Shown: positions 1 through 58,737, numbered from the stretch's first letter. The stretch: DNA of 58,737 bases from Anaerolineae bacterium (GCA_026129165.1 JAHCIP010000003.1:1-58737), one strand, 5' to 3'. Notes: generated from the sequence alone by a model not told the origin. Program-made: numbers and translations.

Positions 1-641
1 AAGTAGCGGTCAATGCCAGCCACCATGAGCAGTTGCTTGAGCTGCTGGGGCGACTGGGGCAGGGCGTAGAACTTGCCGGGCTGGACACGGCTCGGCACGA
101 GGTAGTCGCGCGCGCCTTCGGGCGTGCTCTTGAGCAGGATGGGCGTCTCGATTTCGATAAAGTCCCGGCTGTCCAGGTAGTCGCGGATGAGCTTGACGAG
201 CTTGTGGCGCAGAACCAGGTTGCGCTGCATCCTCGGCCGGCGCAGGTCCAGGTAGCGGTACTTGAGGCGCAGCGCCTCGTCCACGTCCTGCTCGACGGCA
301 ATGGGAACGGGCGGCGTCTTGGCCGGGTTCAGAACCTCTAGCTTGTCAACCATGACTTCGATGTCGCCCGTCGCCAGGTCGGGGTTGTGCTGGCCCTCGG
401 GGCGCTCGGCCACCGTCCCTCTCACCTGGATCACCCACTCGCTGCCGAGGCGGGTGGCCTGGGCGTGGACTTCGGGCGCGTTGGCCGGGTTAAAGACAAT
501 CTGGGTGATGCCGTCGCGGTCGCGCAGGTCAATGAACACCAGGCCGCCGTGGTCGCGGCGGCGGTGGACCCAGCCAGCGAGGGTGACGCGCTGACCGGCG
601 TCGGAGCGGCGCAGTTGGCCGTTGGTATGGGTGCGGAGCAC
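1..641 (-). CDS. aspS: aspartate--tRNA ligase, N-terminal ~213 codons (3' end lies outside the window)
   Basis: Absent from the ORF track because there is no stop in the window. My reverse translation from the GTG at 639-641 reads [54 protein letters not shown] ... [19 protein letters not shown]. This is the AspRS OB-fold anticodon-binding domain plus the class-II motif 1 region. GGAGG lies 4 nt upstream of the GTG. Confidence 0.9.
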
Positions 642-654
642 ACAGCCTCCAGGG

Positions 655-712
655 GAGTAGTCGGTAGACAGTAGGCAGTAGGCAGTAGTCGGTAGTCGGA
701 CGGAGGACGGGG
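655..712. repeat. heptamer-periodic low-complexity tract (gtagNNN units)
   Basis: The tract reads gtagtcg gtagaca gtaggca gtaggca gtagtcg gtagtcg gacggag. The reverse-complement type (tgNNtac units) occurs at 23592-23668. Confidence 0.55.
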
Positions 713-757
713 GGGCGGCAAGTTTTTGCCGCGATGGGACAGAGGGCTTGAAACCCC

Positions 758-786
758 TTGACGGACTAGAACTTTTGTTCTAAAAT
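758..786 (+). promoter_or_regulatory. sigma70-type promoter with an embedded GAAC-N4-GTTC (LexA/Cheo-type) palindrome
   Basis: TTGACG (758-763), a 17-nt spacer, then TAAAAT (781-786). The spacer and -10 contain the perfect 16-nt palindrome TAGAAC-TTTT-GTTCTA (767-782). Confidence 0.55.
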
Positions 787-792
787 AGAGCT

Positions 793-905
793 AACAACGC
801 TATACAGGGCAGCAGCCCGACCGCCGGCGGAGACACATCTGAGGCGGCAAACTCTATGTGGGGCAGACTTTGGGTCTGCACGACATACGGTTTGCCGCCT
901 TTTTT
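793..905 (+). ncRNA. candidate short (~110 nt) transcript between the SOS-box promoter and an intrinsic terminator; identity unknown
   Basis: Defined only by the promoter at 758-786 and the terminator at 843-905. I recognised no known RNA family signature. Confidence 0.3.
843..905 (+). terminator. rho-independent terminator
   Basis: ggcggcaaac (843-852) pairs with gtttgccgcc (890-899). An extended imperfect inner stem (tatgtggggcagac / ggtctgcacgacata) lies between them. A T6 run follows at 900-905. Confidence 0.65.
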
Positions 906-907
906 GT

Positions 908-946
908 CGGAAGGCGTAGGAAGACGTGGGAAGGCGGGGGAAGGGC
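908..946. repeat. GGAAG-periodic (about 10-nt spacing) purine-rich tract
   Basis: The tract reads ggaaggcgtaggaagacgtgggaaggcgggggaaggg. Related copies occur at 22164-22219 (as a palindrome), 33838-33882, and partly at 23548-23570. Confidence 0.5.
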
Positions 947-1094
947 AGCCGCCGATTGAAATCCTAAAGGAGGCTCCGCACTCGAGGCTGGAGGGCCGCT
1001 GGCCGATCGTCGGCCTACGCCGACGTTGACCGGTCCGCGAAGGCGGACCATCAGCCGAAGGCTCTACAGCCCCGATTTCAATCGGCGGGTCCAG

Positions 1095-1955
1095 TCAGGG
1101 CACGCTCACGCCCAGGTCGCGCAGCTCGCTGCGGAGCACCCCCTGGACGAGGCCACTGAGCTGGGCGGTCGGGTCAAGGACGAAGCCGGGCCGGCCGGCC
1201 AGGGCCTGGGCGAAGGCATGCTGAAGCGCGGGCCAGTCGGATGGCCCCACGGCGTCGAGGGCGGCGCGGGCGGCCTGCCCTGTACCGGCGGCGGCCTCGA
1301 TGCTTTCGAGCAGGAAGCGCCGGGCGTCGTCGCCGTGGTGGACGAAGCGGGCCGGGCCAGACCAGGCGAAGGCGTGGCCGAGGATGAGGGTTTCCAGGTC
1401 AAGCTCCAGGAGGCGGTCGAGGCTGGCGCGGTACTGGTCGCCGGAGTAGAAGTAGAGGGGCACAGCCGTGTTGCCAGGACCGTAGCCCTGGACGGCGTCG
1501 GAGACGATGAGCAAGCGCCGCTGGGCCTCGTACAGGCAGGCCATGCCGGCCGAGTGCCCGGGCGTGGACACGACGCGCAACGTCCGTCCGCCGAGGTCGA
1601 TCTCGTCGCCGTCGTGGAGGAGGCGGTCGGGCGGGGTGTCCAGCAAGGCAGCGTCGGCGGCGGGGCAGAGGATGGGCGCGCCACTGGCGGCCTTGAGGGC
1701 GGCGTTGCCCTCGATGTGGTCCCAGTGGCCATGGGTGTTGACAATGAGGGCGATGTCGGCCACGCTTCGGCCGAGGGCGGCCAGGGCAGGTTCGAGGGCG
1801 GCGGGCATGTAGGCGCGCACGCCGGTGTCGAGGACGGCCAGGCGCTCGCCCTGCGCCAGGGTCATGGCGGCTTCGACGCCGCCCCAGCCAGGGCCAAGCG
1901 GGCACTGGGCGAGGACGACGCCAGGCAGGACGGGTTGAAAGGAGGCATCGGACAT
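1095..1955 (-). CDS. MBL-fold metallo-hydrolase
   Basis: 286-aa ORF with the HxHxDH motif (VNTHGHWDHIEGN) and downstream His/Asp ligand positions. Confidence 0.85.
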   Translation of the reverse strand: MSDASFQPVLPGVVLAQCPLGPGWGGVEAAMTLAQGERLAVLDTGVRAYMPAALEPALAALGRSVADIALIVNTHGHWDHIEGNAALKAASGAPILCPAADAALLDTPPDRLLHDGDEIDLGGRTLRVVSTPGHSAGMACLYEAQRRLLIVSDAVQGYGPGNTAVPLYFYSGDQYRASLDRLLELDLETLILGHAFAWSGPARFVHHGDDARRFLLESIEAAAGTGQAARAALDAVGPSDWPALQHAFAQALAGRPGFVLDPTAQLSGLVQGVLRSELRDLGVSVP

Positions 1956-2035
1956 AGGTGAACCTTAGGGGGCGGAAGGGTCATCCTAGCATGGACGGTG
2001 GAGTTGTCAAAGGCAAGGAGAAGAAAGGAGAGTCT

Positions 2036-2904
2036 ATGACCCAACGTGAACGCCGCATCCAACTGACATCGGGGCTGACGCCAGTGGCGCGAGGCGAGTC
2101 GGCCTACCTGGTGACGATTATCGCGGCGGGGCCGGCCAACGGCTACCAGTGGACCGGCGAGGCGCTGGCTGAGGCGGTGGCCGCCGGCCAGTTTGCCAGC
2201 CTGCCCAGCTTCGTAGACCACCGCCTGGACCCGACGCTAATTGGGAAGCGCTCGGTGCGCGATCTGTGCGGCGCGGTGAGCGAGGCGAGCTATGACGCGA
2301 AGGCCCAGGCGGTGAAGGGGGTCTTTCGCCCGTTAGGGCCGTTGGGGGCCTGGGTGGATGCCCTGTTGCGCGACATGCTGGCCCAGGCGAGCCAGGGTCA
2401 GGCGACGCTCCCGCTGGGGCTGAGCATTGATGTGACGTTTTACGCGAGCCAGGGGCGGGTCGAGCGGATTAGCCGCGTGCACTCCGCGGATGTGGTGTAT
2501 CAACCGGCCGCCGGCGGCGTCTTTGAGGCGCGGCTGGGCGCCGAGGCGAACCAGGAGGACCCCGTGACCGAGACATTGTCACTGACGGAGGATGGGGGAC
2601 AGCGGGCGGAACTGAGCCAGGCCTTGCTGGTCCAGCAGTGCCGCGCGACGCTAGACGCGACGCTCGCGGCGTGCGAGTTGCCCGCGCCGCTACGCGAGGA
2701 GGTGCGGGCGCAGTTCCAGGGGCGGGTGTTCGCGCCGACGAACTGCAGGCGGCGGTGGAGGGCAAGCGGGCGACGTGGGCCGCGCTGGCCGAGAGCGGCG
2801 GTGCGAGGGCTGGCGGAGACGGAGGACCCCATAGCGGGGGCAGACCGCCGACGGCGGACAAGCCCAAGAGGGCGCGGTCGGCGGTCGGCGGTCAGCGGTC
2901 CTGA
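2036..2904 (+). CDS. phage prohead protease/scaffold-like protein; reading frame decays after ~2735
   Basis: ATG 2036 is preceded by AAAGGAGAG. The N-terminus (AYLVTIIAAGPANGYQWTGEALAEAV...FVDH) resembles phage head protease/scaffold proteins and is followed by an Ala/Gln/Leu-rich helical part. After ~2735 plausible sequence is spread over three frames (RVFAP / DELQAAVEGKRATWAALAESG / AVLTGMLAELDRV). Confidence 0.45.
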
Positions 2905-2909
2905 CCGGC

Positions 2910-3992
2910 ATGCTCGCCGAGTTGGACCGCGTGCAACTGGCGGTGGATCGGCTGTTGGGGCTGGCGCTGCCCGACGCGGTGTCGGATACGCCGCGCCTGA
3001 CGGGCATCCGCGAACTGTACCACCTGGTGACGGGCGACTATGACCTGTACGGCGTGTTCAACCCCAGCCGCGCCGCCTTCGCCAACGCCAACGCGACAAC
3101 GATGGCCGGGCTGGTGACGAATGCCATGAACAAGGTCATCGCGGCGCGCGCCGAGGAGTTGGGCCGCGCGGGCTACGACTGGTGGCGGGCGGTCGTGCAC
3201 GAGGAGGATTTTAACTCGCTCCAGGACATCAGTTGGATTGCGGTGGGCGGCTTTGGCGACCTGCCGACCATCAGCGAGGGCGCGGCGTATATGGAATTGA
3301 CCTGGGACGACACTACGGAGACGACGAGGTGGACCAAGAAGGGCGGCTACCTGGGGCTGACGCTGGAGATGATTGACCGCGACGAGACGCGCCGCGTGCG
3401 CCGTATCCCTGGCCTGCTGGCGACGGCGGCTATCCGCACCCTGTCCAGCACGGTGGCTGGTCTCTTCACCCAGAACAGCGGCGTCGGGCCGGACCTGGCC
3501 GATAGCACGGCCCTGTTCGACGCCTCGCGCGGCAACCTGGGGACTTCGGCGCTGTCGGCGGCCACGTGGGACGCGGCGGTGCAGGCCATGTTCAAACAGA
3601 CCGAGCTGAACAGCGGCAAGCGGCTGGGCATCCGCCCGCGCTACGTGCTGACGCCGATTGAACTGGAGAAGACGGCGCTGCAAATCTTCGTCTCGCCGAC
3701 CGAACCCAGCTCTAATGTGTTCTACGAGAACGTGCGGCGCTCGGCGGCGCAGAACGTCATCGCCGTGCCAGAGTGGACGGACGCCAACGACTGGGCAGCG
3801 GTGGCCGACCCGCGCATCGCGCCGGGTATCGGCGTCGGCTACCGCTTTGGCCGCCAGCCGGAGGTGTTTGTGGCCGACCAGCCCGAAGTCGGCTCTATGT
3901 TTACGAATGATGAGTTACGTGTCAAAACGCGGTTCCTCTACGGCGTGGGGGTCATTGACTACCGCCCGCTGTATAAGGCTAACGTGGCTTAG
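2910..3992 (+). CDS. phage major capsid protein (HK97-fold / Mu gpT-like); the true start may lie upstream
   Basis: 360-aa ORF directly after the scaffold-like ORF. It has capsid-like segments: WIAVGGFGDLPTISEGAAYMELTWDD, KKGGYLGLTLEMIDRDE, and a C-terminal ELRVKTRFLYGVGVIDYRPLYKANV. Assigned from memory, not searched. Confidence 0.7.
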   Translation: MLAELDRVQLAVDRLLGLALPDAVSDTPRLTGIRELYHLVTGDYDLYGVFNPSRAAFANANATTMAGLVTNAMNKVIAARAEELGRAGYDWWRAVVHEEDFNSLQDISWIAVGGFGDLPTISEGAAYMELTWDDTTETTRWTKKGGYLGLTLEMIDRDETRRVRRIPGLLATAAIRTLSSTVAGLFTQNSGVGPDLADSTALFDASRGNLGTSALSAATWDAAVQAMFKQTELNSGKRLGIRPRYVLTPIELEKTALQIFVSPTEPSSNVFYENVRRSAAQNVIAVPEWTDANDWAAVADPRIAPGIGVGYRFGRQPEVFVADQPEVGSMFTNDELRVKTRFLYGVGVIDYRPLYKANVA

Positions 3993-4107
3993 TCGGATCG
4001 TCCGGTGGTCGAATAGTTGACTAGTTACGCGCTAGATGACCCGACTATCCGATGTACCGACAACACACCTATCTGACTAACCAACTAACTGACGAAAGGA
4101 CTTTGGT

Positions 4108-4470
4108 ATGTTCCAGACCCTGACCCTGACCTGGGATGCGTCGGCGGCGCAGGACCCGCTGCTGGAGTGCAAGCTGCCGCGCGGCATTACCATCCTCGCG
4201 GTTTCGTATTGCCCGCAGTCGCACACCGGCACGCCCACCAACTCCAATATTGACATCGTAGACGACGGCACAGACGTCATCAGCGCCATCACTGTGGCGA
4301 CGGCGGGGACGCCCACGCTCTGGAAGTCGAAGGCGGTAGGCGGGACGAATGCCCCTGTGTTCGTGGCGGCGGATAGCATCCTCGGCGTCGCCCTGAACTT
4401 CTCAGGCGGCTCGTCGCCGACGGCGGTGGACGGGGCGGTGGTCATCTACTACGCGCCGGGGGCGGTATGA
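4108..4470 (+). CDS. hypothetical beta-rich protein in the phage head module
   Basis: 120-aa ORF with AGGA upstream. Its end overlaps the next start (ATGA). No family recognised. Confidence 0.45.
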   Translation: MFQTLTLTWDASAAQDPLLECKLPRGITILAVSYCPQSHTGTPTNSNIDIVDDGTDVISAITVATAGTPTLWKSKAVGGTNAPVFVAADSILGVALNFSGGSSPTAVDGAVVIYYAPGAV

Positions 4471-5102
4471 ACCTGGCGGCCTATCGCACGTCGGTGCGGG
4501 ATCATGCGCGTGACGGCGGGGCGACGGTGTGGACCGACGCGCAGGTGGACACGGCGCTGCGGGCCGCGCTCGAAGCCTATAGCCGGGTCACGGCGCGGAC
4601 GGTGGTGACGCCGCTGACGCTGACGAGCGGCGACCGCGAAATCAGCCTGGCGAGTCTGGCAGGGCTGCTGACAGTGCGCGAACTGTGGCTACCCTATACC
4701 CCGTCCGCCCCGGAAGACCCACCTAACCGGCGCTATTTCATCCCACTGTCGCCGACGACGGTCTACATCGCCGACGGCGCGGAGCCAACGACGGGCGAGA
4801 TAGCGAGAGTGTTCTACCTGGCGCTGCACACGGTGGACGGACTGGACGGCGCGACGGCCACCAGCGTCCCGGCCTGGCATGAGCAGGGGCTGGCGTTGGG
4901 GGCGGCGGCCTACCTGGCTGAGGCGCGGGCGCGGCAGTTGACCGAAGCGGAGAATGTGACCTCGGCCACGCGGCGCTGGGCCAACGACTCGGCGCAGGGG
5001 CGGCTCCAGGCGTGGCAAGACTGGCTGGCCGAGGTAGCGGTGACGGAGAGTGGGCCCGTGGCCTGGCAGCTTCCGCTACTCGGCTTCGAGGCGTGCGTTT
5101 AG
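4467..5102 (+). CDS. hypothetical protein, possible head-completion/adaptor
   Basis: 211-aa ORF translationally coupled to the previous ORF. The functional guess rests on its position between capsid and portal only. Confidence 0.4.
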   Translation: MNLAAYRTSVRDHARDGGATVWTDAQVDTALRAALEAYSRVTARTVVTPLTLTSGDREISLASLAGLLTVRELWLPYTPSAPEDPPNRRYFIPLSPTTVYIADGAEPTTGEIARVFYLALHTVDGLDGATATSVPAWHEQGLALGAAAYLAEARARQLTEAENVTSATRRWANDSAQGRLQAWQDWLAEVAVTESGPVAWQLPLLGFEACV

Positions 5103-5112
5103 GCGAAACACC

Positions 5113-5199
5113 TTCGACTGTCATGCCTCGCTATGCTCGGCATCTACTCTGGTATGTTGTCGGAGCAGACCCTTCACTTCGTTCAGGGTGACAGTCGAA
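5113..5199. repeat. MITE/REP-like imperfect palindromic element
   Basis: Arms are ttcgactgtcatgcc...ctctgg and cggagcag...cagggtgacagtcgaa around the loop tatgttgt. It is homologous to the element at 14992-15124, which shares ttcgactgtca, cttcgcttcgctcagg and the ctctgg-N-gttgtc-agagcag core. Confidence 0.6.
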
Positions 5200-5243
5200 T
5201 TCCTATCCCTTCCCATGTCTTATCAGTCAGAATGGAGCATCCT

Positions 5244-5645
5244 ATGCCAATCCCAGGGGTTGATTGCCATATCACGCTGTACCACGCGGCGGTGAACAGC
5301 GGGGCGGCGGTGGGGTTTATCCTCAAGGCCGACCGACGCGGGCCAACCTATGAGGTGACGCGCTACCGCCAGGGGCTACCGATCTGGGCGGACCAGGGCG
5401 GCTGGCCGGCCCAACTCCAATGCTATGTACTCGGTCTGCCCCGCCTCATCGCCCCCAATGGCGCCGAGTACACGCTAGCGCCGGGCCAGGTACGCAGCCG
5501 TCTCGTCGAGTTCTGGAATACGACGACGCCGATGACCCTGGCCGACCCGCTCCAGACGCTAACCGTCATGTGGGAGCACGAGGGGTTGACGGAACAGGTC
5601 TACGGCGACGGCGCGGAGTTTCGGCTGCGCATGGTGACGGTGTAA
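5244..5645 (+). CDS. hypothetical protein in the phage head module
   Basis: The track ORF is 5133-5645. I prefer ATG 5244 (GGAG 6 nt upstream) because 5133-5199 is the palindromic repeat. Confidence 0.4.
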   Translation: MPIPGVDCHITLYHAAVNSGAAVGFILKADRRGPTYEVTRYRQGLPIWADQGGWPAQLQCYVLGLPRLIAPNGAEYTLAPGQVRSRLVEFWNTTTPMTLADPLQTLTVMWEHEGLTEQVYGDGAEFRLRMVTV

Positions 5646-5657
5646 TAGGAGGAAGGT

Positions 5658-6977
5658 ATGACCTCGGTAGAGGGGTGGCGGGGACGGCTGGCCGAACAGC
5701 TGTTTGGCGACGTGATTGAGGCGCGGGTGCAGCAGGCCGTCAAGGTGGTGGATGACCGCTGGTGGACGCAGGTAGGCGCGGCGGCGGCGCCGGCCGACCG
5801 TGCCTGGACCGACCGCGTGGACGACTTGCGCGACGCGCTCGACGCCTGGCGGGTCAACCCATTGGCGCGGCGCATCGTCCAGTTGACGACGGACTACGTG
5901 GTGGGCGACGGCATGGGCGTCGTGGCGACGGCCTCGCCCGATCTAACCGAGTTTGTCCGCGCCTTCTGGTCGCACCGCCTCAACCGCCTCGACCTGCGGC
6001 TGGCGTCCCTATGCGATGAATTGACGCGGGCCGGCGAATTGTTCCCGGTCCTGTTCCCCAACCCGGCCAGCGGCCTCAGTTACCTGCGGCTGATCCCCGC
6101 CGCCCAGGTCCGCGCCGTGGACACCGACCCCGACGACTACGAGCGCGAACTGGGCTACTGGCAGGTCCGGCCCGGCGACCTGGAGGGCCGCTACTGGAAG
6201 GGCCTCGACCACCCCGACCTGCGCCCCGACGAGCCGATTATGCTCCACTACACCGTCAACAAACCCATTGGCGCGACGCGGGGCGAGGGCGATCTGGGAC
6301 CCATCCTGGTCTGGCTGCGGAGCTACCGCGACTGGCTCGAAGGCCGGGTGAGGGTAAACAAGCTCAAGTCCATATTTTTGTGGGACGTCACCGTGCCCGA
6401 CCAGGCCATCGCCCACACCCGCCAGAAGTACAGCGTCCCGCCGCGCGACGGCTCGATTATTGTGCATGGGGAGAGCGAGAAGTGGTCGGCGGTCCAGCCG
6501 CACATCCAGGCCGACGCGGCCGAGGCCGATGGCAAGGCGCTGCGCCAGATGATCGCGGCGGGCGCGGCGGCCCCGCCGCACTTCCTGGCCGACGCCGAGA
6601 GCGCGACGCAGGCGACGGCCCGCGAGGCCAACGAGCCGACCTACCGCCACTACCTCCAGCGGCAGAAGACGTTTCTGTGGCTGCTGGGCGACCTGCTCGC
6701 CGTGGCCGCCCTACGCGCCCAGGCGCTCGGCCGGCTGCCCGGACCGACCGTGCAGAGCGCGGCCGACCTGGGCCTACGGTGGACGACGACCGACCTCAAC
6801 CGCGACGACAACTTGACGCTGGCGCGGTCGGCGGCGCTGATGGTCAGCGCCCTGGGGCAGATGGTCGAGCGCGGTTGGGCGACGGACGCCGAGGCGGCCA
6901 ACCTGGCCTTCAAGTTCGCGGGCGAGCTGGTGGACCCGGCTGAAATCGAGGCCCGGCTGCGGGCGCGAGATCGCTAG
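5658..6977 (+). CDS. phage portal protein
   Basis: 439-aa ORF. Its size and segments (ARRIVQLTTDYVVGDG..., LHYTVNKPIGATRGEGDLGPILVWLRSYRDWLEGRVRVNK, an acidic/Ala-rich C-terminal part) resemble SPP1/HK97-type portals. Recognised by eye only. Confidence 0.65.
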   Translation: MTSVEGWRGRLAEQLFGDVIEARVQQAVKVVDDRWWTQVGAAAAPADRAWTDRVDDLRDALDAWRVNPLARRIVQLTTDYVVGDGMGVVATASPDLTEFVRAFWSHRLNRLDLRLASLCDELTRAGELFPVLFPNPASGLSYLRLIPAAQVRAVDTDPDDYERELGYWQVRPGDLEGRYWKGLDHPDLRPDEPIMLHYTVNKPIGATRGEGDLGPILVWLRSYRDWLEGRVRVNKLKSIFLWDVTVPDQAIAHTRQKYSVPPRDGSIIVHGESEKWSAVQPHIQADAAEADGKALRQMIAAGAAAPPHFLADAESATQATAREANEPTYRHYLQRQKTFLWLLGDLLAVAALRAQALGRLPGPTVQSAADLGLRWTTTDLNRDDNLTLARSAALMVSALGQMVERGWATDAEAANLAFKFAGELVDPAEIEARLRARDR

Positions 6978-6985
6978 GCGAAACA

Positions 6986-7088
6986 GGCGCCTATCCGGAA
7001 CACCGTGCGCGGCGCCAACCTCCCGCAGGCTTGTCCTGAGCCGAAGGCGAAGGATCTAAACCTGCGGGAGGTTTTTCGGATAGGCGCT
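6986..7088. terminator. nested long hairpin between convergent genes (portal / profilin-like), probably a bidirectional terminator or repeat element
   Basis: The outer stem is gcgcctatccg (6987-6997) / cggataggcgc (7077-7087). The inner stem is aacctcccgcagg (7017-7029) / cctgcgggaggtt (7061-7073), followed by ttttt. A related aacctccc...gggaggtt + ataggcgc element occurs at 10775-10845. Confidence 0.5.
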
Positions 7089-7102
7089 GAGGCGGCAAGA
7101 AG

Positions 7103-7483
7103 TCAGAAACCCTTACTTTTTAGGTCGTTGGCGTACTTCTCGACACTCACGCTCACCGCCTGCGGCGTCGTCTTGCCGAAGCAGATCAGAATGGCCTTAC
7201 CGCTGACGGCGGCGGCCGCTCCATACTCGCCCGACTTGCCGCGCACGATAAACCCCGGCTCACACTGGAGCTTGATGAAGCGTTTGTCGGCGACGTGGAA
7301 AGCGGAATCGCTAGGGGGGTCTTTGACGAGTGAGACCCGCTTGTTGACCTGGTCCGCCGTCAGGCCGAAGCCAGGACTTTGGAACCACAACCCCACCGGG
7401 CCAGTGCCGTAGATCGCGGCGGCCCCCTCCGGAATACCCGACACCATAGCATTGACATACGCATCCCAACCAGACATAGTCAT
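7103..7483 (-). CDS. profilin-like protein (126 aa)
   Basis: The translation is MTMSGWDAYVNAMVSG..AAAIYG..GLWFQSPGF..GKSGEYG..KAILICFG..VEKYANDLKSKGF. It reproduces, in order and spacing, the profilin N-terminal helix, the central GKKGxxG loop and the C-terminal VEKLxxYLxxxGF helix. AAAGGA lies upstream of the ATG. Confidence 0.8.
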   Translation of the reverse strand: MTMSGWDAYVNAMVSGIPEGAAAIYGTGPVGLWFQSPGFGLTADQVNKRVSLVKDPPSDSAFHVADKRFIKLQCEPGFIVRGKSGEYGAAAAVSGKAILICFGKTTPQAVSVSVEKYANDLKSKGF

Positions 7484-7513
7484 GTTCCTTTCTACGGGGT
7501 AGCTTCGGGCGCC

Positions 7514-7960
7514 TTACGAAGCACGTTTCACTCGTTGAAACCCGAGGCTCTCCGCCACACGCTGCATGGCGTGGTTGTCGTGGGCCGTGCTACATCTAGC
7601 CCGCTGGCCCGCATCCAGAATCGCCGCTGTTACAAAGGACACCACAGCTTTGGCATAGCCGCGTCCCCGCGCCTCCGGCCGCGTGTACACCTGCCAGACC
7701 TCCCCCACCGGGCCGGGACAGCGCAGGGCCGCGGCCAGCGCCTGTATCTGGCCGCCCAGAATCACGGCCGCATACTGAAAGCCCAGCGCCTGCGCCGCCA
7801 GCCAACTCTCTGGCGTCGTGGCCGGCCAGGGCGCTGCGGCAGGCCAGACGGCGCGGACCAGCGGGTAATCCGCCTCCGCCAGCCAGCGCACGGGATCACC
7901 CCCATACGGTCGAAAGTCGGACGGGGCGCACTCGTACTCAATATAGGGTAGAGAGGACAT
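7514..7960 (-). CDS. GNAT family N-acetyltransferase
   Basis: 148-aa ORF with an acetyl-CoA motif A-like RGRGYAKAV and a C-terminal GFQRV. Confidence 0.75.
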   Translation of the reverse strand: MSSLPYIEYECAPSDFRPYGGDPVRWLAEADYPLVRAVWPAAAPWPATTPESWLAAQALGFQYAAVILGGQIQALAAALRCPGPVGEVWQVYTRPEARGRGYAKAVVSFVTAAILDAGQRARCSTAHDNHAMQRVAESLGFQRVKRAS

Positions 7961-7992
7961 GCCGGTCCTACGCGCCGACTGCGCTCAGCCTC

Positions 7993-8223
7993 TTACTCCG
8001 TCAGGACGAGTTCGAAGTTCGAGTTGAACTTCTTCAGGTTGGGCAGAGATTTGCCCTGCCACGGGATAGACTTACTCCCGCGCACCACCAACTGCACGTC
8101 CCCCTTTTTGCGTGTGGCAATCGCAAACTTGTAGAGCACGTTGATGCCAGAGCTATTCAGGAAGTTCAAGGCCCTCACATCCAGTGTGATTCGACGCGGC
8201 TCTGTCAGCAACACCTTGTCCAT
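7993..8223 (-). CDS. STAS-like / slr1659 (SiaC, DUF1987)-like regulator; N-terminus unresolved
   Basis: The ORF contains ITLDVRALNFLNSSGINVLYKFAIATRKKG. The same frame stays open upstream to ~8287 (SGTYFEGILRLGGPQEYQPIEDL) without a start codon, which suggests an indel at the junction with the upstream ORF. Confidence 0.45.
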   Translation of the reverse strand: MDKVLLTEPRRITLDVRALNFLNSSGINVLYKFAIATRKKGDVQLVVRGSKSIPWQGKSLPNLKKFNSNFELVLTE

Positions 8224-8669
8224 CAGGTCTTCGATGGGTTGATACTCCTGCGGCCCGCCAAGGCGCAGGATGCCCTCAAAGTATGTCCCAGATCAGCAGT
8301 TATGAGGGTTCTGAAGCGCTCGCGTAGGCCGGGAACCGCAGCGCTTAGGACTTGATTACTAATATGGCATAGGAAGTCTGCGCCGGCGACCCCCACCGCC
8401 AGCGTGATGAGGCCGCTGTGGTTGTATTTCACCGCGTTCTCCAGCCCTTCGTTGACGACAAAGCGGATGACGTCCGCGCCGGCTGCCGGCTCGCACAGCC
8501 GCGCCCGCCATTCCGGCTCGCTGAATAGCGCCTGGTAATACGCGGCGATAAAGTCTGCGCTGCCCTGGCAGAGACGCCACGCCGTAGCGGCGGAGCAGGA
8601 GGGAAGCGTCAAAGCGATGTGCGGTAAGAAAGTAGTCTCTAAACAGAAGTCGCCAACGATGTCGCTCAT
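8223..8669 (-). CDS. HATPase-like (SiaB / slr1658-like) putative partner-switching kinase; C-terminus unresolved
   Basis: It has an N-box-like NEGLENAVKYN. The last ~20 codons (HTLRASCALAGRRSINPSKT) look out of frame. Confidence 0.4.
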   Translation of the reverse strand: MSDIVGDFCLETTFLPHIALTLPSCSAATAWRLCQGSADFIAAYYQALFSEPEWRARLCEPAAGADVIRFVVNEGLENAVKYNHSGLITLAVGVAGADFLCHISNQVLSAAVPGLRERFRTLITADLGHTLRASCALAGRRSINPSKT

Positions 8670-8693
8670 ACAGCACCTCGTTGACTCGATAGG

Positions 8694-9653
8694 CTACACC
8701 CGCCAGGCGAGCGTGGCTTGACTGAGCGCCTCTCGCTCATCCGCGGTGAGACGGAACGCGAGCGCGCCGGCATTGTCGGCGGCCTGCTTGCCATTCTTCG
8801 CGCCGGGGATAGGCAATACACTCTCGTCTTCGATCAACCAGCGGAGAGCGACCTGCGAGGGCGTTTTGTCGTAGCGGGCGCCAATCTGGCGTAAGAGCGC
8901 CACGACCGGCTGCACCGCCTCGATGCCTCGGCCTCTGAAGTTGGGCGCGAAGCGCCGGAAGCCGGTCGCGCGGGTCGCGGCCGAGTACTTGCCCGTGAGC
9001 GCGCCCATCGCCAGCGGCGAGTAGGCGATGAGGGTGATGCCCAACTCGCGACAGGCATCCAACACGCCATCCACTTCCGGCTTCCGATACAGCAGCGAGT
9101 ATTGGACCTGGTTGGAAGCGAGTGGGATGCCCCGCTTCGCCAGCGCCGCGTGGGCGAGACGGAGTTGCGCGGCGGAATAGTTACTCACCCCGACCGCTTT
9201 CACCTTGCCCGCCTCCACCGCATCCGCCAAGAGGTTCATCAGCTTCGGAATGGACATCCAGGGCACGGGGAAGTGAATTTGATACAGGTCAATCGCGGCG
9301 CGTTGCAGGCGAGCCAGGCTGTGGTCAAGTTCGCTGGGCAGGCGGTTGGCCCGGGTAAAGGGGCTGGGCGGGAACTTGGTGGCGATCAGTACATCCTTTC
9401 CACGCGCGAGTTCGCCCACGCGCCGCTCCGACGCGCCGTTACTGTACATGGCGGCGGTGTCAATCAGGTTGACGCCGGCCGCCAGACTCGCCTCCAGCGC
9501 TCGTTCCTCCTCCACCCCACTCTCCGAGGGGCCGTAGGCCATCTGGGCCGGGTTCAACCGCGCCATCCCTGTCGGTTTACCCCATGTCATCGCGCCAAGA
9601 CCCAATCGCGAGACTTGCACACTGGTGCGACCTAAGGGGGTTGTTTGAGTCAT
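8694..9653 (-). CDS. aldo/keto reductase
   Basis: Typical AKR N-terminus: MTQTTPLGRTSVQVSRLGLGAMTWG. I prefer the start at 9653 so that the upstream gene end (9683) is not overlapped. Confidence 0.85.
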   Translation of the reverse strand: MTQTTPLGRTSVQVSRLGLGAMTWGKPTGMARLNPAQMAYGPSESGVEEERALEASLAAGVNLIDTAAMYSNGASERRVGELARGKDVLIATKFPPSPFTRANRLPSELDHSLARLQRAAIDLYQIHFPVPWMSIPKLMNLLADAVEAGKVKAVGVSNYSAAQLRLAHAALAKRGIPLASNQVQYSLLYRKPEVDGVLDACRELGITLIAYSPLAMGALTGKYSAATRATGFRRFAPNFRGRGIEAVQPVVALLRQIGARYDKTPSQVALRWLIEDESVLPIPGAKNGKQAADNAGALAFRLTADEREALSQATLAWRV

Positions 9654-9682
9654 CGCCCTATCCTTTCTGCCGGATGTCGGCC

Positions 9683-10684
9683 TCATCTCGCCGTGAGCCA
9701 CTCAATGAGGCGCGGGTAGACGACCTCGATGTTCTGGGCCGGTTGCAGCGGGTCAATCAGGTCGTGGTCGAGGCGCAGATCAGCCGGGAACTCATAGGTG
9801 ACCAGGTTGGCGCCCCTGGCCTGCCATATCTCGACCACCTGCCTGGTCAACTCGTTATTGACCGAGTGATCACTCGCGTTGGTCACGACAATAAGTTTGG
9901 CGGCCGCGGGCTTCGCGCGTCGCGCCTCAGCTTGTGTGGCAAACCCGAGGCGCAGCGCCTGGACGAGGGCATGCCGCGAATAGCGGGGGTAGGCGTGGGG
10001 GATGCCGCCCACGTCCTTGTTGACCGGGTCCCACCACTCAAACGCATCGGGCAAGAAGGTGTACACGTTCATCACCGCCGCCGTCAAGGGGGTCGGGACC
10101 TGTTCAAAGCCAAAGGCCGGCGAGATCATCATCGCCAGGTCGAGATCGGCCCGATTTTGGGCCGCCCACGCGGTGGTTACACCGCCCGCGGACAGCCCCA
10201 TCATACTCACGTGCTCGCCCAATCCCTGCCCAATATCCACCACCTCGTCGGCATAGCGGACCAGTTCTTCCGCCGTCAGTTGACCGTGCTCGGCGGTCAT
10301 GCGGTCGGCGAGACCATGATGGGGGAGCGGCGCGATGAGGACATTATAGCCCAAATCGAAGAACCGTTCACCTAAGGCGTGGAACTGTTGGGGGCAGGTC
10401 GTATAGCCATGAACCAGCACAATGGCCCGTTCCACCTGACGGTTGTGCGTCATAAACTGGAACCGGCAGACCGGGTTCATGGCCGCCGGCTCCGCGGCGC
10501 GCAGACCTTCGATGCGCTGGACCGCTTCTGCGTAGGTCTGCGTCGGGCGCGGGCGCGAGGCCAAATTCGAGATACCCCAGGGCTGGAGTAGCAGGACCCC
10601 CAGGCCCACCACGAGCGCAAGAATCAGTAGCGCCATCTGACCCCTCTGTATATCATTCGTGAGCCTGACCTGTGACATAGCCAC
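9683..10684 (-). CDS. alpha/beta hydrolase with an N-terminal membrane anchor
   Basis: Contains VLVHGYT, a nucleophile elbow GLSAGG, and an N-terminal hydrophobic helix. Confidence 0.75.
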   Translation of the reverse strand: MAMSQVRLTNDIQRGQMALLILALVVGLGVLLLQPWGISNLASRPRPTQTYAEAVQRIEGLRAAEPAAMNPVCRFQFMTHNRQVERAIVLVHGYTTCPQQFHALGERFFDLGYNVLIAPLPHHGLADRMTAEHGQLTAEELVRYADEVVDIGQGLGEHVSMMGLSAGGVTTAWAAQNRADLDLAMMISPAFGFEQVPTPLTAAVMNVYTFLPDAFEWWDPVNKDVGGIPHAYPRYSRHALVQALRLGFATQAEARRAKPAAAKLIVVTNASDHSVNNELTRQVVEIWQARGANLVTYEFPADLRLDHDLIDPLQPAQNIEVVYPRLIEWLTAR

Positions 10685-10855
10685 CTCTTTGCTGCCGACA
10701 CCCCCTCATACTTGTACTGTACTTAGCGTGGCGGTGTGGCTCGTTGTCACGCGAGAAAGGCTATTGTGGAAGAGATAGGCGCTCGGCGTAGCCGGGGCTA
10801 CTCCGGGTAACCTCCCTAAGGGTTCAACCCTTCGGGAGGTTGTTCCAACAGAAGT

Positions 10856-12046
10856 TTAGAACGTCACCGGGAGGCTGCGCAAGCCGCGCAGGGTCAGGTT
10901 GTCGCGGTACTCAATGGGACCAGCGTCGAGCGCCAGGCGAGGCAGGCGGCGGAGCAGCGTGCCAATGGCGATCTGGCCTTCCAGCCGCGCCAGGGGCGCG
11001 CCGAGGCAGTAGTGGATACCCTTGCCGAAGGCCAGGTGGGGGTTGGGGTCACGGCTGATGTCGAGACGCTGCGGATCGGCAAAACGCTCTGGGTCGTGGT
11101 TGGCCGACCCCAGGAGGAAGGCGACCGTCTGGCCGGGGGGGATGGCCTGGCCGCGCACTTCGATGCGGTCCAGGGCCATCCGTGAGGTCAGTTGCACCGG
11201 GCTGTCGTAGCGCAGCAGCTCTTCGACAGCGGTTTCGATTAGCTTTGGCTGCTCCCGCAGCCGCCGCAGTTGGTCGGGGTGGCGCAGCAGGGCCAGGACG
11301 CCGTTGCCGATGAGGTTGATGGTCGTCTCGTGGCCGGCGACGAGCAAGAGGGCGCACGTGGCGTAGAGTTCGTCTTCGCTCAGGCGTCCGCCCGCTTCCT
11401 CGGCCTGGATGAGCGCCGTGAGCAGGTCGGGGCCTGGCTCGCGGCGGCGGCGGGCGATGATCTCGCGCAGATAGTCGGTCAGGGCCACCGCCGACCGGCC
11501 CGCGCGGTTATAGACCTCTGGCTCATCCGTCAGGTCCAGGCTGCGGGCCAGGTCGTCGGACCAGACGTGAAACTGGTGGTGATCCTGGGGCGGGATGCCC
11601 AACATCTCAGCGATGACGGTGACGGGCAAGGGATAGGCGAGGGCGGCGACCAGGTCGGCCTGGCCATCCCTCTGGACCGCGTCGAGCAAGCGGTCGGTGA
11701 TGGCCTGAACTCGCTCGCGCATTTGCTCGACGATGCGGGGCGTAAACGCCTTGTGGACCAGCCCCCGCAGGCGGGTGTGGTCAGGCGGGTTCTTGACCAG
11801 CATCCAGTGGGACTGCATGTCGAACAGGGGGCGCTGCTCGTCAGGCGCGGCGAAGGTCATCTCGCCATGTCCGAGACGAGCGTCGCGCAGCAGGGTGTTG
11901 CAGTCGTCGTAGCGGCTAAGAAACCAGATGCCCCAGGCCGGCCAGTAGAAGACGGGCGCGGCCTGGCGCAGCAGGTCGTAGTAGGGGTAGGGGTTGGCCC
12001 GAAAGTCGGGCGAGCGCGGGTCGAACCCGCCGGACGGCATGGTCAT
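10856..12046 (-). CDS. cytochrome P450
   Basis: Has the heme-binding loop FGKGIHYCLGAPLAR, ExxR (ELLR) and an I-helix LLLVAGHETT. Confidence 0.9.
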   Translation of the reverse strand: MTMPSGGFDPRSPDFRANPYPYYDLLRQAAPVFYWPAWGIWFLSRYDDCNTLLRDARLGHGEMTFAAPDEQRPLFDMQSHWMLVKNPPDHTRLRGLVHKAFTPRIVEQMRERVQAITDRLLDAVQRDGQADLVAALAYPLPVTVIAEMLGIPPQDHHQFHVWSDDLARSLDLTDEPEVYNRAGRSAVALTDYLREIIARRRREPGPDLLTALIQAEEAGGRLSEDELYATCALLLVAGHETTINLIGNGVLALLRHPDQLRRLREQPKLIETAVEELLRYDSPVQLTSRMALDRIEVRGQAIPPGQTVAFLLGSANHDPERFADPQRLDISRDPNPHLAFGKGIHYCLGAPLARLEGQIAIGTLLRRLPRLALDAGPIEYRDNLTLRGLRSLPVTF

Positions 12047-12062
12047 GGGTAGCTCAGTGTGA

Positions 12063-12347
12063 TTAGCCCTTCAAGCGGTCACGGACGGCCTGGATAATCG
12101 TCTCGTGTTCAGGGAAGCCGCCTTCGCGGTACATGGAGTGGACGAGGTCGCCGTTGATGACCACATCAAACGCCCCCTCTTCCCAGGGAATCAACTCGAT
12201 GCCGGCCAGGTCATAGGTGAAGGCGTGCATCAGGGCCGAAGTCAGGGCAAGGGTCTGCGGTTCATAGCCGCACGCGGCGCAGTAGACGATGCTGACTTTG
12301 ACGGGCTGGCGTTCGCCCGAAGTATTAGGCGCGGAGGACTGAGCCAT
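12063..12347 (-). CDS. Rdx (SelW/SelT/SelH-like) family redox protein
   Basis: 94 aa, with VSIVYCAACGYEPQ (a CxxC near the N-terminus) and an overall Rdx-like pattern. Confidence 0.7.
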   Translation of the reverse strand: MAQSSAPNTSGERQPVKVSIVYCAACGYEPQTLALTSALMHAFTYDLAGIELIPWEEGAFDVVINGDLVHSMYREGGFPEHETIIQAVRDRLKG

Positions 12348-12353
12348 CTTGCC

Positions 12354-12971
12354 TCACAAGGCTGTCGGCGCCAGGGCGCGGCTGAGCAGGTCGCGGATTT
12401 CGCAGATCACTTCCTGGTTGGCGCGGTCGCGGGTCTGGGCGCGGAACTCGGCGTTGGCCTGCATCAGCCGGGTGCGGGCGGCGTCGGTAAGTTGAGCGGG
12501 CGAGGCGGTGCGAGGGATACCGGCCAGTTCGGGCGCGGTGGCGTACAAGTCGGTGAGCATCCCTTCCCGCCACTCGGTGATGATAGCGGGGCGCTCAATC
12601 CAGTGACCTAGCTCGCGGAAGTTCTGGTCAAAAAAGACAATGGTTGGAATCGAGCGGTGGACGCCTCGGTTGAGATGCTGGTCCATAATGTCGAGGTTCT
12701 GGTCACGCAGGAAGAAGCGCAGGTTGAGCTTGCCGGTCGCCTCGGCCGCCTTGACCACCACCGGCACGTTGTTGAGGACGTCGCCGCACCAATCCTCCAC
12801 CAGCGCCAGGGCGTTAATCGGCTCCGCCAGGTTGGCGAAGAACTCGGTATCTTCCGGGCGAAGATGGACGGCTTGCTCGTTGTCTTCGAGACGGTCGCGG
12901 TTGCGCGTCATCTGGGCTTTATAGGCTGCGTAGGTCATACCCTGCTCGAAACGTTCACGTGTCACACTCAT
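12354..12971 (-). CDS. thioredoxin-fold family protein
   Basis: Contains VEDWCGDVLNNVP and IPTIVFFD. I prefer the start at the internal ATG (MSVTRERF). Confidence 0.7.
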   Translation of the reverse strand: MSVTRERFEQGMTYAAYKAQMTRNRDRLEDNEQAVHLRPEDTEFFANLAEPINALALVEDWCGDVLNNVPVVVKAAEATGKLNLRFFLRDQNLDIMDQHLNRGVHRSIPTIVFFDQNFRELGHWIERPAIITEWREGMLTDLYATAPELAGIPRTASPAQLTDAARTRLMQANAEFRAQTRDRANQEVICEIRDLLSRALAPTAL

Positions 12972-13105
12972 GGAAACCTCTCTGTCTAGGGGGGATAGAC
13001 ACATCCGGCATCCCGGCCCCTCGCTCAGGACGCCCGGCGGATGATGACTCATATAATATATGAGTACCCCAAGTTAGCACAACTTTCCCCACAGGAGACC
13101 CTCCC

Positions 13106-13921
13106 ATGCCTAACAGCACTATCTGCCTCACGTTTGACTTCGATGCGATGTCCGTCTGGTTTGGCTACTCCACTGTCACCCCGGCTATGCTCTATCGGGG
13201 CGAGTACGGTGCGAATGTCGGCGTCCCGCGCGTGCTCGACCTGCTCCGCCGCTACGACCTGCGGGCGACGTTCTTTATCCCCGGCCACACCATCGACTCG
13301 TTCCCGGAAGTGGTGGCGACGGTTCTAGAAGCGGGCCACGAGGTCGCGCATCACTCGTATGCCCATGTGGACCCTAGCCAGCAGACGCCCGACGAGGAGC
13401 GGCGCGATATGGAACGGGCGCTGACCAGCCTGGAACAGGTCGGCGTGAAACCGCTGGGGTTCCGCTCGCCCTCGGCCGACTTCTCCAGCGCGACGCTTGG
13501 CCTGCTGGAGGAGTACGGCTTCCAGTACGATTCCAGCCTGATGGCCGACGACTTTCGGCCTTACCACCCTCGCCTGGGCGACCAGGTGACGCAGCAGACG
13601 CCGCTGGTCAAGGGCCGGCCGGCGCGGCTCTGGGAATTGCCCATGTCGTTTGAGTTCGATGACTGGGTCCATTTCCAGTTCAACTTCAACCCCTACCGCA
13701 ACGGGACCTCCGCGCCGAGTAAGGTGCTCGAAATCTGGACCGCCGACCTGGACTGGATGCACACCCACCTGGACGGCGGCATCCTGACCGTCGCCATGCA
13801 CCCGCAGGTAATCGGTCGCGGCCACCGCATCGCCATGCTGGAGCAGTTCATCCAGCACGGCCTGCGCCACTCCAATGTCCGCTTCGAGCGCATGGGGGAT
13901 GTGGCGCAGCGGTTGGGCTAG
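13106..13921 (+). CDS. polysaccharide deacetylase (NodB homology) family protein
   Basis: Contains LTFDFD, FFIPGH and HSYAH metal-binding-type motifs. Confidence 0.8.
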   Translation: MPNSTICLTFDFDAMSVWFGYSTVTPAMLYRGEYGANVGVPRVLDLLRRYDLRATFFIPGHTIDSFPEVVATVLEAGHEVAHHSYAHVDPSQQTPDEERRDMERALTSLEQVGVKPLGFRSPSADFSSATLGLLEEYGFQYDSSLMADDFRPYHPRLGDQVTQQTPLVKGRPARLWELPMSFEFDDWVHFQFNFNPYRNGTSAPSKVLEIWTADLDWMHTHLDGGILTVAMHPQVIGRGHRIAMLEQFIQHGLRHSNVRFERMGDVAQRLG

Positions 13922-14024
13922 TGCTGCGCGTGTTTAGCATGGCCGGGGGTGGCGTATGCGCTGGAGGGGGCGCAATGCTGCCACTCGACCAGATGATGCG
14001 CGAGTTAGCGCTCTTGCCTGATAC

Positions 14025-14930
14025 TCAAGATGGTTGATGCAGCCAGTCGAAGACGACGCGCAGAACGCCGGGGTCGAGAATATAGGCGGTGTGGCCGAGG
14101 CGGGTTCCGCGTTCGAGGTTGTAGGGCAGGTTGTCGGCGCCTTCGAGACGGGGCGAGAGGGGCGTGGCGTTGAAGGATACCTGCCCTGTCCCATCGTAGA
14201 CGGCTAGGGCGCGGACGCCGGGTGGGACCTCCGGCGGCGTGTTGAGGTCGGCCAGCCAGGGGCTGCCAACGGCGAAGTCCTGGTTGAAGCGCGACCAGCC
14301 CGTGGACGACCGCTCCTCGCGCAGCCACTTCTCCTGAACCCCGTGATGCGGGCTGTCCAGGGTGACGAGACAGCGCACGAGCCGGGCGTTGTCGCCCTGG
14401 CGCAGCCACTGGCGGGCGAGCACGCCGCCCATGCTGTGGCAGACCAGGTCCACCTGGGTGATAGAGGGGTTGCGCCGCTGGACGTAGCGCAGGACTTCGC
14501 GGACGAAGGCGTCCAGGTCAGGTAGGTTCTCATCCACGCTGTCGTCGGTGGTCTCCACCCCGTTCGAATCCACGTGCCGCGCCCCGCCCCAGCCATAGGT
14601 CAGCGCCCACAATTCATCGGGCGTGTAGCCCCACAGGCGGAAGAGCAGACGGGCGCTGCCAAAGTTCCAGGCCGCGCCCGTCGTGCCGTGCACAAAGATG
14701 ACGGGCGGCTGGGTCACGCCGCCGCCACCGCCGCCCCAGCCTCCGACGCGCACCGGCCGGCCGAGGACGCGCGTCTTCTCGGCGTCCAGCGGCGTCTCAA
14801 ACTCGGCCGGTAGTTGATGTAAGAAGCGGAAGTACCAGGCGAGGCTGCTCCCGGCCAGGAGGGTGATGCCGATTATGGTGAGAGCCGCGCGAGCGAGGGG
14901 CGAGCGATTGGGGAAAGATAGGCGAGCCAT
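14025..14930 (-). CDS. secreted/anchored lipase-like alpha/beta hydrolase
   Basis: Has an N-terminal TM helix, VFVHGTTG, and a nucleophile elbow CHSMGG. Confidence 0.7.
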   Translation of the reverse strand: MARLSFPNRSPLARAALTIIGITLLAGSSLAWYFRFLHQLPAEFETPLDAEKTRVLGRPVRVGGWGGGGGGVTQPPVIFVHGTTGAAWNFGSARLLFRLWGYTPDELWALTYGWGGARHVDSNGVETTDDSVDENLPDLDAFVREVLRYVQRRNPSITQVDLVCHSMGGVLARQWLRQGDNARLVRCLVTLDSPHHGVQEKWLREERSSTGWSRFNQDFAVGSPWLADLNTPPEVPPGVRALAVYDGTGQVSFNATPLSPRLEGADNLPYNLERGTRLGHTAYILDPGVLRVVFDWLHQPS

Positions 14931-14991
14931 CGTAGAGGGGGCTTTCAGGTAGAGTGGAGGATGGGACCGAGTTACTATGTCGCAAGGCCCT

Positions 14992-15124
14992 TTCGACTGT
15001 CACCCTTCGCTTCGCTCAGGGTCTCACTGCTGCACAGAGCCTCTGACTGTCATCCCGAACGTAGTGAGGGATCTGCTCTGGAGGTGTTGTCAGAGCAGAT
15101 CCTTCGCTTCGCTCAGGATGACCC
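14992..15124. repeat. compound MITE/REP-like palindromic element (ILRFAQDD-type when translated)
   Basis: A partial copy ttcgactgtcacccttcgcttcgctcaggg is followed by a palindrome: gtcatcccgaacgtagtgagggatctgctctg / cagagcagatccttcgcttcgctcaggatgac. It is homologous to 5113-5199. Confidence 0.6.
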
Positions 15125-15180
15125 TTCAAGGGGGTCTTGGTTTGAGTATGGGAAAGTGGAGGGCGTCACAGCCTCTGTCG

Positions 15181-15804
15181 TTACGGCTTGGGCGTGGCCG
15201 AGGCTTCTGGTGTGGCCGTCGGGGTGTAGGTCGCCTCTGGCGGCAGGACGGTGAGGCCGGGGGTAGGCGTCGGTTGGATGGGTGGATTGGCGATAAGGCC
15301 CGCCGCCCCGCTGACAGCCAGCGTCGAAATCGTATAAATCGAGCCGTCGTCCGCCTGGATGTAGTACGCCGACTTGTCCGGCGTCTGGTCGCCTACCTTG
15401 AGCGTCTTCTGAGCCGCGGCCGTGGTCAGCGTGATGGTAAAGGCGGGCTTCTCCAGCGCCAGGTCGGCCAGGTTGACGTCCTTCGCTTCGAGCTTGCGGG
15501 TGGCACGTGTCTCGACCACCTGGCGCACGATGCCATCCAGCCGCGTCGTATCGCCCGGCGCCTGGGTCGGCGCGACCAGCTTCCAGTCGCCGCCCTCGTG
15601 GGTCGCCTCGACCGTCTTGCCGTCCTTGTCCGTCACCTTGAGCCTCGTCACGTCGGCTGCCTTGAGGTCCAGCACCTGGACCGACTGGTTGCTGGCCGTC
15701 TTGGACGCATCCTGCGACGTATCCCGCCGCCCCTCGGTAAAGTACACCCCGGCTACGACGGCTATCGCAATCACAACCAGAATGAGTGTGTTTCGGAAAT
15801 TCAT
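15181..15804 (-). CDS. DUF4340-like protein with an N-terminal anchor and a Pro/Thr-rich tail
   Basis: 207 aa, with a TM helix, located immediately downstream of the GldG-like gene, as is usual for DUF4340. Confidence 0.6.
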   Translation of the reverse strand: MNFRNTLILVVIAIAVVAGVYFTEGRRDTSQDASKTASNQSVQVLDLKAADVTRLKVTDKDGKTVEATHEGGDWKLVAPTQAPGDTTRLDGIVRQVVETRATRKLEAKDVNLADLALEKPAFTITLTTAAAQKTLKVGDQTPDKSAYYIQADDGSIYTISTLAVSGAAGLIANPPIQPTPTPGLTVLPPEATYTPTATPEASATPKP

Positions 15805-15835
15805 AGCTTAATCCTCGACGAAGGACCAATAACGG

Positions 15836-15890
15836 ATGACGCATCACGCATCACGCCGTCCGTCTTTCGTTCTTGGTCTTTGGTCGCTCT
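15836..15890. repeat. heptamer-periodic intergenic tract
   Basis: The tract reads gatgacg catcacg catcacg ccgtccg tctttcg ttcttgg tctttgg. Confidence 0.5.
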
Positions 15891-17452
15891 TAGCGCCTCC
15901 GCCACCACACGCCCGCGCCGTAGAGGAAGACGAGGGCGGGCAGGATAAAGACGGACGACAGCAGCAGCCAACGGCTCTGGTCCGTGGTCAGGGTCACGCG
16001 GCGGTCGTCGGCGGGCTTGGGGCGGATGCCAATCAGGTCTTCCGACTGGGCCAGCCAGTTGACCCCGTTGAGGAACAGGTCAAGGTTCGCGCTGCCCTGG
16101 ACTTGCTGCAGGATGTTGTCGGCCACAAACGAGGCATTGCCTGCGACCAGCAGGCGCGTCTGCGGTTCGCCCGGCGTCGGGTTGGCGCTGCCCTTCTCCA
16201 CCGAGGCGACGATGGTCAGCGGGCCGCGCGCATCATTGCCATCGGCGCGGATCTGGAGCGTTCTTAGGCCGTTGAAGTCGGTTTCGCCCCAGCTCGACGC
16301 GCTGGTCTGAATCAGCGGCGTGACGAGTACCCCGTCTGGCGCGGGCTGGAGGATTTCCAGCGAGCGCGCGCCGGGGAAGAAGGTCAGCGCATTCTCCAGA
16401 CCGTTGGTGACGGTCGTCATCGAATACTGGGTCGTCGCTGGCGTCAGCGGGTTGCCCGCGATGGACTGCTGCGGGTCGGCGATGACATCCACGCGCGGGC
16501 GGACGCCCCACTCGGCCAGCAGGCCAATGAGCGGCTCCGGCTGCGTGGCGTTGTTGATGGGCGGGTCGAGCAGGATGGCCGCCTTGCCGCCCTGCTTGAG
16601 GTAGTCGCGCACCAGCTTAACCTCGGCATCGCTGAACGGCTTCTGCGGGCTGGCGATGACCAGCGCCGTCGCATCAGTCGGAATGGTATTGCTAATCGCC
16701 AGGTTGACCGTGACGACCTTGTAGCCGTCGCGCAGCAAATACTGGTTGACGATGCTGTAGCCATCGTTGCGACCCGTGCCGCCCTTGGGGTCGAACTCCT
16801 GGTGGCCCGTGGTGAAATAGATCACCCGTTCCTTGTCCTGCGTCAACTTGATAAGGGCGCTGGTGATGCTCTGCTCGTCGGTCGAGATGATGGTCTGGCG
16901 CTTGTCGCCCGACGTCAGTACAATCGACGGGCCGGTGATGCCAGCCTGGCGCGCCGCCTGGGGCCGTGTGACCGGGTCCACCACCTCGTAGGTGATCTGG
17001 CTGGAGCGGGACGTGTACTCCTTCATCAGGTCACTGGCGCGCTGGCCCGTGTCGTCGCTCGGCTGGTAGTAGCCGACGGCCTGGATGGGCTGTTTGAGAT
17101 TCTGGAGGATGGCGATGGTCTGTTCGGACAGGCTGAATTGCTGGTTGGCCGTCAGGTCCCAGCGTTTGTTGTAGCGTTGCGACAGGAACGCGCCGGACCC
17201 CAGGATGGCGGCCACCGCCAGCGTGAGCACCACGGCGTTGGAGCCATACTTCGCGCTGCGGCCCGTCAACCGCTCGCGCGTCCAGCCCGGTTCGAGGATG
17301 ATAAAAATCGCCAGCAGGGCCAGTCCGGCGGCCAGGGCGACCTGGGTGTAGGTGTCCCAGCCGCGCACGCCGAACAGGATGACGGTCGCGGCCAGGGCCA
17401 GGGCAGCCAGCCCGGCGGCAAAAACTGAATAGGGTCGAGAGAAGGCGGTCAT
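15890..17452 (-). CDS. GldG-family ABC-transporter auxiliary protein
   Basis: 520 aa with N- and C-terminal TM helices and a large periplasmic part. It sits in the order ATPase, ABC-2 permease, GldG, DUF4340. Confidence 0.8.
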   Translation of the reverse strand: MTAFSRPYSVFAAGLAALALAATVILFGVRGWDTYTQVALAAGLALLAIFIILEPGWTRERLTGRSAKYGSNAVVLTLAVAAILGSGAFLSQRYNKRWDLTANQQFSLSEQTIAILQNLKQPIQAVGYYQPSDDTGQRASDLMKEYTSRSSQITYEVVDPVTRPQAARQAGITGPSIVLTSGDKRQTIISTDEQSITSALIKLTQDKERVIYFTTGHQEFDPKGGTGRNDGYSIVNQYLLRDGYKVVTVNLAISNTIPTDATALVIASPQKPFSDAEVKLVRDYLKQGGKAAILLDPPINNATQPEPLIGLLAEWGVRPRVDVIADPQQSIAGNPLTPATTQYSMTTVTNGLENALTFFPGARSLEILQPAPDGVLVTPLIQTSASSWGETDFNGLRTLQIRADGNDARGPLTIVASVEKGSANPTPGEPQTRLLVAGNASFVADNILQQVQGSANLDLFLNGVNWLAQSEDLIGIRPKPADDRRVTLTTDQSRWLLLSSVFILPALVFLYGAGVWWRRR

Positions 17453-17455
17453 GGG

Positions 17456-18169
17456 TTATCTCCAACGCTTCGACTCGACAATGCGGGTCGCCATAAACAG
17501 GAACAGGACAACCATAATCAGATAGTAGACGATGTGCTGGGTATCAATGACGCCGCGCACGAAGTCGTCAAAGTGGGCGCCCATGGTGAGGTACTCGACC
17601 ACATTGGCGATGACGCCCGTCTGCGTGCCCGTGATGCCGGCGTTGAGCAGGTAGAGGATGAGCAAGATGGCGAAGCTGACAAACGCCGTCACAATCTGGT
17701 TCTGGCTCAGTGACGAGGCGAAGACGCCAATCGCCAGCGCCGCCGCGCCATAGAGGATGATACCCAGGTAGCCACCGGCGACCGGCCCCCAGTCGGGGCT
17801 GCCAAGCCGGCTCAGTAGGAGGGGATAGAACAGGGTCAGGGCGAACATAAACAGCATGAAGCCGAGGGCGCCCAGGTACTTGCCGACGACGACTTCCCAG
17901 TCGCGCACGGGCGAGGTCAGCAGCAGTTCAATCGTGCCCATGCGCTGCTCCTCGGCCAGCAGGCGCATGGTCAGGAAAGGCGACACCAGCAGCAACACGA
18001 TAATCATGTTGCCAAACCAGTAGCGCAGGCTAGCCTCCCCGGTAATCTGGATCAGGCGGGAAAAGAAAAAGCCCGACACGAGCAGGAAGACCGCCGTGAT
18101 GACATAGGCCAGGGGCGAGGCGAAATAAGTCCCCAGTTCTTTCTGGGCAATGATGAGCGAGTTACGCAT
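17456..18169 (-). CDS. ABC-2 type transporter permease
   Basis: 237 aa with about 6 hydrophobic helices. It overlaps the ATPase gene end. Confidence 0.8.
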   Translation of the reverse strand: MRNSLIIAQKELGTYFASPLAYVITAVFLLVSGFFFSRLIQITGEASLRYWFGNMIIVLLLVSPFLTMRLLAEEQRMGTIELLLTSPVRDWEVVVGKYLGALGFMLFMFALTLFYPLLLSRLGSPDWGPVAGGYLGIILYGAAALAIGVFASSLSQNQIVTAFVSFAILLILYLLNAGITGTQTGVIANVVEYLTMGAHFDDFVRGVIDTQHIVYYLIMVVLFLFMATRIVESKRWR

Positions 18170-19133
18170 GGGCTTGTTCCTCCTCCTCCGCCGCCTCCAC
18201 CACCTCGACCGGCTCCTCGTCGGTGGTCAGTTCCAGGAAGATGTCTTCCAGGCTCATGCCCAGCGGCGTCAGTTCCAGCAGGCCCGAGCCCGCGTGGACC
18301 ACAGCCTCGGCAATCTGAGGGCGTGGGTCAATATCTTCGTCCAACTCCAGGGTAAAGACGCCGTCCGCGTCCTCCTGGACGCCCAGCACGCCACTGAGGT
18401 CGGACAGACGCGAGGCCAGCCCATCGGGCCGGGCGACGTGCAGGACGACGCGAGCATTGCCCTGCAGGCGCGTTTCGAGCGCCTGGATGGTGTCCATGGC
18501 GACGATTTCGCCCTTATTGATGACGATGACGCGGTTACAGATTTCGCGGACTTCGGGTAGGATGTGGGTCGAGAGGATGACAGTGTGGACGCGGCCAATC
18601 TCGCGGATGAGTTCACGGACTTCGATGATTTGGCGCGGGTCGAGGCCGACGGTCGGCTCGTCCAGGATGAGCACATCGGGGTCGGACGATGGCCTGGGCC
18701 AGCCCGACGCGCTGGCGGTAGCCGCGCGACAGCTTGCCGATGAGCTGGTCGGCGCGGTCATCAATACGGATCCTCTCCATGACATCCCAGATCCGGTCAC
18801 GGCGGCCTTTACCGACGCCGCGCAGCTTGGCAACAAAATCCAGGTACGCCTCGACGGTCATTTCAGGATATAGGGGGACGGTTCCGGGAGGTAGCCGACG
18901 CGCTTGCGGCATTCGAGCGAGTCCTTGAAGACATCGAAGCCAGCGATACGGGCCGTGCCGTCGCTGGGCGGCATATAGCCCGTCAGGATGCGCATCGTCG
19001 TCGTCTTGCCCGCGCCGTTGGGACCCAGGAAGCCGAGGATTTCGCCCTGGTCTACCTCGAAGGTTACGTCGTTGATGGCGGGGCGGCCGCCATAATATTT
19101 GGTCAGATGATCCACTTCAATCATGTGGGGCAT
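18162..19133 (-). CDS. ABC transporter ATP-binding protein, split over three frames by two apparent 1-nt indels (~18.88 kb and ~18.69 kb)
   Basis: Walker A GPNGAGKTT lies in ORF 18858-19148. The signature LSRGYRQRVGLAQAIV lies in ORF 18613-18912. Walker B VLILDEPTVGLD lies in ORF 18162-18836. The first break looks like a missing A (GAA-CC read as GAAACC would restore the frame). Confidence 0.8.
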
Positions 19134-19252
19134 ACAGGCTCCTGACAAGACAGCATACGACGGGCCTGGCCAACAAGCCAGACCCGTACGGGATTATATT
19201 ACAGATAGGGGCTGAGAAATGCCTGAAAAACACATGAGAGGTAAATGAGAGG

Positions 19253-21259
19253 CTACGGTCCCTTGAGCATGTCCGAGGTAATCTCGACCCGGCCCAGCGG
19301 CACGGCAATGCCGAGCGGCCGACCGTCCGCGCCAATAGCGGGCAGGTTCGTCTGCTCTTTGAGGTCCCAGACCAGGACTTGCGCCTCGTATGTCCCCGGC
19401 GTCAGCGTCGGCGGTAACTCCACCTTGGTCAGGCCGCGTAGTGTGACGCCGACGGGGAAGCCCGCCGTTGCCAGATAGGGGGTACTGGGCGACTGGTCGT
19501 GAGTTAGACTCACCTGGCCCTGACTGTCGCGGAGTTGCAGCGCGACAATGTAATCGCGGTCTAACTCCTGCAGCGCCTGCCAGTAAAGTATCCAACGGAG
19601 CGCGCCGCCCTGATTCTCCAGCCGGTCCACGCCGACAAGTTGGAGGCGGTCGCCAAAGACGGCCCTAACGGCTTGCTGGGGCGTGGGGATGGCGGTGACG
19701 GGGGAGGTGTCCTTGAGCCGATAGCTCATCAGGGTATAGCCGGAGAAGTTGGTCCGCACGGTCGGCTCCGTCATGCTGCGGCGCTCCATCTCGGCGATGA
19801 CCATACCGCTGGGGTCGGCGAACTCATGGTGCCACAGGACGAGCCAGACCCGGTCCGGCTGGGTGGCGAGGACGCCGTTGAGCCTATCCGCGCCGTAGTC
19901 GAAGGCATAACCGACGCGCAAGCCGTAGTACGGGGCCGCGCCTCGGTAGTAGTACTTAAAGGCATAGGGCGCGTCGTCCATGAGCAGGATCGCGTGCTCG
20001 GCGGTGGCACGTTCGGTCAGGTAGCCAGCCAGGCGCCGCGCGTCCTCCTGCGGCTCCCAGGCCGTGTGCGCCGCGCTCCAGGCTTGGGGGGCCGACCAAG
20101 CCAGCGCCCCCAGCGCCAGGACGGCGAAGAGCCAGCGTCCCCAGCCGCGCCATAGGAGGGTAAACAGGGCGAGGGTCAGGGCGATGATGAGGGCAGGCGC
20201 GGCGACAATGGCGTAGCGTTCGGCAAACTTGGGCATCACCGTCACCGCCGCCGCCGTCAGGAGAATGGGCAGGACGGCGGCCAGCACGGGCAGCGCCTCG
20301 CGCCGCGCCAGGTCCCGCTGCCGCAGCCAGCGCCGGCCTAACGCCACGACCCAGACCGCGACCGCCAGGGCCACGGTCAGGCCGGCCAGGCGCGCTGAGC
20401 CAATGCCCAGGAAGCTCTTGAGGATGCGCCCCGTGACCGCCCCCAGACTTAATTCGGCGGGGAAGAAGTCAGGGTTGTTGACGAGACGGCGGATCTGGGC
20501 GATGGCCGGGCCGACCCACGGCGCGTAGAGCAGGCCGGCCAGCCCGGCCGACAGCAGCCAGGCGCGCCAGGCGCGCCAGCCGCACAACGCGGCGTACAGG
20601 AACAGGGCGGGCAGCAGGAACAGGGCGAGATACTGGGTGTAGAGCATGCCGGCCAGGGCCAGGCTGTGGGCAACCCACGGCGCGGCGCGGCGGGCCACAG
20701 AGGCGGGCGGGGCAGCGGCGTCCGACGTCCGCGTCGCTCGCAGCAGAGTCAGGACGCTCAGCAACGCCAGGCACGCGACCAGGCCGTACATACGGGCTTC
20801 CTGGGAGTAGTAGATCAGGAATGGAGAGAGGGCGACCAGGGCCGCAGCGGGGACGCCAACTACTAGCGCGGCGCGGCTGGCCCTCGACCGCCCGTGGTAG
20901 ACCTCGCGGGCGGTGGCATAGGTCAGTGGGACGAGCAGGACACCAGGGATGAGGCTGACAAATCGGACGGCGAACTCGCGCTGCCCGGCTACTTCCATCC
21001 AGAAGTGAAGCAAGAGGTAGTACAGCGGCGGGTGGAGGTCCTCGCGCACAAGGGTATCTAGCAGCGCGGGGAGCGAGCGCCCCGCGAACTCGATGCTCAA
21101 CCCCTCGTCAAACCAGAGGCTGGCATCGCCGAGCGACCAAATCCGCGCGACAAACCCAATAAAGGCAACGGCCAGCGCCAGCCAGTAGGCAGGGGCGCGT
21201 AATGCGTATTTCGTATTTCGTATTTCGTATTTCGTCGTCAGGCTGTCCTGTATTCCCAA
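19253..21259 (-). CDS. glycosyltransferase family 39 (ArnT/PMT-like) membrane protein
   Basis: 668 aa and multi-spanning. The N-terminal part has the typical SLWFDEGLS...HPPLYYLLLHFW. The first ~15 codons run through the heptamer repeat. Confidence 0.8.
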   Translation of the reverse strand: MGIQDSLTTKYEIRNTKYALRAPAYWLALAVAFIGFVARIWSLGDASLWFDEGLSIEFAGRSLPALLDTLVREDLHPPLYYLLLHFWMEVAGQREFAVRFVSLIPGVLLVPLTYATAREVYHGRSRASRAALVVGVPAAALVALSPFLIYYSQEARMYGLVACLALLSVLTLLRATRTSDAAAPPASVARRAAPWVAHSLALAGMLYTQYLALFLLPALFLYAALCGWRAWRAWLLSAGLAGLLYAPWVGPAIAQIRRLVNNPDFFPAELSLGAVTGRILKSFLGIGSARLAGLTVALAVAVWVVALGRRWLRQRDLARREALPVLAAVLPILLTAAAVTVMPKFAERYAIVAAPALIIALTLALFTLLWRGWGRWLFAVLALGALAWSAPQAWSAAHTAWEPQEDARRLAGYLTERATAEHAILLMDDAPYAFKYYYRGAAPYYGLRVGYAFDYGADRLNGVLATQPDRVWLVLWHHEFADPSGMVIAEMERRSMTEPTVRTNFSGYTLMSYRLKDTSPVTAIPTPQQAVRAVFGDRLQLVGVDRLENQGGALRWILYWQALQELDRDYIVALQLRDSQGQVSLTHDQSPSTPYLATAGFPVGVTLRGLTKVELPPTLTPGTYEAQVLVWDLKEQTNLPAIGADGRPLGIAVPLGRVEITSDMLKGP
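21203..21240. repeat. tandem heptamer (tatttcg) x4-5
   Basis: The tract reads gcgtatt tcgtatt tcgtatt tcgtatt tcgtcgt. It belongs to the same gaaatacgcattacgc family as 27982-28047 and 40243-40312. Confidence 0.65.
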
Positions 21260-21297
21260 TCGTTAATCCTCAATCTCGTTCTAGAGTACCTCAATCT

Positions 21298-22561
21298 TTA
21301 ATCTTTAGTCATCAGTCCTTTGTACCACTCCACGTGCTGCTGCGCGATCCTCTCCCAGCGGAACGCCTGCGCCAGCCCTTGCGCCGCCGCGCCCAGGCGG
21401 ACCCGCCGCGCTGGGTCGGCCCAGAGCCTCGCCACGGCGTCAGCCAGGGCGGCCGGGTCGTCGGGGGGGGCCAGGACGGCGTTGACATCGTCCACCAGGC
21501 GGGGAAGCGGGCTGGGAGGGGGTGGAACGGGCGGGCGGGTCGTGACGATGGGCAGGCCGTGGGCCAGCGCGGCCATGAGCGTGCCGCGTTGGAGAGACAC
21601 ACCCTCGCGGTAGGGCAGTACCGCCATGTCCGCGCTGATGAGCGCCGCCGAAACCTCGGCTTCGGGCAGGAAGTCGGTCCAGACCAGGGCCGAGGCGACG
21701 CCAAGCGCCTGGGCCTGGGCCTGGACCTCGGCCAGGAAGAGGGCATTAGACGGGTCACTCGCCCCGACCTGCCCACCGAGCATGAGGACCTGGTGCCTAT
21801 AGCCCGCTGCCCGCAAATAGCCAGCGCCGCGACCAGGGTATCAGCCCCCTTGGCGCGGTTCACGAAGCCAAAGTATACCAGGAGGGGCGTATCCGGGCCA
21901 ATACCCCAGCGCGCCCGAAAGGCTAGGCGGTCCGATACGTCGGCGGTCGGGGCGATGTTCGAGCCGATGGGGATGTAGGCCAGGGCGCGCGCGACCGGCC
22001 GCAGCCGGGCCCCATCCTCCGCGTTGGTGGTGACCACCAGGTCCGCGCCTCGCCCGGGCAGCGTCGTCACCCACGGGCGAAGGGGACCAGCCTTCGGAAA
22101 GAGGTAGGGGGTGCGCGTGTCGTGGTAGGTAAAGGCGAGGAGGGGGCGACCGCGACGATCTTCCTTGCTATCCTTCCCACGTCTTCCTACAGAGGTAGGA
22201 AGAGGGGAAGGATAGCAAGATTCTCCATTCGGAGTAGCCACGGCAGTGTATTGATAAACGGATGCATGTCATAGGCCGCCGTCTGGTACTGGATGTGACC
22301 ACATCCGCGCCCCCTTACGGCCTGCCGCACCGCCAGCCACGCCCGCCAGTCCCACCCAGCCACCACCCGCAGGACGCGTGGTTCACCCTGGGCGCGTTCG
22401 TCAGTCGGGGCCAGGGAAGCTTCCACCCGCCGCGTCACCACGCGCACATCGTGGCCAGCCTGGACGAGGGCGCGGCCTAGCTCGCGGGTGTAGTCGCCCA
22501 GGCCGCCCTGGAGCGGCGGGTACTCGCCAGCGATGAAGGCGATACGGAGGGGGGCGGTCAT
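21298..22561 (-). CDS. glycosyltransferase family 4 (GT-B), interrupted at ~22.19 kb and ~21.83 kb
   Basis: The N-terminal part is MTAPLRIAFIAGEYPPLQGGLGDYTRELGRAL (ORF 22187-22789). The middle part is LLAFTYHDTRTPYLFPKAG (ORF 21312-22241). The C-terminal part is PYREGVSLQRGTLMAALAHGLPIVTT (ORF 21298-21816). The second break fits a missing T in attt. Confidence 0.75.
22164..22219. repeat. 56-nt imperfect palindrome sitting inside the GT4 coding region
   Basis: The structure is cttgctatccttcccacgtcttcctac - agag - gtaggaagaggggaaggatagcaag. Its core belongs to the GGAAGACGTGGGAAGG family. The GT4 reading frame changes exactly here. Confidence 0.6.
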
Positions 22562-23537
22562 ACCGCAACCCCGACCGCAGCACCTGCCAGTAGGCGCGTA
22601 CCCTCGCGGCGCGCAAGGGGCGTTTGTGGCCGAGCAGCCACCGGGCGCCCTCGTCGGCGGTATGATAGACGTAGGTGGCAAGCAGGAACAGGCGGATGCC
22701 CTCGCCGACCAGCGGGCCGTGCCACTTGCGGAAGTAGCGCACCTTGCTCGTCTGGAAGTAGATGTGGCGCTGGGCGACGACCTGTCCACTGCTGCGGCCC
22801 TCGTAGTGCAGAACCTCCGCCGTCGGCAGGTAGACTACCTGCCAACCAAGGGCCTTGAACCGCCGCGCCCAGTCCACCTCCTCGGAGTACATAAAATAGC
22901 CTTCATCCAGCAGGCCCACCTGGACCAGCGCCTCGCGCCGCGTCAGCATACACGCGCCCACCAGCCAGTCCACCGCCTGCGGCTGGTCCTCTGGTTGGTC
23001 GGCCATATAGAACCGCTGGAGTGGCGGGGCAGTAGGCCACCACTGTTGCAAGACGGTGCTCTCCAGCAGACCGGTCGCCAGGGTTGGGAAGCGCCGCCGC
23101 GACGATTGGAGGCTGCCGTCGGCGTTGCGGAGCCTGGGGCCGAGCAAGCCAATTTCGGGGTGGGCGTCCATATGGGCTAGCAGGGTCGCCAGGGCCGTCG
23201 GAGGAACTTCGGTGTCGGGGTTGAGCAGAAGGATGTAATGGGGAAGACCTAACCCCCCATCCCCCTTCCCTGGACCCTGGATAGGGTCTGTAAAGCCCAA
23301 CATCCGCAGGGCCAGGTTGTTGCCCCGCGTGAACCCCACATTGGTAGGCGAGGCGATGACCTGGACCCAGGGGAATTCGGCCTGGAGCATCGCCACGCTG
23401 CCGTCAGCCGAGCCATTATCCACGACCACGACGGTGGTATCCACGCCGGCCGTCTCAATGGCGGCCTGGAGCGAGGCCAGACAGCGGCGCAGCAGGTCGC
23501 GGACGTTCCAATTGACAATAACGATGGCGAGGCGCAT
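22401..23537 (-). CDS. glycosyltransferase family 2
   Basis: The N-terminus reads LAIVIVNWNVRDLLRRCL...VVVVDNGSADGS. The last ~50 codons overlap the GT4 start and look out of frame, so the true stop is probably near 22558 (an ATGA overlap). Confidence 0.8.
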   Translation of the reverse strand: MRLAIVIVNWNVRDLLRRCLASLQAAIETAGVDTTVVVVDNGSADGSVAMLQAEFPWVQVIASPTNVGFTRGNNLALRMLGFTDPIQGPGKGDGGLGLPHYILLLNPDTEVPPTALATLLAHMDAHPEIGLLGPRLRNADGSLQSSRRRFPTLATGLLESTVLQQWWPTAPPLQRFYMADQPEDQPQAVDWLVGACMLTRREALVQVGLLDEGYFMYSEEVDWARRFKALGWQVVYLPTAEVLHYEGRSSGQVVAQRHIYFQTSKVRYFRKWHGPLVGEGIRLFLLATYVYHTADEGARWLLGHKRPLRAARVRAYWQVLRSGLRYDRPPPYRLHRWRVPAAPGRPGRLHPRARPRPRPGWPRCARGDAAGGSFPGPD

Positions 23538-23591
23538 ACGCTTGACCGAGGACGGAAGACGGAAGACCGATAATGATGCTATCGCATTAAT

Positions 23592-23668
23592 GACTACCGA
23601 TGACTGACTACTGACTACCGGCTACTTCGGCTACTGACGACTGGCTACTGGCTACTGATTACTGACTA
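23592..23668. repeat. heptamer-periodic low-complexity tract (tgNNtac units)
   Basis: The tract reads tgactac cgatgac tgactac tgactac cggctac ... tggctac tggctac tgattac tgactac. It is the reverse-complement type of 655-712. Confidence 0.55.
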
Positions 23669-23670
23669 CT

Positions 23671-24691
23671 CTACTCTCGTCTCCCGACCGAGTACACGGC
23701 CAGGTCGTCCAGGGCGGCGCGAGCGGGGACATCGGGCAGGCCGGCCAGGGCGGCGCGGGCGCGGGCCACCATCTGGCGGGCCTCGTCGCGCCTGCTCGCT
23801 GACGGGCGACTGCCGCACCGCCGCCACGACTTCGTCCACCGCCGCATCGCGAGCGCTGCCCCCCTCGCGCGTGGCGTCCCACAGCCGACGCAGAACGGGC
23901 GAGTCCGGCTCGGCCTGGGCGTAGAGCATGACGGGCAGGGTGACAATCCCCTCGCGCAGATCGCCGCCGACCGGGGCTTGCCCAGTTGCGCTTCGGTCGC
24001 CGTAAAGTCCAGGATGTCGTCTACCACCTGAAACGCCATGCCCAGCTGGAGGCCGTAGTCACGCAGTTGGGCGACGGCCCACTCCGGTGCGCGGCCTAGT
24101 TCCGCCGCGCCCTCAGCCGCCACGGCGAACAGGGCGGCCGTCTTGCCGTAGATGCGGTCCAGGTAATCCTGGCGCGACGGCAGGCCGACGGGCCGGTGGT
24201 AGAGTTGGCGCAACTCGCCGGTGACGATGACGCCCAGCGTATCCGCGAACAGGCTGATGACACGGGGGTGCTCGGTGGCGGCGGCATAGCGGGCGGCGCG
24301 GCCAAACATATAGTCGCCTGCCCGAATGGTGGCCGAGGGCGACCAGACCGTGTTGAGGGTGGGGAAGCCGCGCCGCAGGGCCGCCTCGTCAATCACGTCG
24401 TCGTGGACAAGAGTAGCCGTGTGCAGCATCTCGACCGCCGCCGCCAGGGCCAATGAGCGTTCGGGCGGGCGCGGGGTAGATCTGGTTGACCAGAAGGCGA
24501 CGGCGGGCCGCAGCCGCTGCCCCGGCGCGCACGAATTGGAAGACGACCTCGGCCAGCGGCGGGTAGGGCACGTCGGACACGTCGCGCAGCCGCGCTTCGA
24601 GGCGGTCCAGGTCGGGCCGCACCAGGGCAAAGCGGTCTGAGGGCGCCGGCGTGGGGGCAACGGGCGCGGAAGAGGGGTGGGCGTTACTCAT
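23671..24691 (-). CDS. polyprenyl diphosphate synthase (IspB/HepT-like) with several apparent frameshifts
   Basis: Contains the first DDxxD motif in LHTATLVHDDVIDEA and the second in MAFQVVDDILDF. The N-terminus, the GKP-VGGDLREG region and the C-terminus lie in alternating frames (ORFs 24389-24691, 23671-24660, 23666-23929). Confidence 0.8.
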
Positions 24692-25535
24692 GGGCCATCG
24701 GCTCTCGGTCGAGGGTCTGTGCTACATGCAAGCCGAACAATCGCTCGGCGGCCTCTGTCGTGGTCAGCGCGACTTTGTCCAGGCTTAGGCCATGCAACTC
24801 GGCCAGCTTCTCGGCCACCAGGCGGACATAGGCTGGCTCGTTACGCTGGCCGCGATGCGGGTGCGGCGGCAGGTAGGGCGCGTCCGTCTCAATCACGACG
24901 CGGTCCAGCGGCCAGGTCTGGGCCAGCGCCTGGAGCGCCTTGCCGTTCTTATACGTCAGCGGGCCGTCCACGCCCACGTAGAAGCCAGCCTGAAGCGCGG
25001 CGTCGGCCAGGGCGGCATCGCCGGAAAAGCAGTGTAGCACGCCCAGCGGCCGGCCGGTACCGCGCCACGGGTGACGCGCCGCCCAGGGCTGGAGGATGTC
25101 CCACGTGGCCGTGTGCGCGTCATGGCCCGGCTCCGGTCGGCTGCGGATATGCACCACAATGGGCTGGCCCAGGTCCACCGCCAAGTCGAGCTGGGCCTGG
25201 AACACCTCGGCCTGCACCTCACGCGGCTGACGGTCCCAGTAGAAGTCCAGGCCGATCTCGCCGAGGGCGACGACGCGCGGGTGGCGCAGGTCGTGGCGCA
25301 ACTGATCCAACGCCTGGGCGTCGAATTCGTCGGCCGAGTTGGGGTGGTAGCCGACGACGGCGTACACCTCGGAGTGGCGCTCGGCCAGCTCGACCACCTC
25401 GCGGTTCGTGGCGCGGTCAATGCCGATGACGACCACCCGCTCGACGCCCGCCGCTCGCGCCCGGTCCAGCACGGCCTCGCGGTCGGCATCAAACTGCACC
25501 AGGTTCAAATGGCAATGCGTATCTACTAACAACAC
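24684..25535 (-). CDS. TatD family metal-dependent hydrolase
   Basis: The N-terminus is MLLVDTHCHL, with conserved His/Glu/Asp positions along 283 aa. Confidence 0.85.
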   Translation of the reverse strand: MLLVDTHCHLNLVQFDADREAVLDRARAAGVERVVVIGIDRATNREVVELAERHSEVYAVVGYHPNSADEFDAQALDQLRHDLRHPRVVALGEIGLDFYWDRQPREVQAEVFQAQLDLAVDLGQPIVVHIRSRPEPGHDAHTATWDILQPWAARHPWRGTGRPLGVLHCFSGDAALADAALQAGFYVGVDGPLTYKNGKALQALAQTWPLDRVVIETDAPYLPPHPHRGQRNEPAYVRLVAEKLAELHGLSLDKVALTTTEAAERLFGLHVAQTLDREPMAHE

Positions 25536-25539
25536 TAAC

Positions 25540-26958
25540 TCATTTCAGCCCGGCCAGGGCCAGGCCCGCCTGGAGGATGTCCTGCACCTTGTCCTGGCGT
25601 GTCGTCTCGGTGTAGACGCGGATGAGCGGCTCGGTGCCGGAGAAGCGGATAAGCAGCCAGCCCGCGCCCTCTAGCTCGTACTTGTAGCCGTCGGTGCGGT
25701 TCACCCGTGTGACCTTAAAGCCTGCCACCTCGGCCGGGTCGTGGGCCAGGCGCTCCCGAATCTCGCCACGCCGGCTGTTGTCGAAGATGGTGTCAATGCG
25801 GTCGTAGTAGTGGCCGCCCACCTTCTCATACAGCCAGGCCAGCAACTCGGACGGTTTCTTGCCCGTGCGGACCACGAAGTCCAGCAGGTAAAGACCGGCC
25901 AGGATGCCGTCGCGCTCAGGCAGCCCTCGGAAGGCGAAGCCGCCGCTCTCCTCGCCGCCCATCATGGCGTCGGTTTCGAGCATCTTGGGGCCGACGTACT
26001 TGAAGCCAACGCCTGTCTCATAGACCGGTACATCGTAGAGCTTGCCCAGCGCGTTGAGCATGGAGGTGGTGGACAGCGTCTTGACAATCGCGCCGCGCTG
26101 TCCCCTGATTTCGAGCAGGTAGAGCGCGAGCAGGGCGTAGACCTGCAACTGGTTCAGGAAGGCGCCGTTTTCGTCGCCCGCGCCCACGCGGTCGGCGTCG
26201 CCATCGGTCATGATGACCATATCGGCCCCGATTTCCTTGACCTTCGCCAGCCCGACATTGACGTTGGGTGGAATCGGCTCAGGCCGCGACATCTCAGGAA
26301 AGATGGGGTTGCGGATGTTGTGGATTTCGGTGATGCGCGTCTTGCCGCCGCCAATGAGGCGGGGGAAGTAGCCCGCGCCGACGCCCCACATGGGGTCCAC
26401 CACCAGGTTTAGCCCGGCCTCGCGCAGGCGGTCCAGGTCTACCAGGGGCTTGATCCGCCGCTCGATGTAGTTGGGCGCGGCGTCGAAGAGTTCGACCAGA
26501 CCATGAGCTTGCGCGGCCTTGAGTGGCAGGCTCTTGACGCTCTCTACGGGGCCGATGCCCGCCTCGATAATCTTCAAGTCGTCGGGGGCGATGGCTGCGC
26601 CGGCATGGTCGCGCACCTTGAAGCCGCAGTCCCAGGGCGGGTTGTGGCTGGCCGTGATATTAATCGCGCCGAGCGCCTGACGGTCCACCACGGAGTACGA
26701 GATGATGGGCGTCGGCGTTCCCCGCTCGGTCAGGTACGCCTTGATGCCGTTGCCCGCCATGACCTCGGCCGCCACGGCGGCGAAGTGTTCGGCCTCGAAG
26801 CGGTTATCGTAGCCAATGACCACGCCGGCCGCCGTATCGCCCTTTGACTTGAGATAGTGGGCGAAGGCCTGCGCGACGCGGCGCACATTGTCTACGGTGT
26901 AGTTTTCAGCGATGCGGTCACGCCAGCCATCGGTGCCAAAGACGATTGGACCGGCCAC
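25540..26958 (-). CDS. phosphomannomutase/phosphoglucomutase
   Basis: Has the active-site loop TASHNP, a DGDADR metal loop and a GEESGG sugar loop. Confidence 0.85.
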
Positions 26959-26967
26959 ACAGCCTCC

Positions 26968-27957
26968 TTATGCGCGGACGTGGACCTGTTCGTGGCGTAG
27001 GGCCTCCAGGTCCGCTTCGACCATCAATTCAATCATCTGCTCGAAGGTCACGGTGGGCGTCCAGCCGAGTTGGCGGCGGGCCTTCGAGGCGTCGCCAATC
27101 AGCAGGTCTACCTCGGCGGGCCGCAGGTCGGCCGGGTTGACATACACATAGTCTTCCCAGTTCAGCCCCACGTAGCCAAAGGCCACCTCGCACAGCCGCC
27201 GAATCGAGTGCGTCTTGCCCGTCGCCACCACGTAGTCGTCGGGTTGGTCCTGCTGGAGCATGAGCCACATGGCCTTGACATAGTCGGGCGCGTAGCCCCA
27301 ATCGCGCTGCGAGTCCAGGTTGCCCAGCGGCACGCGGTCGGCCAGGCCGAGCTTGATTTTGGCGACGTGGTAGGTGACTTTATGCGTCACAAACTCCAGC
27401 CCGCGCCGAGGGCTTTCGTGGTTGAACAGAATGCCGGAGCAGGCGAACAGGTTATAGCTCTCGCGGTAGTTGACGGTAATCCAGTGGCCGTAGACTTTGG
27501 CGACGCCATACGGGCTGCGTGGGTAAAAGGTGGTCTTTTCAGTCTGCGGCACTTCCTGGACCTTGCCGAACATCTCTGACGAGCTGGCCTGGTAGAAGCG
27601 GATTTCCGGGTCCACCATGCGAATCGCGTCGAGGATGCGCGTCACCCCCAAGGCCGTCACTTCGCCGGTCAGCACCGGCTGCGCCCACGACGTCGGCACG
27701 AAACTCTGCGCCGCCAGGTTGTAGACTTCGCTGGGGCGATGCTCGCGCAGTATCGCCATCAGCGACACCTCGTCCATCAGGTCGCCAGGGACGAGCTTCA
27801 CCCGTTCCTGTATGTGACGGATGCGGTCAAAGTTGACGGTGCTAGTGCGGCGCACCATCCCGATGACGTCGTAGCCCTGGTCCAGCAAGAACTCGGCCAG
27901 ATAGGAGCCGTCCTGGCCGGTGATGCCGGTGACAAGAGCGCACTTGCGCTTAGACAC
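26968..27957 (-). CDS. gmd: GDP-mannose 4,6-dehydratase
   Basis: Reads [25 protein letters not shown]...ASSSEMFG...SPYGVAKVY...[12 protein letters not shown] prefer the GTG start at 27957; the longer track ORF runs into the repeat. Confidence 0.9.
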
Positions 27958-27981
27958 GGTGATTGTTCCTTCCTCATGTAT

Positions 27982-28047
27982 AATGCGTGATGCGTAGTGC
28001 ATATTTCGTATTTCAGTAAGGAGATACGAAATACGCACTACGCATTA
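27982..28047. repeat. heptamer-periodic palindromic hairpin (cgtNNtN / NacNacg arms)
   Basis: aatgcgtgatgcgtagtgcatatttcgtatttc pairs with gatacgaaatacgcactacgcatt. It lies between the rmd-like stop and the gmd start. Confidence 0.55.
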
Positions 28048-29019
28048 GGACTGTTTAACTCGCCTCCGCCAATCATCCAGAATGTCGCGCACGGTCTGCT
28101 CGAAGGGTATCAGCGGTTCCCAGCCCGTCGCCGCGCGCAGCCGCGAGGGATCGCAGACCGTGACCGTCACCTCGGCCGGGCGGAAGAGTTGGGGATCCAC
28201 TTCGACATGAATCGGAACCCGGCTCAGGCCGAGCAGCAGGTCCAGCAGGGACTGGACGGGCCGCGCGGTCCCGGTGCCGATATTGTAGACTTCGCCCGGC
28301 GTCCCATGCTCCAGCAGGAGCCAGTAGGCGCGGACGACATCGCGGACATCGGTGTAGTCGCGGGCGACGGCCAGGTTGCCGACGCGCAGGACCGGCTCGC
28401 GCCGCCCGGCCTCGATCTCGGCAATCTGCCTGGCCCAACTGGCCGCCACGTAGTCGGGTTTCTGACGCGGGCCAATGTGGGGGAAGGGACGCACTCGAAT
28501 GGCCTGGACCTGGTGGCTGAGGAAGTACTGCAAGCCGAGCATGTCCTGGGCGATCTTGCTGACGGCATAGGGGCTGATGGGGCGGAGGGGCGTGTCCTCG
28601 TCCACCGGCATGTCTTCGGGGCGGACGATGCCGTACTCCGTCTCGGACCCAACGACCAGGATGCGGGTCGAGGCGCGGCGCTCAGCCAGAGCGGCCAGCA
28701 GGTTGACCTGGGCGTGAATGTTGGTCTCCAGCGTGGCCCACGGGTCGCGCCACGACACCGGCACATACGCCTGGGCGGCCAGGTGGAAGATGAGGTCGGG
28801 CGCGACGGTGTCCAGAATCTCGCGCACGGTCCCTGGCTCGCGCAGGTCGCCCTCGATTGGCTGCACCTCGGCGGGTAGACCAGGCGCGGCCTGGCGCGCG
28901 ACGCCCCAGACCTGGCACGCGGCTTGATGGAGGATATAGTCGGCCAGATGGCTGCCCGCGAACCCGGAGACGCCGGTAATCAGGACACGCACGGGGTTTC
29001 CCCTTTCTCCAGCCGACAA
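28045..29019 (-). CDS. GDP-4-dehydro-6-deoxy-D-mannose reductase-like SDR (Rmd-like)
   Basis: Contains ITGVSGFAGSHL (Rossmann fold) and SPYAVSK (YxxxK). It is collinear with my memory of Pseudomonas Rmd and adjacent to gmd. Confidence 0.65.
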   Translation of the reverse strand: MSAGERGNPVRVLITGVSGFAGSHLADYILHQAACQVWGVARQAAPGLPAEVQPIEGDLREPGTVREILDTVAPDLIFHLAAQAYVPVSWRDPWATLETNIHAQVNLLAALAERRASTRILVVGSETEYGIVRPEDMPVDEDTPLRPISPYAVSKIAQDMLGLQYFLSHQVQAIRVRPFPHIGPRQKPDYVAASWARQIAEIEAGRREPVLRVGNLAVARDYTDVRDVVRAYWLLLEHGTPGEVYNIGTGTARPVQSLLDLLLGLSRVPIHVEVDPQLFRPAEVTVTVCDPSRLRAATGWEPLIPFEQTVRDILDDWRRRVKQS

Positions 29020-29080
29020 TCATACTCGGAGACAGGGGTAAACGCAAACAATTACTCTCCAATTGATCCAATCCTCCCTC

Positions 29081-29109
29081 TTGACACTTCGCCGGGATTA
29101 GGCTACTAT
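29081..29109 (+). promoter_or_regulatory. candidate sigma70 promoter for the UDG gene
   Basis: TTGACA (29081-29086), a 17-nt spacer, then TACTAT (29104-29109), about 40 nt upstream of the ATG at 29148. Confidence 0.45.
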
Positions 29110-29147
29110 GCAAGGGGCGAAAGAAACCCCAGGAAGAGACGCCCGCT

Positions 29148-29789
29148 ATGACGATTGACACTGCACCTCAGGACCGCCAGGCCCAGTTAGACCAACTGCG
29201 CGCCGAGATTCAGGCGTGTACGCGCTGTATGCTCCACCAGACTCGCACCCAGGCCGTGCCGGGCGAGGGACCGTTCGACGCGAAGATTATGCTCGTCGGC
29301 GAAGCGCCGGGTTATAATGAAGACAAGCAGGGGAAGCCCTTCGTCGGCGCGTCGGGCAAGTGGCTCACCGAACTGCTGGCCCTCGGCGGCCTCCAACGCG
29401 ACGAGGTGTTCATCACCAACATCGTCAAGTCACGGCCGCCCGACAACCGCGACCCGCTGCCCGAAGAAATCACCGCCTGCGAGGTCTGGCTGGAGCGTCA
29501 ACTGGCGATCATCCAGCCCAGGCTGATCATCACGCTGGGCCGGCACAGCATGGGCTGGTTCTGCGGCCCCGGCCTCAAGATCACCCAGGTCCACGGCCGG
29601 GCGCGCCGCGCCAGGGGCTACGTCGTCCTGACCATGTTCCACCCGGCCGCCGGCCTGCACAACCAGAGCTTGAAGGCCACCATCGAGGAGGACTTCAGCC
29701 GCATCCCGCGCCTGCTGGAAGTCCTCGCGCAGCAAGAAGCGGCGGCTAAGAAGGGCGAGCCGCCCGGTGAGCAGTTGAGTCTATTGTAA
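29148..29789 (+). CDS. uracil-DNA glycosylase, family 4
   Basis: Contains CTRCMLH...VPGEG...IMLVGEAPGYNEDKQGKPFVGASG and HPAA. Confidence 0.85.
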   Translation: MTIDTAPQDRQAQLDQLRAEIQACTRCMLHQTRTQAVPGEGPFDAKIMLVGEAPGYNEDKQGKPFVGASGKWLTELLALGGLQRDEVFITNIVKSRPPDNRDPLPEEITACEVWLERQLAIIQPRLIITLGRHSMGWFCGPGLKITQVHGRARRARGYVVLTMFHPAAGLHNQSLKATIEEDFSRIPRLLEVLAQQEAAAKKGEPPGEQLSLL

Positions 29790-29818
29790 GATAGGGTAAT
29801 GGTGTAGCGGCGCGGCAT

Positions 29819-29883
29819 AGGGGCAACCCCCGTGGTTGCCTCCATCCTCAGGCGCAGGGCAGGCACGAGGGCCTGCCCCTACC
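29819..29883. repeat. double-hairpin repeat (GGGG-stem-CCCCGTG-stem ... gcccctac)
   Basis: The element reads aggggcaacccccgtggttgcc ... gggcaggcacgagggcctgcccctacc. A homologous copy lies at 56931-56983. Confidence 0.55.
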
Positions 29884-29913
29884 AACTCTGTCACGGATGA
29901 AAGGCAACCCAGT

Positions 29914-30120
29914 GTGAAGTACAAAGTGGCCCTCTACCCGTCCGAGGAAGGCTTTGCCGTCTCTTGCCCGGCTCTGCCTGGCTGCTGGTCACAAGGGGAC
30001 TCCGAAGAGGAGGCCCTCGCCAACATCCAGGATGCCATCCAGGACTACTTGGCGGCGATTGAGGATCTATTGAAAAGCGACCAGGCCGCCCAGGTTCGAG
30101 AGGTCGAGATTGCAGCCTAG
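29914..30120 (+). CDS. hicB: HicB-family antitoxin (UPF0150)
   Basis: Reads VKYKVALYPSEEGFAVSCPALPGCWSQGDSEEEALANIQDAI. I chose the GTG start because the upstream part of the track ORF is the repeat element. Confidence 0.75.
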   Translation: MKYKVALYPSEEGFAVSCPALPGCWSQGDSEEEALANIQDAIQDYLAAIEDLLKSDQAAQVREVEIAA

Positions 30121-30122
30121 TT

Positions 30123-30335
30123 ATGCCGTCGCTTCCAGGCATTAATCACCTAAGGGCGGTCGCCGCCTTAGAGAAGGCTGGCTTTACGGTTATTCGCCAG
30201 GGCAAGCACATTGTCATGTCCAATGGTGTTCGTATCGTCACCATACCTCGCCACAATCCTGTGAATGCCATCACGATGGGAGGTATCGTTCGAGATGCCG
30301 GCTTGACAATCGAAGAATTTCGCAAGCTACTCTAG
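30123..30335 (+). CDS. hicA: HicA-family mRNA interferase toxin
   Basis: 70 aa, reading LRAVAALEKAGFTVIRQGKHIVMSNG..VTIPRHNPVNAITMGGIVRDAGL. Confidence 0.8.
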   Translation: MPSLPGINHLRAVAALEKAGFTVIRQGKHIVMSNGVRIVTIPRHNPVNAITMGGIVRDAGLTIEEFRKLL

Positions 30336-31699
30336 TGAGAGGCATGACAAACACGGCTCCCCACCTCGCGCCCGTCTATCAAGAGATTGATGACGGCGTC
30401 CCCTACGACTATGACAACGTCCCGAAGTTGCGGCATGTCGTCAACTTTGGGACGAACATCGAGCACCCCATTCACGGCTGGTACTACTTCAAGGAAGGCT
30501 TCGCGCCTGGCATCGTCCACTGGGCTTTACAGCGCTTCCTGCTGGCCGACTGGCCGGACCACCTGCACCGTCGCGGGGCGCGGCTGGGCCAGCGCCCAGC
30601 CGACGACCACGGGCCGCTGATACTCGACCCCTTCGCCGGCTCCGGCACGACGCCGCTGACCTGCCAACTGGCCGGGCTGGACGGCCGAGGCGTCGAGTAC
30701 AACCCCTTCTTCGCCTTCCTGGGGCGCGCCAAGCTGGCCTGGCCGGGCTACGACGCCGCTCGGCTGGCTCGCCTCATCCCGGACCTCCTGGCTGAGGGCG
30801 GCGAGCCGAGCATCGCCCCGCCGGCCCTATCCTCGTTCCGCCGCCTGTTCGCCGCCGACGCCCTGGCCGACCTGCTCTTGATAAAGGAGCGCATCGCCCA
30901 GGTGGAGCATCCCCTGGACCGCCAGTTCCTCCAGATTGGCCTCGCCTCGGTGGTGGAGCGCGTCAGCCTGGCGCGCAAGGACGGCAAGGGGCTGAAGGTC
31001 GTCCGGCGGCCCTTTGTGCCTGCCCCGGTCCGCGAGGCGCTGGGCCACCAGTGGGGTCGCATGGCGCGCGACCTGCATGAAATGGCCGGACGGCGCGACG
31101 TGGCCTTCCAAAGTGATGTGGTCATCGAGCAGGGCGACGCGCGGCGGCTGGAGGGGCTGGCCGCCGCCAGCGTGGACCTGGTGGTGTACTCGCCGCCCTA
31201 CCTGAACTCCTTTGACTACGCCGAGGTCTACAAGCTCGAAATGTGGCTGCTGGACTTCGTCCAGACCCACGACCAGTTCCGCCAACTGCGCGGCGCGTCG
31301 TTGCGCTCCCATGTCAGCACGCCCATCACCGCCACCGACCGCCTGGACTACCCGCCCCTCGAGGCGCTGGTCGAGGTGATTGACGGCGCGCGGTTGTGGA
31401 ATACGCGCATTCCGGCTATGATTCGGGCCTACTTCGATGATATGCTGCTGGTGCTGGCCGAGCAGGCGCGCGTCCTCAAGCCGGGCGCGTGCCTGGTGTG
31501 CGTCGTCGCCAACTCGGCCTACGCCGGCGTCCCCATCCCGACGGACGCGCTCATCGCCCGCATCGGCGAGCGCGTCGGGTTGAGCATCGAGGGCATCTTT
31601 ATCGCCCGCCGCATGAACACCAGCGCCCAGCAGTTGGCGAAGTGGGGTGGGGATAGAGGGTATTTGCGGGAAAGCGCGGTGGTGCTGCGGAAGAGCTAA
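30335..31699 (+). CDS. DNA methyltransferase (N6-A or N4-C), motif I before motif IV
   Basis: The AdoMet motif LILDPFAGSGTT lies near residue 95 and the catalytic SPPY (VVYSPPYLNSFDY) near residue 287. The start overlaps the hicA stop. Confidence 0.75.
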   Translation: MRGMTNTAPHLAPVYQEIDDGVPYDYDNVPKLRHVVNFGTNIEHPIHGWYYFKEGFAPGIVHWALQRFLLADWPDHLHRRGARLGQRPADDHGPLILDPFAGSGTTPLTCQLAGLDGRGVEYNPFFAFLGRAKLAWPGYDAARLARLIPDLLAEGGEPSIAPPALSSFRRLFAADALADLLLIKERIAQVEHPLDRQFLQIGLASVVERVSLARKDGKGLKVVRRPFVPAPVREALGHQWGRMARDLHEMAGRRDVAFQSDVVIEQGDARRLEGLAAASVDLVVYSPPYLNSFDYAEVYKLEMWLLDFVQTHDQFRQLRGASLRSHVSTPITATDRLDYPPLEALVEVIDGARLWNTRIPAMIRAYFDDMLLVLAEQARVLKPGACLVCVVANSAYAGVPIPTDALIARIGERVGLSIEGIFIARRMNTSAQQLAKWGGDRGYLRESAVVLRKS

Positions 31700-31701
31700 C
31701 T

Positions 31702-32181
31702 ATGCCCATCACGTTCTATGGCGTCCAGGACAAGCCCTACGGCTGCTTCTCCAACTTCTCGCCCCACGGCTTCAAGCTGGACGGGGCCTGGTGGCCGACG
31801 GTGGAACACTACTTCCAGGCCCAGAAGTTCCACGGCACGCACCACGTGGACATCATCCGCAAGCTGGCGACGCCGGCCGACGCCAAGCGCCTGGGCCGCC
31901 AGCGCCGCCGACCCCTGCGCCCGGACTGGGAGGGGGTGAAGGACGACGTGATGCGCCGCGCCGTGTTGCGTAAGTTCGAAACCCACGCCGACCTACGCGC
32001 CATCCTGCTGGTGACAGGCGACGAAGAGATTATCGAGACCTCACCCTCGGATTACTACTGGGGCTGCGGCAAGACCGGCACGGGCAAGAACCGCCTGGGC
32101 CAGATACTCATGGAAGTGCGCGCCATCCTGCGGGAGCAGACGCGGCGCGACCCCCAGGAAAACATGGCATCTTCTGTATGA
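31702..32181 (+). CDS. NADAR (YbiA/DUF1768) family protein
   Basis: Reads FSNFSPHGFKLDGAWWPTVEHYFQAQKF...YWGCGKTGTGKNRLGQILMEVR, collinear with my memory of E. coli YbiA. Confidence 0.85.
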   Translation: MPITFYGVQDKPYGCFSNFSPHGFKLDGAWWPTVEHYFQAQKFHGTHHVDIIRKLATPADAKRLGRQRRRPLRPDWEGVKDDVMRRAVLRKFETHADLRAILLVTGDEEIIETSPSDYYWGCGKTGTGKNRLGQILMEVRAILREQTRRDPQENMASSV

Positions 32182-33836
32182 GCCACCTACGTATCATCCC
32201 CCTCGGCGGCATGGGGGAAATTGGCCGCAACATGACCGCCCTTGAGTACGAGGGGAGCATCATTGCCATTGACTGCGGCTGGATGTTCCCCGAACGCGAC
32301 CAACTGGGCATTGACGGCTCCATCCCCGACTTCACCTATCTCCGCGACCACGCCGATGGCGTCCTGGCCCTTCTCGTCACCCACGGCCACGAGGACCACA
32401 TCGGCGCTATCCCCTACCTGCTGCGCGACCTGAACATCCCCATTTTCGCCACGCCCCTAACACGTGGCCTGATTGAGGTCAAGCTCAAGGAGCACAAGCT
32501 GCTGGCCTCGGCCGACCTGCGCACTATCCCCCAGACGGCCCGCCTGAGCCTGGGGCCGTTCCAGGTCGAAGCCTTCCCCGTCAGCCACTCCATCCCCGAC
32601 GCCGTCGGCTACGCCGTCACGACGCCAGCCGGCCTCGTCGTCCACACCGGCGAGTACAAGTTCGACTTCACGCCGACCGGCGACCGCCGCACCGACGTCC
32701 AGAAGCTGGCCGAGTTCGGGGCGCGGGGCGTGCTGGCCCTGCTCTCGGACAGCACCAACGCCGAACGGTCGGGGCTGACGCCCTCCGAAGAGGCCGTGGT
32801 TGATACCTTCGACCGCATCTTCGCCAGCGCGCCAGGCCGCGTCATCGTCGCCACCTTTGCCTCCAACATCTCCCGTGTCCAGCAGGTGGTAGACGTGGCC
32901 TATCGGCATGGCCGCGAGGTCGGCGTGGTCGGACGGAGCATGCAGGACAACACCAGCATGGCCCTCGACCTGGGCTACCTGACCGTGCCGCAGGGCCGCC
33001 TGTTGCGTATCAACGAACTGGACAAGCTGGACGACGCCGAGGTCGCCATTGTCTGTACCGGCTCGCAGGGCGAGCCAACATCGGCCTTGACGCGCATGGC
33101 GAACAACGAGCACGCCCAGGTCAAGATTCGGTCGGGCGACACCGTGATCCTGTCGGCGACGCCCATCCCCGGCAACGAGGAACTGGTCTACCGCACCATC
33201 AACAACCTGTTCCGCCTGGGCGCGTCGGTCTACTACCAGTCCGCGCCGCTGCCGGGCAACGGAGGTCTGGTCCACGTCTCCGGCCACGCCGCGCGCGAAG
33301 AGCAGAAGCTGATGATTAGCCTGGTCCGCCCGCGCTACTTCGTCCCTATTCAGGGCGAGTACCGCCACCTGGTGCTACACGCCGAACTCGGCGCGTCGCT
33401 AGGCATCCCGCGCGAGAATATCTTTATCCTGGACAACGGCGACGTGCTGGCGATGGACGAGACCAACGCGGCGGTGGTGGAGGAGGTCCAGGCCGACACC
33501 GTCTTTGTGGACGGCCTGGGCATCGGTGACATTGGCCAGGTCGTGCTGCGCGACCGCCACCACCTGGCGCAGGATGGCTTCCTGGTGGCCATTGTCGCGC
33601 TCAGCCAGGCGGGTGAGTTGCTGGAAGCGCAACTGGTGTCGCGCGGCTTCGTCTACGCCCCGGACAGCGAGGCGCTGCTGGAGGAGGCCCGCCAGGCGCT
33701 CGTCACGGCCATGAGCGAGCACGCCCACCGCGTGCCCGAAGGTGTGGAAGACCTGGTCAAGACCACGCTGGGCAGCCTGCTCCACAGTCGGACGCGACGG
33801 CGACCGATGATTCTACCGGTGGTGATGAGAGTATAA
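32178..33836 (+). CDS. rnj: ribonuclease J
   Basis: Reads LRIIPLGGMGEIGRNMTALEY...VTHGHEDHIGAIPYLL, with a beta-CASP part. 552 aa. Confidence 0.9.
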   Translation: MSHLRIIPLGGMGEIGRNMTALEYEGSIIAIDCGWMFPERDQLGIDGSIPDFTYLRDHADGVLALLVTHGHEDHIGAIPYLLRDLNIPIFATPLTRGLIEVKLKEHKLLASADLRTIPQTARLSLGPFQVEAFPVSHSIPDAVGYAVTTPAGLVVHTGEYKFDFTPTGDRRTDVQKLAEFGARGVLALLSDSTNAERSGLTPSEEAVVDTFDRIFASAPGRVIVATFASNISRVQQVVDVAYRHGREVGVVGRSMQDNTSMALDLGYLTVPQGRLLRINELDKLDDAEVAIVCTGSQGEPTSALTRMANNEHAQVKIRSGDTVILSATPIPGNEELVYRTINNLFRLGASVYYQSAPLPGNGGLVHVSGHAAREEQKLMISLVRPRYFVPIQGEYRHLVLHAELGASLGIPRENIFILDNGDVLAMDETNAAVVEEVQADTVFVDGLGIGDIGQVVLRDRHHLAQDGFLVAIVALSQAGELLEAQLVSRGFVYAPDSEALLEEARQALVTAMSEHAHRVPEGVEDLVKTTLGSLLHSRTRRRPMILPVVMRV

Positions 33837-33884
33837 GAGGGAAGAGAGTGGAAGACGTGGGAAGGCGTAGGAAGGTAGGGGTGG

Positions 33885-34220
33885 GTGGATAACGTATTTT
33901 TCTTTACCACGCTCAACATCTGGGCGGTGCTGATGGCGTTTTTTGTGACGCTGTCGGCCGGGCGCGGCTTCCTCAAGGCGCTCGGCCTGCTCGCGCTGCT
34001 GTGCGCCCTGGGCGCGACGGTCGCCCCATTTGTCGGCGGCGCCCTCGGCGCGGCTCTGCCATTAGTCCTCATTGGCCTCAAGGGCGTCGCCCTGGTCTGC
34101 GGCCTGCTCATCCTGGCCCTGACACGGAGCTACGATACGCGCATGATTGCCCTGCTGCTCAGCGCCGCCTCCGGCGTCATGCTGCTGCTCCAGGTCTGGA
34201 CCCCACGCCTGCTGCGGTAG
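33885..34220 (+). CDS. small integral membrane protein
   Basis: 111 aa with 3-4 hydrophobic helices. Confidence 0.5.
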   Translation: MDNVFFFTTLNIWAVLMAFFVTLSAGRGFLKALGLLALLCALGATVAPFVGGALGAALPLVLIGLKGVALVCGLLILALTRSYDTRMIALLLSAASGVMLLLQVWTPRLLR

Positions 34221-34221
34221 C

Positions 34222-35196
34222 CTAGACCGGGAAGTACTTGATCCACGGATAAATCGCGTAGGGAGTCTCGCGGAACCCCACCTTGCGGTAGAACTCGTTG
34301 CTGGATTGCATAAACGACCGCCGCGCGCCGTAGCGGGCCATGCGCCGGAAGCCCTCTTGCATGATGAGCCGTCCCAGCCCCAGGCCCTGGTACTCGAGAT
34401 GGGTTCCGACCGGCTCGAAGTTGGCGTAGGCGTTGGCTTCATCAAGCCAGATGGTGCAGAACGCCGCGTAGTCGCCGCTGGGGGCACGGATGACCAGGTC
34501 GAGGTCGGGCCGATAGTCGGGCGCCTGCTGCATCTCACGGAACGCCGAGGCGGGCGGCCAGTCCGAGGGCGCGTAGCCGCTGCCAAAGGCGAGCGCCTTG
34601 GCGATGCGGCGCTTGTCCACGTCGTCCTCGTCTGCGACACTGAGTAGGGTGAAGCCCTGGGGAAGCTGGGGCATAGGCGGCACGGCGGCCAGGGTGTATT
34701 CCAGGTAGCCCATACGACGGTCGAGGCGCCGGTAGCCCCGCGCCTGGACCACCCCTTCTAGCTCGCTGTCGGCGTTGACGTAGACCTTGAGGAAGCCGAG
34801 GCCGTCTACACGGTCGACCAAATGGGTTTCAGCGTAGGCCAGCATCTCGTCGTAAAGATGGGTGTACTGGGGGTGAATCTGGAACCAGGCTTCACCCGCC
34901 TCCTCGTTCTCGGTGTTGACCACGCCGACCACCTGCCCTGCCTCAGTCTCCCACAGGCCAATTGTGGCTTCCCAGGCCGGTAATTCATTCCGCCAGCTTC
35001 GATGGGGGCGCGTCGGGACGCCGAAGTAGCGCGTGTTGTAGTAGGTATGGACGGGAACCACGAAGTAGCGGCAGAAGTTCCAGTGGTCAATCAGCCAGTT
35101 GAACGGGCGCTGGTACAGGGCGAACGTCTCGACCAGGAAGTCGCGCACGCGCCCGTAGTCGTGGCTAGGGTCGTAGGCTCGGCGCCGCGTGAGCAT
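34222..35196 (-). CDS. GNAT family acetyltransferase (two-domain size)
   Basis: The C-terminal part has HLEYQGLGLGRLIMQEGFRRM...FYRKVGF. Confidence 0.65.
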   Translation of the reverse strand: MLTRRRAYDPSHDYGRVRDFLVETFALYQRPFNWLIDHWNFCRYFVVPVHTYYNTRYFGVPTRPHRSWRNELPAWEATIGLWETEAGQVVGVVNTENEEAGEAWFQIHPQYTHLYDEMLAYAETHLVDRVDGLGFLKVYVNADSELEGVVQARGYRRLDRRMGYLEYTLAAVPPMPQLPQGFTLLSVADEDDVDKRRIAKALAFGSGYAPSDWPPASAFREMQQAPDYRPDLDLVIRAPSGDYAAFCTIWLDEANAYANFEPVGTHLEYQGLGLGRLIMQEGFRRMARYGARRSFMQSSNEFYRKVGFRETPYAIYPWIKYFPV

Positions 35197-35230
35197 AACG
35201 GTGGCTCCTGTAGCTGGATGCCTTTCTTCC

Positions 35231-35464
35231 TTACGAAGCTAACTCTCTTACAGCGGGAAGGCCAATTGTTCCCTTCTTGTCGATACGAAGAACGCTCAAC
35301 ATTGCCATCCACTTCAAGTAGCGATGGAGGACCTTCGCGTCTCGTTCGATAAAGGATTGAGAGTGGCCTGACCTGGTATATTCTTCGACAAGCATATTAA
35401 CATCTTCTGTTGTCAAGCTATGGCTTGGTCGGATAATCAGTTGAATCAAGATTTCGTTTAGCAC
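35231..35464 (-). CDS. hypothetical; possibly the 3' remnant of the gene split by the IS
   Basis: A lower-GC 77-codon ORF that abuts the IS982 left end. The frame remains open up to the IS boundary. Confidence 0.3.
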   Translation of the reverse strand: MLNEILIQLIIRPSHSLTTEDVNMLVEEYTRSGHSQSFIERDAKVLHRYLKWMAMLSVLRIDKKGTIGLPAVRELAS

Positions 35465-35493
35465 AGGGAAGGCGAATAGGCGGCGTATTATTC

Positions 35494-36506
35494 GGGCGAT
35501 GTGCTAGATGGGGAAAGCGAGCTTCTTGATGCGCAAGAAGTGGGGCTCCCCCAGTAAGCGGTTGAGATAGAGACACAAGGTATGCGCCGCGAGCTTGGTG
35601 TAGAGGCGGGCACACAAGCCCCAGAAACTGTGGGCATGGTGGGTCTGGAGGTGGAACTGCTCGGTCAGTTGGTCGTTGACCGTCTCGATGATCTGACGGG
35701 CCTGGTTGAGGAGACGGCGGAGACTGGGGGCGACTTGGCGTTTCTGGTTGCGCCGCGGCAGGGTCAGGACCGTGATGCCACGACGTTGGCGCAAGTCCTC
35801 CACGCGCTCGGCGTGGATGTAGGCCTTGTCGCCGATGACCGTCAGGTCACTGTGCTCCTCGAGGAGCGCGAAGCCGACCGCCCCGTCAGGCTCGTTGGCT
35901 GGGGCGAGGGCGAAGTCCAGGATGAGACCCCCGAGGGTCAGTAACAGGTGCAGCTTGTAGCCGTAGATGGTCTGCTTCTTGGTGGGCACCTTGCCGAAGG
36001 CGGCGCCGTGGGCTGCCCACTCGCGGGAGGCGGTGGGCACCAAGTGAAACTGCACCACCGGCACGGGCAGACTGTCGATGATACATTGACCATCCTGGGC
36101 CACATCCAAGACCCGCAGCACCGTTTGGCGTAGGAGGTTGATGGCCAGCATCAAGTTGCGTCGTCGCCGATTGAAGCGACTGCGCTCTGGAATATGCGGG
36201 AACAAGTGGCGGTAGGCCTGCCACTCATGGATAAGGTGGGTTTCCATGGCCCAGCCTCGACACTCGCCGACAATCGCCATCGTCATCAACTCGCTATCGC
36301 TGCACCCGGACTTGGGACCGGGCCGTGGAAACAGGGACTCTATCGGCTGCCAAAGGTCATCAATGAGCACGTACATCCAGGTGACGAAGTCATCGAAGTC
36401 TGCTATCATTGGCGTACCCTCCAGCGTGGCGTTGAGTTTGGGTGGTACCTCACTCTTGCCACACTGGAGGCGTTCTTGTCAAATCCGTTCATCTAGCACA
36501 TCGCCC
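35494..36506 (-). mobile_element. IS982-family insertion sequence (1,013 bp)
   Basis: Perfect 17-bp terminal inverted repeats: GGGCGATGTGCTAGATG (35494-35510) and CATCTAGCACATCGCCC (36490-36506). They enclose a single DDE transposase ORF. I could not identify a clear target-site duplication. Confidence 0.8.
35504..36409 (-). CDS. IS982 family transposase
   Basis: 301 aa, with SDSELMTMAIVGE, GYKLHLL, IGDKAY, RQIIETVNDQL and HTLCLYLN, which are typical IS982 blocks. Confidence 0.85.
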   Translation of the reverse strand: MIADFDDFVTWMYVLIDDLWQPIESLFPRPGPKSGCSDSELMTMAIVGECRGWAMETHLIHEWQAYRHLFPHIPERSRFNRRRRNLMLAINLLRQTVLRVLDVAQDGQCIIDSLPVPVVQFHLVPTASREWAAHGAAFGKVPTKKQTIYGYKLHLLLTLGGLILDFALAPANEPDGAVGFALLEEHSDLTVIGDKAYIHAERVEDLRQRRGITVLTLPRRNQKRQVAPSLRRLLNQARQIIETVNDQLTEQFHLQTHHAHSFWGLCARLYTKLAAHTLCLYLNRLLGEPHFLRIKKLAFPI

Positions 36507-36776
36507 TATTAGGAAGCTGTTTTCAGGCGTATCCAGGGTCATGTAGAGCCGCCCCAGTTCCGTCAATTCATAAGGACTGTTCTTTGGAGAGGAAACGAGA
36601 AATCCCATCCGTTCGAGGGCTTGCCGGTATTGTTCAACCTGCCGTTTAGAGCAGGCCAAGCGTTCGGCCATCGGCTCGGGTTGATTGATCCCCTCCGTCA
36701 CGTAGAAGGGGAATATCAATAACCGATGGATAGTGTCTAGCTCGGACATCTCATCCCTCTCCGCCTCGTGCATCAT
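36489..36776 (-). CDS. winged-helix DNA-binding-like protein whose 3' end runs into the IS982 inverted repeat
   Basis: Contains MAERLACSKRQVEQYRQALERMGFLV (HTH-like). The last 6 codons are IS sequence. The start overlaps the stop of the DpnI-like gene. Confidence 0.45.
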   Translation of the reverse strand: MMHEAERDEMSELDTIHRLLIFPFYVTEGINQPEPMAERLACSKRQVEQYRQALERMGFLVSSPKNSPYELTELGRLYMTLDTPENSFLIGRCAR

Positions 36777-37543
36777 CGAAGCTTGTAATGACCCTGGCCT
36801 TCAAACTCTAGCAGCCCGACATCACGTAGTATCTGAAGCTGCTGACGAATTTTCGGGCGCACGTTCTGATTGTCAGGATGTAACTCCCCCAATTCGTGTT
36901 CGAATTGATACATCTCCGGCAGGCTGAACTCCCTCTTGCCTAGCCTCCTAACCACCTTGAGGACGTCAAGCGTCCACCCCCGCAGGTTGACTCCTAAGCT
37001 GGCAAGGGGCTGAACACGTTGAAATTGCTCTCTAACTTCGCTTTTCCCAATAACCTCGCTATTCAAAATCAGACGCAACTTACCGTCTGTCGGGATGTCA
37101 CCCAGAACGATATTGCAGCCCACCCATCCAGCGCGTCGAGCCTTTGAGCTAAGAGGCTTTCGCTTCTCAATCACCGACTCCGTAAAAAAGAAACGCGGCA
37201 CGAGCAGTAAGTTACGAACGAGCCAATCAGGCGTGTACTGCATCACGAAGAGATTAGGCGTGGCATCGCTCCGGATAGCGGCGACCATAGCGTCATAGGC
37301 CGCGTCCATAATCCTGGTTTCATTCCAGGTTTTGCTGCTTTTGAGTTGATAGAGTTGCCCGCAGACCGGGCATTGAAAGTCTACCACGCGAGTATTCGGA
37401 GGCATTGGCGCAAGGGTATTAGAAGTACAGGCGGGGCAGTAGAGGTTCCTGGCCCCCCATTCTTCGGTCACTACTCGAGCGACCTGAGCGCGACTATGAT
37501 AGCCAGAGGCTAATTCTGGAAGTAGGCTAAGGTCCATATCCAT
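36773..37543 (-). CDS. DpnI-type (Type IIM, methyl-directed) restriction endonuclease
   Basis: Collinear with my memory of S. pneumoniae DpnI: YCPAC...DFQCPVC...QLKS, RKPLSSKARRAGWVGCNI, and a winged-helix tail KIRQQLQILRDVGLLEF. Confidence 0.88.
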   Translation of the reverse strand: MDMDLSLLPELASGYHSRAQVARVVTEEWGARNLYCPACTSNTLAPMPPNTRVVDFQCPVCGQLYQLKSSKTWNETRIMDAAYDAMVAAIRSDATPNLFVMQYTPDWLVRNLLLVPRFFFTESVIEKRKPLSSKARRAGWVGCNIVLGDIPTDGKLRLILNSEVIGKSEVREQFQRVQPLASLGVNLRGWTLDVLKVVRRLGKREFSLPEMYQFEHELGELHPDNQNVRPKIRQQLQILRDVGLLEFEGQGHYKLR

Positions 37544-37628
37544 CCGAAAGCATAGTATTCATGAAATCGAACGGACGATCTAGACGGATCATAGCATATA
37601 TTCTTCTCATTGTCCAGCACAAAACCAG

Positions 37629-37668
37629 CACGGCGCAGGAATGGACCTATCTCCATTCCTGCGCCGTG
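37629..37668 (-). terminator. intrinsic terminator after the 144-aa gene
   Basis: A perfect 17-bp stem, cacggcgcaggaatgga / tccattcctgcgccgtg, with a 6-nt loop. On the minus strand it is followed by ctggtttt. Confidence 0.65.
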
Positions 37669-37695
37669 CGCCATCTCCAGTACGGAAGCTCGGAC

Positions 37696-38130
37696 TTAGC
37701 CGTAGCGTAACTGGTTGGCGGTCTTGAGATACTGGGCCTCATTGGCCTGGATATGCAGCTTGTGCATCAAGACCAGGTCGGCGCTGGGGAGCCAGCCAAT
37801 GGGCTGGACGCAGAGGCTCATGGAGAAGCGCCCGTGGTCGTAGACGGCGACGCGGCCCGGACCGTAGGGGATGCGGTACACGCGCTCGGGGCGGCTGGGG
37901 CTGGGGACTTCCAGGTAGCCGCGCTCTTCGAGCCGGGCGTATTCCTCTGGGGCCAGCGACGCCTTGAGCAGCTTGCGCGCCGTCTTCTCCGCGTGGTACT
38001 GACTGGCAATGGGGCCGACGACGCGCTGCCAGGGGCGCGTGAAGCGGTCCGGCGGCAAGACACACCACAGCCCGACCAGACCGATTACAATCAGGCAGAC
38101 CAGCGCGAGCGGGACGAGGGCGTAGGGCAC
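37696..38130 (-). CDS. membrane-anchored hypothetical protein
   Basis: 144 aa with an N-terminal TM helix. The GTG start lies 4 nt after an AAGGAGG that overlaps the stop of the upstream 82-aa ORF. Confidence 0.55.
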   Translation of the reverse strand: MPYALVPLALVCLIVIGLVGLWCVLPPDRFTRPWQRVVGPIASQYHAEKTARKLLKASLAPEEYARLEERGYLEVPSPSRPERVYRIPYGPGRVAVYDHGRFSMSLCVQPIGWLPSADLVLMHKLHIQANEAQYLKTANQLRYG

Positions 38131-38139
38131 AGCGCCTCC

Positions 38140-38388
38140 TTAGCCGCCGACGATGCGCGGCGCCACCACAATCTTTTCCGCTGTTCGGTCGAACTTGTCC
38201 AGCACCTCAGCCTCGCCGTTGCGCACGGCAAAGGCCGTCCCGCCTCCCTGCCGCGCCTCCTCCAGGATGCGCTCCGCCTCGGCAATCGCCGCCAGCGCCT
38301 CCGGGTCGCCCGACTCAGCCTTCTGGACGTCCCACTCAACCCGCACGTCACCTTGCTTCGACAAAAGATGCAGCACGCTCATGAACAA
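38140..38388 (-). CDS. small protein ending in Gly-Gly (possible beta-grasp/MoaD-ThiS-ubiquitin-like)
   Basis: 82 aa. The C-terminus KIVVAPRIVGG-stop was verified from the DNA (CCG CGC ATC GTC GGC GGC TAA). Confidence 0.55.
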   Translation of the reverse strand: MFMSVLHLLSKQGDVRVEWDVQKAESGDPEALAAIAEAERILEEARQGGGTAFAVRNGEAEVLDKFDRTAEKIVVAPRIVGG

Positions 38389-38805
38389 CTCCTTCTAGAC
38401 TCTAGGTGGCGGACCGACAGAAATAGGGTAGCCGACAGGCGAGGACGCAGGCGCATGACACGGCATGGCAAGGCGTTACGCTGTCGGCGGAGGGGTGGTT
38501 AGGGGCGAACGCGATCGGTGTGGTGATTATAGCCCAGTCAGCGCGTTTGTCCAGAAGCAGACGGGCGAAGGAAGGGGGAGCTGAACCCCTCCCCATCAGC
38601 CAGCCCAGACCCACGCCCTAGGGCTAGGTGAAGGTAAATCAAGCATTCAGTGTGCCAGCTAGCCCTCTACACGGCTCAGGATTTGCAATCTCACACATGA
38701 CCGGACGCGCTGGGCTGACTATAATCTAGAAGCCGTCTTGAATGCTGCTAGAGAGTGAAGGATAAATGATGAAGCGATGGGTTGTTTTCATAGCTATGCT
38801 TTGCC

Positions 38806-40236
38806 GTGCTGGCTGGCTGCCAGGGGCGCCAGCGGTCGGCCGGGTTGTCGCCCGGCTCAATAGCCCACGGTCGTAGCCGCGACGAGTGCGCCCTCGACCG
38901 CTGTCCCCGCCACGGCCACCGCCGTATCGGCAGCCAGTGCGCAGCCTCCCATTGGGACGCCCGCGTCTCCGACGGCTACGGTCGGCTACCCACCATTGCG
39001 GGTCCACCAGCAACGGCGACCGTGCCCGTGGCGACAGCGACCCAAGCGGCGACGACCAAGATTACTGGACCGGGGACAGAAGCCGTTGGGCCGGCCCAGT
39101 TCGACGCGCAGCGCGCCTACCAGCACGTCTTCGCCCTGGCGGGAAACATTGGCAAGCGCGTGGCGGGGACGGAGGGCGGCCAGAAGGGCGTAGCCTATGT
39201 CCAGGCGCAGTTCGAGGCGCTCGGCCTCCAGACGGAACGCCAGACGTTCCCGGTCCGCAGCTTCGAGGAGAAAACACTCAAGCTCGCGCTGACCGCGCCC
39301 GAAGCGCGTGACCTCGAAGTCCAGGCCCTGATTTACACCCTATCGGGCAGCGTGACGGCGCCCCTGGTAGCGGTGCCGAACCCGGGGCGGGCCGAGGATT
39401 ACCGCAATCTCGATGTTCGTGGTAAAATCGCCCTGGTTCAGCGCGGCCAGTTCTTCCTCAGAGATAAAGTCAAGTACGCCGCCGACAACGGCGCGGCCGC
39501 CGTCATCATCTATAACTCGGAAGCCCAGGCCTTCACCGGCACCCTCCAGGAGCGCAGCGCGGTCCCCGCCGTGGCGGTCTCCGGCGCGACGGGCCAGATG
39601 CTGCTCGGCCTGCTCAAGCAAGGCCAGGTCACGGCGCGGCTGGAGGTTGAGGCCGAGATTAGCGAGCGCCAGGCCTGGAACGTGGTCGCCACGCGCCCCG
39701 GCAATGACCAGGTGCTTATCTTCGGCGGCCACCTGGATGGTGTGCCGGCTGGTCCAGCCGCCAACGATAACGCCTCTGGTACCGCGGTCGTGCTGGAACT
39801 GGCGCGCGTGCTGGCCCATTCCAACCGCCCTGAGACGCTGGTATTCATCGGCTTCGACGCCGAGGAGGAAGGGCTGATTGGCTCGCGGGCCTACGTGGAC
39901 AGCTTGAGCGCGACGCAGCGCAAGCAGGTTCGCGCCATGTTCAACTTCGACATGCTGGGCGCGACCGACAACCCGTTCCTGCTCATTGGCAGCCCTGAAC
40001 TGACCCGCCTGGCGAAGGCGAGCGCCGACGCGCTGGGCATCCCGGGGCAGGTCGGCGAGCTAGAGAGTGGCGGCAGCGACCACCAGTCGTTTATCGAGGC
40101 GGGTATCCCGGCTGTCTTCTTTTTCCGGGACGATGCCTTGTTCCACACGCCCCAGGATACCCCCGACCGCGTCCGCCCCGACCACCTGGCGGCCGCCGGC
40201 AAGACGGCGCTGGGGATGCTAGATAAGTTGCCGTGA
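38806..40236 (+). CDS. M28 family aminopeptidase with a PA domain; N-terminal signal region frame-uncertain
   Basis: Has a PA domain (GKIALVQRGQFFLRDKVKYAADNGAAAVIIYN) and M28 zinc ligands (GGHLDGV, NDNASGTAV, DAEEEGLIGS). A lipoprotein-like start (MMKRWVVFIAM ... VLAGC) begins at 38768 in another frame. Confidence 0.8.
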   Translation: MLAGCQGRQRSAGLSPGSIAHGRSRDECALDRCPRHGHRRIGSQCAASHWDARVSDGYGRLPTIAGPPATATVPVATATQAATTKITGPGTEAVGPAQFDAQRAYQHVFALAGNIGKRVAGTEGGQKGVAYVQAQFEALGLQTERQTFPVRSFEEKTLKLALTAPEARDLEVQALIYTLSGSVTAPLVAVPNPGRAEDYRNLDVRGKIALVQRGQFFLRDKVKYAADNGAAAVIIYNSEAQAFTGTLQERSAVPAVAVSGATGQMLLGLLKQGQVTARLEVEAEISERQAWNVVATRPGNDQVLIFGGHLDGVPAGPAANDNASGTAVVLELARVLAHSNRPETLVFIGFDAEEEGLIGSRAYVDSLSATQRKQVRAMFNFDMLGATDNPFLLIGSPELTRLAKASADALGIPGQVGELESGGSDHQSFIEAGIPAVFFFRDDALFHTPQDTPDRVRPDHLAAAGKTALGMLDKLP

Positions 40237-40242
40237 GGCGTG

Positions 40243-40312
40243 ATACGTAGTACATAATGCGTATTTCGTAGTCCGTATCCCAGAAATACGCATTACGCAC
40301 TACGCAATAGGA
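40243..40312. repeat. heptamer-periodic palindromic hairpin
   Basis: gtgatacgtagtacataatgcgtatttc pairs with gaaatacgcattacgcactacgc. Confidence 0.55.
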
Positions 40313-40318
40313 GTCTGC

Positions 40319-41179
40319 ATGGACTGGTTCCGCCGCCAACGCCGCGCCAAGACTGTTTCGCCGGCTCAGGATGAGATGCCGGCCCTGCCCCCGCCCTCGG
40401 AGAGTACGCCCTTGCCCGAGTCGGAGGCGCCAACCGAGGCGGAGGCCGACCCGATGGCCGAGGCGCTCCCTTTCGGCGTGCCCCAGCCGTTCCAGGTCGA
40501 AATCGCCAACCTGCCCCCCGCGCCCGCCTCGGTGCTCATCCCGCAGCCGCTGGACGTGCGGCTTACCACGCCCCCACCGCCGGAGGTCAAGCCCGACGCG
40601 GCGACCCATGCCTTCCTGCTGGCCGAGTTTGGCTACATCACCCAGACGGCCTTCCAGTCTACGGAAGACCGGGCGCGGGTCGCCAACTTCTACTTTGTCA
40701 CCGCAGCGGCAGTCGTGGGGGCGGTGCTGGGCTTCAAGCTCGATACCAGCCCGACGCCCTGGTTCTTCTGGGCCTTTAGCCTGATCTTCGCCGTCCTCAT
40801 CGCGCTGGGCTGGCTGACCATCCTGCAACTGGCGCAACTCCGGGCCGCCTGGCTGGAGAGCGTCCGCGCCATGAACCAACTCAAGACGTATTACATGGAC
40901 CGCTGCGACGAGAAGGCCCGCGCCGCGTTCCGCTGGACCGATGCCACCCGCCCACCCGCGCTCAAGCCGCGCAGCGTGGCATTCCTGATGTTCGTCTCTG
41001 TTGTCGTCATCAACTTTGCCCTGACCCTCGGCTTGAGCGGCTTCCTGACGCTGGCCCTGAACCCGGCCAGCCTGACGGCCGGCGGGTTGACACCAGGGGT
41101 GGTCATCGGCGCGGTCGTGGGCCTCGCCCTAGCCTACGCCCAGTATTGGACCTACCGACGCTTTCTTGCGTGGGACTAA
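40319..41179 (+). CDS. membrane protein with a Pro-rich N-terminal region
   Basis: 286 aa. About 100 Pro/Glu/Ala-rich residues (including TTPPPPEVKP) are followed by ~4 TM helices. Confidence 0.55.
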   Translation: MDWFRRQRRAKTVSPAQDEMPALPPPSESTPLPESEAPTEAEADPMAEALPFGVPQPFQVEIANLPPAPASVLIPQPLDVRLTTPPPPEVKPDAATHAFLLAEFGYITQTAFQSTEDRARVANFYFVTAAAVVGAVLGFKLDTSPTPWFFWAFSLIFAVLIALGWLTILQLAQLRAAWLESVRAMNQLKTYYMDRCDEKARAAFRWTDATRPPALKPRSVAFLMFVSVVVINFALTLGLSGFLTLALNPASLTAGGLTPGVVIGAVVGLALAYAQYWTYRRFLAWD

Positions 41180-41188
41180 GGAGGCTTC

Positions 41189-41725
41189 ATGTCCAACACC
41201 CGTGTCGTCTACCACACCCACGCCTTTGATTTTGTCGAGATGACCGAGGCCGGCGGCCATCCCAAAGCCCTGGTGCGTCACCCCGGCTCCGTCGCCATCG
41301 TCCCGCTGCTGGAACGCGACGGCCAGACCTACGTCGTCCTGGTGCGCCAGACGCGGTTCGCCACCGGCGGCCGGCTGCTGGAACTGCCAGCCGGTACGCG
41401 CGAAGAGGGCGAAGAGGCCGAGGTCACGGCCCGCCGCGAGTTGACGGAGGAGGTGGGCTACGCCGCCGGCCACATCGAACGGCTGGGCGGCTTCTACCTG
41501 GCCCCTGGCTATAGCAGCGAGTTTATGCACGTCTTCCTGGCGACGGAGTTGTCCGAGGAGAAGGCCGAGGGCGATGAAGACGAGGTGGACCTAGAGACGG
41601 AACTCGTGCCGTTAGCCGAGGCCATCGCCAGGGCCGGCCGGGGCGAGTTTGACGACGTGAAAACGGTGGCCGCGCTGCTGATGGTGGCGGCGCGGGGGAC
41701 AGATAGGAAGGGAGGGAAAGAGTAG
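41189..41725 (+). CDS. NUDIX hydrolase (ADP-ribose pyrophosphatase-like)
   Basis: Has the Nudix box in PAGTREEGEEAEVTARRELTEEVGY. Confidence 0.85.
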   Translation: MSNTRVVYHTHAFDFVEMTEAGGHPKALVRHPGSVAIVPLLERDGQTYVVLVRQTRFATGGRLLELPAGTREEGEEAEVTARRELTEEVGYAAGHIERLGGFYLAPGYSSEFMHVFLATELSEEKAEGDEDEVDLETELVPLAEAIARAGRGEFDDVKTVAALLMVAARGTDRKGGKE

Positions 41726-41913
41726 GGAACTGAACCGGCTCAATATTTCACATCGCCTTCTGCCTGTCCGGTCTTCCGGCGCGTCCATAACATTCCCCCC
41801 AACCGACTCGTTTTGAATTGTGAGGGTAAGGGATTCTTTTGACCTAGTATCGCGTCTATCATGCTTGAGGGGACTGTTTCTTCGCATGAGGGGGACCGCG
41901 AGGAGGCATATCT

Positions 41914-44900
41914 ATGGGGGTTCGACCCACCGGGTTGTGGGCCTGGGCCGTACAGCACACGCGGAACCTGTCGCGCGTGGCCCTGGCCGTTGTCCTGAGT
42001 CTACCACTTCTTCTGGCGCTGGGCGTCAGTCTGTGGCTGCTTGGCCCCAGCGACGCGGGCGCCCAAACGGCGTCGCCCTTCTACACCCTGCGCGTCTACG
42101 GACGCGGCTATTATGGGGCGGGCGCCGATAACATTGTGGACCCCGGCGCTGGCCTGACCGCCCAAATCGCGGATCCGGCGACGGGGGCCGTCCCCGAGGA
42201 CGCGCCTTACACCGACCTCGCCGGCGTCTTCCACCCCCAGCACCCCCAGGCCCCTCGCATGGACAGCGTCACCTGGAATCCGGCCTACATGGCCGAGGGG
42301 TTCACGTTTGACGAGAACCAGCGCCGCGGCCTCTACAATCAGATGTTCGCCAACGGCATCAATATCGCCGAGAAGGTCTGGCACCGCATTTGGTACGAGC
42401 CGGAACACTGGGACAAGGACATCAACGCCGACAACCGCCTCACCCGCGACCCGCTAACCGGCCGGCCGCGCGACCCGCGCCTCCAAAACGGGCTGCCGGT
42501 CTGGCTGGACGACATCTGGTATCCGGCCATCCAGCAGGAATTCACCTACACCCTGCTGGAGAACCAGGAGCCGGTCCCGCGCGGCTCCGCCAAGCCGGAG
42601 CCAGTCTTTGGCCGCGCCGGCACGGTCCAGTTCGTCTTCCCCGTCGGCATGCGGGCGTCGGACCTGTTCGACGCCAACGGCCAGTTGGACACCAGCGACA
42701 CGGGGAACGGCGGGCGGGGCTATGGCCTGACGAGCCTGGACGCCGACTTCGACGGCACGCCCGACATCGTCCACGTGGACAGCGAGTTGACCCTCTTCGA
42801 CAAGACGGGCATCGCCGCCGACTTCAACGGCGACGGCCTCCTCCAGGGGCTGCGCCAGGGGTCCGGGTTGACCCCGGATGGCAGCGAACTGGCTATCCTC
42901 CACGTCAACCTGAGCAACCGCCCGCTCCAGGTCGGCCAGTACGCCCAGTTCCTCGACCATGTCGTGCGCGTGTCGGCCCTGTACAACGACTCGGTGCGGC
43001 TGGAGTTCTGGTACACCGGCGACCTGCGGCCCCGCTATCTCGGCTCTCAACTGCTCTACGTGGGCGATATGGCGCTGGCCGGTACGCAAGGCCCGACGCA
43101 ACTCATCGGCGCCGTGCGCAACGGCGGCCCTGGCAGCAACCTGTGCCAGTTCCCCGTCGGCCCCTGGTTCGCCTACGTCGAGACGGTGGACACCGTGGAC
43201 GGCACGGCGGCCCTGTGGCTGGGGCGCGGCCTCGGCCGCCCCTTCAGCGCGATGGAAGACGGCATTGGCGTCCCCGACCGCCGCCCGGGCGACCCCTGGT
43301 GCCTCAAGCGCATGTATGTAGACGGCCACGAGTACAACGTGGTCGCCATCTCCGCCCGCGGCAACGGCGCTCCCATCTACCAGACCGACTGCAACCTGGG
43401 CGACGGCCGGGGCGACCTACCGGCCCCCTATGACCCCTCCGACTTCGAGTTCATCACCCTCCGCCAGCCCATCCCCAAGGGGCCGGATATTCTCATCGCC
43501 CAGCACTCGGTCCGTCTGCGCGGCTACCAGCCCGACGAGTGCCTGCCCAAGCTGCCGCCCTACAACTACGAGCACTACATTCTGGCCGACATCGTCCAAC
43601 TCGACGAGTTGACCGCCGCCATCCCGACGCCGGGGGCTATCAACCCGACGCCCACGGCTACACCCGGCTCAGCCGAGAACCTGATCTACTATTTCGGCAA
43701 GCTCGTCGGCCCGGTGCCGCCCATCCTCCAGGCCAACGCGCCCTTCCCGTATACCACAGAGAACGGCGTCTACAATAACCCGCGTGAGACCAAGTGGTCC
43801 TACCGGGAGGAGACCCGGGAGCCGTCCTTCCTCGGCGTGCTGCGCGAGAAGTACGGCGAGCGGCCGCAGAGCGCCGAGCCGCTGCCAGGCCAGCCGCCGA
43901 CTGAGTTCTTCTACGCCGAGCAGTTCTGGACCCTGCCGTGGTCCTATACCGAGTTCGCCCTGCCCGACCTGGCCGACGCCCGGACGGGCACGCGCCGCGA
44001 CCCGGCCACTGGCCGCGAGGTCGCCAACCCCGACCTATATCTGCTGACGAGCGCCTTCCGCGCGCCGCAGGGGCAGTACCAACTGTGGACCCAGGATCGG
44101 ACCACGCCGTTCCGTTGGGGCGACTGGCCGATTCAGGTGGACCCGCCGCCCTTCGCCGCCCAGAACCGCGTCAAGTTCTGGTTCGACCCGGCGCGCTCGC
44201 CCGACCCGGCCGCCAACCCTTCGGGCAAGATCTACCGCGACGCCCAGGGGCTGCGCCTCTACGGCAAGACCTTCCGCGACCCGGACGACTTCACGGGCAC
44301 GGCCGGCGATATCAGCGTGACGCGCGACGCCAACGGCTACCGCGTCGAAGTGCCGCCCTATACCGACCCATGGGCGCCGTTTAACCCACAACTACCCCAG
44401 GCGCCGCGCAAGGACTCGCTTACCTTCAACCCGGCCTACCTGGACGAGTTCCGCAACAGCAACGAGGCGCTGGCCTCGCTCTATGGCAGCATCTCGATTG
44501 AGGGGGCCGATGCGCGCGAGAAGGTCTACTTCCGTCAGTGGTACGAGAACAGCTATCTGGACAAGCTGCGCTTCGAGAGCGACCGCACGCGCGATTATCG
44601 CTTCTCGGCGCTGATGCAGGAGTTCACCTACCTGTTCCTGGATACGCAGGACCGCCCGGCCCACGCCCAACCCGGCAATAGCCGCCTGGCCCTGCCCATG
44701 GCGACGGGCCGCAACGAGTTGCCCGTCCCACCCAGTGGCGCGGGGGTGAGTTGGAACCCCACGCCGAGCTTCGGCTACGGCCTGACCAGCTTCGACGCCA
44801 ACTTCGACGGCACACCCGACATTGTCACCATTGACAGCGAGCAGTCGCTGGCCCGCAAGACGGGTATCCGCGCTGACTTCAACGGCAACGGCCAGGTGGA

Positions 44901-47900
44901 CAGCCTGCGGCCGGCCGGCGCGCCCGACGTGGACGGCCTCGCCATCTTCTCCGTCGAGAACTTTGTCCTCCGCCGGGGCGAGAGCCTGCAGTTCATGGAC
45001 CACCTCGTCACCTTGAAGAACATCGGCGTGGGCGGCTTTGGCAGCCAGCCCACGGCCGACGTAGACTTCTGGTACACCGGTGGCGGGCTGCACGCGCTGG
45101 GGCTACTCGTCCCACCCGGACTTTATCCGCGCCGCCAGCTTCAATGTCGGTGATATGGCGATAGCCCAACGTTCCAGCGTGCGCCGCCTGCCGGCGGGCA
45201 CGGATAACCTGGGCCGCGTGGACGGCGGCTGGTATCTCTACGTCAGCGGCATCAACCAGTACAGCGAAACGGTGGTCGTCAGCGTGGGCCGCGCCCTCGG
45301 CGCGACCCATGCCGCCATTGACGACGGGGTCGGCGGGCAACCTGGCCCAGCCGACGCCGTGGTATCTCAAGCGCTTCTTCGTGGACGGCCACGAGTACAA
45401 CGTGGTCGCCCTCCAGGTCGTCCCGCGCGACGCCCAGAACACCCAGGGCGAGGACTGGGAATTCAAGTACATTACTTTCCGCACGCCAGTTCCCAAGCCC
45501 TACAGCTTTGTCAACTTCCAGGATAGCCTGGTCCTCCAGGGCTATTTCCGGGGAGCCGTGCTGGACAACCCCGACACCAACGTGGTCTCAGTGATGCCGC
45601 CCTTCAACGTACCGCACACCATCGCTGAAGACATTGTGCGTATCCCTCTGACAGACTTCGCGACCAGCCGCGAGCACCCGCGCACGGACGTGGTGGGGCC
45701 GCTGCGAGGCGCGGGACCGATGCAGATACGCATCGTGGCCGAGAGCACGGAGCCGCGCTTCACTGGCGAGTTGCGCGAGTTGCTCTTCCTGCGCGACCTG
45801 CCGCTCACCACGGCCGGCTCCAAGCGTGATATTTGGAGCACCGAGCAGTTCCATGTCTACCCCGATCGCTATACCGAGGTCCGCCTGCCCGATGACCAGT
45901 TGTACCTGCTGACGAGCGACTGGACCTCGCCCTACAGCCGGTTGCACTTCTTCGCCTTCGAAGACACCAACCCGGCCGTGCTTGGGGTTCAGAACAGCCA
46001 GAACGACATCGCGGCGGCCTGGGCGGCGACCAACCCCGGCCAGACGACGGCGGGCATCCCGTTCACCAACACCGACGGCGTCGGCCCGGCCGACTTCCCG
46101 GTGGGGACCAACACCGGCCATATAGACTTCTTCAACGCCGAGGACCGCTCCGTCCCGGCCGACCCGACCCAGGCGCGCGTCAAGTTCGTCTACAGCCCAC
46201 GCGACACGACGGATATTTACGTCAATCCTGGCCCGCCCCAGCAGCCCTGTGGGGTCTCGCCCGGCACGGTTACACCGACCGTGACGCCGTGCAGCGGGCC
46301 GAACTGTCCCGCCACCAGCACCCCGACCCGCACGCTGACACCCAGCCCGACGCCGTGTACAGGGCCTGGCTGCGCGCCCACCCTGACTCCGACGGCGACG
46401 GCAACGCTTTGCGTTGGCCCCGGCTGCGCCCCGACCCTGACGCCGACCGCCACGCCAACCCTGTGCCTCGGCCCCGGCTGCGCCCCGACCCTGACGCCGA
46501 CCGCCACACCGACGACGTGCCTCGGCCCCGGCTGCGCGCCGACCCTCACCAGCACGCCCACACCGACCCGGACCCCCACCCAGTCGCCTAACCTGGGCGC
46601 TATCGTTGGCACGGTGTTCAGAGATGTCAACTGCGATAGCATCTGGCAGGGCGGCGAGCCGGGTCTGAGCGGTGTGCTCATCACCCTGATTGCCCCCGGT
46701 CCCGACAACGCCTTCGGCACAGCCGACGACGTGATCGTCGCCACCACCACCACCGACGCCAATGGAGCCTATAGCTTCCCGAACGTGGCCCCAGGCTCGT
46801 ACACAGTGCGCGAGACCGACCCGCCTGGGTTCAAGAGTTCGACGCCCAATGACGTGGTAGTGAGCGTAGTGGTGGGTGGGGTAACCACCGTCAACTTCGG
46901 TGACTGTCTGGCGGCGACCTCTACCGCGACACCGACAGGGACCGCCACTCGCACGGCGACCCCTTGTACTGGCCCCAACTGCCCGCCCACGCTGACGCCT
47001 ACCCCGACGCTCGAGCCGTCGGCGACGCCCACGCCGACTAGGACGCCGACCTCTGGCACGCCCATCGTCACGTCCACCGCCACGGCGACCCGCTCGCCGA
47101 ACCTGGGCGCGATCATCGGCGTCGTGTTCAGGGATATGAACTGCAACAGCGTGTGGGAGGGCGGCGAGCCGGGTCTGAGCGGGGTCCTCATTACTCTGGT
47201 CGCGCCCGGCCCCGACAATGCCTTTGGCACCGCCGACGATGTCGTCGTGGCGACCACCACCACCGACGCCAACGGCAATTACAGCTTCTCGAACCTCCCA
47301 CCAGGCGCCTATCTGGTGCGTGAGACTGACCCGGCCGGCTTTGTGAGCAGCACGCCCAACACTGTTGTGGTTACTGTGGTGGGTGGCGGTTTCGCCATCG
47401 CCAACTTCGGTGACTGCTTGGGCTTGACGCCGACTCAGACCCTCACGCCGACCGTAACTCCTACCGTCTGTAGCGGCCCTGGCTGCCCCGCGACCGGGAC
47501 GCCCACCCTGACTCCCACCGCGACCCCGACCACCAGCCCGAATCTGGGCACGGTCAGGGGCGTAGTGTACCTCGACCTCAACTGTGACGGGGTCCAGCAG
47601 GGCGGCGACACGGGCATCCCCGGCGTGACAGTGCGCCTCATCGGCGCCGGTCCCGACGGCATCCTCGGCACCGGGGATGACGTGGTGATCGGTACCACGA
47701 CGACCGACGCCACTGGCGCTTACATCTTTACCAATATTCCCGCTGGCGTCTACGACGTGCGCGAGACGGACCCAGTCGGCTACACCAGTTCGACCTCCAA
47801 CTCCGTCATCGTGGTTGTCGTCGGTGGCGGCGTCGCCATCGCCAACTTTGGCGACTGCCTGGCCTTGACGAGTACGCCAACGGCCACACCGTGTACTGGC

Positions 47901-50858
47901 CCCGGCTGCCCGACGACCAGCACGCCGACCACTACCCCAACTGTCACCCCGACGGGCGGGCCAAACGTCGGCAGCATCATCGGCGTCGTCTACCGTGACA
48001 TCAACTGCGACGGCGTCCAGCAGGGCGGCGACACGGGCATCCCCGGCGTGACCATCACCCTGTTAGGCCCTGGTCCCGACGGCCTGATTGGGACAGCCGA
48101 CGATATCGTGATTGCCACGACGACGACGAACGCCAACGGCGCCTATGCCTTCACCAACATCCCGACGGGTGTGTATGCGGTACGGGAGACGGATCTGGTG
48201 GGTTACACCAGCTCGACGCCTAACACCGTCCTGGTGGTCGTCGTGGGCGGCGGGATTGCCATCGCTAACTTCGGCGACTGCCTGGGCGGGACGAGCACGC
48301 CAACGCTGACCCCGACGGTCACGCCCACGTCAACCGCCACGCCGACCGTGTGTGTCGGCCCCAACTGCCCAGCGACCGGCACACCGACCGTGACCTCAAC
48401 GGTCACTCGTACGCCAACCCCGACCCCGACGACCTGTGTCGGCCCCGGCTGCGCGCCGACGGGCACGCCCACGCTGACACCTACCGCCACCTCGACTACG
48501 GGACCGCGCCCGGGGACGATCATCGGCGTCGTCTACTACGACCGCAACTGTGACGGGGCCCGCCAGGGCGGCGAACCGGGTCTGAGTGGCGTAACGATCA
48601 CCCTCCTCGCTACGGGGCCGGACAATGCCTTCGGCACCGCCGACGACGTAATCGTCGCCACGACCACCACCGATGCCAACGGCGCGTACCTCTTCTCGAA
48701 CGTGGCCCCCGGCGTCTACATGGTCCGCGAGACCGACCCGGCCGGCTATATCAGTTCGACGCCCAACAACGTCGTCGCCGTCGTCGTTGACGCGGGTCTC
48801 GCTATCGCCAACTTCGGGGATTGTCTGTCTACGCCCACCACCGTGACACCAACCCCCACGCCGACCGTCACGCCGACCCAGTCGCCGAATCTGGGCGCCA
48901 TTGTCGGCGTCGTCTTCAGAGACGTCAATTGCAACAGCGTCCTGGAAGGCGGCGAGCCGGGTCTGAGTGGCGTAACCATCACGCTGTTCGCCCCTGGCCC
49001 CGACAACGCCTTCGGCACCGCCGACGACGTGGTCGTCGCTACCACTACCACCGATACCAACGGGGCTTACAGCTTCCCGAACCTCCCCCCCGGCGCGTAT
49101 CTCGTGCGCGAGACCGACCCGGCCGGCTATACCAGCTCGACGCCCAATTCTGTCATCGCGGTCGTTGTCGGTGGCGGTGTGGCCGTCGTCAATTTTGGTG
49201 ATTGCCAGACTGTAGGGCCGACGGTGACGCCGACCCCCACCACGACCCGCACCCCCGGCGGGCCGACGCCCACGCCAACCACGACCGCGACGCCGTCGCC
49301 CTCGCCCACCGCACCTATTTACCTGGTCGTGGTGTGTGAGGTGTCCAGCCCCTCCATCACCGTCCAGTGGATGGTAGTCGGCGCCTTCGACAGCTTCGAG
49401 TTGGAGCGGACCCCGGCCTTCCCGAATGGCTCCAGTATCAAGACGATCAGCGGCACGCTGCGCCATGTAGACAACGACGTGACACCGGGGACGAGCTACA
49501 GCTACCGTGTCCGAGGCGTGCTGGGGAACGAGCGCACCGCCTGGAGCAACACGGACGGCTGCACCCCCACCCAGCCCTCGCCCGCGCCGCCCATCCTGGA
49601 CTGCCGCACCGTCTCCGCGTCGCTCATCAACGTGAGTTGGCAGATTCCGGACCTGTCGGCGGTAGGCATCCGCGTCGAACGGTCGCGCAACGGCGTGAAC
49701 TGGACCCAGATCACCGACCAGCCGCGCGGGGCCAGCCCCTACCGCGACAGCGGGCTCCAGGACAACACGCTCTACTTCTACCGAGGCCGCACGTATCGCA
49801 CGCCGACCGGACCGCTGTCCGATTACTCGACCATTGTGAGCTGCCAGACGCCGCCGCGCAACGATGACGTCACCGGCACGGTACTGCTCCAGGGCCGCAA
49901 CAATCACGCCGGGGCGCGCGTACTGATTGACCGGGGCACGGCGGGCTTCGCCATCACCGACGACCTGGGCGCCTTTAGCATCGCCGGCACTCCGTTTGGC
50001 CGGCACACCGTCGAGATTGACATGGCTGGCTACCTGCCCATCAGCCGCACCATCGAGGTTGTCAGTGTGGACACCCCAATGGGCGTCATGAACATGCTAG
50101 CTGGCGATGCCAACGGCGACCTGAAGATTGACCTGTTCGACCTGACCATCGTGGCGTCGGCCTACGATATCGAGTACGGCGCGCCAGGCTGGGACAACCG
50201 CGCCGACATCAACGGCGATGGCGCGGTTGACATCTTCGACCTCGTCCTGGTCAGCCAGAACTTCGACCTGCGCGGCCCCACCAACGGCTCGCTGCAAGGG
50301 AAGTACGCTGGCGGCCAGGCGACCGACAGCCAGGCCAAGACGGCGGCCACGGCCACTGTCCCCACCGCCCACGCCCGCCTCGTCAACCGCACGCCGCAGG
50401 CGGCCTACCGCCACGGCGACCGCCTCACGGTAGCCGTCGAGTTGGACAGCCTGACCGACTTCTACGGTGGCGCGCTTGACCTGGTCTACGACCCGGCGGT
50501 GTTGCAGGTCGTAGACATGAACCCGGCCCAGAACGGCGTGCAGGTCCAGCCCGGCGACCTGTTCCCCGCCACTGCCTTCTTCGCCCCGCGCGACCAGGTG
50601 GTGACGCGGCCCGACGGCAAGCAGGTCGTGCGCTTCGCCGGCGTGCGCCGTGAGGCCGACCCGGTCAGCGGGCAGGGGGTCCTGGTCGAGGTCACGTTCG
50701 AGGTCCAGGGCTGCGGCGCGACCACGCTGGACCTGGCGCAGGCTCACCTGGACGTGTCGAACCCGGCCGGTGAGGCGCTGCCCGTCACGCTGGACGGCTC
50801 GGTCCGCCTCGGCGGCGCCTTCTGCCTGTTCCTGCCCCTGGTCCAGAACGGAAATTAA
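41914..50858 (+). CDS. giant modular secreted/cell-surface protein (~2,980 aa if two apparent frameshifts at ~45.09 and ~45.34 kb are read through)
   Basis: GGAGG lies upstream and the protein has an N-terminal signal/anchor. ORFs 41914-45153, 45080-45526 and 45309-50858 join collinearly when aligned to the first copy of the internal duplication (FWYTG...VGDMA...YVDGHEYNVVA). Downstream are PT-linkers, 6 SdrD-B-like repeats, 2 FN3, a CarboxypepD_reg-like domain, a dockerin and a cohesin. Confidence 0.8.
46584..49208 (+). repeat. six coding repeats of exactly 327 nt (109 aa, SdrD B-like/Cna-B-type fold) separated by Pro/Thr linkers
   Basis: The units are 46584-46910, 47094-47420, 47535-47861, 47958-48284, 48501-48827 and 48882-49208. 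Each runs from (S/G)PN(L/V)G...VFRD(V)NC(D/N)... to ...NFGDC(L/Q). Confidence 0.85.
49315..49860 (+). other. two fibronectin type III-like domains within the giant protein
   Basis: Domain 1: SPSITVQWMVVGAFDSFELERT...GTSYSYRVRGV. Domain 2: ASLINVSWQIPDLSAVGIRVERS...NTLYFYRGRTY. Confidence 0.6.
50103..50265 (+). other. dockerin (type I-like duplicated Ca-binding segment) within the giant protein
   Basis: Reads GDANGDLKIDLFDLTIVASAY ... ADINGDGAVDIFDLVLVSQNF. Confidence 0.75.
50375..50858 (+). other. cohesin-like C-terminal domain of the giant protein
   Basis: Reads GDRLTVAVELDSLTDFYGGALDLVYDPAVLQVVDMNP...VQPGDLFP...GQGVLVEVTFEVQGCGATTLDL. Confidence 0.7.
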
Positions 50859-50865
50859 CCGGATA

Positions 50866-50904
50866 CCCCCCTCTCGCTCCCCCCGCTTGCGGGGGGATGG
50901 GGGG
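50866..50904. repeat. C-run/G-run hairpin repeat (ctccccccgc ... gcggggggatgggggg)
   Basis: The tract reads ccccctctcgctccccccgcttgcggggggatgggggg. A second copy at 54697-54760 forms the 3' tail of the GNAT ORF. Confidence 0.55.
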
Positions 50905-50917
50905 AACTACAGACGCG

Positions 50918-50963
50918 ACCCGCCCGCCGGTTCGGAACCGGCGGGCGGGTTCTCGTTTCTTTT
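50918..50963 (+). terminator. rho-independent terminator of the giant gene
   Basis: A 15-bp GC stem, acccgcccgccggtt / aaccggcgggcgggt, with loop cgg, followed by tctcgtttctttt. Confidence 0.8.
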
Positions 50964-50986
50964 CCACCGCCCGCGCGTCTTTACCT

Positions 50987-51015
50987 TTGGCATCTTACGT
51001 CCCTCTGGCTACAAT
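50987..51015 (+). promoter_or_regulatory. candidate sigma70 promoter of the stand-alone cohesin gene
   Basis: TTGGCA (50987-50992), a 17-nt spacer, then TACAAT (51010-51015). Confidence 0.5.
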
Positions 51016-51085
51016 TGAGCGCCTCCCTCCTCCGCGCCGCCAGGACGGTGAGCGACTCTACTCTGTCTCTTTGCAAGGAGGTCAC

Positions 51086-51760
51086 GTGTCCCCCCGTTCT
51101 CTGTGGCCCTTAACCCTGTGGTGTCTCGCGGCCATCTGTTTGGCCGCGTTGAGCTACCCAGGCCGTTGGGCAGACGCCGCTTTGCCACCTACCTTCCGGG
51201 AGGGTTCCCCCGCCCCCCTCATCACGGCCAGCCAGCCGACGACACAGACCGTCGCCTCGATCCTTCGCTCTCCTATCAAACCCACGTATGACCCGGGCGA
51301 CCGCATTACCGTCACCGTGCGCATCGAAAACCTGGCCGATTTTTACGGCGGCAGTCTGGACTGGACGTTTAACGCCAACACCTTGCGCGTGGTGGACGCC
51401 GACCCGTCTCGGTCCGGGGTGCAGGTAACGCCCGGTTCGATTTTTGTACCAGGCTCATTCATCGCCTATCCCACCGGCGGTCAGGTGGATAACGTCAGAG
51501 GCAGAATCAGCTTTGCTGGCACGTATATCAACCCGATGCCCCCCTTCAACGGGATTGGCGACTTCGTCAGCATCACCTTTGAAGTCAAAAGCACGTGTGG
51601 CGCGACTCTCCTGGAACTGACACCGGATACCCTCAAGATGAGCGACCGCGACGGCCCGCCTCCTATCACCTTCCAGACGACCGGCCCATTGGTCCTCAGC
51701 GCGCGATACGGCTATTGCGTCTATCTGCCCCATGTCATGAATAGCTACAGCGGCGACTAG
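51086..51760 (+). CDS. secreted stand-alone cohesin-domain protein
   Basis: The GTG start lies 4 nt after AAGGAGG. It has a signal peptide (SLWPLTLWCLAAICLAALS) and a cohesin-like part, GDRITVTVRIENLADFYGGSLDWTFNANTLRVVDADP...GDFVSITFEVKSTCGATLLEL, paralogous to the giant protein's C-terminus. Confidence 0.7.
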   Translation: MSPRSLWPLTLWCLAAICLAALSYPGRWADAALPPTFREGSPAPLITASQPTTQTVASILRSPIKPTYDPGDRITVTVRIENLADFYGGSLDWTFNANTLRVVDADPSRSGVQVTPGSIFVPGSFIAYPTGGQVDNVRGRISFAGTYINPMPPFNGIGDFVSITFEVKSTCGATLLELTPDTLKMSDRDGPPPITFQTTGPLVLSARYGYCVYLPHVMNSYSGD

Positions 51761-51769
51761 CCCGCGCTG

Positions 51770-51814
51770 AAACCTTACTCTGGCGTGTGTCCTGCACACA
51801 CCAGGGTAAGGTTT
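51770..51814 (+). terminator. hairpin after the cohesin gene
   Basis: aaaccttactctggcgtgtg pairs with cacacaccagggtaaggttt (2 mismatches) and is followed by gcatttgt. The T-run is weak. Confidence 0.5.
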
Positions 51815-51901
51815 GCATTTGTCCCCTCGACGGATACAATCTAGGATGTTGTTACAGGTTCAGCCCGTGGGGAGCCGATGAGAGACGAGAAAGGAGGGTA
51901 G

Positions 51902-52867
51902 ATGTCGGAGGCCATGCTCTGGGTGGGGTTTAATGCCTTCGTGCTGGCGATGCTGGCGCTTGACCTGTTCGTGTTCCACCGCGACGCGCACGAGGTCAAG
52001 GTCAGGGAGGCGCTGCTGCTGAGCGTCTTCTGGATTGCCCTGGCGCTCGCGTTCAACGCCGTCATCTGGTGGTGGCGCGGTACGGAGGTGGCTCTCCAAT
52101 TCCTGACCGGCTATCTGATCGAAAAATCGCTTAGCGTTGATAACATCTTCGTCTTTTTGGTGATTTTTTCGTACTTTGCCGTTCCCAAAAAATACCAGCA
52201 TTCCGTTTTGTTCTGGGGTGTTCTGGGCGCGCTGGTCATGCGCGGCGTGTTTATCGCTGTCGGCGCGGCCCTGATCCACCAATTCCACTGGATCATTTAT
52301 GTCTTCGGCGTGTTCCTGGTGTATACCGGCTATAAGCTGGCGCGCTCAGGCGAGATGGAGGTTGAGCCGGAAAAGAACCCCATCGTCAATTTTGTGCGGC
52401 GCATGATACCCATCACTTCCGGCTATCGGGGGGGCAAGTTCTTCATCGTGGAAGCTGGACGACGGATGGCGACCCCACTGCTCATCGTCCTGGTCATGAT
52501 CGAGACCACAGACCTCCTGTTCGCCCTCGACTCGATTCCGGCCATCTTCGCTATCACCACCGACCCGTTTATCGTCTACACCTCGAACGTCTTCGCCATT
52601 CTGGGGCTGCGGGCCCTCTTTTTCGCCCTGGCTGGTGTCATGGGCGTCTTCCACTATCTCCGCTACGGCCTGGCCGTCGTGCTGGCGTTTGTCGGCGTCA
52701 AGATGGTCCTGGCGGATGTATACAAGATCCCCATTGGTATCTCGCTGGCCGTGATTGCTGGCATCCTGACCATTTCGGTCATCGCCTCGCTGGTCTGGCC
52801 CGCAAAGGCCGAGGAGTTGCCCGTGCCGCCCGAGGCGACCCCGGACCCGTTCGCTTCGACAGAGTAA
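51902..52867 (+). CDS. TerC/Alx family integral membrane protein
   Basis: Reads FNAFVLAMLALDLFVFHR...GYLIEKSLSVDNIFVFLVIF...IETTDLLFALDSIPAIFAIT. Confidence 0.85.
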   Translation: MSEAMLWVGFNAFVLAMLALDLFVFHRDAHEVKVREALLLSVFWIALALAFNAVIWWWRGTEVALQFLTGYLIEKSLSVDNIFVFLVIFSYFAVPKKYQHSVLFWGVLGALVMRGVFIAVGAALIHQFHWIIYVFGVFLVYTGYKLARSGEMEVEPEKNPIVNFVRRMIPITSGYRGGKFFIVEAGRRMATPLLIVLVMIETTDLLFALDSIPAIFAITTDPFIVYTSNVFAILGLRALFFALAGVMGVFHYLRYGLAVVLAFVGVKMVLADVYKIPIGISLAVIAGILTISVIASLVWPAKAEELPVPPEATPDPFASTE

Positions 52868-52888
52868 TCCGGCAGTCAAGGAGACTTT

Positions 52889-54010
52889 ATGGCAGAGACG
52901 CCAGTGACGACCCCCGCCCTCAAGCAAACGCCCCTGAACAACCTGCACCGTCAGCTCGGGGCGCGTATGGTTGAGTTTGGCGGGTGGGATATGCCAGTGC
53001 AGTATTCAGGCGGGATTCTCGAGGAGCACCGCGCCGTGCGCGAGGCGGCCGGCCTCTTCGATGTCAGCCACATGGGCGAGTTCGAGATCCGTGGCCCGGA
53101 CGCCGTCGCCTTCCTGAGCCACGTCATCACCAATGACCCTACGCCCTTGCAGATCGGTCAGGCCCAGTACACCGTCATATGTTATCCCCACGGCGGGGCG
53201 GTGGATGACCTGATTATCTTCAAGCTAGGCGAAGACGACTTCCTGGCCGTCGTCAACGCCTCGAACACCGAGAAGGACTTCGAGTGGATGCAGGGCCAGA
53301 CCAGCGGGTTCAATGTCAGCCTGACCGACCGTTCCCTGGACTATGGGCTGATTGCTCTCCAGGGGCCGGCCGCCGTCGAGATTCTGCGGCCGCTGACCTC
53401 GCTTGACCTGGACGCCATGCCCTACTACTCGGTGCGGCGCGGCCCGGTAACCGGAGTCGAGGCTATCCTATCGCGCACCGGGTACACGGGCGAGGACGGC
53501 TTCGAGATCATGGTCGCCTGGGACACGACGCCCCAGGTGTGGCAGGCGCTGCTCGACGCGGGCGCCCCGCACGGCCTGAAACCGGCCGGCCTGGGCGCGC
53601 GCGATACGCTGCGCCTGGAAGCAGCCATGCCCCTCTACGGCCACGAACTCGACGCCGACACCAACCCGCTGGAGTGCGGTCTCAATCGGTTTGTCGTACT
53701 GGACAAACCAGAGTTCGTGGGCCGTGACGTGTTGGCGGCGGTCAAGGCCAACGGCCCCACCAAGCGGCTGATTGGTCTGGAGGTCGTGGGCCGAGGCATA
53801 CCCCGCCAGGGGTATGCGATTATGAAAGATGGTCAGACCATCGGCACGGTGACCAGCGGCACCCAATCACCGACGTTGGGCAAGGCCATCGGCCTGGCCT
53901 ATGTTCAGCCCGACTACACCAAGGTGGGCGCCGAGGTAGAAGTCTTGATCCGAGGCGCGGGAGTATTGGCTCGGATTGTCAAGCGGCCCTTCTACAAACG
54001 GCCAAAATAG
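52889..54010 (+). CDS. gcvT: glycine cleavage system aminomethyltransferase T
   Basis: Reads [29 protein letters not shown]...[13 protein letters not shown]...[10 protein letters not shown]. Confidence 0.9.
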
Positions 54011-54096
54011 GGACCAGGGACCAGGGGGCAGGGACTAGGGAAGGGATGAGACACGTAGGCTCTTCGCTGGCCCCTAACCCCTAACCCCTAGCCCCT
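54010..54096. repeat. heptamer-periodic G-tract arm plus C-tract arm (imperfect palindrome)
   Basis: The G arm reads gggacca gggacca gggggca gggacta gggaagg (54010-54045). The C arm reads cccctaa cccctaa cccctag cccctg (54071-54096). Confidence 0.6.
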
Positions 54097-54110
54097 GTTC
54101 AGGGGGACGT

Positions 54111-54761
54111 GTGACGGATGTGCGGGAGCGACCTGAATTGGAGACAGGCGTGCTGCGCGGCCAACGGGTGACGCTGCGGCCCTACAACTCCTCGTTTACC
54201 GAGGATGAGTTGCGGCGGCTGTATCGTTGGAACCGCGACGACGAGGTGTTACGCTGGAGCGGCGGCATGCCGCTCCATATGTCGTTCGCCGAGTTCAAGG
54301 AGGCTTTTCCCCGCGAGCAGCGCCGCCGCGACCAGCAGGTCTATGTCATCCTGACGGAGACCGGCGAGTTGATCGGCCGTCTCGGCATCTTTGATATAGA
54401 GACGCGCAACCGCGATGCCACGCTAGGTGTGGTCATCGGTGAGAAGCCTTACTGGAGCCAGGGCTACGGCAGCGACGCTATCCGTACCCTGTTGCGCCAC
54501 CTGTTTTTCGACCAGAGCTTCGAGACGATCCATCTGTTCACGTATACCGACAACTTCCGCGCGCAGCGCGCCTTCGCCAAGGTCGGCTTCCGCAAGGTCT
54601 CAACGCGGCGGCGTTTTCCGTTTGGCTTGCGCTTCCAGGACGAACTGCGCATGGAGATTACCCGCGACGAATTCGAAAGGTTCAACGGGGCGTCGGCTCC
54701 CCCTTCTACTCCCCCCGCGCCTGTGCCTCGTCATGGGGGTACGCGGGGGGATGGGGGGTAG
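54111..54761 (+). CDS. GNAT (RimJ/RimL-like) acetyltransferase
   Basis: Reads LGVVIGEKPYWSQGYGSDAIRTLLRHLF...NFRAQRAFAKVGFRKV. The last ~20 codons are the C/G-run repeat. Confidence 0.7.
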   Translation: MTDVRERPELETGVLRGQRVTLRPYNSSFTEDELRRLYRWNRDDEVLRWSGGMPLHMSFAEFKEAFPREQRRRDQQVYVILTETGELIGRLGIFDIETRNRDATLGVVIGEKPYWSQGYGSDAIRTLLRHLFFDQSFETIHLFTYTDNFRAQRAFAKVGFRKVSTRRRFPFGLRFQDELRMEITRDEFERFNGASAPPSTPPAPVPRHGGTRGDGG

Positions 54762-54791
54762 CCGCCTGCCGCCTCTTCAGGAGCTTGTGCC

Positions 54792-56126
54792 ATGAATTTC
54801 ATTCCCCTTACCGACGCCGACCGCCAGACGATGCTTCAGGCGATTGGCGTCACTTCAATTGAAGACCTGTTTGCCGATGTCCCGTCCCAGCACCGTTTCC
54901 CGACGCTTGACCTGCCCCCGGCCCTGGCCGAGCTAGACCTGCAGCAGCATATCGCCGACTTGGCGGGGCGCAACCTCAACCTGGCCGAGTACGCCTGCTT
55001 CCTGGGCGCGGGGGCCTACAACCACTACATCCCGCCCGTGGTCAATCATCTCATCATGCGGGGTGAGTTCTACACCGCCTACACGCCTTATCAGCCGGAG
55101 GTCAGCCAGGGGACTTTGACGGCCATCTACGAGTACCAGACGATGATCTGTCAGTTGACAGGCATGGAGGTGACCAACGCCTCGATGTACGACGGTTCGA
55201 CGGCCCTGGCCGAGGCGTGCCTGATGGCTGCCCGCATCACCCGCCGCGACAAGCTGGTTCTGGCGCGGACAATCCATCCCGAATACCGCGAGGTGGTGCG
55301 GACGTACACGCAGAGCCTGGACTTGCCCAGCGAGACGATCCCCTACGCCGCCTCTGGTCGGGTGGACCTGGACGCGCTGGCGAAGCTGGTGGACGGGCAG
55401 ACGGCCTGTGTCGCCGTGCAGTATCCCAACTTCTTCGGCGTGGTCGAAGACCTGGCCCCCATTGTGGACATCGCGCATAAGGCGGGCGCCCTGGTCATCG
55501 TCAACGCCGACCCCATCGCGCTGGGCCTGCTCCGTGCGCCGGGTGAGTTCGACGTGGATATTGTCGTGGGCGAGGGCCAGTCCATCAGCCTGCCGCCCTA
55601 TTTTGGCGGCCCGTACCTCGGCCTCTTCGCCACCCAGATGAAGCATGTCCGCCAGTTGCCAGGCCGTGTCATCGGCCAGACCACCGACCACGACGGCCGC
55701 CGCGCCTTCGTGATGACGCTGCAGGCCCGCGAGCAGCACATTCGCCGCGAGAAGGCGACCTCCAACATCTGCACCAATGAGGCGCTGGTGGCGCTGGCTG
55801 CGACGGTCTACCTGGCTTCGATGGGCAAGACCGGGCTAAAGCGGGCGGCGGAACTCAGCTACCACCGTGCCCACTATGCGGCGGCCGAGATCGCCCGTCT
55901 GCCCGGCTACAGCCTGCCCTTCGACGGCCCCTTCTTCAAGGAGTTTGCCGTGCGGACGCCGGCCCCGGTGGCCGAGATCAATCAGCGCCTCCTGGGCCAC
56001 AAGATTCTGGGCGGCTACGACCTGGGCCAGACCTACCCTGAGCTAGCCAACACCGCGCTGCTGGCCGTCACCGAGATGAACTCCCGCGCCCAGATTGACC
56101 GCCTCGTCGGCGCGTTACAGGGATAA
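54792..56126 (+). CDS. gcvPA: glycine dehydrogenase (decarboxylating) subunit 1
   Basis: Reads MNFIPLTDADRQTMLQAIGV...FLGAGAYNHYIPPVV...YTPYQPEVSQGTL. 444 aa. Confidence 0.9.
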   Translation: MNFIPLTDADRQTMLQAIGVTSIEDLFADVPSQHRFPTLDLPPALAELDLQQHIADLAGRNLNLAEYACFLGAGAYNHYIPPVVNHLIMRGEFYTAYTPYQPEVSQGTLTAIYEYQTMICQLTGMEVTNASMYDGSTALAEACLMAARITRRDKLVLARTIHPEYREVVRTYTQSLDLPSETIPYAASGRVDLDALAKLVDGQTACVAVQYPNFFGVVEDLAPIVDIAHKAGALVIVNADPIALGLLRAPGEFDVDIVVGEGQSISLPPYFGGPYLGLFATQMKHVRQLPGRVIGQTTDHDGRRAFVMTLQAREQHIRREKATSNICTNEALVALAATVYLASMGKTGLKRAAELSYHRAHYAAAEIARLPGYSLPFDGPFFKEFAVRTPAPVAEINQRLLGHKILGGYDLGQTYPELANTALLAVTEMNSRAQIDRLVGALQG

Positions 56127-56133
56127 CACTGCT

Positions 56134-56931
56134 ATGCCGTCGCCGTTTCCGGGCATGGACCCCTATCTCGAAAATTCAGCCTTGTGGCTGGGCCTCCATA
56201 ATCTTCTGGCGGCCGAGATCACAGCGTACCTGAATCGTCGGATTCAACCGCGTTACTTCGCGGCGCTCGAGCCGTTCATCGTCTATGAGATGATCGCTAT
56301 CGGCCGACCGAAGGGACGCCGCCCCGATGTCTCGGTGATGCAACCCTACCCCGCCCGAGGCGCCGTGGCAGTCCTGGAGCCTACGATCACCGCCGCCCCC
56401 GTTGCGAGCGAGGTCGAGGTTGAGGCGCCGGTTCAACTCTATCAGGTCGAAATCCGTGTCAGCGAGACGGAAGAACTGGTGACAGCTATTGAAATCCTGT
56501 CACCCGCTAACAAACGGTCGGGTAGCCGAGGGCGCGACGAGTACCTTGCCAAGCGGCAGGAGCTTCTCGTCTCAGACGCGCACCTGCTCGAGTTTGACCT
56601 CCTGAGGGGTGGAGAGCGGCCCCCATTGGCGAAGCCAGTGCCGACCGCGCCCTACTACATGGTCTTGAGCCGCGTGGATGAGCGGCCCCGCGTCGGGGTG
56701 TGGCCCGTGCAGTTGTCAGAGCGACTGCCCGTGTTACCTGTACCCCTGAGAGAGCCGGATCCAGATATACCGCTGGATGCTAACACAGTTCTAGCCGAAG
56801 TGTACGATCGCGGCGCCTACGCGCAACGCATTGATTACCACCAGCCGCCGCCGCCGCCGCCACTGGCGGAAGACGAGGCGCGCTGGATGGACAACTTGCT
56901 GACTAAATATCGCCATCAGGCGTCATCGTAG
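56134..56931 (+). CDS. DUF4058 family protein
   Basis: Reads [29 protein letters not shown]...[10 protein letters not shown]. It has a PPPPPP tract near the C-terminus. Confidence 0.75.
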
Positions 56932-56983
56932 GGGTAGGCCCCCGTGCCTACCGATTGGGCAATCACAGAGGGTTGCCCCTACA
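56931..56983. repeat. double-hairpin repeat, homolog of 29819-29883
   Basis: The element reads ggggtaggcccccgtgcctacc ... gggcaatcacagagggttgcccctaca. Confidence 0.55.
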
Positions 56984-57011
56984 GACGGAGGATGGTCATC
57001 AGGAGACTGGA

Positions 57012-58496
57012 ATGCTAACCCACGAAACCATCAGCGAAAAGATAATCGAACCGCTTCTCTTTGAGATGAGCACGCCCGGCCACAACGCGGGCCGCCTGCC
57101 GGCCTACCTGGATGTACCAGCCGCCGACTTGCCCCAGGAGCTACAGCGGGCCGACCTGCCATTGCCCGATATGAGCGAGGTCCAGGTGGTGCGCCACTTT
57201 ACCCGGCTGAGCCAGCTCAACTTTAGCGTGGATACCCACTTCTATCCGCTGGGGTCCTGCACGATGAAGTACAACCCCAAGGTCAACGACTGGGCCGCTG
57301 CGCTGACTGGCTTCACCCATATCCATCCCTACCAGCCGGAAGCCACGGCGCAGGGCGCGTTGGAGATGCTCTACCAACTCCAATATATCCTGGGCGAGAT
57401 CGCCGGGCTGCCCCATGTCACCCTCCAGCCGTCAGCCGGGGCGCACGGCGAGTTAACCGGCCTGCTAGTCATCATGGGGTACCATCGGTCGCGGGGCGAC
57501 TCGAAGCGCACGCGCGTTCTCGTCCCCGATTCGGCCCACGGCACGAACCCGGCCACGGCGGCCATGTGCGGCTGCACCGTGACCCACATTCCGACCGACA
57601 GCCGGGGCAACCTCGACTACGACATCTTGCAGCGCGAGATGGACGACACCGTCGCGGCCATTATGCTCACCAACCCGAATACATTGGGTCTGTTCGAGGA
57701 GCGCATCCTGGAGGTGACGACCCTCGTCCACGAGCGCGGCGGCCTGGTCTACTGCGATGGCGCGAACATGAACGCCGTGTTGGGTATTGCCCGGCCGGGC
57801 GACCTGGGTTGCGACGTGTTGCACTACAACCTGCACAAGACCTTCACCGTTCCCCACGGCGGCGGCGGGCCGGGGGCGGGCGGCACGGCCGTCCGCGACA
57901 CCCTGGCTCCCTTCCTGCCCGCGCCCCTGGTCGCCAGGCGCGACGGCCCGCACGGCCCGGAGTACTATCTAGACTATGACCGCCCCCAGAGCATTGGCCG
58001 GGTGCGCGCCTTCTACGGCAACTTCGGGAACGCGGTGCGCGGCTACAGCTATCTGCGCAGCATGGGCGCGCCAGGCGTACGCGAGGTGAGCGAGAATGCA
58101 GTCCTCAACGCCAACTACATTCGCGTCAACCTGGCGGATGCCTTTGACCTGCCCTATGACCGGGTCTGCAAGCACGAAGCGGTCTTCTCCGGCCGGCGGC
58201 AGGCGCGGCTGGGCGTGCGCACGCTCGACATTGCCAAGCGCCTGATTGACTACGGCATCCACCCCCCGACGGTCTACTTCCCGCTCATCGTGGAGGAAGC
58301 GCTGATGATCGAACCCACCGAAACCGAGACGCTCGAGACGCTCGATCACTTTGTGGCGACGATGAAGCGCATCGCCCGTGAGGCCGAGGAGACGCCTGAA
58401 CTCGTCAAGGAAGCGCCCCACACCACGCCCATCAGCCGCCCCGACGACGTGGCCGCCGCCCGCAAGCCCGTCGTGCGCTGGCAGGCGGGCGGGTGA
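57012..58496 (+). CDS. gcvPB: glycine dehydrogenase (decarboxylating) subunit 2
   Basis: Reads [20 protein letters not shown]...[10 protein letters not shown]...NLHKTF (the PLP lysine region). I prefer the start at 57012; the upstream part of the track ORF is the repeat. Confidence 0.9.
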
Positions 58497-58562
58497 GCCT
58501 ATCTGGCTGAGTGGCCCCATCCTGCGGCGCTTGTCAGACTGCCAGAGAACCTTCGGCCCCAT

Positions 58563-58627
58563 GACCAAGGACAAAGGACCGAGGACCAGTAAGTCATCCC
58601 ATTGGTCCTTGGTCCTTCGTCCTTGGC
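58563..58627. repeat. heptamer-periodic palindromic hairpin after gcvPB
   Basis: gaccaag gacaaag gaccgag gacc pairs with ggtcctt ggtcctt cgtcctt ggc. Confidence 0.6.
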
Positions 58628-58657
58628 CCGTTGCCCAAACACCGCGCACGGAGAGCA

Positions 58658-58737
58658 ATGATGCTTGACAATTTGCAGCCCCACCCCGAGCACAAATTCA
58701 CCTTCGGCCTGTGGACCGTGAGCAACGTGGGCCGCGA
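58658..58737 (+). CDS. xylA: xylose isomerase, first 26 codons (runs off the window)
   Basis: Not in the track. ATG 58658 gives MMLDNLQPHPEHKFTFGLWTVSNVGRD, which matches the actinobacterial-type XI N-terminus (..RFTFGLWTVGWQGRD). Confidence 0.75.
   Translation, partial: MMLDNLQPHPEHKFTFGLWTVSNVGR

Follow-up and report, generated by a model that had tools for sequence, protein, structure and literature searches.

Our analysis of a 58.7-kb window, meaning the whole stretch of DNA examined, points to a locus that may well encode a pair of proteins belonging to a non-cellulosomal cohesin-dockerin system, one that would work by docking in trans and whose shared tail is a proposed C-terminal signal, in an uncultured member of the Anaerolineales (Chloroflexota). 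The first would be a giant surface protein exported by Sec, some 2,700-2,900 aa long in its intact form, in which a signal peptide and a duplicated head are followed by six SdrD-B-type β-sandwich domains that make up a stalk, two fn3 domains, a CarboxypepD_reg-dockerin pair, a cohesin and the tail. The second, transcribed from its own promoter, would be a secreted protein of 224 aa whose signal peptide and spacer lead into a paralogous cohesin and a similar tail. The initial annotation had recognized a giant protein ending in these modules; its C-terminal domains stand, while its extent does not, as what was described is only the 3' portion of a longer gene, which starts at 41914 and is frameshifted in the window. 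The parts of this gene are as follows.

41914..45153, + strand: ORF1 (1079 aa), the 5' portion of the giant gene, which aligns collinearly with aa 1-~1080 of the uninterrupted orthologue at locus L001
From 41914, + strand: N-terminus of ORF1, a signal peptide or anchor, MGVRPTGLWAW…LLLALGVSLWLLGPSDAGAQ
45095..45340, + strand: stretch between two frame-breaking deletions, in the third reading frame, matching the orthologues (…SSHPDFIRAASFNVGDMAIAQ…AIDDGVGG)
45309..50858, + strand: ORF2 (1849 aa), the 3' portion of the giant gene
46596..49208, + strand: stalk of six SdrD_B / SpaA / CarboxypepD_reg-type β-sandwich repeats (Pfam SdrD_B, 6 stretches, E 6e-93; repeats D1/D2)
49314..49850, + strand: two fibronectin-III-like domains (Pfam fn3 at aa 1340-1413 of ORF2; second copy assigned by sequence similarity)
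49869..50063, + strand: CarboxypepD_reg domain directly 5' of the dockerin (Pfam CarbopepD_reg_2, ORF2 aa 1521-1585)
50100..50261, + strand: dockerin (Pfam Dockerin_1, ORF2 aa 1598-1651, 25.0 bits against a cut-off of 22.9)
50262..50369, + strand: low-complexity linker of ~36 residues from dockerin to cohesin (pLDDT < 50 at model residues 77-90)
50370..50816, + strand: cohesin, type-II-like by sequence (Pfam Cohesin, ORF2 aa 1701-1806, 34.9 bits against a cut-off of 24.1)
50817..50855, + strand: tail AFCLFLPLVQNGN, a Cys plus a Φ-Φ-L-P-Φ-Φ core

DNA alignment with L001, where the giant gene is one ORF of 2728 aa, places an 8-bp deletion at ~45100 and a 2-bp deletion at ~45336 of the window copy; together these leave the frame unrestored, and ORF1 stops at 45153. 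The giant gene of a second orthologous locus, L002, reads through both deletion sites, and both orthologues are intact. ORF1 contains an internally duplicated module (duplication D4) of unassigned function and gave no sequence match in Pfam, NCBIfam or PDB. ORF2 as it stands begins without a signal peptide, and because the gene is frameshifted the dockerin-cohesin half may go unexported here. The stalk repeats of ORF2 are spaced by Pro/Thr linkers in which C-x-G-P-x-C motifs occur (n=10 by motif count).

The small gene and the signals that separate it from the giant gene are arranged as follows.

50917..50961, + strand: intrinsic terminator found by scan, with a 16-bp GC-rich stem (50917-50951), a 3-nt loop and a T-run
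50987..51015, + strand: sigma-70-like promoter TTGGCA-17-TACAAT of the small gene (scan, 10/12 matches)
51016..51085, + strand: 5' UTR of the small gene, with a CCTCCCTCCTCC tract and the ribosome-binding site AAGGAGG (51075-51081)
51086..51760, + strand: small secreted cohesin protein, 224 aa (Pfam Cohesin aa 69-176, 38.7 bits)
51086-51178, + strand: its signal peptide, aa 1-31, followed by a Pro-rich spacer
51251-51703, + strand: its cohesin, aa ~56-206, with a body Cys in STCGAT (51590-51607)
51704-51757, + strand: its tail RYGYCVYLPHVMNSYSGD

The dockerin of the giant protein presents two canonical 12-residue Ca loops, DANGDLKIDLFD (50106-50141) and DINGDGAVDIFD (50205-50240), each followed by a helix (residues 17-25 and 50-58 of the AF2 model). 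This is the architecture that defines dockerin type I (PF00404), a duplicated 22-residue segment in which a 12-residue loop D-x-N/D-x-D-x-x-x-D/N-x-x-D precedes a helix, and the profile score also exceeds its cut-off. The best PDB sequence match is the 2y3n_B dockerin (E 3.7e-8), and 2jnk is also among the matches. Both window cohesins score above the PF00963 cut-off, and the profile places them nearest to type II anchoring/adaptor cohesins in the PDB (3l8q, E 1.7e-11; SdbA, 2bm3). The AF2 model of the dockerin, linker and cohesin has a mean pLDDT of 80.5 and a pTM of 0.76, with the cohesin blocks mostly at pLDDT 71-92. In Foldseek the top 48 PDB matches of the modeled cohesin are all cohesins, the best being 2xdh (E 9e-9, TM(target) 0.70) with type II and type I cohesins ranking after it; the model thus adopts the nine-stranded β-sandwich (jelly-roll) fold of the family. 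The HMM searches proposed in the initial annotation therefore uphold its dockerin and cohesin assignments against curated Pfam cut-offs, and for the giant-protein cohesin the fold agrees. The two cohesins are paralogous, being 36-38% identical and having in common the blocks around DFYGG…L.VVD…GVQV.PG; the body Cys of the giant-protein cohesin lies within QGCGAT (50706-50723). From their family membership both are predicted to bind dockerins.

Conservation of the locus extends to the intergenic signals. At L001 the order giant gene, small cohesin, TerC and gcvT is the same as in the window, and L002, from an Anaerolineales MAG, keeps the giant-small pair. The terminator and promoter noted in the initial annotation are both present: the terminator is invariant or almost so in both loci, the small gene's own TTGGCA-17-TACAAT promoter is likewise conserved, and the 5' UTR is nearly invariant. 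The predicted fold of this UTR is no better than that of shuffles, and an Rfam search gave no match. The GTG start of the small gene lies 4 nt 3' of AAGGAGG and agrees with the called start in all orthologues. Six metagenomic orthologues of the small protein (57-86% identity) all carry the tail (6/6), and a single cohesin with the same tail is also found in more distant proteins of 196-222 aa. Retention of the pair and its intergenic region in 3/3 loci suggests a functional couple. Secretion, proposed earlier for the small protein, is supported by two signal peptides, one on this protein and one at the genuine N-terminus encoded by the giant gene.

Once exported, the giant protein would use its Ca-loaded dockerin to dock in trans on a cohesin of this subfamily, whether that of the small protein, that of another giant copy or those of family members encoded elsewhere. 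Large adhesin-like proteins may in this way be tethered or cross-linked at the cell surface, with the small protein acting like the single-cohesin anchoring proteins of cellulosomes. Head-to-tail polymerization into a fiber or lattice, as the initial annotation envisaged, is purely inferential. Since the window contains only one dockerin and two cohesins, any further binding partners must be encoded elsewhere. Dockerin and cohesin on one polypeptide are not unusual: they occur together in 23/173 cohesin proteins of the subfamily, in scaffoldins such as CipA and in Archaeoglobus fulgidus. The dockerin-linker-cohesin order recurs in P0008-P0012, P0016 and P0024, and the full cassette of dockerin, cohesin and tail also terminates the S8 peptidase P0012, the CHAP protein P0024 and P0016, with the LP of the tail invariant. 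The reverse order, with hundreds of residues from cohesin to dockerin, is equally common (P0014-18, P0025 and P0027). A CarboxypepD_reg domain followed by a dockerin is found again in P0009, P0012, P0014-18, P0025 and P0027, a pairing that by analogy resembles the X-dockerin dyad.

How the partners are chosen, and whether the system operates in this genome at all, admit other readings. The residues of the dockerin helices (LFDL…VA and IFDLVLVS.NF) are near-identical across unrelated proteins of the lineage, so the giant-small pairing need not be specific, and this conservation favors an open network of promiscuous cohesin-dockerin contacts over a closed two-protein system. In its strongest form, which we consider rather unlikely, the window cohesins would mainly take up dockerin proteins from elsewhere, the giant protein's dockerin would use other cohesins, and adjacency would reflect a tandem duplication of cohesin plus tail. 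Dockerin-ending S8 peptidases and other enzymes with such near-identical helices are indeed many, the cohesin subfamily has 3575 representatives in the searched library, and the window is poor in partners of its own; however, the conservation of the pair and its intergenic region in all three loci and the sequence blocks shared between the paralogues speak against it. We think it improbable that the dockerin instead folds back onto its neighboring cohesin within one chain, so that the C-terminus becomes a compact knob of structural or auto-inhibitory function and no polymer forms. The long linker, disordered in the AF2 model, would permit this, the pTM of the two-domain segment is compatible with a modeled contact and the dockerin-linker-cohesin order recurs, but the reverse-order proteins hold the two modules far apart. 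A more serious concern, to which we give somewhat less than an even chance, is that the giant gene is a decaying pseudogene in the window genome and the system described is not operating there. The two uncompensated deletions, the early end of ORF1 and the missing signal peptide of ORF2 favor decay, yet no further stops or frameshifts occur in 8.9 kb, the downstream domains are wholly intact with scores equal to those of the orthologues, and small indel errors are possible in metagenome assemblies.

Docking in trans, our preferred reading, finds its closest parallel in Clostridium thermocellum, in which CipA (cohesins plus an X-dockerin II) docks on single-cohesin anchoring proteins such as SdbA. 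In both cases a large multi-domain secreted protein with cohesin and dockerin accompanies a small one-cohesin partner, the window cohesins are nearest by sequence to the type II anchoring/adaptor cohesins, and a β-sandwich module comparable to the X module stands right before the dockerin. Unlike that system, the window proteins are devoid of CAZyme, CBM and SLH domains and have one cohesin each, a tail of ~10 residues without a TM helix takes the place of an SLH or sortase signal, and the organism belongs to the Chloroflexota rather than the Firmicutes. A cellulosome, defined by dockerin-bearing carbohydrate-active enzymes and a scaffoldin with a CBM and multiple cohesins, was rejected, as GH, CE, PL and CBM domains are absent from both proteins and the scanned neighbors; the earlier remark that no carbohydrate-active enzyme is in sight holds for the locus in Pfam and NCBIfam. 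The cohesin-dockerin part belongs instead to an already known non-cellulosomal class. Among its members are the modules of the Clostridium perfringens hyaluronoglucosaminidase (2jnk/2ozn). Non-cellulosomal cohesin/dockerin proteins are also described from A. fulgidus, the source of cohesin structure 2xdh (Voronov-Goldman 2011, cited in PMC9705933). As in both these cases, the window modules sit on proteins unrelated to plant cell-wall degradation, and 2xdh is the best structural match of the modeled cohesin; the context of SdrD-B stalk, fn3 and CarboxypepD_reg, the tail and the adjoining small paralogue set the window apart. The tandem SdrD_B/SpaA-type repeats, forming a long stalk on a secreted protein, recall the MSCRAMM adhesins of Gram-positive cocci, whereas the giant protein lacks LPXTG, A-domain and SD repeats and has PT-rich C-x-G-P-x-C linkers. 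Assignment to SdrD or SdrC was rejected (NCBIfam 148.6 bits against 2500 and 106.5 against 1700), the B-repeat fold alone being in common.

The two proteins end alike, with CLFLPLV and 4 further residues before the stop in the giant protein and CVYLPHV and 7 further residues in the small one. The initial annotation quoted both tails correctly; the motif is not confined to this pair and has many other carriers. Metagenomes scanned at the DNA level with the degenerate pattern [VI]YLPL[VIM][LMI]R yielded >120 motif sites, the motif lying ≤16 residues from a stop codon in 108/124 ORFs and mostly with 0-5 residues after the closing R. The consensus is Y-R-[VI]-Y-L-P-L-[VI]-[LM]-R-N-x-COOH (also given as …Y-R-[VI]-YLPLV[LM]R-N-x-end). 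The 'YLPLVLR' C-terminal tail is a class defined in this analysis, not a curated family, by a Φ-[YF]-L-P-Φ-Φ core no more than ~12 residues from the stop of a signal-peptide protein, and both window tails have these features. They deviate from the consensus in the absence of R after the core and in the H of the small protein, and on sequence grounds we read them as diverged instances of a motif that is very common at the C-terminus of secreted metagenome proteins. Carriers are diverse signal-peptide proteins with DUF11, PKD, β-helix, CARDB, C25 or cupredoxin domains, cohesins being rare among them; there are often several per locus, and those that could be named are from Chloroflexota or Anaerolineae. 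Rather than being absent from other secreted proteins, the motif thus closes very many unrelated ones, which strengthens the earlier proposal of a sorting or processing signal. Internal positions account for around 10% of motif copies, which precede cohesins or vWA, CARDB or PKD domains; a strictly C-terminal signal leaves these unexplained.

Within the subfamily the tail is found on 60/86 C-terminal cohesins (about 70%) and on 21/278 internal ones; among 173 cohesin proteins it occurs in 0/14 that end in a dockerin and in 68/159 others. In this set no protein combines the tail with a terminal dockerin, as expected of alternative C-terminal attachment devices. The tail is unstructured and of low confidence in both AF2 models (the giant C-terminal segment and the small protein), as would be expected of a linear signal. 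Of the cohesins with a body Cys, 14/17 scored for a tail Cys, which directly precedes the motif, and the remaining 3 show a Cys at a more upstream position; neither Cys is present in 65 cohesins that bear the tail. Because the two Cys covary, the start of the tail may be pinned to the cohesin domain in the subfamily, and in both window proteins the tail comes straight after the last β-strand. It could on these grounds be a structural extension of the cohesin, an extra strand or a disulfide-held cap, and not a signal. We regard this as very doubtful, however, as >100 cohesin-less proteins finish with the same motif, some tails follow a PT linker hundreds of residues from a cohesin while others precede one, most internal cohesins have no tail, and its AF2 confidence is low.

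The tail would on this evidence not be a feature of cohesins as such but a lineage-wide C-terminal signal, present here in a diverged, Cys-containing form, whose most likely role is to have secreted proteins retained, processed or attached in the cell envelope. It resembles LPXTG/sortase, PEP-CTERM/exosortase, CTERM and T9SS signals in being a conserved motif at the very end of many otherwise unrelated proteins that a single lineage exports by Sec. Unlike LPXTG, PEP-CTERM and other CTERM signals, it has no hydrophobic helix or basic cluster after the motif, and it is much shorter than the T9SS C-terminal domain. Only 7-9 residues follow LP in the window proteins, and a sortase substrate was rejected, the sole NCBIfam LPXTG-pilin match falling on internal repeats. 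PEP-CTERM, GlyGly-CTERM and other CTERM models of NCBIfam/TIGRFAM, in which a TM helix and an Arg cluster come after the signature, gave no match at E ≤ 1 in the window proteins and 10 other carriers. The T9SS domain (TIGR04183), by definition a C-terminal β-sandwich of 70-100 aa, was matched only internally (aa 646-673) at 21.8 bits, below the cut-off of 23. The case for a sorting role is one of analogy only: neither a transmembrane helix nor a basic anchor is present in the tail, and no gene for a candidate processing enzyme or sortase-like protein was seen beside carriers. A description of the motif was found neither in the searched literature nor in any NCBIfam sorting model. The tail has the look of a general signal on secreted proteins of Chloroflexota, and we tentatively propose that the window tails are diverged, and the first recognized, examples of a C-terminal signal class for sorting, attachment or processing that has so far gone undescribed, works without a membrane-spanning segment and marks thousands of secreted proteins. 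If so, a recognition machinery for it should exist, the tail of the cohesin proteins would stand in for the SLH and sortase anchors that cellulosomal scaffoldins have, and among its carriers would be ~95-aa proteins without annotation that form a family of >4600 sequence clusters.

The most interesting outcome of this analysis is that the motif shared by two neighboring cohesin proteins opens onto what looks like a widespread Chloroflexota C-terminal signal. One of these proteins is a giant, stalked surface protein bearing both a dockerin and a cohesin; the other, encoded directly downstream, is a small secreted protein with a single cohesin.

Features of the two-gene unit (intergenic signals from a sequence scan)
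45309-50858, + strand: second open reading frame of the giant gene (ORF2), 1849 aa
50917-51085: conserved intergenic stretch (8490-8712 in the ENA contig L001; 5665-5835 in the Anaerolineales MAG contig L002)
50917-50951 plus T-run: terminator
50987-51015: promoter, TTGGCA-17-TACAAT
about 70 nt: leader of the small cohesin gene
AAGGAGG-4-GTG: site at the small cohesin gene
51086-51760, + strand: small cohesin ORF, 224 aa

The initial annotation had read a dockerin and a cohesin in the giant protein and a paralogous cohesin in the small one, and HMM searches with Pfam placed all three domains above cut-off: Dockerin_1 at ORF2 residues 1598-1651 (25.0 bits against 22.9), Cohesin at residues 1701-1806 (34.9 bits against 24.1) and Cohesin in the small ORF (38.7 bits). 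ORF2 also contains six SdrD_B/SpaA/CarboxypepD_reg repeats (E 6e-93), an fn3 domain and, at residues 1521-1585, CarbopepD_reg_2. Both calcium loops of the dockerin are canonical. The AF2 model of the dockerin, linker, cohesin and tail (mean pLDDT 80.5, pTM 0.76) has a β-sandwich with two dockerin helices, and the top PDB match of the modelled cohesin is 2xdh (E 9e-9), the non-cellulosomal Archaeoglobus fulgidus cohesin, followed by type II and then type I cohesins. By sequence, the cohesin profile is nearest to type II adaptor/anchoring cohesins (3l8q, E 1.7e-11; SdbA) and the dockerin to 2y3n_B (E 3.7e-8), while the cohesins of the two proteins share 36-38% identity. Because the Pfam scores, the structural matches and the paralogue identity agree, this domain reading is correct. 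In the stalk, the domains are joined by Pro/Thr linkers (window 46290-48440, ORF2 residues 328-1048) in which C-x-G-P-x-C occurs ten times (e.g., CTGPGC, CVGPNC); four of these copies are encoded by a 54-nt tandem repeat, and each copy probably forms a small disulfide loop.

Compared with L001, two short deletions split the giant gene in this assembly: 8 bp are missing near 45100 and 2 bp near 45336. The L001 orthologue is a single ORF of 2728 aa, and that of L002 likewise reads through both break sites. The upstream ORF (41914-45153) begins with a signal peptide or anchor and continues at its 3' end, in other frames, into ORF2; between the deletions, 45095-45340 reads in a third frame, and both orthologues are intact. 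As assembled, the dockerin-cohesin half is without an export signal, and the split gene is either a true pseudogene or an assembly error. The N-terminal 1,000 or so residues (41914-45153), for which neither Pfam nor NCBIfam nor PDB sequences gave a match, form an internal duplication with copies about 2 kb apart and include FG-GAP/VCBS-like calcium-loop segments (DADFDGTPDIV…ADFNGDG).

The order giant gene, small cohesin gene, TerC, gcvT is identical in L001 and the window, and in L002 the small cohesin gene again follows the giant gene. The terminator and promoter that the annotation had proposed ahead of the small gene were both located by the scan and, together with the leader and AAGGAGG-4-GTG, are almost invariant in the three loci and more conserved than flanking coding DNA, which in the same loci is 57-86% identical at the protein level. 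The two genes form a conserved, separately promoted pair in which both products are secreted cohesin proteins and one also has a dockerin; this unit of giant adhesin-like and minimal cohesin protein is directly testable for assembly. Six metagenomic orthologues of the small protein were found (57-86% identity), and its sole match among GTDB species representatives is 'uncultured Anaerolineales bacterium'. The leader contains CCTCCCTCCTCC, which is able to pair with the AAGGAGG site. A regulatory RNA in the conserved 5'UTR was rejected, as the leader had no Rfam match and its fold did not exceed shuffles (z = 0.75).

To our knowledge, non-cellulosomal cohesin-dockerin pairs have been catalogued, and their biology is almost unknown. 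The cohesin-dockerin finding reported here is real and belongs to this already known class. Neither a CAZyme, consistent with the annotation's remark that none was in sight, nor a further dockerin or cohesin was found within the 58.7-kb window, the remainder of which consists of housekeeping genes, an IS element and a DpnI-like gene; a DDE transposase (35504-36409) adjoins the methyl-directed restriction endonuclease gene (36773-37543), both on the - strand. The system is not a cellulosome, since CAZyme, CBM and SLH domains are all missing from it, although it may work like the cellulosomal anchoring pair in which the CipA X-dockerin sits on a single-cohesin anchor. With MSCRAMMs, the giant-protein stalk has only the B-repeat fold in common. 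We class the system with non-cellulosomal cohesin-dockerin proteins, among them the A. fulgidus ones, whose structure paper is cited in PMC9705933; use of the A. fulgidus pair is described in PMC12484212.

The dockerin would bind a cohesin in trans, whether that of the small protein, of a second giant copy or of a further cohesin protein, and the giant stalked protein would thereby be tethered to its partner. The annotation had envisaged that the giant protein could polymerize head-to-tail, or be capped or anchored by the small one, to give a self-assembling surface fibre or lattice. Against a closed two-protein fibre, the dockerin helices are nearly identical across unrelated proteins and both modules are carried by 23 of the 173 family members, and an open cohesin-dockerin network is at least as likely. 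Less probably, the dockerin may clasp its own cohesin in cis.

The tail is a short C-terminal motif, Φ-[YF]-L-P-Φ-Φ. In the two window proteins it reads CLFLPLVQNGN and CVYLPHVMNSYSGD, which are diverged copies of the general tag described below and lack its closing Arg. An S8 peptidase (P0012), a CHAP protein (P0024) and P0016 have the same C-terminal dockerin-cohesin cassette behind different N-terminal parts and likewise terminate a few residues beyond the motif, the LP of which is invariant across relatives at 27-85% identity. A cohesin-plus-tail profile matched 3575 representatives in a library of 1.84 billion proteins; among the best 150 of these plus earlier matches, the motif follows 60 of 86 C-terminal cohesins versus 21 of 278 internal ones. 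In some family proteins it lies beyond a PT linker, well away from the cohesin, and occasionally it immediately precedes a cohesin or vWA domain. None of 14 cohesin proteins ending in a dockerin has the tail, versus 68 of the 159 others (n = 173), which fits both being C-terminal attachment devices. That the tail is part of the cohesin fold is ruled out as a general explanation, since most carriers are without a cohesin, the motif also lies far from or before cohesins, and it is mostly missing after internal ones; annotators should not take a YLPLV-type motif for a cohesin feature.

In a cohesin subfamily, the tail may nevertheless be fastened to the domain. Of the 17 cohesins in the set examined that have a Cys in the 'GCG' column, 14 were scored with a Cys no more than 4 residues before the LP core and three (P0057, P0074, P0076) have one 5-7 residues upstream in sequence; the 65 cohesins that bear the tail but not the body Cys have no tail Cys either. 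A predicted disulfide, C1802-C1839 in ORF2 and C171-C211 in the small protein, would pin the tail start to the domain, though this is suggestive only because the Cys-pair cases belong to few clades. The tail has low confidence in both AF2 models (pLDDT about 64-70, and 43-48).

A cohesin-unbiased scan of a metagenome collection, using degenerate DNA for [VI]-Y-L-P-L-[VIM]-[LMI]-R, matched more than 120 stretches, a lower bound. Among the matches listed, 108 of 124 in-frame ORFs have the motif no more than 16 residues from the stop codon, and in 97 of 116 unique cases the protein ends 0-5 residues beyond it. In the same matches the unbiased flanks show Y-R ahead of the core and N-[YFH] behind it, and a cohesin of this type and dockerin loops occur in one carrier each. 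Pfam domains of 56 carriers are typical extracellular ones (DUF11 in 12, PKD, β-helix/NosD, CARDB, C25 peptidase, BNR, FG-GAP, CBM20), with Cohesin in two. Complete small carriers, one of them a cupredoxin, have clear Sec signal peptides, and named cluster members are 'Chloroflexota bacterium' and 'Anaerolineae bacterium'. The tail is therefore a general C-terminal tag; that both window proteins end in it stands as annotated, but it is not confined to them and is widespread on unrelated secreted proteins. Within the window, the motif search gave no further tails; RNase J (32178-33836) has a C-terminus (…PMILPVVMRV / …RRRPMILPVVMRV) that resembles one under a loose pattern and, the protein being cytoplasmic, was treated as a chance false positive.

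A known sorting domain was rejected as an explanation, since no NCBIfam model of the CTERM, LPXTG or T9SS kind matched the C-terminus of the window proteins or of 10 other carriers. The annotation had likewise set the tail apart from CTERM signals, and it has no TM helix; with sortase, CTERM and T9SS signals it shares no defining feature except being a lineage-wide C-terminal tag. The searchable full-text literature yielded nothing on the motif or on Chloroflexota cohesins. The tail looks like a widespread Chloroflexota C-terminal signal without a TM helix, for which we found no description and which would direct envelope retention or processing. About 10% of the copies occur inside the protein instead, where two domains meet and directly ahead of a cohesin, vWA, CARDB or PKD domain (proteins P0054, P0056, P0068, P0133, P0150; metagenome loci L050, L052, L099, L114); a purely C-terminal signal leaves these unexplained, and they might be processing sites. 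A search for a processing enzyme among 2016 clustered ORFs of 120 loci returned only other carriers, a collagen-like/S74-chaperone family and antisense shadows, and the neighborhoods of L123-L126 and of the window pair are housekeeping genes.

Chloroflexota are a major, mostly uncultured phylum with an unusual envelope, and the tail bears on how proteins are retained at its surface. It matters more than the cohesin-dockerin pair: a short, very frequent C-terminal tag on signal-peptide proteins permits surface-proteome prediction from sequence and offers a handle for finding the machinery that reads it and for biochemistry in cultured Anaerolineae.

An unannotated secreted family of about 92-99 aa (QSGGGYDLSW.TVDGGG…GGFWGG..Y.IYLPLVLRN), with more than 4677 clusters at 90% identity and no Pfam domain, always has the tail at its end (L009, L022, L028, L037, L040, L042, L053, L060, L089, L091, L107, L120, L123-L126 and others). 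In L123-L126 a 443-463-aa protein without a Pfam match (e.g., L123 8599-9990; L124 8660-9991) is encoded 9 bp upstream of these small proteins. A larger protein family turns up repeatedly in the vicinity at 22 other loci (e.g., L040, L060, L078, L116); its representative, a 1379-aa ORF on the - strand of L095, combines two kinds of repeat (collagen-like G-P-x and GGxN.ASG) with a C-terminal segment resembling a phage tail-fibre intramolecular-chaperone (S74-type) domain, then a TM helix. The 147-aa ORF of L016 and L108, a plastocyanin-like cupredoxin with a signal peptide and the tail (…RLHPSMRGRILVRQKIYLPLVMRNR), provides a simple natural test case of the tail's effect on a well-understood soluble domain.
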